Source: Candidatus Saccharimonadota bacterium (GTDB taxonomy: Bacteria; Patescibacteriota; Gracilibacteria; BD1-5; UBA2023). Taken from it: a DNA stretch of 32,000 bases. Numbering within the stretch: position 1 is the stretch's first letter; the number at the start of each line of letters is the position of its first letter. The stretch is taken from assembly GCA_963706795.1 (NCBI GenBank), contig OY970170.1:840001-872000 (forward strand). Direction: 5' to 3'. The translations under genes and the position numbers were made by a program. This document shows, in pieces, positions 1 to 32,000 of this stretch. Under the pieces are notes generated by a model, which saw nothing but the letters and a program-made list of their open reading frames with translations, made no database searches and was not told the DNA's origin.

Positions 1-1
1 A

Positions 2-187
2 GATCAGCCAGGATTAATGGTGGCAAACGAAGAGCTCCAGTCTTCATATCAACGAGCCATTCGTGCTTTGCTCAAGAGCAGTTTTGCGACTGAGCGCAAC
101 TGGGTGATTCGTCTGCTTTGGAACCAATTTAATGGAGTAAAGCCACCAGAGAAGACACTCTGAAATATCATCATTATGAATCTCTAG
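2..187 (+). CDS. 3' end of an unidentified protein-coding gene (partial, runs off the left edge)
   Basis: Frame open from the window edge to TAG at 185-187. One in-frame TGA (161-163) is read as Gly under code 25. No motif recognised. Confidence 0.35.
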
Positions 188-196
188 TAGGATTGT

Positions 197-616
197 CTAA
201 AACTTTACAATCTCTACAAGATCGTGGCAGACTTTTTGCTCAATGCCCGCTGTATCTAAAATCCCAAAAGTTCACACAAAGTGGACTTTATTTTTTTGTG
301 TGTAACCAGAAGTCACGAGATCAATATTGATTCGGCCGTAGCGCTTGTCGTCATGGTGGTACCAAAAGACGCAGTTTACAATCATCTGCTCGCCAAGCTC
401 AGTATCTGTGAGTCGTATCTTGATGTTCGTGTTTCCAGGAATCGCAGAATCCACAACAAAATGCTTGGTCTGTATCGCTTCGAATGTTTCTTCGAGTTTG
501 TCGATAAGCTTTGCAAGTTCTGCCTTAAAATTTCAGGCGAACATGACTTTTGACTTGATGGGCGCGACGCGCATGTCGCCCATATTGAGGGCATATTTGA
601 GGAGATTTGGCGCCAT
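197..616 (-). CDS. hypothetical protein, 139 aa
   Basis: ATG at 616 to TAG at 197-199. Joins track ORF 272..454 to upstream and downstream segments through in-frame TGAs at 533-535 and 272-274. Same strand as the two upstream genes, which are tightly spaced. No motif recognised. Confidence 0.5.
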
Positions 617-650
617 TCTTGGTGTAAGATGAGAGAGGTTGAATACTGCT

Positions 651-1163
651 TTAAGCCAAGCTTTTAATCCACTTAGTCAGGCCTTCTTCGCTGAGCTCGA
701 GTCTATTTAAAAAATCCTTGTCCATAATACTGAGTCCTATAACTTTGGAGTGTTTCTCTAAAAAAGAATCATGATCCTGGATAAGCTCGGGAAGTCTTTT
801 GAGAGATTCGGTGTAGCCTTTTGCTTCATAGAGTTCTCTAAGAAGGGTCTCGCTCAGATCGAGACTGATTACAAATATGCGATAGTTGTGGGGCTCCAGC
901 CATCATTGCATTTTAGCCCATTCACGATCGACACTGGCATCAAAAATAAAGGACTTTTTGGACTCAATAAGTTCGAGGCAGCGGGCATTTCGCCGAGAAA
1001 TATACTCATCCTCTCTGAATTCACGAAAATCTTCTATAATTTCGGATCGCAGAGCATCGTTATTAAAAATCGGAAGTCCGAATTTGTAGCTCAAATAGGT
1101 TGCAATGGGAGTCTTCGAACTTCCAATGCATCCGGCGAATGTTACGCAGATAGGAGTATTCAT
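651..1163 (-). CDS. P-loop NTPase / small kinase-like protein, 170 aa
   Basis: N-terminal Walker A-like FAGCIGSSKT. Track ORF 903..1163 continues in frame through TGA 903-905 to TAA 651-653. Lies 47 nt downstream of the PheRS stop. Confidence 0.6.
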
Positions 1164-1209
1164 GCATGAGAGCTTACTTTAATGACACTCTTTTTCAAGT
1201 ATCTCAGAA

Positions 1210-2469
1210 CTACCTCACTTCGTATCCCAAATTGCCTCCTATTCTTTCGCGGATATCAAAATACATGGCATTGATTTCTTCATTGGTCAGGGTTCTCTCA
1301 ATGGAACGGAATACGATTTTGATACTGAGAGATTTTTTGTCGGATCAGAATTTTGCGTCGTCTTCGTAAATGTCGGTGATTTTTACTTCTTCGATGAGAT
1401 CATCGCCTATGTCGCGGATTACTCAGGTTATGGCAAAGAAATTGGATTCGGTATCGCGAGTAAGCTCGAATTCTCCGGACTTCTCTTCTTCTTTGGTGTC
1501 TTTTTGAAATTGCGATTTGGGGACAATCATAGAGATTTCTTTGTAGACAGGAGGGAATGAACTGACTTCTTTGTAGGGCTCAAAATTGCCCCATTGTTTG
1601 GTAATGCGTGCGTCTTCGCTCCAGAAAATACGGATGTCTGAGATCTCCTTCATTGCCATTGCGAGCCGCTCGAGTCCAAATCAAAACGCCCAGCCGTTAT
1701 ATTTTGCTGGATCGACGCTGAGCTTTTCGAGGACAGTTGGGTGGATGACGCCTGCTCCAGTGACTTCGAGCCATTTGCCGCGATAGAGAACTTCTACCTC
1801 GAGACTGTCGGTTGTATATGGGAACGAATCTTCATTAAATCGGTATTCGATATTCTCACCAAATAGCGCTTTGATCGTATTTGCAAGAACCTCTTTGAGG
1901 GTCGATCCATCAATGATTTCTTGGTTTTTTTCACAGATACGAAATCCATCAATCTGATGGAAACATTCATGATGACTCTTATCGAGCTCATCAACACGAT
2001 ATACTTTACCCCAAGAAAGTGCTCTTAGATCGCCAATTTGATGAAGTTTTTCGAGTCCACCATTCTCTAAAAGATAGTAATACCACATCACGGAAGTATG
2101 CGGACGTAGCAGTATGCTCTTGCGATGATCGCTCGATTTCTCTAAAAAGTAACTGTCGCTCGGACGTCGTGCGACATGATTTTCTGGGAAATTAAAGAGA
2201 TCGAATGTCTCCCACTCACTCACGATTTCCGGTGCACTCACATGGTTGAATCCCCCATAAAAAGGTGAATCCACGAGCTTTTTAATGAGCATAGCGAGTG
2301 GGTGTACAGGATTTTTTGTGAGATCTGGCATATCAATAACGCGCAGCATACGCTTGATATAGGCAATTTCTGTTTCTGATAGATCATCATGATCGAGTCG
2401 CTGCTCCAATTTGTGCATCCACAGGACATCTTGTTCGGAGAATGATCGTTCCTTATTTATCGTGTTCAT
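1210..2469 (-). CDS. pheS: phenylalanine--tRNA ligase, single-chain (mitochondrial-type) form: alpha-like catalytic core fused to an FDX-ACB-like anticodon-binding domain, 419 aa
   Basis: Track ORFs 1681..2469 and 1423..1659 plus a third segment join in one frame through three TGAs. Class II core motifs are present (LRPHTS, FPYTTDSLEVEV, GAGVIHPTVL, GWAF-[UGA=G]-LERLAM). The C-terminal 150 aa (DIRIFWSEDARITKQW..SSFPPVYKEIS..KSLSIKIVFRSIERTLTNEEIN) has the FDX-ACB pattern. Ends TAG 1210-1212. Confidence 0.85.
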
Positions 2470-2488
2470 AGATTTATAGTTTTTTTAT

Positions 2489-2528
2489 AAAAAATCCCCC
2501 TCGATTACTCGAAGGGGAAGGTTTTTTT
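2489..2528 (-). terminator. intrinsic terminator-like hairpin with a GUAA loop and flanking A/T runs
   Basis: On the minus strand: CCCCUUCGA-GUAA-UCGAGGGG followed by a U-run. Lies between the 2730..3008 gene and the pheS start. Confidence 0.5.
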
Positions 2529-2729
2529 GAGATGCTTAGCCAAAAAATCCAATCTTCGAGAAGAGTGGGCTAAAAAAGAAAAATGTTTTGGAAAGACTCA
2601 TACAAACGGTGTAAGTTCGAGGGAAGTATATGACGAAGGAAGGATGGGTCAAGCGAATGACCGCCTCTCCTGTCGCCTTGCCCCAAATATTTTATGAATA
2701 GCTGTTATTCGTCTGCCGGATCGATCTGT

Positions 2730-3008
2730 CTATCGACGATCCCCAGCAGACTTACGTGGTATGTGTTCAGTTGCTGCTCTTGCTTGTTGCTTTTGGCGCA
2801 CTTCGCGCTGCGTGAGATACTTTGTCAGCCAGTCAGTTCGAATTACGAAATTTCGCTCTTTTGCCTTATCTTGCCAGGCGTTACGGTCGAGGCCGAGTTC
2901 AGTTGGATCACAATCTCGAAGCAATTCTGTGAACTCAGCACGTGTAGCTTGCCTATATATTTTTTGTGGCGGTGCAGATGAAGACTCAATATTTGAGAGC
3001 TCAGTCAT
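2730..3008 (-). CDS. hypothetical protein, 92 aa
   Basis: ATG at 3008 preceded by AGGAGA 6 nt upstream. Ends TAG 2730-2732. The longer track ORF start at 3029 lacks an SD. Confidence 0.55.
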   Translation of the reverse strand: MTELSNIESSSAPPQKIYRQATRAEFTELLRDCDPTELGLDRNAWQDKAKERNFVIRTDWLTKYLTQREVRQKQQARAATEHIPRKSAGDRR

Positions 3009-3152
3009 GTTGTTCTCCTGTGGTTTCAAAGCGTAACGAGGTTTTTGTTTCTGTTCATTCAGCGAATGAATTGTGTTGTATTAAAGGAATAAATATAGCT
3101 TTGTCAAATTACCATGGCAGTCATAATTTACTGTGTACTACATTACAAAAAG

Positions 3153-3178
3153 AAAAACTCTCCAAAAGGAGAGTTTTT
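3153..3178. terminator. bidirectional intrinsic terminator hairpin
   Basis: AAAAACTCTCC-AAAA-GGAGAGTTTTT, a perfect 11-bp stem including the A/T flanks, just downstream of the 3202..3591 gene. Confidence 0.6.
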
Positions 3179-3201
3179 AAATGGTGCACACACCACATGA
3201 T

Positions 3202-3591
3202 TTATGCTAAAAGTGGTGTGACAGAAGCCATGATTGCCTCGCGTTCTGGGCAGATAAGATCTTGTCTGATGACCAGCATCACTCTGAGATAATGAAAAAT
3301 ATTTTCACCATGCTCAGTCTCGTAAGGGTATGCCCGAGTCAGATGAGCATGTTCTTCCACAGAGGAATAATTTTTATTGAGCAGGCAGATGACCACCATC
3401 GCTCGGTGGAGCTTTATTGGAACTTCTGGCATCCAGGTAGCAAGATATGCTGTTTGTTTGGCGACGAAGGATTCAATGTCTGCCAATGACCACTCCCTTT
3501 TGGCGAGCATATTTTTTGCACGGTCATTTACTGTGTCAAAGGCAACTATGGTAAATTCCAAGGTTTTTTGGGGATTGTTGAGAAGTATCAC
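3202..3591 (-). CDS. hypothetical protein, 129 aa
   Basis: Uninterrupted ORF with a GTG start at 3591 and AGGAGA 7 nt upstream. TAA stop at 3202-3204. Confidence 0.6.
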   Translation of the reverse strand: MILLNNPQKTLEFTIVAFDTVNDRAKNMLAKREWSLADIESFVAKQTAYLATWMPEVPIKLHRAMVVICLLNKNYSSVEEHAHLTRAYPYETEHGENIFHYLRVMLVIRQDLICPEREAIMASVTPLLA

Positions 3592-3694
3592 GGTAATTCT
3601 CCTATTGGTTTTGGTGACTTACATCATAGTACTGTATAGAAATTGTCAATAGGAAGGAGATGGGGTGAAAATTTTGGAATTGAGAGCTGTATTA

Positions 3695-4021
3695 TTACTT
3701 TTGTATTTCGCTTAATTTTCAGTTTGGCTTATACACAATATTTCCGGCATCTGAGATAAAGACGACTCAGCGACTTCGAATCTCTATTGTTTTCTCTGGA
3801 TTAAGAGATCAAAAATTCCCCGTCCAACTTTCCTCTGTGAGCTCGCATGCACGTATGAGCTTTGCCTGTAGGATGGCATTTAATTGCTCATGCGTTTTTG
3901 CGTCTATTTGACTCGATTCTAAGCAGTGCGGTCTTTGAAAACTGACCTCGGATTCTCTTTTTGTGCAGCCCAAACTGAGTCCGCCAACAATGAGTGCAGT
4001 TGTGAGAATTCTTGCTTCCAT
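3695..4021 (-). CDS. small lipoprotein, 108 aa
   Basis: N-terminal signal peptide plus lipobox (ILTTALIVGGLSLG-C). Track ORF 3809..4021 ends at a TGA; under code 25 the frame continues through 3 TGAs to TAA 3695-3697. Confidence 0.55.
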
Positions 4022-4137
4022 AGTGAAATATTAACTAAACAATATTAATCATAATGAAATAATTAATATTGCCAACTATGAAACATTCGACTTAGGTATG
4101 CACGATTTCAGACTAGTAAATCTTTCGTGTAAAGAGA

Positions 4138-5346
4138 TTAATTAACCAGTCCGAGCAATATAAATCCAGCCTTTTTGAGATCCGTTGTATTTTCATTTAT
4201 AACATAACTTCCTTTTGCAAAATCGATCACGAGTTTTCCTCAGTAGATAGCAGCTTTTGAATCTGTTTTTGATATCCAGATTGCATCCATCGAGTTCTTG
4301 AAGTCATGTTCCACTTCTTTCCCATTAAAGTTAAAACCGTGATAGGATTTTTTACAGTCAGCCTTCACAAAAATAGGATCGTCCTCTGCAAATTCTCATG
4401 CTTTCTTTTGCCAATCGAGACAATCGGAAGTGTCTGTAATTGAAACGTTGTTGATAGTGAGGGTATTTTTTCATCCCAGGTGTGGATTTCCCATATAAGA
4501 AATCAAAACTGGTACTCACTTATCAGTCGTAAATTCCCAATTGCTGCCCTTTGGGACTGCACTGAGCTTCCATTTTTTTGTCTCCAATAATTCCTTGAAG
4601 GGGGATTGTTGCAAGAGTGCCTCGATCTCTCCTGTTCTTTTCGTTTTTGTAATTTCGAGCGCTGGTGCCTGGGATATAACTGTATATTTATAATTTTTAT
4701 CCTGAAGTGTTCCATCACTTAATTCCTCAAATGTTTGAGGATCGGCGTTTTCGATAGGTAAATATCCAATATACACGTGATTTTTATCTTTGCTGTAATC
4801 GCTTTGCGCAGATACGGTAAGCGTTTTTGGATCAGCTCATTTTATGAGTATTCCCCAGTAATATACATTGTTTTTATCTTTGGAAAATCTCCCTGCCAAT
4901 ATCTCAAAGCTCGCTGGATCGGCATTTTCGAGAATATTTAGGCCTTCCACACGATATTTGTTCGTCACGAGATATATGTGATTTTTATCTTTGGCATAGT
5001 CTCGATCATATCCATGGCTTAAGATCGCAAATGTTGAAGCATCTGCCCCTTCGATTTTTACTTCTTCCTTTAGATTATTTGAGTTATTTATCCAATATAC
5101 GGCGCCATTTTTTAAAATGAAGGGTGCTCCAACAAGAGAGGCACCTGTCTGGCTTCAGCTATTTGTTCACGAACCAACGCTCGGTGTCTCTATGCTTTTT
5201 CAGCTCCCACTATCGGTAAGTCCTCCTGTTGCTGCTGTCTGTGAGTGAATGCCTGATAGAACTTCAGGAGTTTTTGATTCCTCTGCTTTTCCACAAGAGA
5301 TAAGCAAGAATGGAATAACCAAAAAGGAAACGAGGAAATTTTTCAT
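4138..5346 (-). CDS. lipoprotein with DKNYY-family repeats, 402 aa
   Basis: Start MKNFLVSFLVIPFLLIS-C (lipobox). Repeated units (YAKDKNHIY, SKDKNNVYYWG, SKDKNHVYIG, LQDKNYKY, each followed by ..ADP.TFE..) match the DKNYY repeat pattern. About 7 in-frame TGAs. Length is divisible by 3 and in frame with track ORF 4516..4776. TAA stop. Confidence 0.75.
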
Positions 5347-5573
5347 AGAAAAGTCGCAAAAAAATAATGTAAATAGCTACCTTGCATCCTCTCTTTTAGC
5401 AACTGTAAATTTATCTATACGAGTTCTCAAGCGCCTTCGCGAACAGTCAGAAGATTGAGTTGAGTTGTCACATGTGAGGTTTCTAGATTGAGAGGCATTG
5501 TCTTTTAAATGGGGAGAAAGTCCATGTGGGATTTAAGGATTGTTTGAAATCAGAATAACTTTCTATCCTTTTG

Positions 5574-6659
5574 TTATGCTGGCACCCTCCATGACTCAGC
5601 AGGAACTAAAAGTACATTCCCAATTTCTGCCCGAAACGAATTAATCTTACTTGCATCTGGTTGGCGCTTAGGGTAGATACGATTTGTTAGGATAACATAG
5701 GCTATGCCGAGATTTCGGTCGCAGACACAGAGTGTTCCGGTAAAGCCTGTTTTCCCGAAGGTTTTTGGAGTACAAAATTTGCCCATATAACGGGGCTGGT
5801 AAAGCTCCCATCAAAGCCCGGTAACTTCGCTTAAATGTGGAATTTGGTTTGATTCTATCTGCTGCATGATGCTTTCAGAAAAGTATGTTTTCCCATGGAA
5901 CGAACCTCAATGAAGGAGCATTTCAAGAAAATTCAAAATATCTCTTGCGTTCGAAAAGAGTCCCGCGTGTCCCATGACTTTTCCATGAGCGAACCAAGCG
6001 TGTGCACTCTCATCATGTACCACGCCTTGAACGAGTCCTCGATGTGCATCGATTTCTGTGGGTGGAACATTTTGGCGTTCATTCTTAGGAATGTGATAGG
6101 TTGTATTTTTCATCCCAAGTGGCTCAAAAAAAGCCTTGTGCGCAAGCTTATCGAGAGGTTTTCCATGTATACGCTCGATAACCCATCCTAGGAAAATCGC
6201 AGGCAAATTTGTATATCGGAATGTGCTACCAGGCGGAATGTCGAAATCTCGAGTAAGGAGAATTTCTTCAAGCTTTTTTGGATCATTTTCTCACAAGCTT
6301 GCAAGCCCATAGCCAGGTATGGTGTACGTAAGTAAGTGCTTAATTGTGACATTTGCCCTGTCTGAGTTTCGAAATTCGGGTATGTAGTCACACAGTCGAT
6401 CATCAAGTTTGAGTTTTCATTGATCGATGAGTTGGAGAGCAAGACTGCTCGTTGGAATGCTTTTAGTAATAGAAGCGAGATCGTAGCGAGTATCTGCTGT
6501 AACTTCCTGAGATCATTCTTCATAGGTGAATTTTCCGAAGGGCAGCACTTCTCTCGAGCCATCAAGATGAACAATTCCTATCGTACATCCAGGGAAAGTC
6601 TGATTTTGTATGGCATTTTGTACAATTGGAGCAATTGTTTGTTTCAAAGAGTCGAACAT
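5574..6659 (-). CDS. beta-lactamase-family serine hydrolase (class C / esterase-like), 361 aa, no signal peptide
   Basis: All three family motifs are present: SITK (SxxK), YTN (YxN) and KTG (GKTGFTG). Track ORFs 5574..5786 and 5907..6206 plus N-terminal segments join in one frame via 5 TGAs. TAA stop. Confidence 0.85.
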
Positions 6660-6737
6660 ACGAGAGGAAAGGTTGGATCTTTTGCTTCCGGTATTCTATA
6701 GGGCGCGAATTGAAAGTAAAACTACACTCGACAAACA

Positions 6738-7955
6738 ATGTATGAGAGCGGCAGAATGGAATCTTTTGGAATCGAAGCAGGATTATCTAGAATACTGCAA
6801 GTTTATATGTCAACCATCACGAAGATGCGCACTAGTAGCATCAAGGGTACTGCAATGGCCTGATTGATTAGTCTATACTTAGCCTGACCAAATGCGTCAT
6901 CTGCAAAAGAGGGTGCATCCAATGCATCAAGGAAGGTGTCTGTCGCAAAAGAAAATATATCTGCGTGTCTCAGTGGGGAGAGTCTTGCGCGAGCAGCCAA
7001 TCATGGACTCGCTGGACTTGTTAAAGCAACACAACTGTCCGAACAGTGCAAACCCTCTGCTACAAAGAAGGATTTCTGGGAACTTCTTATACGAATATCC
7101 AAGCGTAGTCTGCCAGAGCTCACAATTCCGCTAGAAAGGGCCTGGTGAGACCAAGAATCATACCACCAGGTTATGAATTTCTTTTTTGATAGTGGATATT
7201 TTCTCAATCCAGATAGCAAAACTATTACAAAAATAGACGAAAAGATCGATGTTCCTGCAATTGTTCCTGAATTATCTTGTTTGTTTTGAGGAAATGAACC
7301 ACTTCAATTCGCGAGATTATCACGCATACAGAAGGGGTGAAACCTGCGACAAAGATGAGTGGTACTTGGTTCGGTATGAGCAGTAGCCACTGCTTCGCTA
7401 AAGGAAGTATACAACCGAATATACAGTGATTCATCTCATTCTTATGAGGAGATAGCGAGATGAGTTGTTGCGCATGAGGCTACGCATTCAATTTTGGCGG
7501 CTTATTTTGGCTTCTTTAATACGACTCATCTCTATCGAGATCTTCCTGATGTGACTCAATCGGATATTCACGAGTATCTGGGTTATGCTGGTTGATATTG
7601 TGTAAACGATCATTCAACTGAGGCGATGCTCATAGGTATGCTCAGAGAGATTAAATTCGATTGAAACGTACTGAGTACCGGCAAGGTAACCAACGCAAAC
7701 TATAGATATAGCCACAGTGCTCTGCTCTGACTTATCTCTCGAACGTCACGATTCTCAGAAATATCCAAGATCTTCGTAGAACAATACAATGCAAATAATA
7801 TCAATGGTCGTCCCATAGATATTTTTGAAGACACCGGCCGTCTGACTCGAACAAAAGCGATCATGTGACTTCTAACGATGGAAGATAGAGAAATGATCCG
7901 AAAGGCATTTATTAAAAAGGGAAAAGAGCTTTTGTGAGAAATTTGAGAGAAGTAG
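6738..7955 (+). CDS. hypothetical protein with an HExxH (HEATH) zinc-metallopeptidase-like motif, about 405 aa
   Basis: A 406-codon frame has no TAA/TAG in AT-rich DNA but about 14 in-frame TGAs. VVAHEATHSILAAYFG lies near codon 245. The opposite-strand track ORFs (6803..7434) are short and low-complexity. The start codon is uncertain (ATGs at 6738, 6756, 6807, 6825, 6855). Confidence 0.6.
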
Positions 7956-8005
7956 GTTTTAAAGAAATCTGTTCAGATTTAGCTATCTAACTGTTTCTAG
8001 ATAAT

Positions 8006-8033
8006 AAAAACTCCTCGTAACTGAGGAGTTTTA
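8006..8033. terminator. bidirectional intrinsic terminator
   Basis: AAAAACTCCTC-GTAACT-GAGGAGTTTT, an 11-bp stem, about 50 nt after the HExxH gene stop. Confidence 0.65.
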
Positions 8034-8230
8034 ATATTAGATTTGGAGGTCTTGACCCCTACCAATCTTCGAACTTTTGTTGAGAACTACGACAGGGTAG
8101 CGGAAAAGTACGGATGGATAAGTTGAACAGGTGGATTATGTAATTCTTCTGCTCTGGAAAAACCCTCTGCAGAAGAGGAAAGGGTAGTTGCTCTAGATTC
8201 CTCTTATTCCTAGGGATGTGTCTAACTGTT

Positions 8231-10495
8231 TTATTCGTCCGTCGATCTTTCTGCTAGAAATAGACATTTTCCAAGGATAGTCAGCATTAGCTCACGTTGC
8301 TTCTGTGCTGTTACGGCTGTTGGGAAATATTCTAAGATAGCATCAGTGGTAATTGAATCTTCGATAATCGAGCGTGTACCTTGATTATCGAAGATAGAAT
8401 CAATCTCATTTACTAATAGTACAAAGTCATTCCGTATGTGACTGGCGAATTCGGGGTTTGCTAGCACGAGGCTATCAAAACGCTCTTTAAGGGTTGAAAT
8501 TAACATATTTGCCATCTCTTCCAATTGGGCGGTATCGCCGAGCTCTTTGACAGCCAAAAGCCATAGACAATAGTATTTGGCAATGCCAATATGGGTTCAA
8601 TGCCTTTTCAAGTACTTCTCCCGAAGATATTTTTCAAGTATGGCTTTTGATCGGTCGAATATTTCTGTGTTCCCAGTTTTTAATCCATATAGCCCAAGGA
8701 ATCATAGAACGTCGAAGATATGTAGATTGGCATAATAGTCAGATAGCATCTCGGACGTTCCATTTCATATCACGACTGAGAGTAAACCAAGAACTTTTCG
8801 TATGTAATCTATGGCATTTGGTGTCAATGGGCTTCATCGAGATACCCTATAAGTGATTTCACCAAAATGCTTAACAATCAACGGCAAAAAGCTATCGAAC
8901 TCAATTCACTGTTTCGATCACTCCTTGAAGACCTCGGTGACGATGTCGATGGTATTTCTCAATCAGTTGAAATAAACGGTTTGTAGTGGGCTTGAATCGC
9001 CAGATAGAACTGTCCAGATAACCCCTCTATTCATTGAAAGATTAGTCCACAAAGCTTGTATGAGTTTGTTTAGGAATGCAGATGGGTCTACGCCTCGCTC
9101 TTTTGCTGATGTTATGAGCAAAAGATGGCTTTTTAGGGATTCCCATAAGATTCTATCGTAACCCCATAGGTCTGTTGTTGCTAGCTTCAGAATAAGTCCA
9201 ACGTAGACCTTGTGTATTTCCAGCGATGTCTTACCCGTTTTAATCTCCCAAGCTACAAGGAATGTTAACTTATCCAATAAGGTGTCTATATGCCCTAGGT
9301 TAACCTTTTTCGATATGAGTAAATTAATGAGCACTGCAGCATTCTCTTTCCACTGAAATAGTCATTCTTCGTTTCAGATTACTAGTAGTTTTTCGAACAA
9401 TCCAGCATACCTCATTAGCGCGTTCTCTAGGATGGGATTTGAATTCGGGAATATAGTTCCGGAATAGCGCACTTCAAACAGCTTATCCAGTGCGATTCTG
9501 TATAGTTTGAGACTTTCCAGTATGGCGTATACGTCACCCCTCTTAGCGTTTGAAAGTGCCAGATCTTCAAGCCTCTCGAAAAATCGGCTCAATAATCAAT
9601 CAATTTCAGAATCGTGGCTTCAGAGATAGTCTAGGTTGGGAATTAGTTTTATCTTTCAGTAAGCATCCATTAGATGGCAGAAGCACCTGCCGATGAGTCT
9701 TATATAATCCCTTGCAAGTGTGTATTCTTGAATGCCAATAAGTTTTTGCGTTCAATCAAATATGGATTCTAGCTTGTACCATCACGTATTGATGATTCTA
9801 TCTCAGTAACTTATCGGATCGAAAGATTGTTTATCGATGTCGGGTGTATTGAGGTACTGGACAAGGGATTTTTCATACTTGCTCAACGTCCGAATTATCC
9901 GAACGAAATATTCTTCTGCATCAGTAATTATTCAATGCGGTGATAGTTTCTGACTCGTGTTGTAAAAGGAGAAGAGGACTAGCCAGATTACGAATGATTC
10001 AACTCAGATAGATAGGGGTAGTAATATTCGATCTGGGCAAGCATTTAGAAAAAGAAAGTTATTGCCTCATAGAAAGAGGAATATCAACGTGAATATTCCT
10101 ATCGTCCCAGCTACATAATAGGTCTTTTTGTCGTTATTTGCATCAAAGATAACCGCTAGTGGCGCATAAGTTGCGAAACTTTGGATATAGAAAAAATGGA
10201 TGGTCAGAAGAAGTGCTAATATTGATCAGAACATTGAGCCTACCGTGGTGAAGTAGGCTGAAACATCTATCATATGGAAAAAATTGCGCCAAACCGAAAG
10301 TCCAATCAATAATAACGTCGTTAAAAATTGAATGAGTGTTAGAAATCTAAATCAGTTCTCAAATATGGAAGATATCAGCAGTTTAATTTGAAACCACTTA
10401 GTCCTTGTTTTGTTCCAAAGATCAACTTTAATAACTACTGTGTTAGCTTTGTGTTTCTGGTAGAAATTCACAACATCTTTGATGTATTTGCGCAT
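8231..10495 (-). CDS. large orphan membrane protein, 754 aa: about 4 N-terminal TM helices plus a roughly 560-aa alpha-helical soluble domain
   Basis: A single 755-codon frame from ATG 10495 to TAA 8231, with about 20 in-frame TGAs. It unites track ORFs 8231..8557, 8963..9334 and 9374..9592, all in the same frame. Hydrophobic segments: FLTLIQFLTTLLLIGLSVW, VGSMFGSILALLLTIHFFYI, YYVAGTIGIFTLIFLFLGG, ESFVIWLVLFSF. Confidence 0.7.
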
Positions 10496-10663
10496 AAATT
10501 TTTCTGACTATTAATCAGTATGCTATGCAATCAGCTCAATTTGTCTCGGCGGATTAAGTTAAGTTAACTTATACCAATGCAAAAATCGGCTTATTTTCCT
10601 CTGAATCGAAGTGGTAAGTAAGCTTTCTCTGGTGAGGAAAATGCGAGTATATGTATGTGACCG

Positions 10664-10725
10664 AATAGGCGTTTAATAGGCGTTTGAGAGGCTGGTGAAA
10701 AGACATCTCCAAAATATCTCCAAAA
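10664..10725. repeat. two short tandem direct repeats in the divergent intergenic region
   Basis: AATAGGCGTTT x2 (10664-10685). ATCTCCAAAA x2 separated by 1 nt (10705-10725). Confidence 0.7.
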
Positions 10726-10990
10726 CAACTCTATTTAAAAAAGACAGTGTCCTCTCAAATTCAACTGTCTTTTTCACGTGCCTTGGGTATATTTCCCTTG
10801 CCAGATTAACGATTTACGGAGTTTTATATCCCACGCACGATAGAGGGTAGATAGGCGGCTTGTATTCGCTTTCCGCTTTGTCCTTTATCGGGATTTCGTG
10901 GATCGTTAGTCTGGCGACTTATGAATACAAGTCGCCTTTTTATGTGCCTAACGTACGAGGCGATACCCAATTCTTAGCTATTTGCTTCAT

Positions 10991-11515
10991 ATGAACACAG
11001 AAATCACATTAAAACAAGCCATCATAGGGATGTTTGTCACCTTCGTCATCCTTGGAATAGCGGTGTTTAGCCTGACTCCTGACTATGTACCCTTGGATGA
11101 AATAACGCACAAATCATTTGATGCGACAAAACATTTAGCTGATATCGATTTTGCCGCGAAAACTGCAATAGAAATTTGTAATGTTGCCGCGAGCAAGAAA
11201 GAGAAATCAAAATGTCTTGTTGATGCAACGACTTTAAAAGAAAGAATGATGCCGGATCATAACGCAAGAAAGGAGACAGATGATATCATTACAACAAATT
11301 TCCAAGCTCTGGTAACTGAATGTAGAAATGGAGTGACTGGGAAAACCTGACACAGCGGATTTGCTTTTAAGAATGGTGAAATATGGTGAGGTGTTGATCG
11401 TCTAATTCATATAAGAGCTAATGTGGTAATATCCTGAGAGTCCACACGGTATACGTGCACTTGGAATGCAAAAAACCCTAACAATGTCTTTCTTGCGAGT
11501 GTAATTCAGTACTAA
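10991..11515 (+). CDS. membrane-anchored hypothetical protein, 174 aa
   Basis: ATG 10991 with an N-terminal TM segment (AIIGMFVTFVILGIAVFSL). Track ORF 10982..11350 continues in frame through 3 TGAs to TAA 11513-11515. Confidence 0.55.
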
Positions 11516-11556
11516 ACCTCCGCAAATAGCCGTATTCTTTATCTACCTTACACACT

Positions 11557-11730
11557 ATGGAATTATTTATCGTTTTCTTCGCAATTTATCTTGCTCCGTC
11601 CTTCGTTGTTATATTCAACCACAAGAAGCTTAATAAATGACCTGTGGTCATTGTAAATGTCTTTCTTGGGTGGACATTCGTTGGCTGGGTAGTTGCCCTC
11701 GCTATGGCGGCTTCAAATGATAAAGAGTAG
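11557..11730 (+). CDS. superinfection-immunity-like small membrane protein, 57 aa
   Basis: MELFIVFFAIYLAPSFVVIFNHKKLNK[G]PVVIVNVFLGWTFVGWVVALAMAA matches the Imm_superinfect pattern I recall (YxxPS...N..LGWT..GW..AL). One in-frame TGA. TAG stop. Confidence 0.65.
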
Positions 11731-11804
11731 TGCAAATGAGGGGAATTTTTCTGGAGAAACTTTTTGTTTTATGGCATACTGGAAAAATGTATGTCCTTGC
11801 ACGT

Positions 11805-11830
11805 AAAACCCTTGGATATCCAAGGGTTTT
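11805..11830 (+). terminator. intrinsic terminator hairpin
   Basis: AAAACCCTTGG-ATAT-CCAAGGGTTTT, between the immunity-like gene and the recombinase start. Confidence 0.6.
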
Positions 11831-11850
11831 AATCTTTTAATCTTCAAACT

Positions 11851-13737
11851 ATGGTGAATTCAAAAAAGTTTTCACAAACTACTCAAACTCCAATCTTTGC
11901 CTACCTTCGTAGGAGTACAAAAAAGGCTGAGCAGGAAAACTCTCTCATTCAGCAAGAAGATGGTATTCAAAGCCTCATCAGAAGGTTGGGTCTTGATGCT
12001 GATTCTGTGCGCTATTTTGCTGAAAGCCGGAGCGGATTTGAGAATAAGAAACGTCCAGAATGGACGGCGATGATGAGCGAGATTGATAAACTTGAAACAC
12101 CGTGCGTACTATTAGCACGTGATATTTCTCGTCTTTCTCGCAATCCTACGGATTCTCAGAAGATAATGGATCGACTCTATGGGGATAACAAGAAAAGACG
12201 GGTAATCGAGAAAATGTATTGTCTCGATTATGAAAATGTCAAAGAGTGGAATAAGGGTACAGATAAAGAAGAGGTGCACAGGGCTCTTTCTGCAAGCTAC
12301 TATGACAGCTTGGAGACTCGCAGGAAATCTATAGGTGGAATCCTTTTGCGACTAGAAGACGACCAGTTTCCATATGCCGCTCCAAAGGGACTTGATAAAA
12401 TCTCTCATCTCTGAAAAACCATTCTGAAACAGAATGAAAAAATGCCAATCGTCAGAAGAGCATTTGAAATGAAGACGGAGGGAAAGAGTCATAAAGAGAT
12501 ATCCAAATATCTTAAACAGTATGGGGATATCCGTATTTGAGATAGGACGTTAACGGATAGGTTATTCACCTACGAAGTTTATATTGGTAAATATACCGAG
12601 AAAAATACTGGAAAGCGCGTCACGAGCTTGGCATTTTTCGAAGGAAGACCACCCATTTCTCCTGAGTTATGGGATAGGGTACAAAAATGCTTAGGGAAGA
12701 AGAATTCTCAGTATTGAGAGGGGCAAAAAGATGATGTTATTGCTGAAAAGCTGAGAACTGAAAGTGGTAAGCGTATGTCTAAGTATTTCGCTAAGTGAAA
12801 GTATGCCCAGTACAAGAACACGATGGAGAAAATACACATAGCGGAAAAGGAAATCTTGAATCATTTTCAAAATACGCTTATTGAATTCCTTAATGATGCT
12901 TGGAAAAGGAATAGAAAGAAGGTGCGACGAAATATCAAATCCAGCTTCGAGTCATTATGTTTGGAAGAGGGATTGAAAGTTGTAGATAAGCCTGAGTGGA
13001 TAGCTTTCTTTCGTGAAGAGATTGAAATTAAATCGTCTTCACATTTGGAAAAACTCATAATATTGATTTGAAAAAATTCCTTGGAACGAAAGACAAAGAA
13101 TGATCCCTATCCCACCAAAGAAGAGTGTCTTGAGGCATCTAATAGCCTATGAATTGATCTGTGAGGAAGGGGACTCAAAGAGTACATCGAATATGAAGTA
13201 TGAAAAAGGCATATTGATGAGTTTGTGAACGCGGTAAAGAAAGAATTCAAGGAAAAAACCAAGGATTCTCGCAATATAATCGAGGATCAGTTGGTGGAAT
13301 TGCGCAAAAGAAAGGTTGGACTTGAAGAAGAAAGGAAGAGTTATAGAAAGAAAGCCCCAATAATGGGCTATTCGTTTGAAGAAATTAAAGAGACTACCGA
13401 AGAATACGATACCAATATTTCCCTGCTTGATTCAGAGATAGCAGAAGTGTCGCAGTCTACCCATATGGATAAATACTTAGAGCGGATTCCAGAAATATTG
13501 TGTTCGACTTTCGAACTCGCCAATTCTACCCTTACGGAAGCGGAGAAAGGTGAAAAGAAGGAAAATTTACTGAAGCTACTGGAATTAACCACTTTCGAAC
13601 TCACTGTAAACGACAAAAAAGAGCTTAAAGTAAAGCTCTTTGATGTACTAGATAGGCTAGTTTCCGATGATAAGTCACTATTGGAGGCACCACCCGGAGT
13701 CGAACCGGGCTACGGAGCTTTGCAGGCCCCTGCATAA
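11851..13737 (+). CDS. large serine recombinase (integrase), 628 aa
   Basis: N-terminal resolvase catalytic motifs are present (FAYLRRSTKKAEQENSLIQQ and DISRLSRN). A recombinase-domain region follows (PIVRRAFEMKTEGKSHKEISKYL.., ISPELWDRVQ), then a long coiled-coil-like Glu/Lys-rich C-terminus. Track ORFs 11851..12414, 12823..13071 and 13225..13737 share one frame joined by 8 TGAs. TAA stop at 13735-13737. Confidence 0.85.
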
Positions 13738-13755
13738 CCGATCTGCCATGGCGCC
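13682..13755 (-). tRNA. tRNA-Cys: tRNA-Cys (anticodon GCA), 74 nt, CCA encoded
   Basis: GGCGCCA-UG-GCA..UGC-A-GGGGC-CUGCAAA-GCUCC-GUAG-CCCGG-UUCGACU-CCGGG-UGGUGCC-U-CCA. Manual cloverleaf gives a 7-bp acceptor (one G.U), a 5-bp anticodon stem, a 5-bp T stem and a canonical UUCGA T-loop. Confidence 0.9.
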
Positions 13756-13832
13756 ATGGACTTGCTTGGGTGCTCAGGTAAAACTGAGCTGGCACATTAT
13801 AAGTGAAACGATGCAAATGCAAGTCAGGCCAC

Positions 13833-13880
13833 AAAAAATCCCCATCCTTCGCTCTTGCGAGCTTCGGAGGGGGATTTTTT
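13833..13880 (-). terminator. intrinsic terminator containing a conserved 26-nt core shared with 26401..26442
   Basis: AAAAAATCCCCATCCTTCGCTCTTGCGAGCTTCGGAGGGGGATTTTTT. On the minus strand (the transcript of the 13883..14437 gene) it forms a hairpin with a GCAA tetraloop followed by a U-run. Confidence 0.65.
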
Positions 13881-13882
13881 GA

Positions 13883-14437
13883 TTACTTCACGCAGGTAAA
13901 TGTTTTGAAAATTGCTTCGTATTTGGCAGTGTCCGGTGTTGAGTTGGCGAGACCGATGGTCATGAGGTAGACATCTTTGCCACAGAGCTTGGCAGTCTGG
14001 AGGAATTTTTGCTTCGGAGTCGCTTCCGAATATTGCGCCTCAAATGTCGTTATGAGCCCTTCGTCGTTATCTGCGTAACTAAACGTCGAATCATCAAGCT
14101 TGGTATACGCCTTGTAATTGCCGGTCGTAAGCGCGCTGTTGATGACCGCATATTTGCGAGAAGTCATGAGTGGGTCAGCATTTGATGCGAGTGTATCCTT
14201 GAGGATGTGGAGATTGTTCGCAAATCCACTACTTATATCAGAGGAGGTGAGGGCGAGCACAACAGAGCCGTTTTTTGGCTTTGGAAGTTGCGCGTCATCG
14301 ACCTTTGTCCAGGTTTTTGGGACTTCGATACTAAATCCTTTTCCCTCGAATTTTGAGAGATTTACATTGCTGGTGTCACTGCTTCCGCAAGAGACGAGGA
14401 GGAGCGCGAGGCTCGAGAGGAGGAGAATCTTTTTCAT
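13883..14437 (-). CDS. lipoprotein, 184 aa
   Basis: MKKILLLSSLALLLVS-C lipobox start at 14437. The longer track ORF start (14692) would overlap the upstream gene. TAA stop. Confidence 0.7.
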   Translation of the reverse strand: MKKILLLSSLALLLVSCGSSDTSNVNLSKFEGKGFSIEVPKTWTKVDDAQLPKPKNGSVVLALTSSDISSGFANNLHILKDTLASNADPLMTSRKYAVINSALTTGNYKAYTKLDDSTFSYADNDEGLITTFEAQYSEATPKQKFLQTAKLCGKDVYLMTIGLANSTPDTAKYEAIFKTFTCVK

Positions 14438-14439
14438 AT

Positions 14440-14796
14440 TTAACCTAAAAAACCAAATGAATGAGCGACAGCAGCCACAAAGATGAGACTGATGAGTAGA
14501 AGTACGATAAAGCGGAATTTTGCGGCTCCTTCTCCCGAAGTGGCGAGTCCGTAGGCAATGAGAGAATAGAGAAGCGTGCTGACTGCAAAATAAAATGCGA
14601 GCTTGCTGGCTCTCGCAAGTGGCGTACTGAGATTGGTATACAGTCCGCCAGCAGCGATCAGTGAGAGTGAAAAATAGAGCGCGGATACCCATGCAAAAAA
14701 CCTCTTTGCGATGAGAAGTCTCCTGCCGGTGAGGGCAAGATCCGATCCAGACACAGAGTTCTGTTTTGTTGTAAGAGTCTCGTTGCTTTTTTCCAT
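14440..14796 (-). CDS. small integral membrane protein, 118 aa
   Basis: Start MEKSNETL at 14796; 3 predicted TM segments; TAA stop 2 nt before the lipoprotein start. The longer track start would overlap gatC. Confidence 0.6.
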   Translation of the reverse strand: MEKSNETLTTKQNSVSGSDLALTGRRLLIAKRFFAWVSALYFSLSLIAAGGLYTNLSTPLARASKLAFYFAVSTLLYSLIAYGLATSGEGAAKFRFIVLLLISLIFVAAVAHSFGFLG

Positions 14797-14842
14797 GAAA
14801 TCTCTATGCTGAATGCATTCTAAAGCTTGATTATAGGAAGAA

Positions 14843-15136
14843 ATGGCCCTCACACAAGATCAAATCAAACACATTGCGAAGCTTTCACGCCTCGCGCTCA
14901 CAGACGAGCAACTCGAGCACTATCGTGGCAATCTCGACTCAATTGTTGAGTACATGGATATCCTTAAGAGTGTTCCAGCTGAGAAGCTTGCGGGACTCGA
15001 GACTTCAGGTCTTGAGCTTTTGCCGATGCGCGCTGACGAAGTACATGCTTCGGAGATTTCACGTGAAAAGCTCCTTGCGGTTTCTGCTCAAAAAAAGATT
15101 GCAGGTGCTATAGCTCTGCCAAATATCATGGGCTAG
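14843..15136 (+). CDS. gatC: Asp/Glu-tRNA(Asn/Gln) amidotransferase subunit C
   Basis: 97 aa. IKHIAKLSRLALTDEQLEHYRGNLDSIVEYMDIL..LPMRADEV is the typical GatC pattern. TAG stop. Confidence 0.85.
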   Translation: MALTQDQIKHIAKLSRLALTDEQLEHYRGNLDSIVEYMDILKSVPAEKLAGLETSGLELLPMRADEVHASEISREKLLAVSAQKKIAGAIALPNIMG

Positions 15137-15137
15137 C

Positions 15138-16238
15138 ATGCTCAGACAAACGACCCTCTATCGATTTAAGAATCATAGCGAACTCGGGCTTTCTGTCTCT
15201 CCGAGACTCATTATCAGTGGTGGTAACGGAGTAGGGAAGACCAATATCCTCGAGGCGATATATACTTCTATTAATGCGAATCCTCCTCAGGGGAGGACTT
15301 TTTTTGATCTTATTCAGGATGGGGAAGGTGCAGCATTTGTGCGCTCAGTGATTGAGAATACATCTGATTTGGCGCCCGAATATACGATCGCTTTTTCGGC
15401 GGATACTCGCAAGATGCAATGTCTCTTGCAGGGTTCAGTACTCTCACGTCCAAAATACCTCGCATCTCATGGACTGCGGGCTATGCTTTTTTTGCCAATA
15501 GAGATGAATCTCCTCTATTTGGGACCTTCACTGAGACGGGATTTTATTGATGAGACACTGCTTTTGGCATATGAGCCATTTACTAAGCTCAAGCGTGAAT
15601 ACTCACAGGTGCTTCGCTCAAGGAATGCTCTGCTCAAGCGTATCGCCGAATGAAAAACACCCGCGTCAGATCTCGATGCATGGGATCTCATATTTGCCGA
15701 AAAGGCTGCGCGCTATCTCGAATATCGATATTCTTTTATCGAGTTTCTTGAATCCAAGATCGACTTTATTGCAGAGATCGTGGGCGCAAAATACAAACTC
15801 CGACTCATCTACGAATCTAAAGCTGACCGCAAAAATCTGCTTGAGAGCATCAAAACTTACAATCGTGATCATCGCGAAAAAGACATCCTCGTAGGTCATA
15901 CTTGTATCGGTCCACATCTCGATGATCTCTCTTTTGAGGTCCAAACCCGACATGGATATATGCGAACAGAGTCTTTTTTGTCTCGTGGCGAAAATAAATC
16001 GATCCTTTTAGCGATCAAATTGCTCTCAATAGAATTTCTCGAATCTTCCTCAAATACACAGACGCTGTTACTGCTCGACGACATTGCCTCAGAGCTCGAC
16101 GAAGTGCATCTACAAAAGCTTTTTGATTACTTCGGTGATCGACCGTACATCCTCACGGGTCACACGGTTCCGGAGAGCATCAGGGCGAGAGAATGAACTG
16201 TAAATATGTATTTGAACGAAAACAGTAATTTTGTCTAG
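15138..16238 (+). CDS. recF: DNA replication/repair protein RecF, 366 aa
   Basis: Walker A region GGNGVGKTNILEAIY and signature region LSRGENKSILLAIKL..LLLLDDIASELD. Track ORFs 15138..15653 and 15780..16196 share a frame joined by TGA 15651-15653. TGA at 16194 is also read through, to TAG 16236-16238. Confidence 0.85.
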
Positions 16239-16310
16239 AGTAATTCCTTGGGCGGGCTCGTACTTTCTAGTAATATGGCCAAAATCATCATACATTCCTT
16301 ACTAATACAC

Positions 16311-17990
16311 ATGAAACGATTGTTTGCAATCCTTGCTACCCTCACACTTGTAGCGAATTCGACGGGAGCACTCTATGCAGCAGATGCGGTTTCGGCTACA
16401 GATACAGACCATCTTGAGGTCACTGCGGTTGCAACAACCAATGTTGGAGAAGCTATCGACCTCACAGTCAAGGCAGTTGCCAAGGACGGATCAGTCGTAA
16501 AGGGCTACCTCGGAACAGTCTTTGTAATTGTCGACAATGACAACAAGGCAAAGGTTCCATACTCTGAAGGCTACACATTTACTGCTGCTGATCAGGGTCA
16601 GAAGACCTTCTCAAAGGGGCTCTCATTTACAAAGGAAGGAACATTTAAGGTAGTAGTTTCGGACTTTGATAAGCCAAAGATCGAAGGAAATGCAAAAGTG
16701 AAGGTTGGCGCAGGAGATGCACCAGCGGCAACAAGCAGTGGAGAACTCGTAACAATTACTTCTCCAGATGCTGGATCAACTGTTGGTAGCAAAGATCTCT
16801 CAGTAACTGGAACTACTAAAAAGAACTCAAAAGTACAGCTCTTCCTCAATGGAGCAAAGGCACTCGAGACACAGACAGATGATAAGGGAAGCTTTGTATT
16901 CCAGCTCAAGAATGTGGATCAGACAGACAATATTCTCTCAGTAAAAGTCCTCGATGGATCTGACAAAGTTATTGGTGAATCCGCTAAAACAAGTGTAAAG
17001 GTTGGATCAGAAGGACCAGCATTTACATCTATTACACTTACTGGCGGAGCTCTCAAGGATGCAACTGCTAAGGATACATATACTGCCGCTCCAGGTGCAA
17101 AGATTAAGGTATCCGTTGCCGCAGAAATCGGTCTCAAGGAAGTAACGGTTGCTATCGGTGAAACGGTAGAAGTCCTCAAGGAAGGTCTTCCTGGTACATA
17201 TGATGGTGAAATCAGTGCTCCAATGACTCCAGGAGTATCGCCACTCGATGTAAATCTCAAGAATTCTCTCGGAAAATCTACTCTCAAGTCTGCAGCCGCT
17301 AATGTAAATGTACAAGCTCTCGCTGTTGCATTTAAAAACGTTAAGGTTGAAAAGGGTGACAAGAAGGCAACATTTACATTCGATGTAGAAAATGAGCCAG
17401 CAGAAGTTGCAAAATTCCAATTCGACTATGCAACTGCTTCGGGTGCTGCGCAAAAGTCAGTAACCTTTGATAAGGCAAAGATCAAGACAGCAAGTGGTTC
17501 ATATAGCTGGTATGTTACAGGGCTTGATATTGCGAAATATGATTTCCAGATCTCTGGGATAGACGCAACTGGCAAGATCCTCACTGGAGCAACTTCTGAA
17601 TCTATTGAGGTTGATATGACTCTCGGATCAGCTCAGAGATGTATGATCTCAAACGTGAGTGGTATGAAGGTATCAACTGCTAAGGATGCAAGTACTCTCA
17701 GCTGGACATCAATTCCTGAGGCTATTGCTTACAACGTCTATAAAAAGGACGCAACTGGTCAGCTCGTATTTATCGAAGCGGTAAAGGCAAACAACTATGT
17801 TGTAAATCTCGCAGCTGGACCAGTTAAATATGATGACTTCGCAGTAAAGGCAGTATGTGCCGATGCTTCAGAGTCTAAGGACTTCTCGCCAACAACTCGT
17901 GTAAAAACGGGGCCTGCGCAGATATTCCTCATGCTCGCGCTCTCACTCGGTCTTGGATTTATCTTTATCCGCCGCAAGAAGCTCATCTAG
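16311..17990 (+). CDS. secreted cell-surface protein with Ig-like repeats and a C-terminal VKTGP + TM + basic-tail anchor, 559 aa
   Basis: Signal peptide MKRLFAILATLTLVANSTGALYA. The sequence is beta-rich and repeat-like throughout. C-terminus is ..TRVKTGPAQIFLMLALSLGLGFIFIRRKKLI. TAG stop, no in-frame TGA. Confidence 0.75.
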   Translation: MKRLFAILATLTLVANSTGALYAADAVSATDTDHLEVTAVATTNVGEAIDLTVKAVAKDGSVVKGYLGTVFVIVDNDNKAKVPYSEGYTFTAADQGQKTFSKGLSFTKEGTFKVVVSDFDKPKIEGNAKVKVGAGDAPAATSSGELVTITSPDAGSTVGSKDLSVTGTTKKNSKVQLFLNGAKALETQTDDKGSFVFQLKNVDQTDNILSVKVLDGSDKVIGESAKTSVKVGSEGPAFTSITLTGGALKDATAKDTYTAAPGAKIKVSVAAEIGLKEVTVAIGETVEVLKEGLPGTYDGEISAPMTPGVSPLDVNLKNSLGKSTLKSAAANVNVQALAVAFKNVKVEKGDKKATFTFDVENEPAEVAKFQFDYATASGAAQKSVTFDKAKIKTASGSYSWYVTGLDIAKYDFQISGIDATGKILTGATSESIEVDMTLGSAQRCMISNVSGMKVSTAKDASTLSWTSIPEAIAYNVYKKDATGQLVFIEAVKANNYVVNLAAGPVKYDDFAVKAVCADASESKDFSPTTRVKTGPAQIFLMLALSLGLGFIFIRRKKLI

Positions 17991-17998
17991 TAGATAAT

Positions 17999-18030
17999 AA
18001 ATGCTCCGAGAATTCGGAGCATTTATTTTT
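17999..18030 (+). terminator. intrinsic terminator
   Basis: AATGCTCCGA-GAAT-TCGGAGCATT followed by TATTTTTT. Confidence 0.65.
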
Positions 18031-18185
18031 TGATATCTGTTCGATGTTTGAGCCATGCACGAAGATATCGGTGGACGCATACGATAAAGTCCGTATTTTC
18101 TGATTTGACTCTCGCATCCTTTTTTATAGAATGCACAAGCTTTTTTAAAAGACGCATTTTCGTGTCTTTTTCTTATCCCACTTTC

Positions 18186-18614
18186 ATGCCAGTAACTCAG
18201 TCTGCAAAGAAAGCTCATCGTCAGAGCCTTACTAAGCGATCACGCAATCGTCACTTCACTGCGCTTTACCGCGAAGTTCTCAAGAAATATGAGAAGGCTC
18301 TTGCCGGAAAGATCGATGACGCAGCAGCTATCCTCCACGAGGTATATTCTGCAATCGACACTCTTGTAAAAAAGAATGTTCTCCACAAAAACAACGGTGC
18401 CCGCAAAAAGAGTCAGGCTGCAAAGCTTCTCGCTCGTAGTGGTGTTGCCTCTACTTCAGCTCCAGTTGCCAAGAAGGCTGCTCCAGCAAAAAAAGCTGCT
18501 GCTCCAAAGGTAAAGGCTGAAACTGCCGAAGCTCCTGCAAAGAAGCCTGCTGCCAAGAAGGCTCCAGCTGCTAAAAAGGAAGCGAAGCCAGCTTCTCCTA
18601 AGAAGACGAAATAA
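18186..18614 (+). CDS. rpsT: 30S ribosomal protein S20 with an Ala/Lys/Pro-rich C-terminal extension, 142 aa
   Basis: MPVTQSAKKAHRQSLTKRSRNRH...HKNNGARKKSQ is the S20 pattern. About 55 extra residues follow, of the type APAKKAAAPKVKAETAEAPAKKPAAKKAPAAKKEAKPASPKKTK. Confidence 0.85.
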   Translation: MPVTQSAKKAHRQSLTKRSRNRHFTALYREVLKKYEKALAGKIDDAAAILHEVYSAIDTLVKKNVLHKNNGARKKSQAAKLLARSGVASTSAPVAKKAAPAKKAAAPKVKAETAEAPAKKPAAKKAPAAKKEAKPASPKKTK

Positions 18615-19129
18615 TGGCAGGAAAAGGCAAGCGCATCAACGCTGAAATTAAAGTAGCGGAAGTCGCCGTCATTTCTGATTCAGGAGAGTCGCTCTGAACA
18701 ATCCCCACAGAAGTTGCCCTCGAAAAGGCAGCCGAAATGGAAATGGATCTCGTCGAGATCGGTATTCAGAACGGAGTGGTTCTCGCGAAGATTATGGATT
18801 ATGGGAAATTTCTCTTCAAACAGCAGAAAAATCTCGCCCATGGTCGCCAGTCTTCCAAGAAAGCAGACGTAAAGACGCTCAAGATCACATACAAGATCGG
18901 TGATCATGATCTCGATATTCGCCGAACGCAGGCAAAGAAATTTGCAGCACTTGGCCATCCACTCAAGATCATGCTTACTCTCCGTGGTCGAGAAAATCAA
19001 TACGCAGCTCTTGCACAAGCAAAGATGAAGGAATTCATCGGTTCACTTGGTGAGTTCTACAAGACAGACGCGATTCAGGTATCAAAAACAGGAAACAACT
19101 TTTCTACACTCATTTATCCGAAAAAGTAA
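18614..19129 (+). CDS. infC: translation initiation factor IF-3, 171 aa
   Basis: RINAEIKVAEVAVISDSGESL[G]..MDLVEIG..AKIMDYGKFLFKQQK..KTLKITYKIGDHDLDIRRTQAKKF. The ATG overlaps the rpsT stop (TAATG). One in-frame TGA at 18695-18697. Confidence 0.9.
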
Positions 19130-19130
19130 C

Positions 19131-19328
19131 ATGAAGCAGAAGACTCACTCAAGCGCCAAGAAGCGCGTGAAGATCACTGGATCAGGGAAGTATATTCTTC
19201 CAAAGGCGTGCAAGCGTCACCTCCTCTCAGACAAGTCAAAGAAGGCAAAAGGTCGTAACAAGTACGGCGTTGTAGCTGGTTCAGCGAACATGCGCGCTCT
19301 CAAGGCATGTCTTCCTAACGGACTCTAG
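19131..19328 (+). CDS. rpmI: 50S ribosomal protein L35
   Basis: MKQKTHSSAKKRVKITGSGK.., 65 aa, 1 nt after the infC stop. Confidence 0.9.
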   Translation: MKQKTHSSAKKRVKITGSGKYILPKACKRHLLSDKSKKAKGRNKYGVVAGSANMRALKACLPNGL

Positions 19329-19350
19329 TATTTTTCTTTCGTAACGTTAT

Positions 19351-19695
19351 ATGACACGAGTAAAGCGCGGGCTAGCAAGCCACAAGCGACATAAGAAGAT
19401 CATCGCCAAGGCAAAGGGGTACCGCTTGATGAATGGGAATGTTTTCTCACGAGTTAAGAACGCCGTTGCAAAGGCTGGAATGAATGCGTACATCGACCGC
19501 CGCAACAAGAAGCGAACTTTCCGAGCTCTCTGGCTCGTTCGTATCAACAATGCGGTTCGTCCACTTGGTGTTACGTACTCAGCTTTCATCAACATGCTCT
19601 ACAAAAAGCACGTAAAGCTCGATCGAAAGGCTCTTTCAAACATCGCTATCTCTCACCCTGCGGTATTCGCAAAGGTTGTTGAGTTCGTAAAATAG
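19351..19695 (+). CDS. rplT: 50S ribosomal protein L20
   Basis: MTRVKRGLASHKRHKKIIAKAKGYR..DRRNKKRTFRALWLVRINNA.., 114 aa. Confidence 0.95.
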   Translation: MTRVKRGLASHKRHKKIIAKAKGYRLMNGNVFSRVKNAVAKAGMNAYIDRRNKKRTFRALWLVRINNAVRPLGVTYSAFINMLYKKHVKLDRKALSNIAISHPAVFAKVVEFVK

Positions 19696-19712
19696 TCTTC
19701 TGTACTGTTTTG

Positions 19713-19740
19713 AGATCCCTGAGTAATCGGGGATTTTTTT
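19713..19740 (+). terminator. intrinsic terminator after rplT
   Basis: GATCCCTGA-GTAA-TCGGGGAT followed by TTTTTTT. Confidence 0.6.
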
Positions 19741-19741
19741 G

Positions 19742-20206
19742 TGGGGAGATGATATGGAGATTTGAGAATTATTGCCACTGAATTTCTGTGGATCTCGCTG
19801 TCTCGAGATCGCCCGTTTCTTTTTGCTTGTTCGACAAGGGTAGAGATTTGATTTGGACATCTTCCTAGATTATTTAGGTGCCTCACTGTACAAAAAGAAA
19901 TCGGATCGATCACGGCCGCGCTGCGATGGGAGTACGGAGAATATAACATAACTGAATATTCTCATGTCTTCAGTGTATCATCACATCCACTCACATACCA
20001 TCCGTTTTCTGGAGTGCAGCGAGGGCTGTGCGAGCAAAGGCTCGAGAGTTAGTTCATTCACTCAACACACCCGAGCACTCTCTCCATCACGAGAGGTCTG
20101 CGAGTTCCACAGCAAACAGAAGAAATACGGATGAGTGTGAAGTGGGAGGAGGGGAAAATGAGTAAAGGAAATATAAAAATCCGCAAATCTCCATATCATC
20201 TCCCCA
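19742..20206. repeat. 465-bp noncoding segment bounded by a perfect 23-bp inverted repeat
   Basis: TGGGGAGATGATATGGAGATTTG at 19742-19764 is the exact reverse complement of 20184-20206. The last base of the right arm is the A of the yidD ATG. Confidence 0.9.
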
Positions 20207-20451
20207 TGTCCGTCAAAATCCTACTTTTTCTCTTCCGCCAGTATCAACGCTTTTTCTCACCAGACCATTCCCTCTGGGCGAAAGCGATGAATAGACCTCC
20301 ATACTGTCGATACTATCCTTCATGTAGTGACTACGCAGTGCAGGCGATTACTGAGTATGGATCAATAAAGGGCTCCTGGCTTGCTACGAAGCGAATTGCC
20401 CGCTGTCATCCCTGGTCAAAAGGAGGATATGATCCCATTCCAAAAAAATAA
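20206..20451 (+). CDS. yidD: membrane protein insertion efficiency factor YidD, 81 aa
   Basis: LFRQYQRFFSP......CRYYPSCSDYAVQAI..GS.KG..LA.KRIARCHPWSKGGYDPIP is the YidD pattern. Internal ATG at 20206 is preferred over the track start at 20131. Confidence 0.8.
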   Translation: MSVKILLFLFRQYQRFFSPDHSLWAKAMNRPPYCRYYPSCSDYAVQAITEYGSIKGSWLATKRIARCHPWSKGGYDPIPKK

Positions 20452-20480
20452 AGCATCCATAATGGATGCTTTATTTTTTG
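20451..20480. terminator. bidirectional intrinsic terminator between convergent genes
   Basis: AAAGCATCCA-TAA-TGGATGCTTT followed by ATTTTTT. Confidence 0.65.
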
Positions 20481-20899
20481 TCTTCTAGAAGGATATCCTG
20501 TACATATTCATTTGTTATTTGAATGCGATCATTGCGCACGAGTCTGAATTCTTCAGCATTCCAATCCGTGAGTTTGTAGCGGTGTTTGTTAAATAAAAAG
20601 TACATTCCAGCTGCGGAGGGTTTCTTGGCGTCGTCTATATCGAGCGGACAACTAAATGTGAGATGGCGTGTCTTCCTACCTGGAGTATCTATTTTTGTGA
20701 GACACGAAATAATAGCTTTTCGAAGTCGCATTTCTTCTTCTACATTCAGTTTTTTGGAAGGAGTAATATCTGTCGCATGGCTTGCGGATGAGAGCAGAAG
20801 TGCTGCAGCCGTAGCTTTTATAGAGGTTTGAAATGCGCGAGCGAATCACTGCGTTCGCTCTCCCGTAGGAGTTCAAAAAGGGTGTTCTTGGGAGTTCAT
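20471..20899 (-). CDS. secreted hypothetical protein, 142 aa
   Basis: Track ORF 20471..20731 extends upstream in frame through 2 TGAs to ATG 20899. The extension adds a signal-peptide-like segment (IKATAAALLLSSASHA). The start is uncertain. Confidence 0.5.
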
Positions 20900-21029
20900 A
20901 AATAACAAACTAAATAACGAATGGAACAGAGAATTTTGTACTCTGGCGAGAAGTATTTGTAGCATACAATTCATTCAATGATTTGTCACTTCTGATTGCA
21001 CTTCTGCTGGCATTTCGTATGATCCTGCC

Positions 21030-21626
21030 ATGCTCAATTCGCTCATCGGACTTGATGTCCAAATCTCAACATTCCTACGCACACTCGTCGTGGCAGGAAG
21101 TCCACTCGTGCCTGTGGTTCGAGTTTTCTCAGACCTAGAAGTCTTCATGGTTGTTGTACTCCTCCTGATCTGGTGGCTTCGCGGCGTACAAAAAAAGTCT
21201 CGCGATATGCGCGTACAGGCCCTTGATCTTTTTTATGCGATTGGACTCGCGTTCGGTATGTACTGGATCCTCAATCTTGGTCTCCCGATGCGACCACGCC
21301 CAGAGATGATCTCAAGTCTCCCTCCACTCCTCAATCACCTCCCAGATAATTCTTTCCCATCAGGACATGCCATCTTCGCTGGAGCTTCGGTGTTCGCAAT
21401 TGCCCGATATATGTCGGGTCGTATGGCTGCGCTCTTCGCGTTTGTAGGATTGTTTATGCTTCTCTCACGAGTAATTGCGGGAGTTCATTATTTCGGGGAT
21501 ATTTTCGTGGGGACGATCCTCGGTGTGGCCTTTGCTTGGTTATATGACAGTATCCGAACAAAACTCTCAGATAACTCACCACTCCATACTATCCCACTCA
21601 AGATCGCATCATTCATAAAACTCTAA
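21030..21626 (+). CDS. PAP2-family phosphatase (undecaprenyl-diphosphatase / PgpB-like)
   Basis: PAP2 motifs PSGH (FPSGHAIFAG) and SRVIAGVHYFGD; multi-TM protein. Confidence 0.8.
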   Translation: MLNSLIGLDVQISTFLRTLVVAGSPLVPVVRVFSDLEVFMVVVLLLIWWLRGVQKKSRDMRVQALDLFYAIGLAFGMYWILNLGLPMRPRPEMISSLPPLLNHLPDNSFPSGHAIFAGASVFAIARYMSGRMAALFAFVGLFMLLSRVIAGVHYFGDIFVGTILGVAFAWLYDSIRTKLSDNSPLHTIPLKIASFIKL

Positions 21627-22201
21627 TGGACGCACTCGTACAAACATTCGCAGCATTTGGTCTGCCAGGGATATTTTTCCTTATGGCACTCGAATCGAGT
21701 CTTTTTCCAGTTCCATCCGAACTCGTGATGATCCCCGCAGGATACCTTGCATTTCAAGGAGAGTATTCATTTACTGCAGCGGTACTTGCTGGTGGACTCG
21801 GGAGTGTGGTGGGTGCATGGGCCAACTATCTCTTCGGTCGATACATTGGGAAGGCGATCTTGCTTAAGTACGGGAAATATTTCTTTATCACGCACAAGAA
21901 ATACGAACTCGCCGAGAATCTCTTCGTCAAGAACGACAAGCTCTATACATTCATCGGGCGATTTCTCCCCGTTGTTCGTCATCTCATCTCGATCCCAGCG
22001 GGGATATTTCGGATGAATCCAGCTTGGTTTACGGGTCTTACCTTCATCGGAGCAACGATGTGGTGTGGAGTACTCGTGAGTATTGGATACTTCATCGGTC
22101 CATCGGTGCTTGATCTTATTCGACACTATGCTCATGAAGCAAATATCATCTTCATGATCCTGATTGTCGCAGGAGTGATCTGGTTCATTCGCAAAAAATA
22201 A
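21626..22201 (+). CDS. dedA: DedA-family membrane protein
   Basis: LESSLFPVPSELVMIPAGYL and GRFLPVVRHLISIPAGI are DedA signatures. The ATG overlaps the upstream stop (TAATG). Confidence 0.85.
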   Translation: MDALVQTFAAFGLPGIFFLMALESSLFPVPSELVMIPAGYLAFQGEYSFTAAVLAGGLGSVVGAWANYLFGRYIGKAILLKYGKYFFITHKKYELAENLFVKNDKLYTFIGRFLPVVRHLISIPAGIFRMNPAWFTGLTFIGATMWCGVLVSIGYFIGPSVLDLIRHYAHEANIIFMILIVAGVIWFIRKK

Positions 22202-22214
22202 CATTACATGTCGC

Positions 22215-22249
22215 AAAAAACGGTTACACTACACGGGTAACCGTTTTTT
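22215..22249 (+). terminator. intrinsic terminator
   Basis: AAAAAACGGTTAC-ACTACACGG-GTAACCGTTTTTT. Confidence 0.65.
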
Positions 22250-22251
22250 CT

Positions 22252-22710
22252 ATGAAACTCCCACTCGAACATACACTTGATCTCACCTCTAATGGCTCAC
22301 ACGCACAGCTCACGCTCGGTGAATTGCTTGCGAAGTCACCCAAGACCATCCTGTATTTTTATCCGAAGGATAATACTCCTGGCTGCACAATGGAGGCTCA
22401 GGATTTTACACGACTCAAGAAGGATTTTGCAGAGAAGGGAATTGTGATTGTCGGAGTTTCGAAGGATTCGGATGCTTCACATAAAAAATTCCAAAAGAGT
22501 TGTTCGCTCGGGATTGATCTCATTTCGGATGATGGTGCGCTCATCGAAGCGTTCGGGGTGATGGGTGAAAAAAATATGTATGGGAAGATCGTATTCGGCC
22601 TGATTCGTTCAACATTCTTGCTCGATCAAAGCGGCAATATTCTGCGCGAATGGCGCAATGTGAAGGCGACTGGTCATGGTGAAAAAGTTCTTCGTGAAAT
22701 CCCAGCGTAG
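22252..22710 (+). CDS. bcp: thiol peroxidase / peroxiredoxin Bcp
   Basis: ILYFYPKDNTPGCTMEAQDF is the peroxiredoxin active-site motif; 152 aa. Confidence 0.9.
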   Translation: MKLPLEHTLDLTSNGSHAQLTLGELLAKSPKTILYFYPKDNTPGCTMEAQDFTRLKKDFAEKGIVIVGVSKDSDASHKKFQKSCSLGIDLISDDGALIEAFGVMGEKNMYGKIVFGLIRSTFLLDQSGNILREWRNVKATGHGEKVLREIPA

Positions 22711-22762
22711 ACCTTCTCTATCTTGAGATGGTAAAATCTGGTTTTTGAATATAATCCGCGAC

Positions 22763-23572
22763 ATGAAAATCCTCGTTTTTGGTGATATATACGGACGAAA
22801 AGGACGTGAACTTCTTGAGACGTATCTTCCCGAGCTACATAAACAGCATGCTCCGGATTTTGTGATCGCGAATTCTGAAAACCTCACCAATGGGAAGGGT
22901 CCAACAGTTAAGCATCTCGAAGAGCTCGCGGCATTTGGGATCGATGGATTTACTGGATGAAACCACAGTTTTACTCATCTCGAAGAGATTGGTGAATACA
23001 TGGATCGAGCAGATACACTCCAGATCCGACCTGCAAATTTTTATAGCTCAAAATACTACACACTTCCTGGTCGAGGTGCTTTAGTGCTCAATAAAAATGG
23101 GAAATCGATCTTGGTAATCAATGTGATTTCGGGTTTATTTCTCAAAGATCATGTCTCGAATCCATTTCTCAAGGTTGATGAGATGCTCGAAGAATACAAG
23201 GATCAAACCTTTGACGCGATACTCGTAGATTTTCATCGCGAAACGACCGCCGAATCCTACTGCATGACCGAATTTCTCTCTGGTCGGGCGACTTTTGTCT
23301 ATGGGACGCACACGCATGTTCAGACGAATGACGAGCACATTCTTGAGTCTGGAACAGGTATGATCACAGATATTGGAATGACTGGTTCGATGCATTCAGC
23401 GATTGGACAAAAATTTGAAGGACGCTTACCGGCGATGCTTTCGGGCGTGAATCTCTTCTCAGTTAAACCTGAGCCAGATATGAGTGCAGGTGTGGTTTCA
23501 GCTATTTTAGTCGAGATCGAAAATGGGAAATGTATCTCGCTTGAAAAGATTCGAATCAGAGAAGCTGCATAA
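22763..23572 (+). CDS. ymdB: YmdB-like metallophosphoesterase (2',3'-cyclic-nucleotide phosphodiesterase family), 269 aa
   Basis: MKILVFGDIYGRKGRE, ANSENLTNGKG, GFTG[UGA=G]NHSF (GNH motif), DFHRETTAE, THTHVQTND. Track ORFs 22745..22960 and 23000..23572 share a frame. Confidence 0.85.
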
Positions 23573-23665
23573 AATTTTGAGGAAAGCCTCTTCTTTAAAT
23601 AGAGTTCGGTTTTGCGCGCTTCGTTCTAGATGGATATTGAAAAACGTTATACATCTATATAATTC

Positions 23666-24901
<1,236 letters not shown>

Positions 24902-25036
24902 ATCATTAATTATATATTAATTCTAGATGGTAGACTCTGAGCAAAATACAGCCTAACCGGTTTGCTTTTATCGTGTCTTCTGCTACACTCAAACCTGACT
25001 TTGTGCGCGATTTCGCGCTCTTTTTTACCTAGATAC

Positions 25037-26395
25037 ATGGCAGAACTTCCACAAAAAGTCCGAGGAATGCAGGACATCTTCGGCGAATACCAACGCTATT
25101 TCAACTTCCTTAAAAAAGTTGCCCGACATGAATTCCGTAAGAATGGATTCACGCGTATTTCTACTCCGATCATCGAAATGAAGGATTTGATCGTGCGATC
25201 TGCGGGAATTGGTTCTGACGTTGTGTCTAAGGAAATGTACGAATTCACTGACAAAAAAGGTCGTGAACTCGTTATGAAACCCGAGTCGACTCCAGGGGTA
25301 ATGCGCGCCTACATCGAAAATAATATGATGGAAGAGCCGCAGCCGGTATATCTTTTTTATATCGAGCCACACTTCCGATATGACCGTCCACAAAAGGGGC
25401 GATATCGTCAGTTCCACCAAGTGGGAGGCGAAATCATTGGTGAGCTTGATCCAATCTTGGATGCAAAGATGATCTATGTTGGTTGCTCTATGCTCGACAG
25501 CCTTGGTCTTCAGGGGAAATACAAAGTAAAACTCAACTCTATTGGTACATCCAAAGAGCGTGAGAAATATATCCTCGAACTCACGAGTTTCTTCGAAAAC
25601 AAAAAGCATCTTCTTGACGAAACAGATCTCGCAAGACTTGCGACTAATCCACTTCGACTCTTGGATTCAAAGAGTGAGGATGTCAAAGAGCTCCTTAAGG
25701 TAGCTCCAAAAATCACTGATTTCCTCAAGAAAGATTCTCTTGAGTTCTACTCGCTCGTAAAAGAATATCTCGATATTCTCGGAGTTGCCTACGAAGAAGA
25801 CCACACCCTCGTCCGCGGTCTCGACTATTACTCTCACACTGTTTGGGAATGGGTTGATGGATCAGGTCGTACACAGGACGCGTTTGGAGGAGGAGGTCGC
25901 TATGATGAACTTGCAAAGGTTCTTGGCTACAAAGAAGCAATTCCAGCGGTAGGATTTGCAATGGGATGTGAGCGTCTCATTGAGGCGGTGATGGATTCGG
26001 GTGTGAAACTCCGCAATAAGGATTCGATTCACCTCTACTTCATCCAGCTTGGTGATGATGCGAAGAAGCTTATGCTTCCACTCTCAATCGAAGCTCGAAA
26101 TCGCGGACTCAATTCGCTTCTCTCACTCGGAACACCGTCTCTCAAGGTCCAGATGAAGAAGGCTAATCGCCTCAATGCTCGATTTGTTGCCATCGTCGGT
26201 ATCATGGAAGCAAAGAAGGGCGTGTGTCAGCTCAAAGATATGCTCAATGGAACTCAGACCGAAGTAAAACTCACAGATCTTCTTGATCGTGTATGTGAGC
26301 AGGTCAATCCAAACGAACTTGATTTCTACTCGCCAATGAAGGACTTCACGATCGAAGAACCCGTTGTCGTTGTAACTCCTGAAGAAACCGTCTAA
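25037..26395 (+). CDS. hisS: histidine--tRNA ligase, 452 aa
   Basis: VRGMQDIFG, FTRISTPIIE, MYEFTDKKGRELVMKPESTPG, YRQFHQVGGEIIG, GGGRYDEL, AVGFAMGCERL. Internal ATG 25037 is preferred over the track start. Confidence 0.95.
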   Translation: MAELPQKVRGMQDIFGEYQRYFNFLKKVARHEFRKNGFTRISTPIIEMKDLIVRSAGIGSDVVSKEMYEFTDKKGRELVMKPESTPGVMRAYIENNMMEEPQPVYLFYIEPHFRYDRPQKGRYRQFHQVGGEIIGELDPILDAKMIYVGCSMLDSLGLQGKYKVKLNSIGTSKEREKYILELTSFFENKKHLLDETDLARLATNPLRLLDSKSEDVKELLKVAPKITDFLKKDSLEFYSLVKEYLDILGVAYEEDHTLVRGLDYYSHTVWEWVDGSGRTQDAFGGGGRYDELAKVLGYKEAIPAVGFAMGCERLIEAVMDSGVKLRNKDSIHLYFIQLGDDAKKLMLPLSIEARNRGLNSLLSLGTPSLKVQMKKANRLNARFVAIVGIMEAKKGVCQLKDMLNGTQTEVKLTDLLDRVCEQVNPNELDFYSPMKDFTIEEPVVVVTPEETV

Positions 26396-26400
26396 GACAT

Positions 26401-26442
26401 AAAAAATCCTCCGAAGCTCGTAAGAGCGAAGGAGGATTTTTT
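26401..26442 (+). terminator. intrinsic terminator with the same conserved core as 13833..13880
   Basis: AAAAAATCCTCCGAAGCTC-GTAA-GAGCGAAGGAGGATTTTTT. GNRA loop, symmetric GAA/GAA internal loop, U-run. Lies between convergent hisS and the surface-protein gene. Confidence 0.7.
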
Positions 26443-26450
26443 ATGTCTTA

Positions 26451-27227
26451 TTATCGTGCGAGCCGCTTCCTAAAAACTATGAGTGCTCCAACTCCGAGAG
26501 AGAAGAGGATCATGAGAAGTGTCTGGACTGGTCCAGTCTTCACACTCGTTACTTTAGAGGTATTGATCGAAGCTGTCTGCATATCGCCACAGACTGCAGC
26601 TATCTTGAAGTCCTCATATTTTACAGCTCCGCGAGCGAGATATGCTGTATAGATCGGACTCTTTACTCGCTCAATAAATACAAAGTCACCGGATTTTGTT
26701 CGCTTCATAACGTCATATCCGGCTGCACCGGCAACTTCTTTCCAACGAACGACGGTTTTTGTATCTTGCTCCTCAGTTTGGATGATATCAATTGCAGGAA
26801 GTTTACATTCTGGTGCGCTATTGAGCACAGGGGTTGTTGATCCTGCAGTATTGCTTACTGGTTTTGGAGTACTCGTGGTTGTAGTTGTAGCAGTGGGAGT
26901 CTCAGGAGTTTTTGTAGTTGTAACTACAGGTGTTGTTGTTTTTGGAGGAGTAACTACTGGCTTTGGTGGTGTGACTGTTGTTGCAGGAGAAGAAGTCGTA
27001 GGCTTTGGTGTCACAACGGGTGGTTGAGTATTTGAAGTACTCGGAGTTGTTGGAGTGGTTGATCCGGTGCTGGATTCGATAGATTTTGCAAAATCTGCCA
27101 TAAAATCCTCTGCGCTCATTGGAGCGCTTGCGGCACTCGCAAGGAAGAGTACAGAACCCACGAGGAGTGTGGTTCAGGCAGTAACTCCGAGGGCAATGAT
27201 TTCTTTATTTGAAAAACGAGCGCGCAT
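26451..27227 (-). CDS. secreted surface protein with a Thr/Pro-rich linker and a C-terminal VKTGP + TM + basic-tail anchor, 258 aa
   Basis: Start MRARFSNKEIIALGVTA[G]TTLLVGSVLFLASAASA (signal peptide; one in-frame TGA upstream of the track ORF start). About 85 aa of T/P/S/V-rich sequence. C-terminal module is homologous to that of 16311..17990. TAA stop. Confidence 0.75.
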
Positions 27228-27399
27228 ATTGATTGCTAATTGAATTTTATGCCCACGATATTACTCAAATCAGACACATGTCCAATTTTGGCTTTCTTGT
27301 AAGCGTTTGAGTCATGATCTGTTCATATCTCTGTAGCCTGGTTAAATAAGTAGTCATACTCATTATTTTACAGAACTCCTAAAAATCTCTTTTTTCCTT

Positions 27400-27427
27400 T
27401 TGACAGGGTCTCCAAAAAACATATGAT
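27400..27427 (+). promoter_or_regulatory. candidate sigma-70-type rRNA promoter
   Basis: TTGACA (27400-27405), 16-nt spacer, TATGAT (27422-27427), about 170 nt upstream of the 16S 5' end. Confidence 0.5.
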
Positions 27428-27450
27428 ACGCGGGCTCAATTTTCTGAGCA

Positions 27451-27462
27451 TGCTCCTTAACC
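27451..27462 (+). promoter_or_regulatory. boxA-like antitermination element in the rRNA leader
   Basis: TGCTCCTTAACC resembles the bacterial boxA consensus TGCTCTTTAACA. Leader hairpins lie at about 27441-27466 (enclosing this element, GCGGG..CCCGC), 27471-27487 and 27538-27578. Confidence 0.4.
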
Positions 27463-27594
27463 CGCACACAAGAAGACGAAGTCTTCTTGAGAGAAAGATA
27501 CAACAAGTACACAATCAAAAAAGTCCTGTGTAGACCCTCCTCTATTCACGCTCCCTTCCGGAGGCCTCTGAATAGAGAATTCTTACAGGCAACT

Positions 27595-29072
<1,478 letters not shown>

Positions 29073-29193
29073 ATCTGTATCTGACACTGATCCGATCAAC
29101 CATGCTCTGCATCAAGATCTACAATCAGACTCTGTCTCTTTTTCTCTCAAGGAATCAACTTCGTCTTCTGGTGTGTGAGGTAAGAGCATTACC

Positions 29194-29227
29194 AAAAAAA
29201 CTTCCACTCTGTGTGGAAGTTTTTTTA
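29194..29227. terminator. bidirectional intrinsic terminator closing the 16S transcription unit and the convergent metal module
   Basis: AAAAAAACTTCCAC-TCTG-TGTGGAAGTTTTTTT. Confidence 0.7.
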
Positions 29228-29238
29228 TGGTTTCTGAA

Positions 29239-29436
29239 TTATCTTTGGCTGTAAATATCTGCTGAATGCGCATTTCCAGACATAATTTGTTCCATTCGGA
29301 GCATATCTGCGCGCATAGCAAATGTACCCCAGATCATCACGATCGTACAGACTGCGCATGAGAGGATGCAGGCAATGGTGATATATGGATGGCAACCAAG
29401 AGAGACGGTGCTTGTTTTTTCGCAAGAAGATGACAT
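29239..29436 (-). CDS. small Cys-rich membrane protein, 65 aa
   Basis: MSSSCEKTSTVSLGCHPYITIACILSCAVCTIVMIWGTF.. has five Cys in and around one TM segment. It starts 15 nt after the upstream gene stop. TAA stop. Confidence 0.5.
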   Translation of the reverse strand: MSSSCEKTSTVSLGCHPYITIACILSCAVCTIVMIWGTFAMRADMLRMEQIMSGNAHSADIYSQR

Positions 29437-29451
29437 AGAATTATGTAAAAA

Positions 29452-29934
29452 TTAGTCGTGATTCGTTGGCGTTTCAAGCCCTGAGGTACTATGTCCGTGT
29501 GGTGCAAAATCGGTATTTTCTAAGAAGAAATATATACCAATTGTGATCGCAAATACCGCAAGACCCGAGCATAGCATGTATTTGTAGTCTTTCTTGTCCC
29601 AAGAATAATTATTGATCTTTGCAAACAGAAGAAGTGAGAGTATGAATCCAGTAGGAACTATCATGAGACTTCGTTCAGGCGAATCTGGGAAATGTTGCAG
29701 GCCTCATGTAAATGCACCAATGCTTATAGCCATCAATGCACCGAGCCCAATGGTTTCCCAAGTATTTTGTGAGCTCTCTTCATAGAGTACCCCAATCACA
29801 AAACAAAATACTCAAAATGCTCCAGTAAGCAGAGAACGTGACTCCGAGAAGAATCCGTGAGATATTGCCCCAGTAATGAAGCTGATCCCTAAGTACTTAC
29901 TGATATTTGAAAAATGCGCCCGTGAAAAATTCAT
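29452..29934 (-). CDS. integral membrane protein with a His-rich C-terminal tail, 160 aa
   Basis: Track ORF 29452..29664 extends in frame through 2 TGAs to ATG 29934, 10 nt after the csoR stop. About 4 TM segments. Tail is ..APHGHSTSGLETPTNHD. Confidence 0.6.
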
Positions 29935-29944
29935 AATCTAAAAG

Positions 29945-30217
29945 TTATTTTCGTGTTACTACGTCCCAAGTGCGTACAAGTTCATCGATAAAATCTTCTT
30001 TTGCCTTTCCACCTTCGGTGAGAGCTTTTGTTCCGCAGCAGGCAAGGTGGTTCTTGAGGAGTTCGCGATTTGCACTCTGCAATAGACCCATGGACGCGTT
30101 GATCTGGTGGGCGATATCGGCACAGTACACGTCATTCTCGATCATTTCTTGAACTTTTGCAAGTGTGCCCAGTGCTTTCTTGATGCTGAGATTTATCCGA
30201 TCTTTGTTGTGAAGCAT
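29945..30217 (-). CDS. csoR: CsoR/RcnR-family metal-sensing transcriptional repressor, Cu(I)-type ligand set, 90 aa
   Basis: VYCADIAHQINA.....LLKNHLACC gives Cys32 / His57 / Cys61, fitting the x-C-H-C fingerprint of copper-sensing CsoR. Confidence 0.85.
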   Translation of the reverse strand: MLHNKDRINLSIKKALGTLAKVQEMIENDVYCADIAHQINASMGLLQSANRELLKNHLACCGTKALTEGGKAKEDFIDELVRTWDVVTRK

Positions 30218-30234
30218 ATTGAAATATAAATTGA

Positions 30235-30249
30235 AAACCCCTATGGTTT
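30235..30249. promoter_or_regulatory. candidate CsoR operator half-palindrome upstream of csoR
   Basis: AAACC-CCTAT-GGTTT. Its reverse complement shares AACCATAGGG with the palindrome at 30416-30434. Confidence 0.35.
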
Positions 30250-30310
30250 GAGTATCCTCGATAAGCTTTTTAGCGAAAGTAGCTCCCGAAAGGGAGCTTT
30301 TTATGTGCGA

Positions 30311-30394
30311 CTACTTGTTGCCGCATGCGCATCCAGAACCGCAAGAACAAGTCTCGCAGGTACATGGATTGCATGTGCATTTTTCTGTTTTCAT
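30311..30394 (-). CDS. metallothionein-like Cys-rich peptide, 27 aa
   Basis: MKTEKCTCNPCTCETCSCGSGCACGNK: 8 Cys in 27 residues as CxC/CxxC pairs. Intact ATG and TAG. Lies directly upstream of csoR on the same strand. Confidence 0.6.
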   Translation of the reverse strand: MKTEKCTCNPCTCETCSCGSGCACGNK

Positions 30395-30415
30395 AGATAG
30401 CTTGTTGAGAATACC

Positions 30416-30434
30416 TAACCATAGGGTATGGTTA
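30416..30434. promoter_or_regulatory. candidate CsoR operator: 19-bp palindrome upstream of the metallothionein-like gene
   Basis: TAACCATA-GGG-TATGGTTA, with 8-bp perfect arms around a G tract, 22 nt upstream of the ATG at 30394. Confidence 0.45.
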
Positions 30435-30523
30435 CTTTAGGGTTTATTAGATTGATTGCAAAAGATTTTTGTTGTGAGTGTGAGTGATTTGAGAATCAAT
30501 TAAATTATGCGTATTTTTTTAAA

Positions 30524-30552
30524 GAACCCCCTCTTCTGTATAGAAGAGGGGG
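30524..30552 (-). terminator. intrinsic terminator
   Basis: AACCCCCTCTTCT-GTAT-AGAAGAGGGGGTT, a 13-bp stem, downstream of the 30578..30985 gene. Confidence 0.65.
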
Positions 30553-30577
30553 TTGAGTGAGGGGATATATTAATTTG

Positions 30578-30985
30578 TTACATCCCCAGCACCTTGTTCA
30601 TTGCATCGATCATTGCTGTTTCGAGCGTATGAGAAGGTGAATTGCCCAGTATGGCCTGGACGGCAAAGCCACGATTCAAAAAGAGTGCGTAGTCTTCGAC
30701 ATTATTTGATATAGTCGACAAATCCATTGCCAACAAGAGGATTGTTGTGCTGAGTGCCACTTTAATTTGTTCGGCTATATCTTTTGTTAGCAATTTTTCT
30801 CCGCCATTCCCATTGTAGAAGTGCATGAGATTTTGGAACTTTTCTTCCGCATTAGGTAATACATTGATTGCATCAAATATTGCCTGTAGATCATCATTTC
30901 TTACCTGCATGAGATCTAAGGCATGATTTACCGAAATATTATTTGCGGTACAAAATTCCTTGATCCTATTAAATGAATGTGTCAT
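30578..30985 (-). CDS. hypothetical protein, 135 aa
   Basis: ATG 30985 preceded by AAGGAGA 7 nt upstream. The longer track start (31078) lacks an SD and would overlap the promoter motif. TAA stop. Confidence 0.55.
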   Translation of the reverse strand: MTHSFNRIKEFCTANNISVNHALDLMQVRNDDLQAIFDAINVLPNAEEKFQNLMHFYNGNGGEKLLTKDIAEQIKVALSTTILLLAMDLSTISNNVEDYALFLNRGFAVQAILGNSPSHTLETAMIDAMNKVLGM

Positions 30986-31019
30986 TTTTTCTCCTTCTGC
31001 CACTTGGGCTTTTTGTTTA

Positions 31020-31058
31020 GGTAGGATATTTATAATAAAAATACACAGAAAGTCAAAG
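31020..31058 (-). promoter_or_regulatory. candidate promoter, copy 1 of a duplicated motif
   Basis: Minus strand: TTGACT-N16-TATAAA within CTTTGACTTTCTGTGTATTTTTATTATAAATATCCTACC. Shares GGTAG / TTTATAATAAAAAT / GTCAAA blocks with 31427..31465. Confidence 0.5.
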
Positions 31059-31179
31059 ATGCTCGTGCCCCGAGACATAAAAAATCTCTCTCAAATATTT
31101 GAGAGAGATTTTACATATCACAGCTTCTCTGCCACCTTTGCCTCGGTTGTTTTGCCGAGTAGCCTAGAAAATTGCTGTT

Positions 31180-31401
31180 TTAGCAGGTGCTTCGTCTTTG
31201 TACTGACGGTTGGGACTGTGCTGTCATAAAGCCAGGTCTTGCAGATCCCCCTGTCAGGTAATGACTGATTGCCATTCTGTGTTGATGCAACTTGTCAGCC
31301 AGACTTTTATCAAAAGCAAGGGGATCAAAGTTTTCAATCTTCCCATTCATTTCAGAGTCAGACGACACTTGGGGGATTGTGTGCAATGCGTTGGTATTCA
31401 T
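31180..31401 (-). CDS. hypothetical protein, 73 aa
   Basis: Uninterrupted ORF with ATG 31401 preceded by GAAAGGA. TAA stop. Confidence 0.45.
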   Translation of the reverse strand: MNTNALHTIPQVSSDSEMNGKIENFDPLAFDKSLADKLHQHRMAISHYLTGGSARPGFMTAQSQPSVQRRSTC

Positions 31402-31426
31402 GATAATTCCTTTCGGCGTTTGTTTT

Positions 31427-31465
31427 GGTAGAGTGTTTATAATAAAAATCCTTCATATGTCAAAA
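31427..31465 (-). promoter_or_regulatory. candidate promoter, copy 2 of the duplicated motif
   Basis: Minus strand: TTGACA-N16-TATAAA within TTTTGACATATGAAGGATTTTTATTATAAACACTCTACC. Confidence 0.5.
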
Positions 31466-31558
31466 TAACTCTCATTTTACTTTGGAGTTACGCTTTTGAT
31501 TTTGAATAGGTTTTCTGGCTCATATACTTCACACACGTTTTGCATCACTCCCATTTTT

Positions 31559-32000
31559 ATGTCGGAATTTTTGAAGATTGTACAGAGGATTATGCAGCCA
31601 ACATTTGCAATTGGGTATCGAGTCTGGATCCATATTGTATATCGATTTGTAGTGGCTATCTCGGCAATACTCATTGCTCAAATACTGGGGCGTATTACTC
31701 AGGCTATTGCAGTACGCGCATCCTTTGATGTTATAGTGAGCATTGGAATTGAGGCTTTTGCGATTATTGTGCTAAATCTCGTGATACTTGGGATTATGGT
31801 CTATTTCAACGCAACACAGATGGATGTGAGTGTACGAGCATCGAGAGTAATTCGTCAACAACTCTTAGAATCATATTTCAAAAAAGAGCTTTCGCTTCAG
31901 ACTCCAACTGGCAAGGTACTTACTATTTTTGAGAATGGCATCAGTTCATGGCTTACACTCTCTAATCGTGCGGTAATTGATGATCCATTCGGTATCGTCA
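31559..32000 (+). CDS. ABC exporter, N-terminal transmembrane domain (partial, runs off the right edge)
   Basis: Frame open from ATG 31559 to the window end. MSEFLKIVQRIMQPT..ISAILIAQILGRITQAI..IIVLNLVILGIMVYFNATQMDVSVRASRVIRQQLLESYFKKELSLQTPTGKVLTIFENG matches the MsbA-like type I exporter TMD pattern. Confidence 0.7.
   Translation, partial: MSEFLKIVQRIMQPTFAIGYRVWIHIVYRFVVAISAILIAQILGRITQAIAVRASFDVIVSIGIEAFAIIVLNLVILGIMVYFNATQMDVSVRASRVIRQQLLESYFKKELSLQTPTGKVLTIFENGISSWLTLSNRAVIDDPFGIV

Follow-up and report, generated by a model that had tools for sequence, protein, structure and literature searches.

In canonical bacterial phenylalanyl-tRNA synthetase (PheRS), the anticodon is read by the beta subunit through its B8 domain. 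Three forms of PheRS have been described, among them an (alpha-beta)2 heterotetramer conserved in all prokaryotes and a monomeric chimera of CAM and B8 that is considered unique to mitochondria (PMC3275996). The mitochondrial form (FARS2, Msf1; “PheRS-M” in AARS Online; structures 3CMQ and 3TUP) joins a PheS-type module and a B8-like FDX-ACB domain in one chain. The same two-domain, single-chain architecture occurs in SrmL (“PheS-related mystery ligase”, NF051887), a protein of Patescibacteria (Nealsonbacteria, Harrisonbacteria and “Patescibacteria group” MAGs). Neither SrmL nor a single-chain PheRS from a bacterium was described in the literature we searched, which included the SR1/BD1-5 genome papers (PMC3812714, PMC6851277, PMC8080830); odd Val/Ala/IleRS genes were noted in SR1, PheRS not among them (PMC3812714).

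We analyzed a stretch of 32,000 nucleotides (the window) from a Gracilibacteria genome that encodes such a protein. Like mitochondrial PheRS, the window protein consists of a PheS-type module and a B8-like FDX-ACB domain in one chain of similar size, lacks a coiled-coil and an editing domain, and carries the “GWAFG” variant of motif 3 and, where the two domains join, the variant “DIR.FWS.D.R”; its identity to human FARS2 is ~26-28%. It differs in having FPY and HQID instead of FPF and HQxE, in an FDX-ACB domain enlarged by 22 inserted residues, and in being encoded by a bacterial chromosomal gene in which UGA specifies glycine, without a targeting peptide. Motifs 1-3 and the Phe pocket align with the canonical PheS core (33-34% identity to E. 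coli and P. aeruginosa), and the C-terminal domain is homologous to PheT B8. Unlike canonical PheS, an alpha subunit of ~330-350 aa that stops after motif 3, however, the window protein has no N-terminal coiled-coil and carries its anticodon-binding domain in cis, and unlike PheT it has no Pfam tRNA_bind, B3_4, or B5 domain and presumably no catalytic-like module.

An intact gene in which UGA encodes glycine

The gene has three in-frame stops, all TGA, at codons 263, 349, and 375, and many long ORFs throughout the window are open only with UGA as a sense codon.

1210..2469, minus strand: single-chain PheRS coding sequence, 419 aa; ATG at 2469, TAG stop at 1210-1212; UGA = Gly
1681..1683, minus strand: UGA codon 263, Gly, the invariant glycine of motif 3
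1423-1425, minus strand: UGA codon 349, last codon of the FDX-ACB insertion
1345..1347, minus strand: UGA codon 375, Gly (AKF-G-SDKK) by codon alignment

We checked the reading of UGA on a codon alignment of the single-chain PheRS gene from 35 genomes. The columns with UGA sites hold GGN, TGA, or at times Ser/Ala codons and never TGG, residues in UGA-containing columns total 351 Gly and 0 Trp, and no TGA falls in a column with a TGG (Trp) majority. At codon 263 the 35 genomes have GGT (12), GGA (11), TGA (10), and GGC (2), and at codon 375 they have TGA (15), GGN (16), and Ser/Thr codons (4), with TGG at neither. Because these columns exchange TGA with GGN and never with TGG, and because codon 263 is the invariant glycine of class II motif 3 (GWAF-G-FGLERL), UGA is glycine at this gene (code 25), which leaves the ORF intact. 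The observation of a gene at 1210-2469 made in an earlier note, with its in-frame UGAs taken as sense codons, is thereby confirmed.

Translation with table 11 ends the ORF at codon 263, and one database gene call (P0018) is a 262-aa fragment, as would be expected if the UGAs were true stops and the locus a truncated PheS fragment or pseudogene. No other stop codon exchanges with TGA in these columns, though; both frame and conservation are kept downstream of each UGA, and a confident FDX-ACB domain is predicted there. The codon alignment refutes the reading of UGA as stop, whose probability we consider negligible.

Domain architecture and predicted structure

Pfam identifies tRNA-synt_2d and FDX-ACB in the window PheRS and nothing else, in agreement with the earlier description of a PheS-type catalytic core (aa 49-293) and a B8-like FDX-ACB domain (aa 303-419) on one chain.

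2326..2469, minus strand: N-terminal region, aa 1-48; two helices (12-24, 32-46) in the AlphaFold model
1591..2325, minus strand: class II catalytic core, PheS type (tRNA-synt_2d), aa 49-293; Pfam E 8e-58
1564..1590, minus strand: inter-domain linker, aa 294-302 (GNFEPYKEV), between the Pfam domains; coil in the model
1213..1563, minus strand: FDX-ACB (PheT B8-like) anticodon-binding domain, aa 303-419; Pfam E 4e-17
1423..1488, minus strand: 22-aa FDX-ACB insertion, aa 328-349 (EEEKSGEFELTRDTESNFFAIT-G), between strand 1 and helix 1

Where canonical PheS has a long coiled-coil, the window protein has the N-terminal region. The C-terminal domain matches TIGR00472 at pheT positions 719-798, and it aligns with its counterparts in 3CMQ (C-terminal domain) and E. 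coli PheT (B8). In the model its secondary structure is ferredoxin-like (strand 308-317, helix 338-358, strands 359-368 and 378-387, helix 396-414) with a pLDDT of 86-96, so that the FDX-ACB fold proposed for this part of the chain was recovered by both Pfam and structure prediction. An insertion in this domain had also been noticed; it exists, at aa 328-349 by alignment, slightly shifted from where it was first placed. It is kept across the Gracilibacteria/SR1-type proteins examined, and the alignment shows none in P0125, other CPR forms, SrmL, phage and mitochondrial forms, or E. coli B8. A short helix is predicted at 325-331, in the area of the insertion.

The domain junction, DIRIFWSEDARITKQW ... 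SSFPPVYKEIS, is present as reported and parallels that of mitochondrial PheRS (IPDIRLFWS.D.RF..QF ... S.YP....DIS). Its first part, however, is not specific to mitochondria: this helix is conserved at the C-terminus of every PheS, with DLRSFFENDLRFLKQFK as the final residues in E. coli.

The AlphaFold2 model (mean pLDDT 93.5, pTM 0.89) and the representative search used a copy translated with code 4 (P0121), which has Trp at the three UGA sites and is therefore off at 3 of 419 residues. The first seven Foldseek hits are, without exception, human mitochondrial PheRS, matched over their full length (407-441 aligned columns, E ~3e-30). TM scores are 0.67-0.73 against the six tRNA-free entries (3CMQ, 5MGx) and 0.51-0.53, with an rmsd of 19.6, against 3tup, the open tRNA complex. 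Bacterial alpha subunits match the core alone, with TM(target) values of 0.8-0.86 to PheS alpha cores. Thus, in size and fold the protein resembles the monomeric organellar enzyme and not PheS, as had been suggested. Among viral structures in BFVD, Foldseek found other class II aaRS cores only and no full-length PheRS.

Family scores and phylogeny

The window PheRS reaches the cut-off of none of the three family models: it scores 178.7 bits against TIGR00469 pheS_mito (cut-off 258.35), 163.5 bits against TIGR00468 pheS (cut-off 237.45), and 219.1 bits against SrmL NF051887 (cut-off 300), the last being its best NCBIfam model. Several compact metagenomic relatives, including one from a phage-like scaffold, do exceed the pheS_mito cut-off (260-361 bits).

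Trees were built by neighbor-joining from Kimura distances over ~220 catalytic-core columns with bootstrap, and eukaryotic members were confirmed through their source names; given this method and the number of columns, deep nodes (73-86%) are provisional. Single-chain cores of the mitochondrial and window type form one clade apart from canonical PheS (bootstrap 99-100%). Within it, the window PheRS falls inside a Patescibacteria clade (95-96%) to which SrmL is the sister clade (73-84%), and it lies outside a clade of mitochondrial and viral single-chain PheRS (76-86%). Membership in the mitochondrial family, which the “mitochondrial-type” label of the earlier note would imply, is contradicted both by this placement and by the score below the TIGR00469 cut-off. 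Provisionally, the core alignment places the window PheRS on a bacterial branch that is sister to the mitochondrial and viral forms.

The affinity to SrmL raises the alternative that the protein is an accessory PheS-related ligase, a paralog with an altered or obscure substrate that exists beside a canonical pheS-pheT pair encoded elsewhere. Its top NCBIfam model is SrmL, and the sister clade is itself made up of Patescibacteria proteins. Yet its score is well under the SrmL cut-off, where true members score 375.8-441.9 bits, and the SrmL clade (bootstrap 100%) leaves the window protein out. In SrmL the FDX-ACB domain also has an insertion of its own, lying between strands 2 and 3.

Active site

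The comparison of pocket and catalytic residues, made on an alignment of the single-chain family, bears on the same alternative.

1939..2013, minus strand: motif 2 region, aa 153-177 (WGKVYRVDELDKSHHECFHQIDGFR); R158 and Q172 invariant in the group alignment
1813..1824, minus strand: aromatic pocket motif F216-P-Y218-T219, from the group alignment
1654..1707, minus strand: motif 3, aa 255-272 (AKYNGWAFGFGLERLAMA), with A261, UGA-encoded G263, and R268

Invariant among 70 family members are R101, R122, R158, Q172, P217, and R268, and H98, H124-T125, D174, F216, Y218, T219, and A261-F262 are conserved in at least 90% of them. The residues of a class II PheRS-type site are conserved (R158, R268, H124-T-S126, H171-Q172, F216-P-Y218, and A261), with A261 in the column of E. 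coli A294. At two pocket positions the protein departs conservatively from both PheS and mitochondrial PheRS, with Asp for Glu at 174 and Tyr for Phe at 218, and these changes weigh against the PheRS reading. The pocket motif is FPYT in the window PheRS, FPFT in PheS and mitochondrial PheRS, and HPYT in SrmL. The other changes of SrmL are likewise absent from the window protein: SrmL has no His in HxAR where the window PheRS has HVAR, A[S/M/L]G where it has AFG, and, after HQx, D-[I/V] in place of D/E-G. Judged by the alignment, then, the Phe-pocket and catalytic residues are conserved and the pocket pattern is PheRS-like, whereas SrmL alters several of these positions.

Gene neighborhood and the search for a beta subunit

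Neither the window nor the ~10-kb flanks of the gene in 34 other genomes yielded a pheT, and at none of these loci does the gene take the form of a canonical pheS with an adjacent partner pheT. A tblastn search with E. coli PheT against 581 kb (the window and the 34 loci) matched the FDX-ACB part of the fused genes only. In the window, infC-rplT at 18.6-19.7 kb is not followed by pheST, unlike in E. coli. Upstream of the start codon lies one transcriptional signal:

2495..2518, minus strand: strong intrinsic-terminator hairpin, 10-bp stem with 6 G-C pairs and a T-run, located 25 nt before the start codon

This hairpin ends the preceding minus-strand transcription unit, and a search of the interval from there to the PheRS ATG gave no sigma-70-like promoter. 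The immediate neighbors of the PheRS gene are not phage-like. About 10 kb from it in the window, a serine recombinase gene adjoins a tRNA gene. SrmL genes, for comparison, lie near class I LysRS and radical-SAM genes or near polyamine genes, and pheST was not seen in those neighborhoods.

Although the lack of pheT in these flanks speaks against an accessory ligase, there is one protein labeled KEGG “FARSB, pheT” in a Gracilibacteria-assigned bin of 43% GC from a metaproteomic study (PMC11452946, Table S8), an entry known by its label alone. Gene calling for those bins used code 25 (PMC11452946), so the label is not attributable to ORF fragmentation alone, and the idea that the entry is an FDX-ACB fragment is weakened accordingly. 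In addition, a single-chain relative (P0127) occurs outside the CPR, in a MAG labeled Oligoflexia. A bacterium of the Oligoflexia type is also expected to have pheST, which makes a paralogous use of the architecture possible. Weighing these points with the scores, phylogeny, and pocket residues, we consider an accessory ligase unlikely. A functional PheRS remains the preferred reading of the gene, and from the window and the ~10-kb flanks in 34 genomes we infer that it is probably the only PheRS of the cell.

Distribution among Patescibacteria and viruses

Full-length homologs of 400-460 aa form more than 100 clusters (54-77% identity), nearly all with both domains. Homologs occur in 29 Gracilibacteria/Absconditabacteria/SR1-type species genomes (52-69% identity) and in five other Patescibacteria genomes; two with NCBI names (P0003, P0008) are labeled “hypothetical” by PGAP. 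Compact CPR forms of 382-390 aa from Paceibacterota/Minisyncoccia MAGs (L028, L030-L033; P0126) have the same domains, share 40-44% identity with the window PheRS, and fall in the same clade (95-96%). They share its pocket pattern (FPY / HQ[I/M]D / GWAFG), and their genes adjoin gyrB with no pheT beside them. They differ from the window PheRS in lacking the 22-aa insertion, in a shorter N-terminus, in using the standard genetic code with no UGA in the gene, and in scoring closer to pheS_mito (231-241 bits).

Single-chain PheRS is also encoded on many IMG/VR viral contigs, most of them longer than 100 kb. Viral proteins (P0146/P0275, on a 341-kb scaffold; LR745206.1, 635 kb; L047-L078) have the same architecture at ~320-390 aa, with matches that run to residue 419. 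The frequency of such genes on viral contigs, together with the recombinase beside a tRNA gene in the window, could suggest recent acquisition of the PheRS from a virus or mobile element, as an auxiliary prophage gene and not a core cellular one. The viral forms, however, are only 30-36% identical to the window protein and join mitochondrial PheRS (86%) in a clade separate from that of Patescibacteria (95%), while the homologs of the 29 lineage genomes share both the insertion and the UGA = Gly code. Considering also the neighbors of the gene, we regard a recent viral acquisition as highly improbable.

The presence of a single-chain PheRS in standard-code Paceibacterota/Minisyncoccia MAGs (382 aa), in the Oligoflexia-labeled MAG, and on IMG/VR contigs means that the architecture is peculiar neither to this genome nor to recoding, and does not bear out its interpretation as a peculiarity of a recoded, reduced genome. 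Of that earlier interpretation, the architecture, the organellar-like fold, and the sense UGAs are supported; the membership in the mitochondrial family and the link to recoding are not.

Proposed function and implications

The intact gene, two-domain architecture, fold, active site, conservation within the lineage, absence of a beta subunit nearby, and mitochondrial precedent together argue for a functional single-chain PheRS, which is probably the housekeeping PheRS of this Gracilibacterium; mitochondrial PheRS, a monomer built in this way, has full activity (PMC3275996). Phe and ATP would be bound by the PheS-type class II core, which would form Phe-AMP and transfer Phe onto tRNA-Phe. The C-terminal FDX-ACB domain, attached by a short linker, would read the GAA anticodon and is expected to move from closed to open when tRNA is accommodated, as in human mitochondrial PheRS. 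Specificity for Phe and tRNA-Phe, a monomeric state, this domain motion, and the lack of editing are all predicted by analogy and from the domain content. Since the B3/B4 editing domain is absent, Tyr-tRNA-Phe would escape proofreading in cis.

The nearest relatives of the eukaryotic organellar PheRS in our analysis are viral genes. Tentatively, and with less confidence than we place in the function of the gene, we suggest that Gracilibacteria/Absconditabacteria, and probably other Patescibacteria, may do without any PheRS beta subunit and use an editing-less single-chain enzyme, and that the “mitochondrial” architecture may be an old bacterial or viral invention, the eukaryotic organellar enzyme having been recruited from this single-chain pool. 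If so, recruitment would replace the idea of domain loss and fusion inside early eukaryotes, with the bacterial and viral proteins supplying outgroups for tracing where the organellar enzyme came from. The grouping of mitochondrial and viral PheRS recalls the mitochondrial RNA polymerase and Twinkle, both of phage ancestry.

Several practical consequences would follow. The “hypothetical” label given by PGAP would be explained, as the window protein lies under every PheRS cut-off; marker-gene and completeness estimates for CPR genomes that rely on pheS/pheT would be affected; and small orthogonal PheRS scaffolds could serve as tools. A bacterial branch relying on a single-chain PheRS would overturn the generalization that the heterotetramer is conserved in all prokaryotes (PMC3275996), and these episymbionts would translate their proteins without cis-editing of Tyr-tRNA-Phe.

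Coding sequence and domain architecture

The window gene reads as one frame from ATG to TAG and encodes a two-domain protein.

2469 down to 1210, minus strand: single-chain PheRS coding sequence, 419 codons
aa 49-293: tRNA-synt_2d (Pfam E 8e-58)
aa 303-419: FDX-ACB (Pfam E 4e-17)
aa 328-349, window 1423-1488, minus strand: lineage-specific insertion of 22 residues, KSG-ELEL..E.ES.FFA[IL][TS]G in the group alignment

Three TGA codons (263, 349 and 375) interrupt the translated frame. Under table 11 the window is broken up into short ORFs, and many long ones emerge only when TGA is read as sense. We aligned the codons of the window gene with those of homologs from 34 species genomes. Column 263 holds GGT (12), GGA (11), TGA (10) and GGC (2); column 375 holds TGA (15), GGN (16) and Ser/Thr (4); and column 349 holds TGA (13) and GGN (10), the remainder being Ser, Ala or gaps. 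No TGG occurs in these columns, and no TGA occurs in TGG-majority columns of the alignment. Because TGA alternates with GGN and never with TGG, and codon 263 corresponds to the glycine that is invariant in class II motif 3, the codon alignment indicates that UGA is glycine (code 25) and that the ORF is intact. Thus, the reading of the UGAs as sense codons in the earlier note stands, and the alignment of 35 genes removes the possibility of true stops that leave a truncated PheS. Database copies with Trp at the TGA sites, such as the database protein P0121, are code-4 gene calls.

Pfam finds no domains beyond these two. In a sequence search of solved structures the top matches are human mitochondrial PheRS (E about 1e-39), with alignments extending through the C-terminal domain, and bacterial alpha subunits align only over aa ~50-293. 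Modelling with AlphaFold2 on an alignment of 70 family sequences gave a confident structure, with a mean pLDDT of 93.5 and a pTM of 0.89. When this model was compared with the PDB using Foldseek, ranks 1-7 were all human mitochondrial PheRS (407-441 aligned columns, E about 3e-30), with TM 0.67-0.73 to six tRNA-free entries and 0.51-0.53 (rmsd 19.6) to 3tup, the open tRNA complex; canonical alpha subunits covered the core alone, with a TM(query) of about 0.5. The C-terminal region of the model has the ferredoxin-like order strand-helix-strand-strand-helix, and it aligns with E. coli PheT B8, including the S-x-P ... D-I-S and R-T-L-T-x-x-E motifs. These results bear out the proposal of a PheS-type core fused in one chain to a genuine FDX-ACB fold.

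Two details of that proposal required revision. The insertion noted in the FDX-ACB domain exists, but the alignment places it at aa 328-349, between strand 1 and helix 1; it is conserved in the Gracilibacteria/SR1-type proteins examined and absent from every other group aligned. The junction motif likened to organellar enzymes is present, but its first half is the ordinary PheS C-terminal helix. The ‘FWS.D.R’ junction variant and the ‘GWAFG’ motif 3 variant are common to CPR, viral and mitochondrial single-chain forms, and SrmL (NCBIfam ‘PheS-related mystery ligase’) has variant versions of both.

Distribution of single-chain PheRS

A search of 5.8 billion proteins returned 4441 relatives at E <= 1e-10. 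The best 120 of these are nearly all 400-460 aa long with both domains and 54-77% identity and, where named, are labelled ‘Candidatus Gracilibacteria’, ‘uncultured bacterium (gcode 4)’ or ‘hypothetical protein’. Scanning one genome per species, we found the gene in 29 Gracilibacteria/Absconditabacteria/SR1-type MAGs, some loosely labelled ‘Peribacteria’, nearly all with in-frame UGA in the gene. Five Paceibacterota/Minisyncoccia/‘Saccharibacteria’-labelled MAGs also carry it (40-44% identity); these use the standard code and have no UGA in the gene. The single-chain architecture is therefore neither unique to the source genome nor tied to recoding. At two of these five loci, inspected more closely (L030 and L033), the protein is a compact 382-aa form with the same two domains, and gyrB lies within about 1.5 kb downstream.

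Database protein P0127 (414 aa, keeping FPF and HPAR) is a CPR-type clade member encoded at locus L044 (10001-11245; GCA_019694465.1, JAIBBV010000034.1) in an Oligoflexia-labelled MAG. Metabolic genes of ordinary kinds surround it (M20 peptidase, MR/MLE enzymes, beta-lactamase). Either a non-CPR bacterium gained this additional PheRS by horizontal transfer, or the contig was binned wrongly. Database protein P0125 (456 aa, 48% identical; L045 9463-10833, L046 154-1524) is the closest outgroup of the Gracilibacteria-type proteins and lacks the 22-residue insertion. Translation of its contig under the standard code does not give the database protein, and P0125 probably comes from another UGA-recoded lineage, in which case the insertion would date after that split.

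Distinction from SrmL and phylogenetic placement

The window protein falls under the cut-off of every relevant NCBIfam model: 219 bits against 300 for SrmL, 179 against 258 for pheS_mito, and 163.5 against 237 for pheS. SrmL is the rival that matters because true SrmL, hosted by Nealsonbacteria, Harrisonbacteria and ‘Patescibacteria group’ MAGs, is also a Patescibacteria protein. We take the Phe- and ATP-binding positions to be those of T. thermophilus and E. coli PheRS. In the group alignment, the window protein, like its CPR relatives, retains the HxAR His98, His124-Thr-Ser126, motif 2 Arg158, His171-Gln172, Phe216-Pro-Tyr218-Thr219, Ala261 (the column of E. coli A294), Phe262 and motif 3 Gly263/Gly265/Arg268. 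The pocket of the window protein shows just two substitutions, Asp174 for Glu and Tyr218 for Phe, and each is conservative. In contrast, SrmL lacks the HxAR histidine and has His in place of Phe216 (HPY), Ser, Met or Leu for Phe262 (A[S/M/L]G), and Ile or Val for Gly175. These changes in the presumed substrate pocket, the sub-cut-off score and the clade result below argue for a genuine PheRS in the window and for SrmL as the diverged paralog. SrmL genes (L040 6729-7847, L041 6319-7437, L042 6644-7759, L039 934-2067) neighbor a class I LysRS and two radical-SAM genes in one lineage, and a class II aaRS and polyamine genes (deoxyhypusine synthase, AdoMet and ornithine decarboxylases) in another.

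The phylogeny included canonical PheS, eukaryotic mitochondrial PheRS (confirmed via source names as Msf1 of Schizosaccharomyces, Branchiostoma, Allomyces, Blumeria and Globodera), true SrmL and compact metagenomic forms from an exhaustive search of cluster representatives, and 32 viral loci from an IMG/VR scan. Bootstrapped neighbor-joining trees used about 220 core columns; as this is a distance method, deep nodes are provisional. All single-chain forms separate from canonical PheS (99-100%). Support is 92-100% for the Gracilibacteria-type group, 95-96% for a Patescibacteria clade (Gracilibacteria-type, compact CPR-type and P0127), 100% for SrmL, 73-84% for the last two together, 76-86% for mitochondrial with viral/compact metagenomic forms, and 54% for mitochondrial forms alone. 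Based on these groupings, the ‘mitochondrial-type’ label holds for the build of the protein but not for its family: it is placed, provisionally at the deep nodes, in a bacterial sister branch.

Compact single-chain PheRS (PheS core plus FDX-ACB, about 320-390 aa) is common on IMG/VR viral contigs (L047-L078), most of them longer than 100 kb and the largest 520 kb, and a few genes lie in giant-virus bins (GVMAG), one of which measures 1.47 Mb. Two further viral-type genes were located:

L036 10001-11047: ENA ERZ19027398 scaffold_19, 340,874 bp
LR745206.1 613830-614576

The first is surrounded by ORFans, SNF2 helicase, PhageMetallopep and PcfJ. Its product and related compact metagenomic forms pass the pheS_mito cut-off.

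Genomic context and PheRS complement

2518-2495, minus strand: strong terminator hairpin, 25 nt upstream of the PheRS ATG
651-1163, minus strand: downstream neighbor of the PheRS gene, without Pfam match
13682-13755, minus strand: tRNA-Cys
18614-19129: infC
19351-19695: rplT
27596-29071: complete 16S rRNA gene

The hairpin has a perfect 10-bp G+C-rich stem flanked by A-runs and, on the opposite side, by T-runs, and could terminate transcription both ways. A promoter or leader would scarcely fit in the 25-nt gap, in which no sigma-70-like promoter was found. ORFs upstream of the PheRS gene have no Pfam match; beyond them lie a DKNYY-repeat lipoprotein and a beta-lactamase-fold protein.

Elsewhere in the window, a 628-aa large serine recombinase ORF (Pfam Resolvase and Recombinase) extends into tRNA-Cys (region 11851-13755), perhaps marking an element that integrated at a tRNA gene. 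It is preceded by ORFans at 6738-7955 (+) and 8231-10495 (-), with 14 and 20 in-frame UGA codons, the latter without Pfam match. Two secreted-looking proteins, at 16248-17990 (+; no UGA) and 26451-27227 (-; one UGA), have nearly identical C-terminal tails (VKTGP(A/V)Q, about 20 hydrophobic residues and a basic R(R/K)K(K/R)L end) that look like a cell-surface sorting signal. The 2.9 kb remaining after the 16S gene hold minus-strand ORFs, with no spacer tRNAs and no 23S gene, and the rRNA genes appear unlinked.

The window protein is likely, with some reservation, to be the housekeeping and sole PheRS. Searching the window and 34 loci (581 kb) with E. coli PheT (tblastn) recovered no PheT besides the FDX-ACB portion of the fused genes. 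In E. coli, infC-rpmI-rplT is followed by pheS-pheT; in the window, inspection of the sequence after infC and rplT points instead to a PAP2-like membrane protein, DedA, a YmdB-like phosphoesterase and an HtrA-like protease, and next comes HisRS (Pfam-confirmed). The absence of pheT from these 581 kb and of pheST after infC/rplT supports a sole PheRS, as does the full activity of the mitochondrial single-chain form, canonical alpha without beta being inactive (PMC3275996). Against this, one proteomically detected protein in a Gracilibacteria-assigned 43% GC bin, with genes called under code 25, carries the KEGG label ‘FARSB, pheT’ and is known by that label alone (PMC11452946 Table S8). The occurrence of P0127 among ordinary metabolic genes in an Oligoflexia-labelled MAG also counts against it.

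Predicted function and significance

By homology with mitochondrial PheRS, the PheS-type core would make Phe-AMP and acylate tRNA-Phe, and anticodon recognition would fall to the tethered FDX-ACB domain once it had rotated from a closed to an open position. The model fits closed 3CMQ-type structures (TM about 0.7) much better than open 3TUP (TM 0.51, rmsd 19.6). Cis-editing of Tyr-tRNA-Phe is not expected because Pfam detects no B3/B4 domain in the protein. We speculate that the 22-residue insertion is a candidate lineage-specific tRNA contact.

Reviews describe prokaryotic PheRS as invariably heterotetrameric and the monomeric chimera as mitochondrial (PMC3275996), and the PheRS-M entry of AARS Online gives FARS2 as its sole gene example (PMC11580382). 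The literature searched, including SR1/BD1-5 genome papers, makes no mention of a bacterial single-chain PheRS or of SrmL. The single-chain proteins themselves are already public, labelled ‘hypothetical protein’, ‘phenylalanyl-tRNA synthetase alpha chain’ or ‘FDX-ACB domain...’, and NCBI has already curated the neighboring SrmL family. How surprising this bacterial enzyme is hinges on whether pheT is absent from the genome.

Follow-up and report, generated by a model that had tools for sequence, protein, structure and literature searches.

A [ST]-x-V-x-T-G tail motif in surface proteins of code-25 Gracilibacteria as a candidate variant of the sortase sorting signal

We analysed a 32,000-nucleotide stretch of DNA (the window) from a Gracilibacterium that uses genetic code 25, in which TGA encodes Gly, and find that two of its surface proteins, A and B, end in the same arrangement of a short motif, a hydrophobic helix and a basic tail. 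On balance we lean towards reading this C-terminus as a sortase sorting signal in a form peculiar to the lineage: LPXTG would be replaced by [ST]-x-V-x-T-G, a motif with Val at the Pro site and a free Leu site. The initial annotation had pointed to this tripartite layout as a possible lineage-specific anchoring system. Both the layout and its restriction to the lineage are real, as seen in 65 A/B tails and in a third protein family (family C). As for a separate anchoring system, the evidence favours instead a variant of the LPXTG signal already known: LPATG is found in equivalent columns of family C, and sortase anchor models run in register with the tails, starting at the T of TG.

The mechanism that we infer would start with export of the protein through Sec by means of its N-terminal signal. 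The C-terminal helix and RRK tail would then retain the protein in the membrane so that the motif lies at its outer face, where a membrane-bound transpeptidase of the sortase family would cut between T and G and join the carboxyl group of Thr to a peptidoglycan precursor. Related loci carry Mur ligase and FtsW/RodA genes for peptidoglycan synthesis.

Genes A and B and their common C-terminal module

The features of both genes are listed in Table 1. Gene A is free of in-frame TGA codons and its product is a secreted protein with several Ig-like domains, one stretch of which (aa 147-211) matches Pfam Big_7. By inspection, its N-terminus has a basic n-region, a hydrophobic core and an A-x-A-like end, with AD following after MKRLFAILATLTLVANSTGALYA; the C-terminus reads TRVKTGP-AQ-IFLMLALSLGLGFIFI-RRKKLI. 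Orthologues of A were found on 46 loci of the genome collection in a scan seeded with a closer 7-sequence alignment, because the 37-sequence alignment was too diverse for this use. The gene order recF-A-rpsT-infC-rpmI-rplT shows synteny in three loci (L001, L002 and L070), and A belongs to the syntenic core of code-25 Gracilibacteria.

Protein B begins with a hydrophobic export signal, continues with a Thr/Pro-rich linker and an FN3 domain, and closes with the motif, a TM helix and a basic tail, its C-terminus reading TSVKTGP-VQ-TLLMILFSLGVGALIVF-RKRLAR. Its N-terminus, judged by inspection, combines a basic n-region with a hydrophobic stretch of 23 residues and could be either a cleaved signal or a signal-anchor. 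The in-frame TGA of the gene lies here (27174-27176, codon 18), so that reading by table 11 would move the start downstream and lose the N-terminal signal segment. B-type homologues are P0001, P0002, P0005, P0012, P0034, P0066 and P0073. The B orthologue adjoins hisS in L002 and lies near the A orthologue in L007 and L012.

Table 1. Positions of the features of genes A and B within the window
Feature	Position	Strand	Description and basis
Gene A	16311-17990	+	CDS 16311-17987 plus TAG stop; 559 aa; ORF translation
A signal peptide, predicted	16311-16379	+	MKRLFAILATLTLVANSTGALYA; inspection of the sequence
A C-terminal domain, predicted FN3 fold	17640-17906	+	aa 444-532; Cys pair C444/C516; AlphaFold2, Foldseek
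A motif T-R-V-K-T-G-P	17895-17915	+	aa 529-535; secondary-structure mapping, frequencies in 65 tails
A hydrophobic helix	17922-17969	+	IFLMLALSLGLGFIFI; aa 538-553; AlphaFold2 helix is residues 119-140 of the modelled segment
A basic tail	17970-17987	+	RRKKLI; TAG stop directly after
Gene B	26451-27227	-	CDS 26454-27227 plus TAA stop; 258 aa
B N-terminal signal or signal-anchor	27123-27227	-	Holds the sole in-frame TGA of the gene; inspection
B Thr/Pro/Ser-rich low-complexity linker	26829-27071	-	aa 53-133; from translation
B domain, predicted FN3 fold	26538-26807	-	aa 141-230; homologous to the A domain; BLASTP, alignments
B motif T-S-V-K-T-G-P	26529-26549	-	aa 227-233
B hydrophobic helix and basic tail	26454-26522	-	TLLMILFSLGVGALIVF and RKRLAR; from sequence

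Translation and BLASTP (39%, E 2e-24) reproduce the coordinates and sequences that had been given for the two C-terminal regions. The alignment is a single one with 47/122 identities and one gap, covering A 462-582 and B 146-267 in stop-to-stop ORF numbering; a likeness of this size between the two sequences is far beyond chance. The two conserved Cys that had been pointed out hold in the wider family as well: among 37 sequences, alignment column C7 is conserved to at least 90% and C79 without exception.

AlphaFold2 models the A module with seven strands and a core with mean pLDDT values of 82 to 96 per 10-residue block. A Foldseek search of the PDB places FN3 domains on top (7jgu with E 1.2e-5, 4u3h and 3mpc; target-normalised TM-scores 0.61-0.72), and according to the models the A/B module is a seven-strand FN3 beta-sandwich. 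Pfam fn3 (PF00041) has no match in A or B at E <= 10, the sole Pfam match across the FN3 region of either protein is a weak one to GH85_C, and the PDB holds no sequence match to protein A at E <= 1. In all, 6945 proteins match a profile of the module; the best 150 listed are mostly multi-repeat giants matched in the domain core alone. When the model of A is mapped onto its sequence, T-R-V-K forms the predicted last beta-strand and T-G-P-A a four-residue connector into the helix. A wall-spanning spacer is absent beside the motif in A and B.

Conservation of the motif and its recurrence in family C

For the motif analysis we used 65 distinct A/B tails, among them those of the A orthologues from the 46 loci; the domain of these relatives is down to 33% identical to that of A. 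The motif had been put forward as (R/S)VKTGP. This sequence is indeed present in A and B, but the conserved stretch proved to be longer, with the consensus [ST]-x-[VI]-[QKR]-T-G-P, followed by two residues, a hydrophobic helix of 16-20 residues and an RRK-type tail. Counted from the Thr of TG, position -4 is T in 55 tails and S in 7, position -2 is V in 62 and I in the other 3, position 0 is T in 64, and P follows at +2 in 63. The G at +1 is present in all 65, two of them displaying it as W through code-4 gene calling. The motif of the initial annotation is thus conserved among orthologues at V/I, T, G and P, with Q as the commonest residue at its K position. The site corresponding to the Leu of LPXTG is polar and variable (K/R/S/N/H). 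Between G and the hydrophobic stretch lie 3-4 residues, and after 16-20 hydrophobic residues RR or RK leads to the end of the protein.

Away from the C-termini of ORFs, [ST]x[VI]xTG occurs 48 times in 863,293 six-frame ORF residues, and the chance expectation is about 6e-4 per juxtamembrane window of 10 residues. Other ORFs with a terminal TM helix and basic tail in about 0.86 Mb of related DNA include polytopic membrane proteins of the DedA/VTT and VKOR types; apart from A, B and C, the remaining ones look polytopic or spurious on inspection. A profile built from the 40-aa tails only, which is too short to reach significance, returned nothing at E <= 10 from a set of 5.8 billion proteins. The literature yielded nothing relevant on VQTGP, VKTGP, VATGAKEN, Gracilibacteria LPXTG or Absconditabacteria sortase.

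The motif also extends beyond the two paralogues in which it had been noticed. Proteins of family C, a third family of surface proteins from the same lineage, combine a signal peptide with a Pfam fn3 domain and an Ig-like domain; a variable low-complexity linker leads to the C-terminal sequence A-T-x-V-A-T-G-[AT]-[KQG]-[EAT]-N, which precedes a TM helix and R[RK]KL (RRKL, for example). T-x-V-A-T-G is fixed in 13 of the 15 distinct tails of this family. The AlphaFold2 model of one member (P0157) has the motif within residues 234-275, at pLDDT below 50 and about 35 residues past the last folded domain; in this family the motif is therefore not the end strand of a domain. The two most divergent members, encoded in two separate assemblies (L067 and L068), have D-A-K-A-L-P-A-T-G-T-K-E-N in the columns where the others have A-T-K-V-A-T-G-A-K-E-N, and the L067 protein is 53% identical to that of L017 over 335 aa. 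Canonical LPATG is confined to these two. Given its occurrence in the same columns, V stands in for P, a replacement that requires two nucleotide changes.

Anchor models, sortase genes and alternative readings

On the LPXTG_anchor model (TIGR01167, curated cut-off 15.9 bits) the full-length proteins score below the cut-off, with 12.4 bits for A and 7.5 bits for B. Isolated tail fragments of 40-53 aa score higher: the 40-aa tail of A reaches 17.4 bits and four of five family C tails lie above the cut-off (17.0-18.4 bits). At E <= 1 the model matches 16 of 37 A/B tails. The alignment begins at the T of TG and the LP part is never matched; the alignment with Rumino_NPXTG likewise starts from the T of that model. 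None of the tails reaches the curated cut-off of the PEP-CTERM, GlyGly-CTERM or archaeosortase-type NCBIfam models. The matches to PEP_CTERM (15.6 bits against 16) and Loki-CTERM (16.0 bits against 19.9) cover helix and tail only, and the other matches to sorting models, including those of the Heimdall-CTERM type, are weak (best E-values 0.0079-0.89).

We found no sortase gene within the window, and none in 0.86 Mb of related loci with phmmer and with TLxTC-type and broader His...Cys...Arg patterns. The phmmer query was an approximate sequence of S. aureus SrtA; its best match (8.9 bits) is a coiled-coil-like ORF. Since these loci are repeated samples of few neighbourhoods, the negative result carries little weight. 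A Pfam scan of the genes next to those of the LPATG type gave a type IV pilin-like protein, FtsW/RodA, a GmrSD/HNH nuclease and a PD40 repeat protein, and no sortase. A sortase has been reported for a closed Gracilibacteria genome (PMC6851277), the supplements of that paper making no mention of one. More than half of CPR genomes are reported to have a sortase, with a patchy distribution outside Microgenomates (PMC6744442); in contrast, the motif is invariant in every genome sampled.

The location of the motif in A and B speaks against a sortase: it is predicted to overlap the last FN3 strand, only four residues before the helix, which leaves room for a plain type I membrane anchor, the main alternative. 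The helix would then hold A and B in the cytoplasmic membrane, the RRK tail would stop transfer by the positive-inside effect, T-x-V-x-T would be the last FN3 strand, G-P would break the chain between strand and helix and so couple the domain tightly to the membrane, and V-A-T-G of family C would be a relic of a former LPATG. We regard this as possible, though not as the outcome to be expected. It agrees with the model of A, in which V and K belong to the predicted G strand and T-G-P-A is the sole link to the helix, and with the ends of other domains: among the 56 internal FN3 repeats, from unrelated giant proteins, whose alignment extends through the motif columns, the frequencies are 46% for T, 45% for V, 48% for T and 54% for P, so that T-x-V-x-T..P is, by sequence, a generic FN3 ending. 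Internal Ig-like domains of A itself end similarly (V-K-V-G..G-P, in KVKVGAGDAP and SVKVGSEGP). Moreover, the family consensus of the helix has an SxxxG-like pattern, whose S and G are each found in half of the tails or more; a segment destined for removal would have no use for it. The missing sortase in the window and the 0.86 Mb fits an anchor as well, as do two comparisons: CbpA of C. difficile, which combines NVQTG with a helix and a charged tail, does not serve as a sortase substrate in vitro, and in the CPR a plain helix anchor has been proposed for the FnIII or chaperone proteins PamR, PamC and PamD. A generic strand end does not account, however, for the G at +1, present in every A/B tail against 30% of those FN3 endings, nor for the constancy of T-x-V-A-T-G within a variable linker of family C that is predicted to be disordered and is free of fold constraint. 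Had LPATG decayed neutrally, one would not expect it to end as the A/B motif or to be held fixed as such in 13 of 15 tails, and the register of the tails with sortase anchor models is likewise unexplained by a mere anchor.

We consider it quite improbable that T-x-V-x-T-G is read by an enzyme other than a sortase, such as a rhomboid or rhombosortase, an exosortase- or archaeosortase-like enzyme or another protease, which would bind the motif in extended, strand-like form at the surface of the membrane and either release the protein or anchor it anew. The tripartite layout is common to all such systems and the motif is merely 3-4 residues off the helix. Also, the conserved T, V and T occupy every second position (i, i+2, i+4), like residues that point to one side of a beta-strand, unlike the kinked conformation in which sortase A binds LPXT. 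The sub-threshold matches to PEP_CTERM, Loki-CTERM and Heimdall-CTERM could be taken in the same direction, but they span helix and tail only and are all below the curated cut-offs. Furthermore, the window has no visible exosortase or rhomboid gene, and the LPATG equivalence in family C points to a sortase.

More speculatively, and rather doubtfully, code-25 Gracilibacteria may have retuned their anchoring machinery, be it a sortase with a new binding mode or another enzyme, to recognize the extended, strand-like T-x-V-x-T-G instead of the kinked L-P-x-T-G. The motif was perhaps recruited from the last FN3 strand, and the machinery would covalently anchor the multi-Ig surface protein A, universally conserved in the lineage, and the other secreted, tail-anchored proteins. 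If true, this would open a first point of entry for experiments on the envelope of these bacteria.

Gracilibacteria belong to the CPR (Patescibacteria) and are uncultivated, recoded and probably host-dependent; contact with other cells presumably runs through their surface proteins. Should the motif be a working sortase signal, surveys based on LPXTG would miss the surface proteome of the lineage, and the range of sortase recognition would widen to V at the Pro site without Leu. The family C proteins would then offer a natural pair of LPATG and T-x-VATG within one family to study the evolution of specificity, and protein A would be a prime candidate for a wall-anchored component of the envelope or of attachment. 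With a tail that does no more than anchor the protein in the membrane, the module would be an ordinary membrane-proximal FN3 module.

Comparison with known systems

Like A and B, the Pam pilus proteins PamR, PamC and PamD are surface proteins of CPR bacteria that combine FnIII or Ig-like domains with a C-terminal TM helix, and a role as a plain membrane tether has been proposed for that helix in the Pam proteins (bioRxiv 10.64898/2026.03.03.709456). Gene A differs in lying outside a pam operon context, and the description of PamR gives no conserved juxtamembrane motif. PamR (NF058578.1) was rejected as an identity for A, with 18.8 bits against 300 and a match to the Ig-like region only (aa 147-244). 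By name, GVDTG_CTERM (NF058571.1) is also similar, as a V-x-T-G-type C-terminal sorting domain with helix and tail. Its best natural tail here scores 12.8 bits against a cut-off of 29, by the helix only, and this identity was rejected too. Probing the model with synthetic tails puts GVDTG at profile positions of about 5-9 and the helix from about 26, from which we infer a spacer of about 17 residues between motif and helix, against 3-4 here.

The NVQTG of C. difficile CbpA (CD3145) comes close in sequence, but is left uncut by SrtB in vitro (PMC4155245, PMC4371152, PMC5569036). We therefore rejected it as a precedent for sortase cleavage, and it counts against our preferred reading of a sortase signal. 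That case concerns one protein of one species, whereas the motif described here is lineage-wide and occurs in independent families.

With the substrates of LPXTG sortases A and B share the N-terminal export signal, a T-G placed 3-4 residues before the hydrophobic segment and the terminal R/K tail. They differ at position 2, which is V/I in all 65 A/B tails (and V in 13 of the 15 family C tails), in keeping Thr (or Ser) four residues upstream instead of Leu, and in having the motif in the last strand of a folded domain without a flexible spacer. Neither L-P-x-T-G nor a named variant with P/A at position 2 is present in the A/B tails. A comparable change is found in the LAXTG signals of class E sortases of Actinobacteria, where Pro is replaced by a small aliphatic residue and the specificity of the sortase has changed accordingly. 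Leu is kept in those signals, whereas in the candidate variant described here Leu is lost and V takes the place of P, in a CPR lineage with code 25.

The C-terminal module of A and B

The C-termini of the surface proteins A and B align over 122 residues with 39% identity and one gap (BLASTP E 2e-24), and both end in (R/S)VKTGP, two further residues, a hydrophobic stretch of 16-17 residues and a six-residue R/K tail. Given this alignment and a re-reading of both tails, the shared module and VKTGP-TM-basic tail described in the initial annotation are correct as written. Modelled with AlphaFold2, the C-terminal 141 residues of A show seven strands followed by a single long C-terminal helix (mean pLDDT 82-96 per 10-residue block across the core). 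The top PDB matches of the model are fibronectin type III (FN3) domains (7jgu, 4u3h and 3mpc; Foldseek E 1e-5 to 1e-4). When mapped to the sequence, T-R-V-K forms the last strand, T-G-P-A a four-residue connector and the helix starts at the next Q, so the motif is predicted to straddle the end of the FN3 fold. The conserved Cys pair of the module (C444 and C516 in A) is probably a disulfide.

A profile of the module matches 6945 proteins at E <= 0.001 among 1.84 billion representatives. The 150 best listed of these fall into two classes: giant multi-FN3-repeat proteins, in which the match is confined to the domain core, and approximately 45 proteins that match the profile over its full length at their extreme C-terminus, comprising A orthologues (530-583 aa), B-like proteins (250-320 aa) and fragments.

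Motif conservation and a third secreted family

Scanning one genome per species yielded 46 loci (L004-L049), each with an A orthologue; module identity to A lies between 33% and 73%, and recF and rpsT are syntenic wherever this was checkable. The 65 distinct A/B tails were pooled, with positions numbered from the T of T-G. Position -4 is T in 55 and S in 7, position -2 is V in 62 and I in 3, position -1 is Q (41), K (13) or R (11), position 0 is T in 64, position +1 is G in all 65 (two printed as W through code-4 calling) and position +2 is P in 63. The motif is [ST]-x-V-[QKR]-T-G-P, and its conservation equals that of the core Trp, Tyr and Cys of the fold. What had been noticed in two paralogues is near-invariant in their orthologues and, as shown next, reaches beyond them.

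All ORFs in the related loci, translated with table 25, were searched for a hydrophobic stretch and basic tail at the C-terminus. Besides A, B and polytopic (or polytopic-looking) membrane ORFs, this yielded a 349-residue stop-to-stop ORF in locus L017. That locus carries an A orthologue as well; both types thus co-occur on one contig. The protein (~335 aa), assigned to a family here called C, has a signal peptide, a Pfam fn3 domain, an Ig-like domain and a low-complexity linker, and ends in ...ATATEVATGAKEN-LIILAALLLSLGIVYIY-RRKLI. Homologues are found in the protein database and on 16 metagenome contigs, all recoded. Although the linkers vary in length and sequence, 13 of the 15 distinct tails keep T-x-V-A-T-G, again followed by a helix and RRKL-type tail. 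In the AlphaFold2 model of homologue P0157, residues 234-275 have pLDDT < 50 and include the motif, ~35 residues past the last folded domain; as modelled, the family C motif lies outside any fold.

Away from ORF C-termini, 48 instances of [ST]x[VI]xTG were counted among 863,293 six-frame residues, which gives a chance expectation of ~6e-4 per 10-residue juxtamembrane window. Judged from sequence, agreement of family C with A/B by coincidence is unlikely. The most divergent family C members, L067 and L068 (from separate samples; over 335 residues, the L067 and L017 proteins share 53% identity), carry D-A-K-A-L-P-A-T-G-T-K-E-N at the columns where the others have A-T-K-V-A-T-G-A-K-E-N, with helix and tail alike. 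Because LPATG occupies identical alignment columns, x-V-A-T-G is its positional equivalent, with V for P and a Thr at -4.

Peptidoglycan genes (Mur ligase, FtsW/RodA) lie near family C genes. Each LPATG-type gene is preceded by a type IV pilin-like gene (N_methyl motif), and in L068 an FtsW/RodA gene follows. In L052, DsbA-like and VKOR genes lie ~7 kb away from the gene for the family C protein; L063 and L064 contain a VKOR-like ORF whose C-terminus is the same.

Recoding and gene neighbourhood

Total ORF length in the window is ~2.6x greater with table 25 than with table 11. Pfam-verified genes contain 2-8 in-frame TGA codons (among full-length matches, PheRS alpha 3, beta-lactamase-like 5, HtrA 5, RecF 2), and the TGA-bearing Pfam-matched genes stop at TAA or TAG without exception. 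Since code-4-called homologues print W exactly at conserved G positions (e.g. SKWLSFTKEW against SKGLSFTKEG), TGA is read as Gly, i.e. code 25. The genome-collection relatives, each a MAG labelled Gracilibacteria, 'Peribacteria' or Patescibacteria, are recoded identically. A table-11 call of B would shift its start downstream and give a product without the export signal.

Housekeeping genes surround A and B. In order, recF, A, rpsT and rplT are followed by yidD, PAP2, dedA, ymdB, htrA, hisS, B and the 16S rRNA gene. A lies within a conserved block, gatC-recF-A-rpsT-infC-rpmI-rplT (window, L001, L002 and L070; gatC was not detected in the window copy). For a surface protein, this setting and the presence of an orthologue on each of the 46 loci are unusual, which suggests that A has a core role in the envelope. 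Locus L001 (GCA_964388475.1) has two copies, ~230 bases apart, of the final ~205 codons of its A orthologue; this is either a partial tandem duplication or an artefact of assembly.

Elsewhere in the window, the 3' end of a large serine recombinase gene (Resolvase and Recombinase domains) overlaps a tRNA-Cys gene; upstream are a multi-TM ORF and a 174-aa ORF, both without Pfam match. The region may be an integrated mobile element. The 16S rRNA gene is solitary, and the rRNA genes appear unlinked because no 23S rRNA or spacer tRNA follows in the next 2.9 kb (to 32000).

Coordinates of features in the window and in related loci
Feature	Position	Strand	Remark
Protein A	16311-17990	+	559 aa, zero in-frame TGA
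C444 of A	17640-17642		
C516 of A	17856-17858		
Protein B	26451-27227	-	258 aa, one in-frame TGA
TGA of B	27174-27176	-	codon 18, within N-terminal hydrophobic export signal
TGA-containing gene	1210-2469		Pfam-verified
TGA-containing gene	5574-6659		Pfam-verified
TGA-containing gene	15138-16238		Pfam-verified
TGA-containing gene	23666-24901		Pfam-verified
Possible mobile element	8231-13755		
Multi-TM ORF	8231-10495	-	754 aa
Serine recombinase	11851-13737		
tRNA-Cys	13682-13755		opposite strand to recombinase
16S rRNA	27596-29071		
L001, region with the doubled A 3' end	8013-9773 and 9860-10618		
L052, DsbA-like and VKOR	~13979-15079		
L067, pilin-like	172-837	-	
L068, pilin-like	5980-6597	-	

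Sorting signal or membrane anchor

A serious rival, especially for A and B, is a plain membrane tail anchor in which the motif is an FN3 ending plus a strand-to-helix breaker. Of 1282 internal FN3 repeats used as controls, all from unrelated giant proteins, just 56 align through the motif columns, with T(-4) at 46%, V(-2) 45%, T(0) 48%, G(+1) 30% and P(+2) 54%. With T, V, T and P at 45-54%, T-x-V-x-T..P is a generic FN3 G-strand ending. The internal Ig-like domains of A (aa 126-137 and 247-259) end in KVKVGAGDAP and SVKVGSEGP; as these resemble the terminal V-K-T-G-P, strand-Gly-Pro is a recurring domain boundary within A. Both points make a plain anchor viable for A and B, but the FN3 ending accounts for their motif partly and leaves the invariant Gly unexplained. 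We consider this explanation possible rather than probable.

Full-length A and B reach no NCBIfam sorting-domain cut-off (LPXTG_anchor 12.4 and 7.5 bits, cut-off 15.9). When the tails are scored as isolated fragments, that of A (17.4 bits) and those of four out of five family C proteins (17.0-18.4 bits) exceed the latter. This alignment starts with the T of the T-G dipeptide, alignment to the NPXTG model likewise starts from its T, and LPXTG_anchor matches 16 of 37 A/B tails at E <= 1. Processing by a non-sortase enzyme is a minor possibility to which we attach very little probability, since PEP-CTERM, Loki-CTERM and similar models match the helix and tail alone, under their cut-offs. GVDTG_CTERM was rejected as a name for the signal (natural tails 12.8 against a cut-off of 29): its motif, as inferred with synthetic probes, lies ~17 residues from the helix, whereas that of A, B and C lies 3-4 residues away.

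The window holds no sortase, rhomboid or exosortase gene. No sortase was found in 0.86 Mb of related DNA either, a weak negative because this represents few neighbourhoods sampled many times over. A sortase has been reported in a closed Gracilibacteria genome (PMC6851277), and sortases are reported from over half of CPR genomes, patchily outside Microgenomates (PMC6744442). Two precedents speak against a sortase reading. C. difficile CbpA has NVQTG ahead of a helix and a charged tail; this proposed sortase motif is not cleaved by SrtB in vitro (PMC4155245, PMC4371152, PMC5569036). For the CPR bacterium Mycosynbacter, plain C-terminal helices are the proposed anchors of the FnIII protein PamR and of the chaperones PamC and PamD (bioRxiv 10.64898/2026.03.03.709456).

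Overall, we lean towards [ST]-x-V-x-T-G as a candidate lineage-specific sorting signal, which would be used by at least three secreted families in code-25 Gracilibacteria, core surface protein A included. The novel signal proposed initially is to that extent retained; given the LPATG equivalence and family C, it would be a variant of the sortase cell-wall sorting signal rather than a new class of system.

Follow-up and report, generated by a model that had tools for sequence, protein, structure and literature searches.

The 32,000-nucleotide stretch of DNA analysed here (the window) contains on its minus strand what is likely a copper-responsive operon, in which a Cu(I)-sensing CsoR repressor would control a 27-residue Cys-rich peptide serving as a metallothionein, together with proteins for the handling of copper at the membrane. 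Specifically, the operon runs from a promoter and operator through the peptide gene, a hairpin, csoR, and the genes for membrane proteins of 160 and 65 residues to a terminator; the 160-aa gene follows csoR after 10 nt and is itself followed by the 65-aa gene after 15 nt. The terminator (29194..29226, strand unassigned) is a bidirectional hairpin (-19.8 kcal/mol, z -5.5) that closes the operon and faces the 3′ end of a 16S rRNA gene; an Rfam search returned no family match for the terminators or for the spacer before csoR. Re-reading the sequence and ORFs of the window, we found every element of a preliminary description of this locus at its place on the minus strand, although that description had missed the recoding of TGA, under which alone the 160-aa ORF is intact.

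With respect to the genetic code, the window is part of a Gracilibacteria genome that uses code 25, in which TGA encodes Gly. Reading TGA as a sense codon increases the total length of ORFs of at least 100 aa in the whole window from 6341 to 19538 residues, and in-frame TGA codons fall at conserved Gly positions in window genes, among them those of PheS and HtrA motifs and the near-invariant G77 of the 160-aa family, as they also do in the peptides of relatives. The 160-aa gene (29452..29934, minus strand) carries two in-frame TGA codons (29812..29814 and 29704..29706); the standard bacterial code would break it up into ORFs of 40, 31 and 70 aa, and it forms a single gene only under code 25. 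The csoR gene itself contains no TGA. The related loci that we found are all labelled Gracilibacteria or come from mislabelled bins of that group. The sole tRNA in the window is tRNA-Cys, and none of the window genes has a Shine-Dalgarno sequence.

The preliminary description had proposed a 19-bp palindrome as a CsoR-type operator, and the comparison with related loci argues in favor of this assignment. The palindrome, which is perfect (30416..30434), lies mostly inside a conserved motif of about 24 bp that we predict to be the CsoR operator, AACCATACCCTATGGTTAGGTAT (30411..30433, minus strand), and that also carries an overlapping ATAC-N11-GTAT dyad. This operator is unique in the window, where shuffles of the sequence give an expectation of 0 chance matches, and it occurs as one copy per locus, at the same position, in 41 of the 43 related csoR loci, with the consensus form TATAACCATACC[CA]TATGGT[TA][AT]GGTAT. 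It always precedes the first gene of the operon, which is the peptide gene in 25 loci, copZ in two (L026 and L040) and csoR itself in the rest. In terms of architecture (ATAC-CC-CTAT-GG-TTAG-GTAT), AT-rich inverted repeats stand 11 bp apart and two short G/C tracts 3 bases apart, which fits the G/C-tract pseudopalindromes defined as type 2 CsoR sites (PMC3902906). The predicted operator is thus of the type bound by Cu(I)-sensing CsoR proteins and is located at the promoter that it would regulate. The promoter was not called by a consensus scan; read from the sequence, a putative -35 box (TTGCAA, 30456..30461, minus strand) is followed after 16 nt by a putative -10 box (TAAAGT, 30434..30439, minus strand) that abuts the operator. 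A TTGC(T/A)-type hexamer is found at an equal distance from the operator in most related loci, and relatives have TAGTAT, TAATAT or TATTAT at the -10 position. A metagenome scan with a 16-nt operator core yielded mostly chance matches in unrelated DNA; 4 of the 80 fetched loci were true operator sites, each of them closely followed by the peptide gene. One match in the scanned set (L048) adjoins an ORF that, on visual inspection, looks like a TetR-type regulator.

Immediately behind the operator lies the 27-codon gene of the 2.8-kDa peptide MKTEKCTCNPCTCETCSCGSGCACGNK (30311..30394, minus strand), an ORF that is conserved in relatives. Eight of the 27 residues are Cys, arranged as CxCx2CxCx2CxCx3CxC, and Phe, Tyr, Trp and His are all missing, such that the peptide has the general attributes of a metallothionein: low mass, about 30% Cys in CxC/CxxC, and no aromatics. 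Copies were sought by tblastn and by scanning the fetched loci for ORFs with code 25, supplemented by a local profile that recovers every copy. In 25 of 25 peptide-bearing loci the gene follows the operator at 17 nt (16 intervening bases), and in 24 of 42 genome loci of relatives and 4 metagenome loci the Cys-rich ORF precedes csoR at a fixed distance of about 175 nt. Across these loci the Cys codons alternate between TGC and TGT while the Cys residues stay fixed and other residues vary, TGA stands at a conserved Gly column in L010 and L021, and the peptide retains its length and its Cys pattern while CsoR diverges by 60-84%. The synonymous Cys codon changes and the TGA codons at a conserved Gly imply that the ORF is translated, and the earlier proposal of a genuine, conserved gene is well supported by these coding patterns. 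The peptide sequence is absent from about 15 billion predicted proteins; every gene caller misses it because it has fewer than 30 codons and is encoded in genomes that recode TGA. Longer forms of 35-50 aa, starting at an upstream ATG inside the operator (MVRY...), were rejected, as this ATG is out of frame in the window and in most loci. An identity as a RiPP precursor was likewise rejected, there being no maturase or radical-SAM gene near any locus.

Composition, Cys spacing and regulation together lead us to infer that the peptide binds metal. Pfam and PDB sequence searches detected no significant similarity to known metallothionein families: the best Pfam matches were Metallothio_Euk (E 0.25) and Metallothio_2 (E 4.3), with no fungal metallothionein model among them, and the PDB search with the peptide gave no match at E up to 10. 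The peptide had previously been called fungal-type for its CSCGSGCAC core, a label that the wider family does not sustain. When compared with the small fungal copper metallothionein of the Neurospora crassa type, the window peptide is similar in length (25-27 aa) and Cys content and shares the lack of aromatics and the stretch CxCGSGCxC (shuffle p about 0.0005), but the fungal Cys pattern is CxCx5CxCx3CxCx2C. Moreover, the CSCGSGCAC match is limited to a sub-branch made up of the window, L009, L012 and L014. The commonest family form (major form MTTNKCTCNPCTCKTCSCGDGTCCN) ends in CSCGDG[ST]CCN, lacks the GSGCxC stretch and is no closer to the fungal protein than shuffles are (p 0.23). The likeness is therefore best read as convergent resemblance and not as homology or family membership. 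In the case of SmtA, the conserved N-terminal KCxCxPCxC of the peptide family resembles KCACEPCLC (shuffle p 0.004-0.008), and the sole PDB match of the family profile is SmtA (1jjd), which spans 11 residues and is not significant (E 1.5). The peptide nonetheless differs from SmtA/BmtA proteins in having no zinc-finger core, no His ligands and no aromatics, in being half as long, and in its predicted control by CsoR rather than SmtB, and it falls outside that family. With respect to MymT, the peptide is about half the size (27 vs 53 aa), contains no His and has no significant similarity. Bacterial metallothioneins are few, and a review describes only the SmtA type and MymT (PMC7558416); the peptide would add a third type that is much smaller and is conserved throughout a candidate phylum.

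In L026 and L040 copZ occupies the exact slot between operator and csoR that the peptide gene holds elsewhere, and in relatives a multicopper oxidase and DUF305 proteins with a membrane anchor have cytoplasmic N-termini made of similar Cys-rich segments, observations that would suit a CopZ-like Cu(I) chaperone handing copper to the 65-aa and 160-aa proteins, or to a CopA encoded elsewhere, instead of a sink. We consider this reading rather unlikely, as multinuclear clusters, and not single-site MxCxxC chaperones, typically have eight Cys in CxC pairs, the peptide profile matches the Cys-rich domains fused at the N-terminus only weakly (one match, iE 0.001), and no peptide-bearing locus encodes a partner ATPase, CopA being absent from the operon and from the 4 kb around it in every one of them. 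The window itself agrees with the preliminary description in this regard, its whole 32 kb containing no copA, no copZ and no other copper cargo gene. This absence holds for the window, but a sequestration regulon without an ATPase, which it had been taken to suggest, cannot be claimed for the genome, since several relatives possess a second csoR locus with copZ or copA. Reduced Gracilibacteria may buffer copper by means of a peptide in place of the usual pump beside the sensor.

The gene following the peptide, csoR (29945..30217, minus strand), encodes a 90-aa protein that matches PF02583 with 58.3 bits (cutoff 22.8, E 1e-15) and hence belongs to the CsoR/RcnR family. Residues Y31, C32, H57 and C61 are invariant across 29 homologues and E79 is near-invariant (at least 90%). 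The best matches among solved structures are the Cu(I) CsoRs 2hh7, 4adz and 4m1p, whose ligand Cys, His and Cys align with C32, H57 and C61; 2hh7 scores E 4e-10 and the nickel sensor InrS only 0.0056. In Cu(I) CsoRs, a second-shell Tyr beside the ligand Cys and a Glu of helix alpha-3 form the allosteric network. An ungapped alignment to Streptomyces lividans CsoR places Y31 and E79 opposite this Tyr and Glu, and the x-C-H-C fingerprint is likewise present, the W position (H3) not being conserved in the family. The RLXR motif that contacts DNA in helix alpha-1 is absent, its place being taken by IKKA in the window and (I/L)KKA in the family, with Q38 present; RLXR is common in CsoR proteins and not universal (PMC3902906). 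Taken together, these features favor the earlier assignment of the regulator as a Cu(I)-type CsoR with a C-H-C ligand set.

The metal cannot be deduced from the ligand set alone, as InrS is a C-H-C protein of the CsoR family with identical ligands and yet senses nickel (PMC3320959), and a further family member controls sulfur oxidation in Thermus (PMC10318464). The regulator could accordingly sense Ni/Co, as InrS and RcnR do, or persulfide/sulfur, as CstR does, and the peptide could bind Zn, Cd or Ni or buffer thiol redox. We regard this as quite improbable. H3 of the window protein recalls the His3 ligand of RcnR but is not conserved in the family, and the best structural relatives are Cu(I) CsoRs. 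H57 is invariant in the window family, whereas CstR is not known to have an equivalent His. Furthermore, although a CDF transporter lies near a few loci, the cargo found under the operator in relatives is overwhelmingly copper-specific; by tblastn with seed proteins it comprises a multicopper oxidase, DUF305 proteins, Met-rich tails, an HMA-DsbD-cupredoxin protein, a CusB/HlyD-like protein, CopA (with HMA and CPC motifs) and CopZ. The operon is thus probably copper-controlled.

Between the peptide gene and csoR, two further elements are conserved. The first is a hairpin just after the peptide stop codon (30281..30298, minus strand; -14.7 kcal/mol, z -2.9), which recurs at the equivalent position in every locus with the peptide gene, its stem taking at least 7 different sequences; its conservation was established by folding each spacer separately, since the divergent stems misalign in a MAFFT alignment. 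The hairpin has no good U-run on the sense strand and may act as a partial terminator or as a stabiliser of the mRNA 3′ end. The second element (30235..30256, minus strand) consists of a -10-like GATACT (30251..30256) followed by AAACCATAGGGGTTT (30235..30249), which contains the operator core CCCTATGG in inverted orientation, and the columns of the element are invariant or near-invariant across 21 spacers. The half-site noted in the preliminary description is therefore present and conserved, and the element as a whole probably serves as an internal promoter of csoR, combined with an auxiliary site for the repressor.

A short ORF separated from the next gene by two conserved hairpins is also an arrangement that might be expected of a regulatory leader (uORF), in which case the ORF would attenuate csoR together with the hairpins downstream and the peptide would have no function of its own. 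This appears very improbable in view of the selection on the peptide sequence, in which Cys residues are fixed through synonymous codon changes over the same range of CsoR divergence. Moreover, loci without the peptide place the operator directly before csoR, related Cys-rich segments form parts of larger proteins, and an attenuator sensing Cys would make no sense ahead of a metal repressor. That the ORF and the palindrome arose by chance in AT-rich intergenic DNA, as a short ORF with no Shine-Dalgarno sequence might suggest, is refuted by the conservation of both across dozens of genomes, by the 0 operator matches in window shuffles and by the lack of Shine-Dalgarno sequences throughout the window.

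The two remaining proteins had been described as orphans, a characterization that cannot be kept for both of them. The 160-aa protein represents a widespread but uncharacterised family with more than 267 homologues, among them proteobacterial ones; H7, H26, H81 and D84 are invariant in the family, and some members are fused to DUF305 or cupredoxin domains. A fold with four transmembrane helices and a His-rich tail had been proposed; the gene and a C-terminal His-containing tail are indeed present, but an AlphaFold model (pLDDT 85), built on a homologue (P0067) that is 75% identical to the window protein, has five helices. Foldseek returned no PDB fold match for the model (best E 1.2, TM below 0.4). 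DUF6962 (PF22285) scores 20.6 bits against the window protein (cutoff 27), and several homologues have a precomputed PF22285 match. The 65-aa protein (29239..29436, minus strand) is a single-pass membrane protein with an N-terminal Cys pair, followed by a transmembrane helix containing C-x3-C-x2-C. It has only 3 relatives among 1.84 billion representative proteins. Homologous modules are found in 9 loci. Relatives join the module to Met-rich linkers, to DUF305 and/or to an HCKxMPEMxGCEKY motif, and the window protein corresponds to the N-terminal membrane anchor module of their DUF305 proteins. A DUF305 protein, CopM, is known as a periplasmic copper-binding resistance protein (PMC4335983). 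The window proteins are related to such proteins through the fusions of the 65-aa module and the 160-aa family to DUF305 in relatives, and differ from them in consisting of the membrane parts alone: neither has a DUF305 domain, the 65-aa protein has no Pfam match, and no DUF305 remnant was found in the window.

In terms of mechanism, we propose that at low copper CsoR tetramers would sit on the operator, overlapping the -10/+1 region, and keep the whole unit off, csoR included. Filling of the C32-H57-C61 site by Cu(I) would then release the repressor from the DNA. The peptide would be the first and probably the most strongly expressed product, encoded at the position that copZ has in paralogous loci, and its 8 Cys could bind several Cu(I) in a thiolate cluster and so buffer the cytoplasm in the role of a metallothionein. 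The hairpin, internal promoter and half-site might together keep the peptide abundant relative to the repressor. At the membrane, the 160-aa protein may present its conserved His and Asp residues and its His-containing tail to the outside, and the 65-aa protein may serve as a Cys-lined anchor, both contributing to the handling of copper.

Among known systems, the closest analogue appears to be the RicR regulon of Mycobacterium tuberculosis (ricR, mymT, mmcO, lpqS, socAB, Rv2963), in which a CsoR paralogue controls a metallothionein, a multicopper oxidase, small ORFs and membrane proteins, with no ATPase (PMC3944814). Shared features are a repressor of the Cu(I)-type CsoR family with autoregulation (predicted in the window), a small Cys-rich peptide that was initially unannotated (PMC3944814, PMC7558416), small ORFs, membrane proteins with extracytoplasmic His (likewise predicted in the window), and the lack of a P-type ATPase in the unit; a multicopper oxidase is also common to both, but on our side is found in the relatives of the window. 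The window CsoR would work like RicR without being its orthologue (46.2 bits against the RicR model NF052430, cutoff 175). Its genes form one operon behind one operator, whereas RicR acts at scattered promoters; its host belongs to the Gracilibacteria (CPR) and uses code 25, and its membrane proteins are unrelated to LpqS and Rv2963. The RicR-style logic of a CsoR paralogue governing sequestration and extracytoplasmic handling without a pump would accordingly not be confined to pathogenic mycobacteria, and the locus offers an entry point to the metal homeostasis of ultra-small, host-dependent CPR bacteria. Relative to canonical CsoR operons (copZ-csoR-copA in Thermus, copZA in Bacillus subtilis and cso in M. 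tuberculosis), the window retains the repressor family and its ligand set, a G/C-tract pseudopalindromic operator, predicted autoregulation and, at the front of the operon, a gene for a small and presumably Cu(I)-binding protein. It departs from them in that a CxC-rich peptide replaces the ferredoxin-fold CopZ, IKKA replaces RLXR, and CopA is missing from the vicinity of peptide-bearing loci.

A more speculative extension, which we regard as unlikely, is that Gracilibacteria possess an ATPase-independent copper defence, in which a thiolate relay carries cytoplasmic Cu(I) through the membrane without using ATP, and of which the window contains a minimal version. The parts of such a relay would form a hitherto unseen repertoire, namely a CxC peptide of 25-27 residues, either free or as a fused cytoplasmic N-terminus, single-pass helices lined by C-x3-C-x2-C, extracytoplasmic Met-rich, DUF305 or HCKxMPEMxGCEKY modules, and the five-helix membrane protein with its His/His/His/Asp set. 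The locus also connects two membrane families, both uncharacterised, and a recurrent motif of Cys, Met and His with copper. The 160-aa gene lies downstream of csoR in 10 loci. A search of relatives for the gene order peptide, csoR, 160-aa gene and 65-aa gene recovered it in full in L023 and L111 and in part in L009, L033 and L034. Finally, one gene of the 160-aa family, on a proteobacterial contig, is followed by an overlapping cupredoxin gene.

The csoR locus is best read as a CsoR-repressed, copper-inducible operon, laid out from the sequence as a compact minus-strand gene unit running from about 30461 to 29194. The unit opens with a promoter-like pair (TTGCAA/TAAAGT), followed by the element AACCATACCCTATGGTTAGGTAT (30411..30433), which contains most of the perfect 19-bp palindrome noted in the preliminary description, and a 27-codon ORF encoding the Cys-rich peptide MKTEKCTCNPCTCETCSCGSGCACGNK (30311..30394). 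A strong hairpin (30281..30298) separates this ORF from a conserved AT-rich spacer with AAACCATAGGGGTTT (30235..30249), after which come the gene for a 90-aa CsoR-family protein (29945..30217), a 160-aa membrane-protein gene 10 nt further on (29452..29934), a 65-aa Cys-rich gene 15 nt after that (29239..29436), and a bidirectional terminator (29194..29226) facing the 3′ end of the 16S rRNA gene (27596..29071). The 16S 3′ end reads ...CTATCTCCTT. Shine-Dalgarno sequences precede none of the window's genes, so the lack of one at the peptide ORF is uninformative on translation.

With respect to genetic code, the window comes from a Gracilibacteria (CPR) genome using code 25 (TGA as Gly), because its TGA codons fall on conserved glycines and its relatives are all Gracilibacteria. 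Specifically, reading TGA as sense triples long-ORF length across the whole window, window TGAs occupy conserved Gly positions in PheS (GWAF-x-FGLERL motif) and HtrA (NLK-x-EVVGINT motif), and all 42 related loci from species-representative genomes are Gracilibacteria, some of them mislabelled. The 160-aa protein described at the outset does exist under code 25, but its gene is broken into three pieces under table 11 by two in-frame TGA codons, which correspond to G41 and the near-invariant G77 of its family. Several bins labelled 'Candidatus Peribacteria' (those of related csoR loci L005 and L008, contig CAZQUZ010000010.1, and of L021, L028, L030 and L038) carry Gracilibacteria-typical csoR loci with in-frame TGA, and their labels look wrong. 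Public Gracilibacteria predictions (database proteins P0005, P0019, P0021, P0039, P0067 and others) have Trp at a family-consensus Gly or stop early, which likely reflects TGA translated with table 4 or table 11; this mistranslation degrades homology searches for the phylum.

The 90-aa regulator matches PF02583 in a profile search, and its closest solved structures are the Cu(I) sensors of M. tuberculosis, S. lividans and Geobacillus, whose ligand Cys, His and Cys and neighboring Tyr align with it; the match to InrS, a nickel sensor, is much weaker. Across 29 aligned homologs, Y31, C32, H57 and C61 never vary and E79 is nearly invariant, while H3 is not conserved. Where many CsoRs have RLXR, the window protein has IKKA.

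In terms of regulation, the operator motif TATAACCATACC[C/A]TATGGT[T/A][A/T]GGTAT is present as a single copy in 41 of 43 loci, always upstream of the operon's first gene, and is unique in the window, where none is expected by chance. The window and 24 relatives have the peptide gene in this first position, L026 and L040 have copZ, and the remaining loci have csoR itself. The layout of the operator, two short G/C tracts three bases apart with flanking ATAC/GTAT repeats 11 bp apart, is that of the 'type 2' CsoR site (PMC3902906). Matches to the operator core in a metagenome scan were mostly chance; all four full-consensus matches have a peptide gene 39-51 nt downstream, and csoR lies at about +215 in the three such contigs that reach that far. 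The half-site-like element originally noted upstream of csoR (30235..30249) proved to be conserved, carrying the operator core CCCTATG inverted behind a -10-like TATAC(T/C), and we infer a putative internal promoter with an auxiliary CsoR site. A 20-bp palindrome at ~3102 of metagenome locus L048 (contig Ga0180007_10002926), ACCATACC-CTAT-GGTATGGT, is identical to a Gracilibacteria operator variant; it lies in unrelated DNA of 49% GC, 20 nt from the start of an ORF resembling a TetR-type regulator by eye, and the match is probably a coincidence.

The reality of the 27-codon ORF, proposed from the window alone, is borne out by its relatives: in 24 of 42 genome loci, csoR is preceded at ~175 nt by a Cys-rich ORF of 24-37 codons. 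Six Cys columns are fully conserved and another two at least 90% so, with the intervening residues varying. Cys is encoded by either TGC or TGT, and the conserved Gly by GGA, GGG or (in two relatives) TGA, the signature of a translated product under selection in code 25. None of these peptides appears in a collection of ~15 billion predicted proteins, so gene callers have never reported the family. Searches with the peptide and with its profile gave no significant match among Pfam metallothionein models or PDB sequences, the sole PDB match being the SmtA N-terminus (E 1.5). A fungal-type metallothionein had been suggested, and the window peptide does match the Neurospora core (p about 0.0005 vs shuffles). 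This match is confined to the window's sub-branch and is lost for the commonest family form and against the Agaricus homolog; the resemblance is therefore a coincidence within the sub-branch or convergence. The hairpin following the peptide stop is present in every peptide locus with at least seven different stem sequences and has no U-tract on the sense strand; we take it as a putative partial terminator or 3′ stabilizer that would raise peptide output relative to the repressor. Cys-rich N-terminal segments (e.g. MVTKKTESCTCVNCKCDPCEC), followed by a transmembrane helix, are also fused to DUF305 proteins and a multicopper oxidase (L014 4927.., L023 4735.., L028 5238.., L033 2653.., L040 5803.., L043 1533..); they resemble the free peptide, but only a single segment scores iE 0.001 against its profile.

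The two membrane proteins, first described as orphans, are not both so. The 160-aa protein has >267 homologs, some in Proteobacteria, with H7, H26, H81, D84 and the motif TGGLQHFPDSPxRS invariant; some members bear C-terminal DUF305 or cupredoxin domains, and on a proteobacterial contig a cupredoxin gene follows and overlaps the family gene. Its Pfam DUF6962 match is below threshold. The AlphaFold model, made for the 75%-identical homolog P0067, has five helices (pLDDT 85) and resembles no solved fold in a fold search; with the C-terminus outside, the two loops and the tail, all of which contain His, would lie on the outer side. Among 1.84 billion representative proteins, just three are related to the 65-aa protein, and its N-terminal module (CxnCHP, then a helix with C-x3-C-x2-C-T-x-VMIWG, then AMRxDM) recurs within Gracilibacteria csoR loci. 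The anchor is bare in the window, L014 and L040, and in some relatives runs on into Met-rich linkers, a DUF305 domain and/or an HCKxMPEMxGCEKY motif. This motif, more fully (D/E)xM(R/K)EHCKxMPEMxGCEKY(K/R), recurs C-terminally in MauE-like proteins, DUF305 proteins and small anchored proteins, all encoded ~0.9-2.5 kb downstream of csoR (L003, L004, L009, L011, L014, L016, L022, L023, L029, L031, L033, L039, L040, L043), and also near the N-terminus of the L009 and L014 multicopper oxidases, past their N-terminal hydrophobic segment. It looks like an uncharacterized Cys/Met/His metal-binding module.

Downstream of the operator, relatives carry varying copper-related genes: multicopper oxidases (one with a peptide-like Cys-rich N-terminus), MauE-like and DUF6803 membrane proteins with Met-rich tails, DUF305 proteins, an HMA-DsbD-cupredoxin protein, a CusB/HlyD-like protein (12 loci) and CopA (five loci, all without the peptide). 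No peptide-bearing locus has CopA within 4 kb, and in several genomes a csoR locus with the peptide coexists with a second one that has copZ or copA. The window itself, as first described, contains no copA or copZ, nor any other cargo gene. The CusB/HlyD-like membrane-fusion protein is 647 aa long, has an N-terminal HGGHG motif and lies +0.8 to +2.8 kb from csoR (L002, L003, L006-L008, L010, L012, L013, L015, L016, L037, L039); the fetched DNA shows no gene for an RND or ABC partner.

On the proposed mechanism, the operon would lead with a tiny metallothionein-like peptide that buffers Cu(I) and takes the CopZ slot, and the two membrane proteins encoded after it would act on copper at the membrane or move it across. 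A more radical and less likely reading would have Cu(I) exported by an ATP-independent thiolate relay. In logic, the RicR regulon of M. tuberculosis comes closest among known systems: it has a CsoR paralog, a metallothionein (MymT), a multicopper oxidase, small ORFs and membrane proteins bearing His, with no pump (PMC3944814). None of the window components is orthologous to those of that regulon; by the NCBIfam cutoff, the window CsoR is not a RicR ortholog. The unit includes a new peptide family that had escaped annotation, and two uncharacterized membrane families linked to copper.

Several further features of the window were observed. The 16S rRNA gene is followed by the bidirectional terminator and the convergent csoR operon, with no spacer, tRNA or 23S gene, and rRNA genes thus appear unlinked in this region (27596..29226). 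Upstream of the operon, a 166-aa gene (30578..31078, minus strand) has its own terminator (30527..30549); its product has no Pfam match, and among all fetched loci it is present only in the near-identical Logan contig L001. A 754-aa ORF (8231..10495, minus strand) reads through 20 in-frame TGA codons and includes several hydrophobic stretches. Finally, a 628-aa ORF (11851..13755) with 8 in-frame TGA codons has an N-terminus that is serine-recombinase-like by eye, and the end of this ORF abuts or overlaps a tRNA-Cys(GCA) gene on the opposite strand; this may be an element integrated at the tRNA gene.
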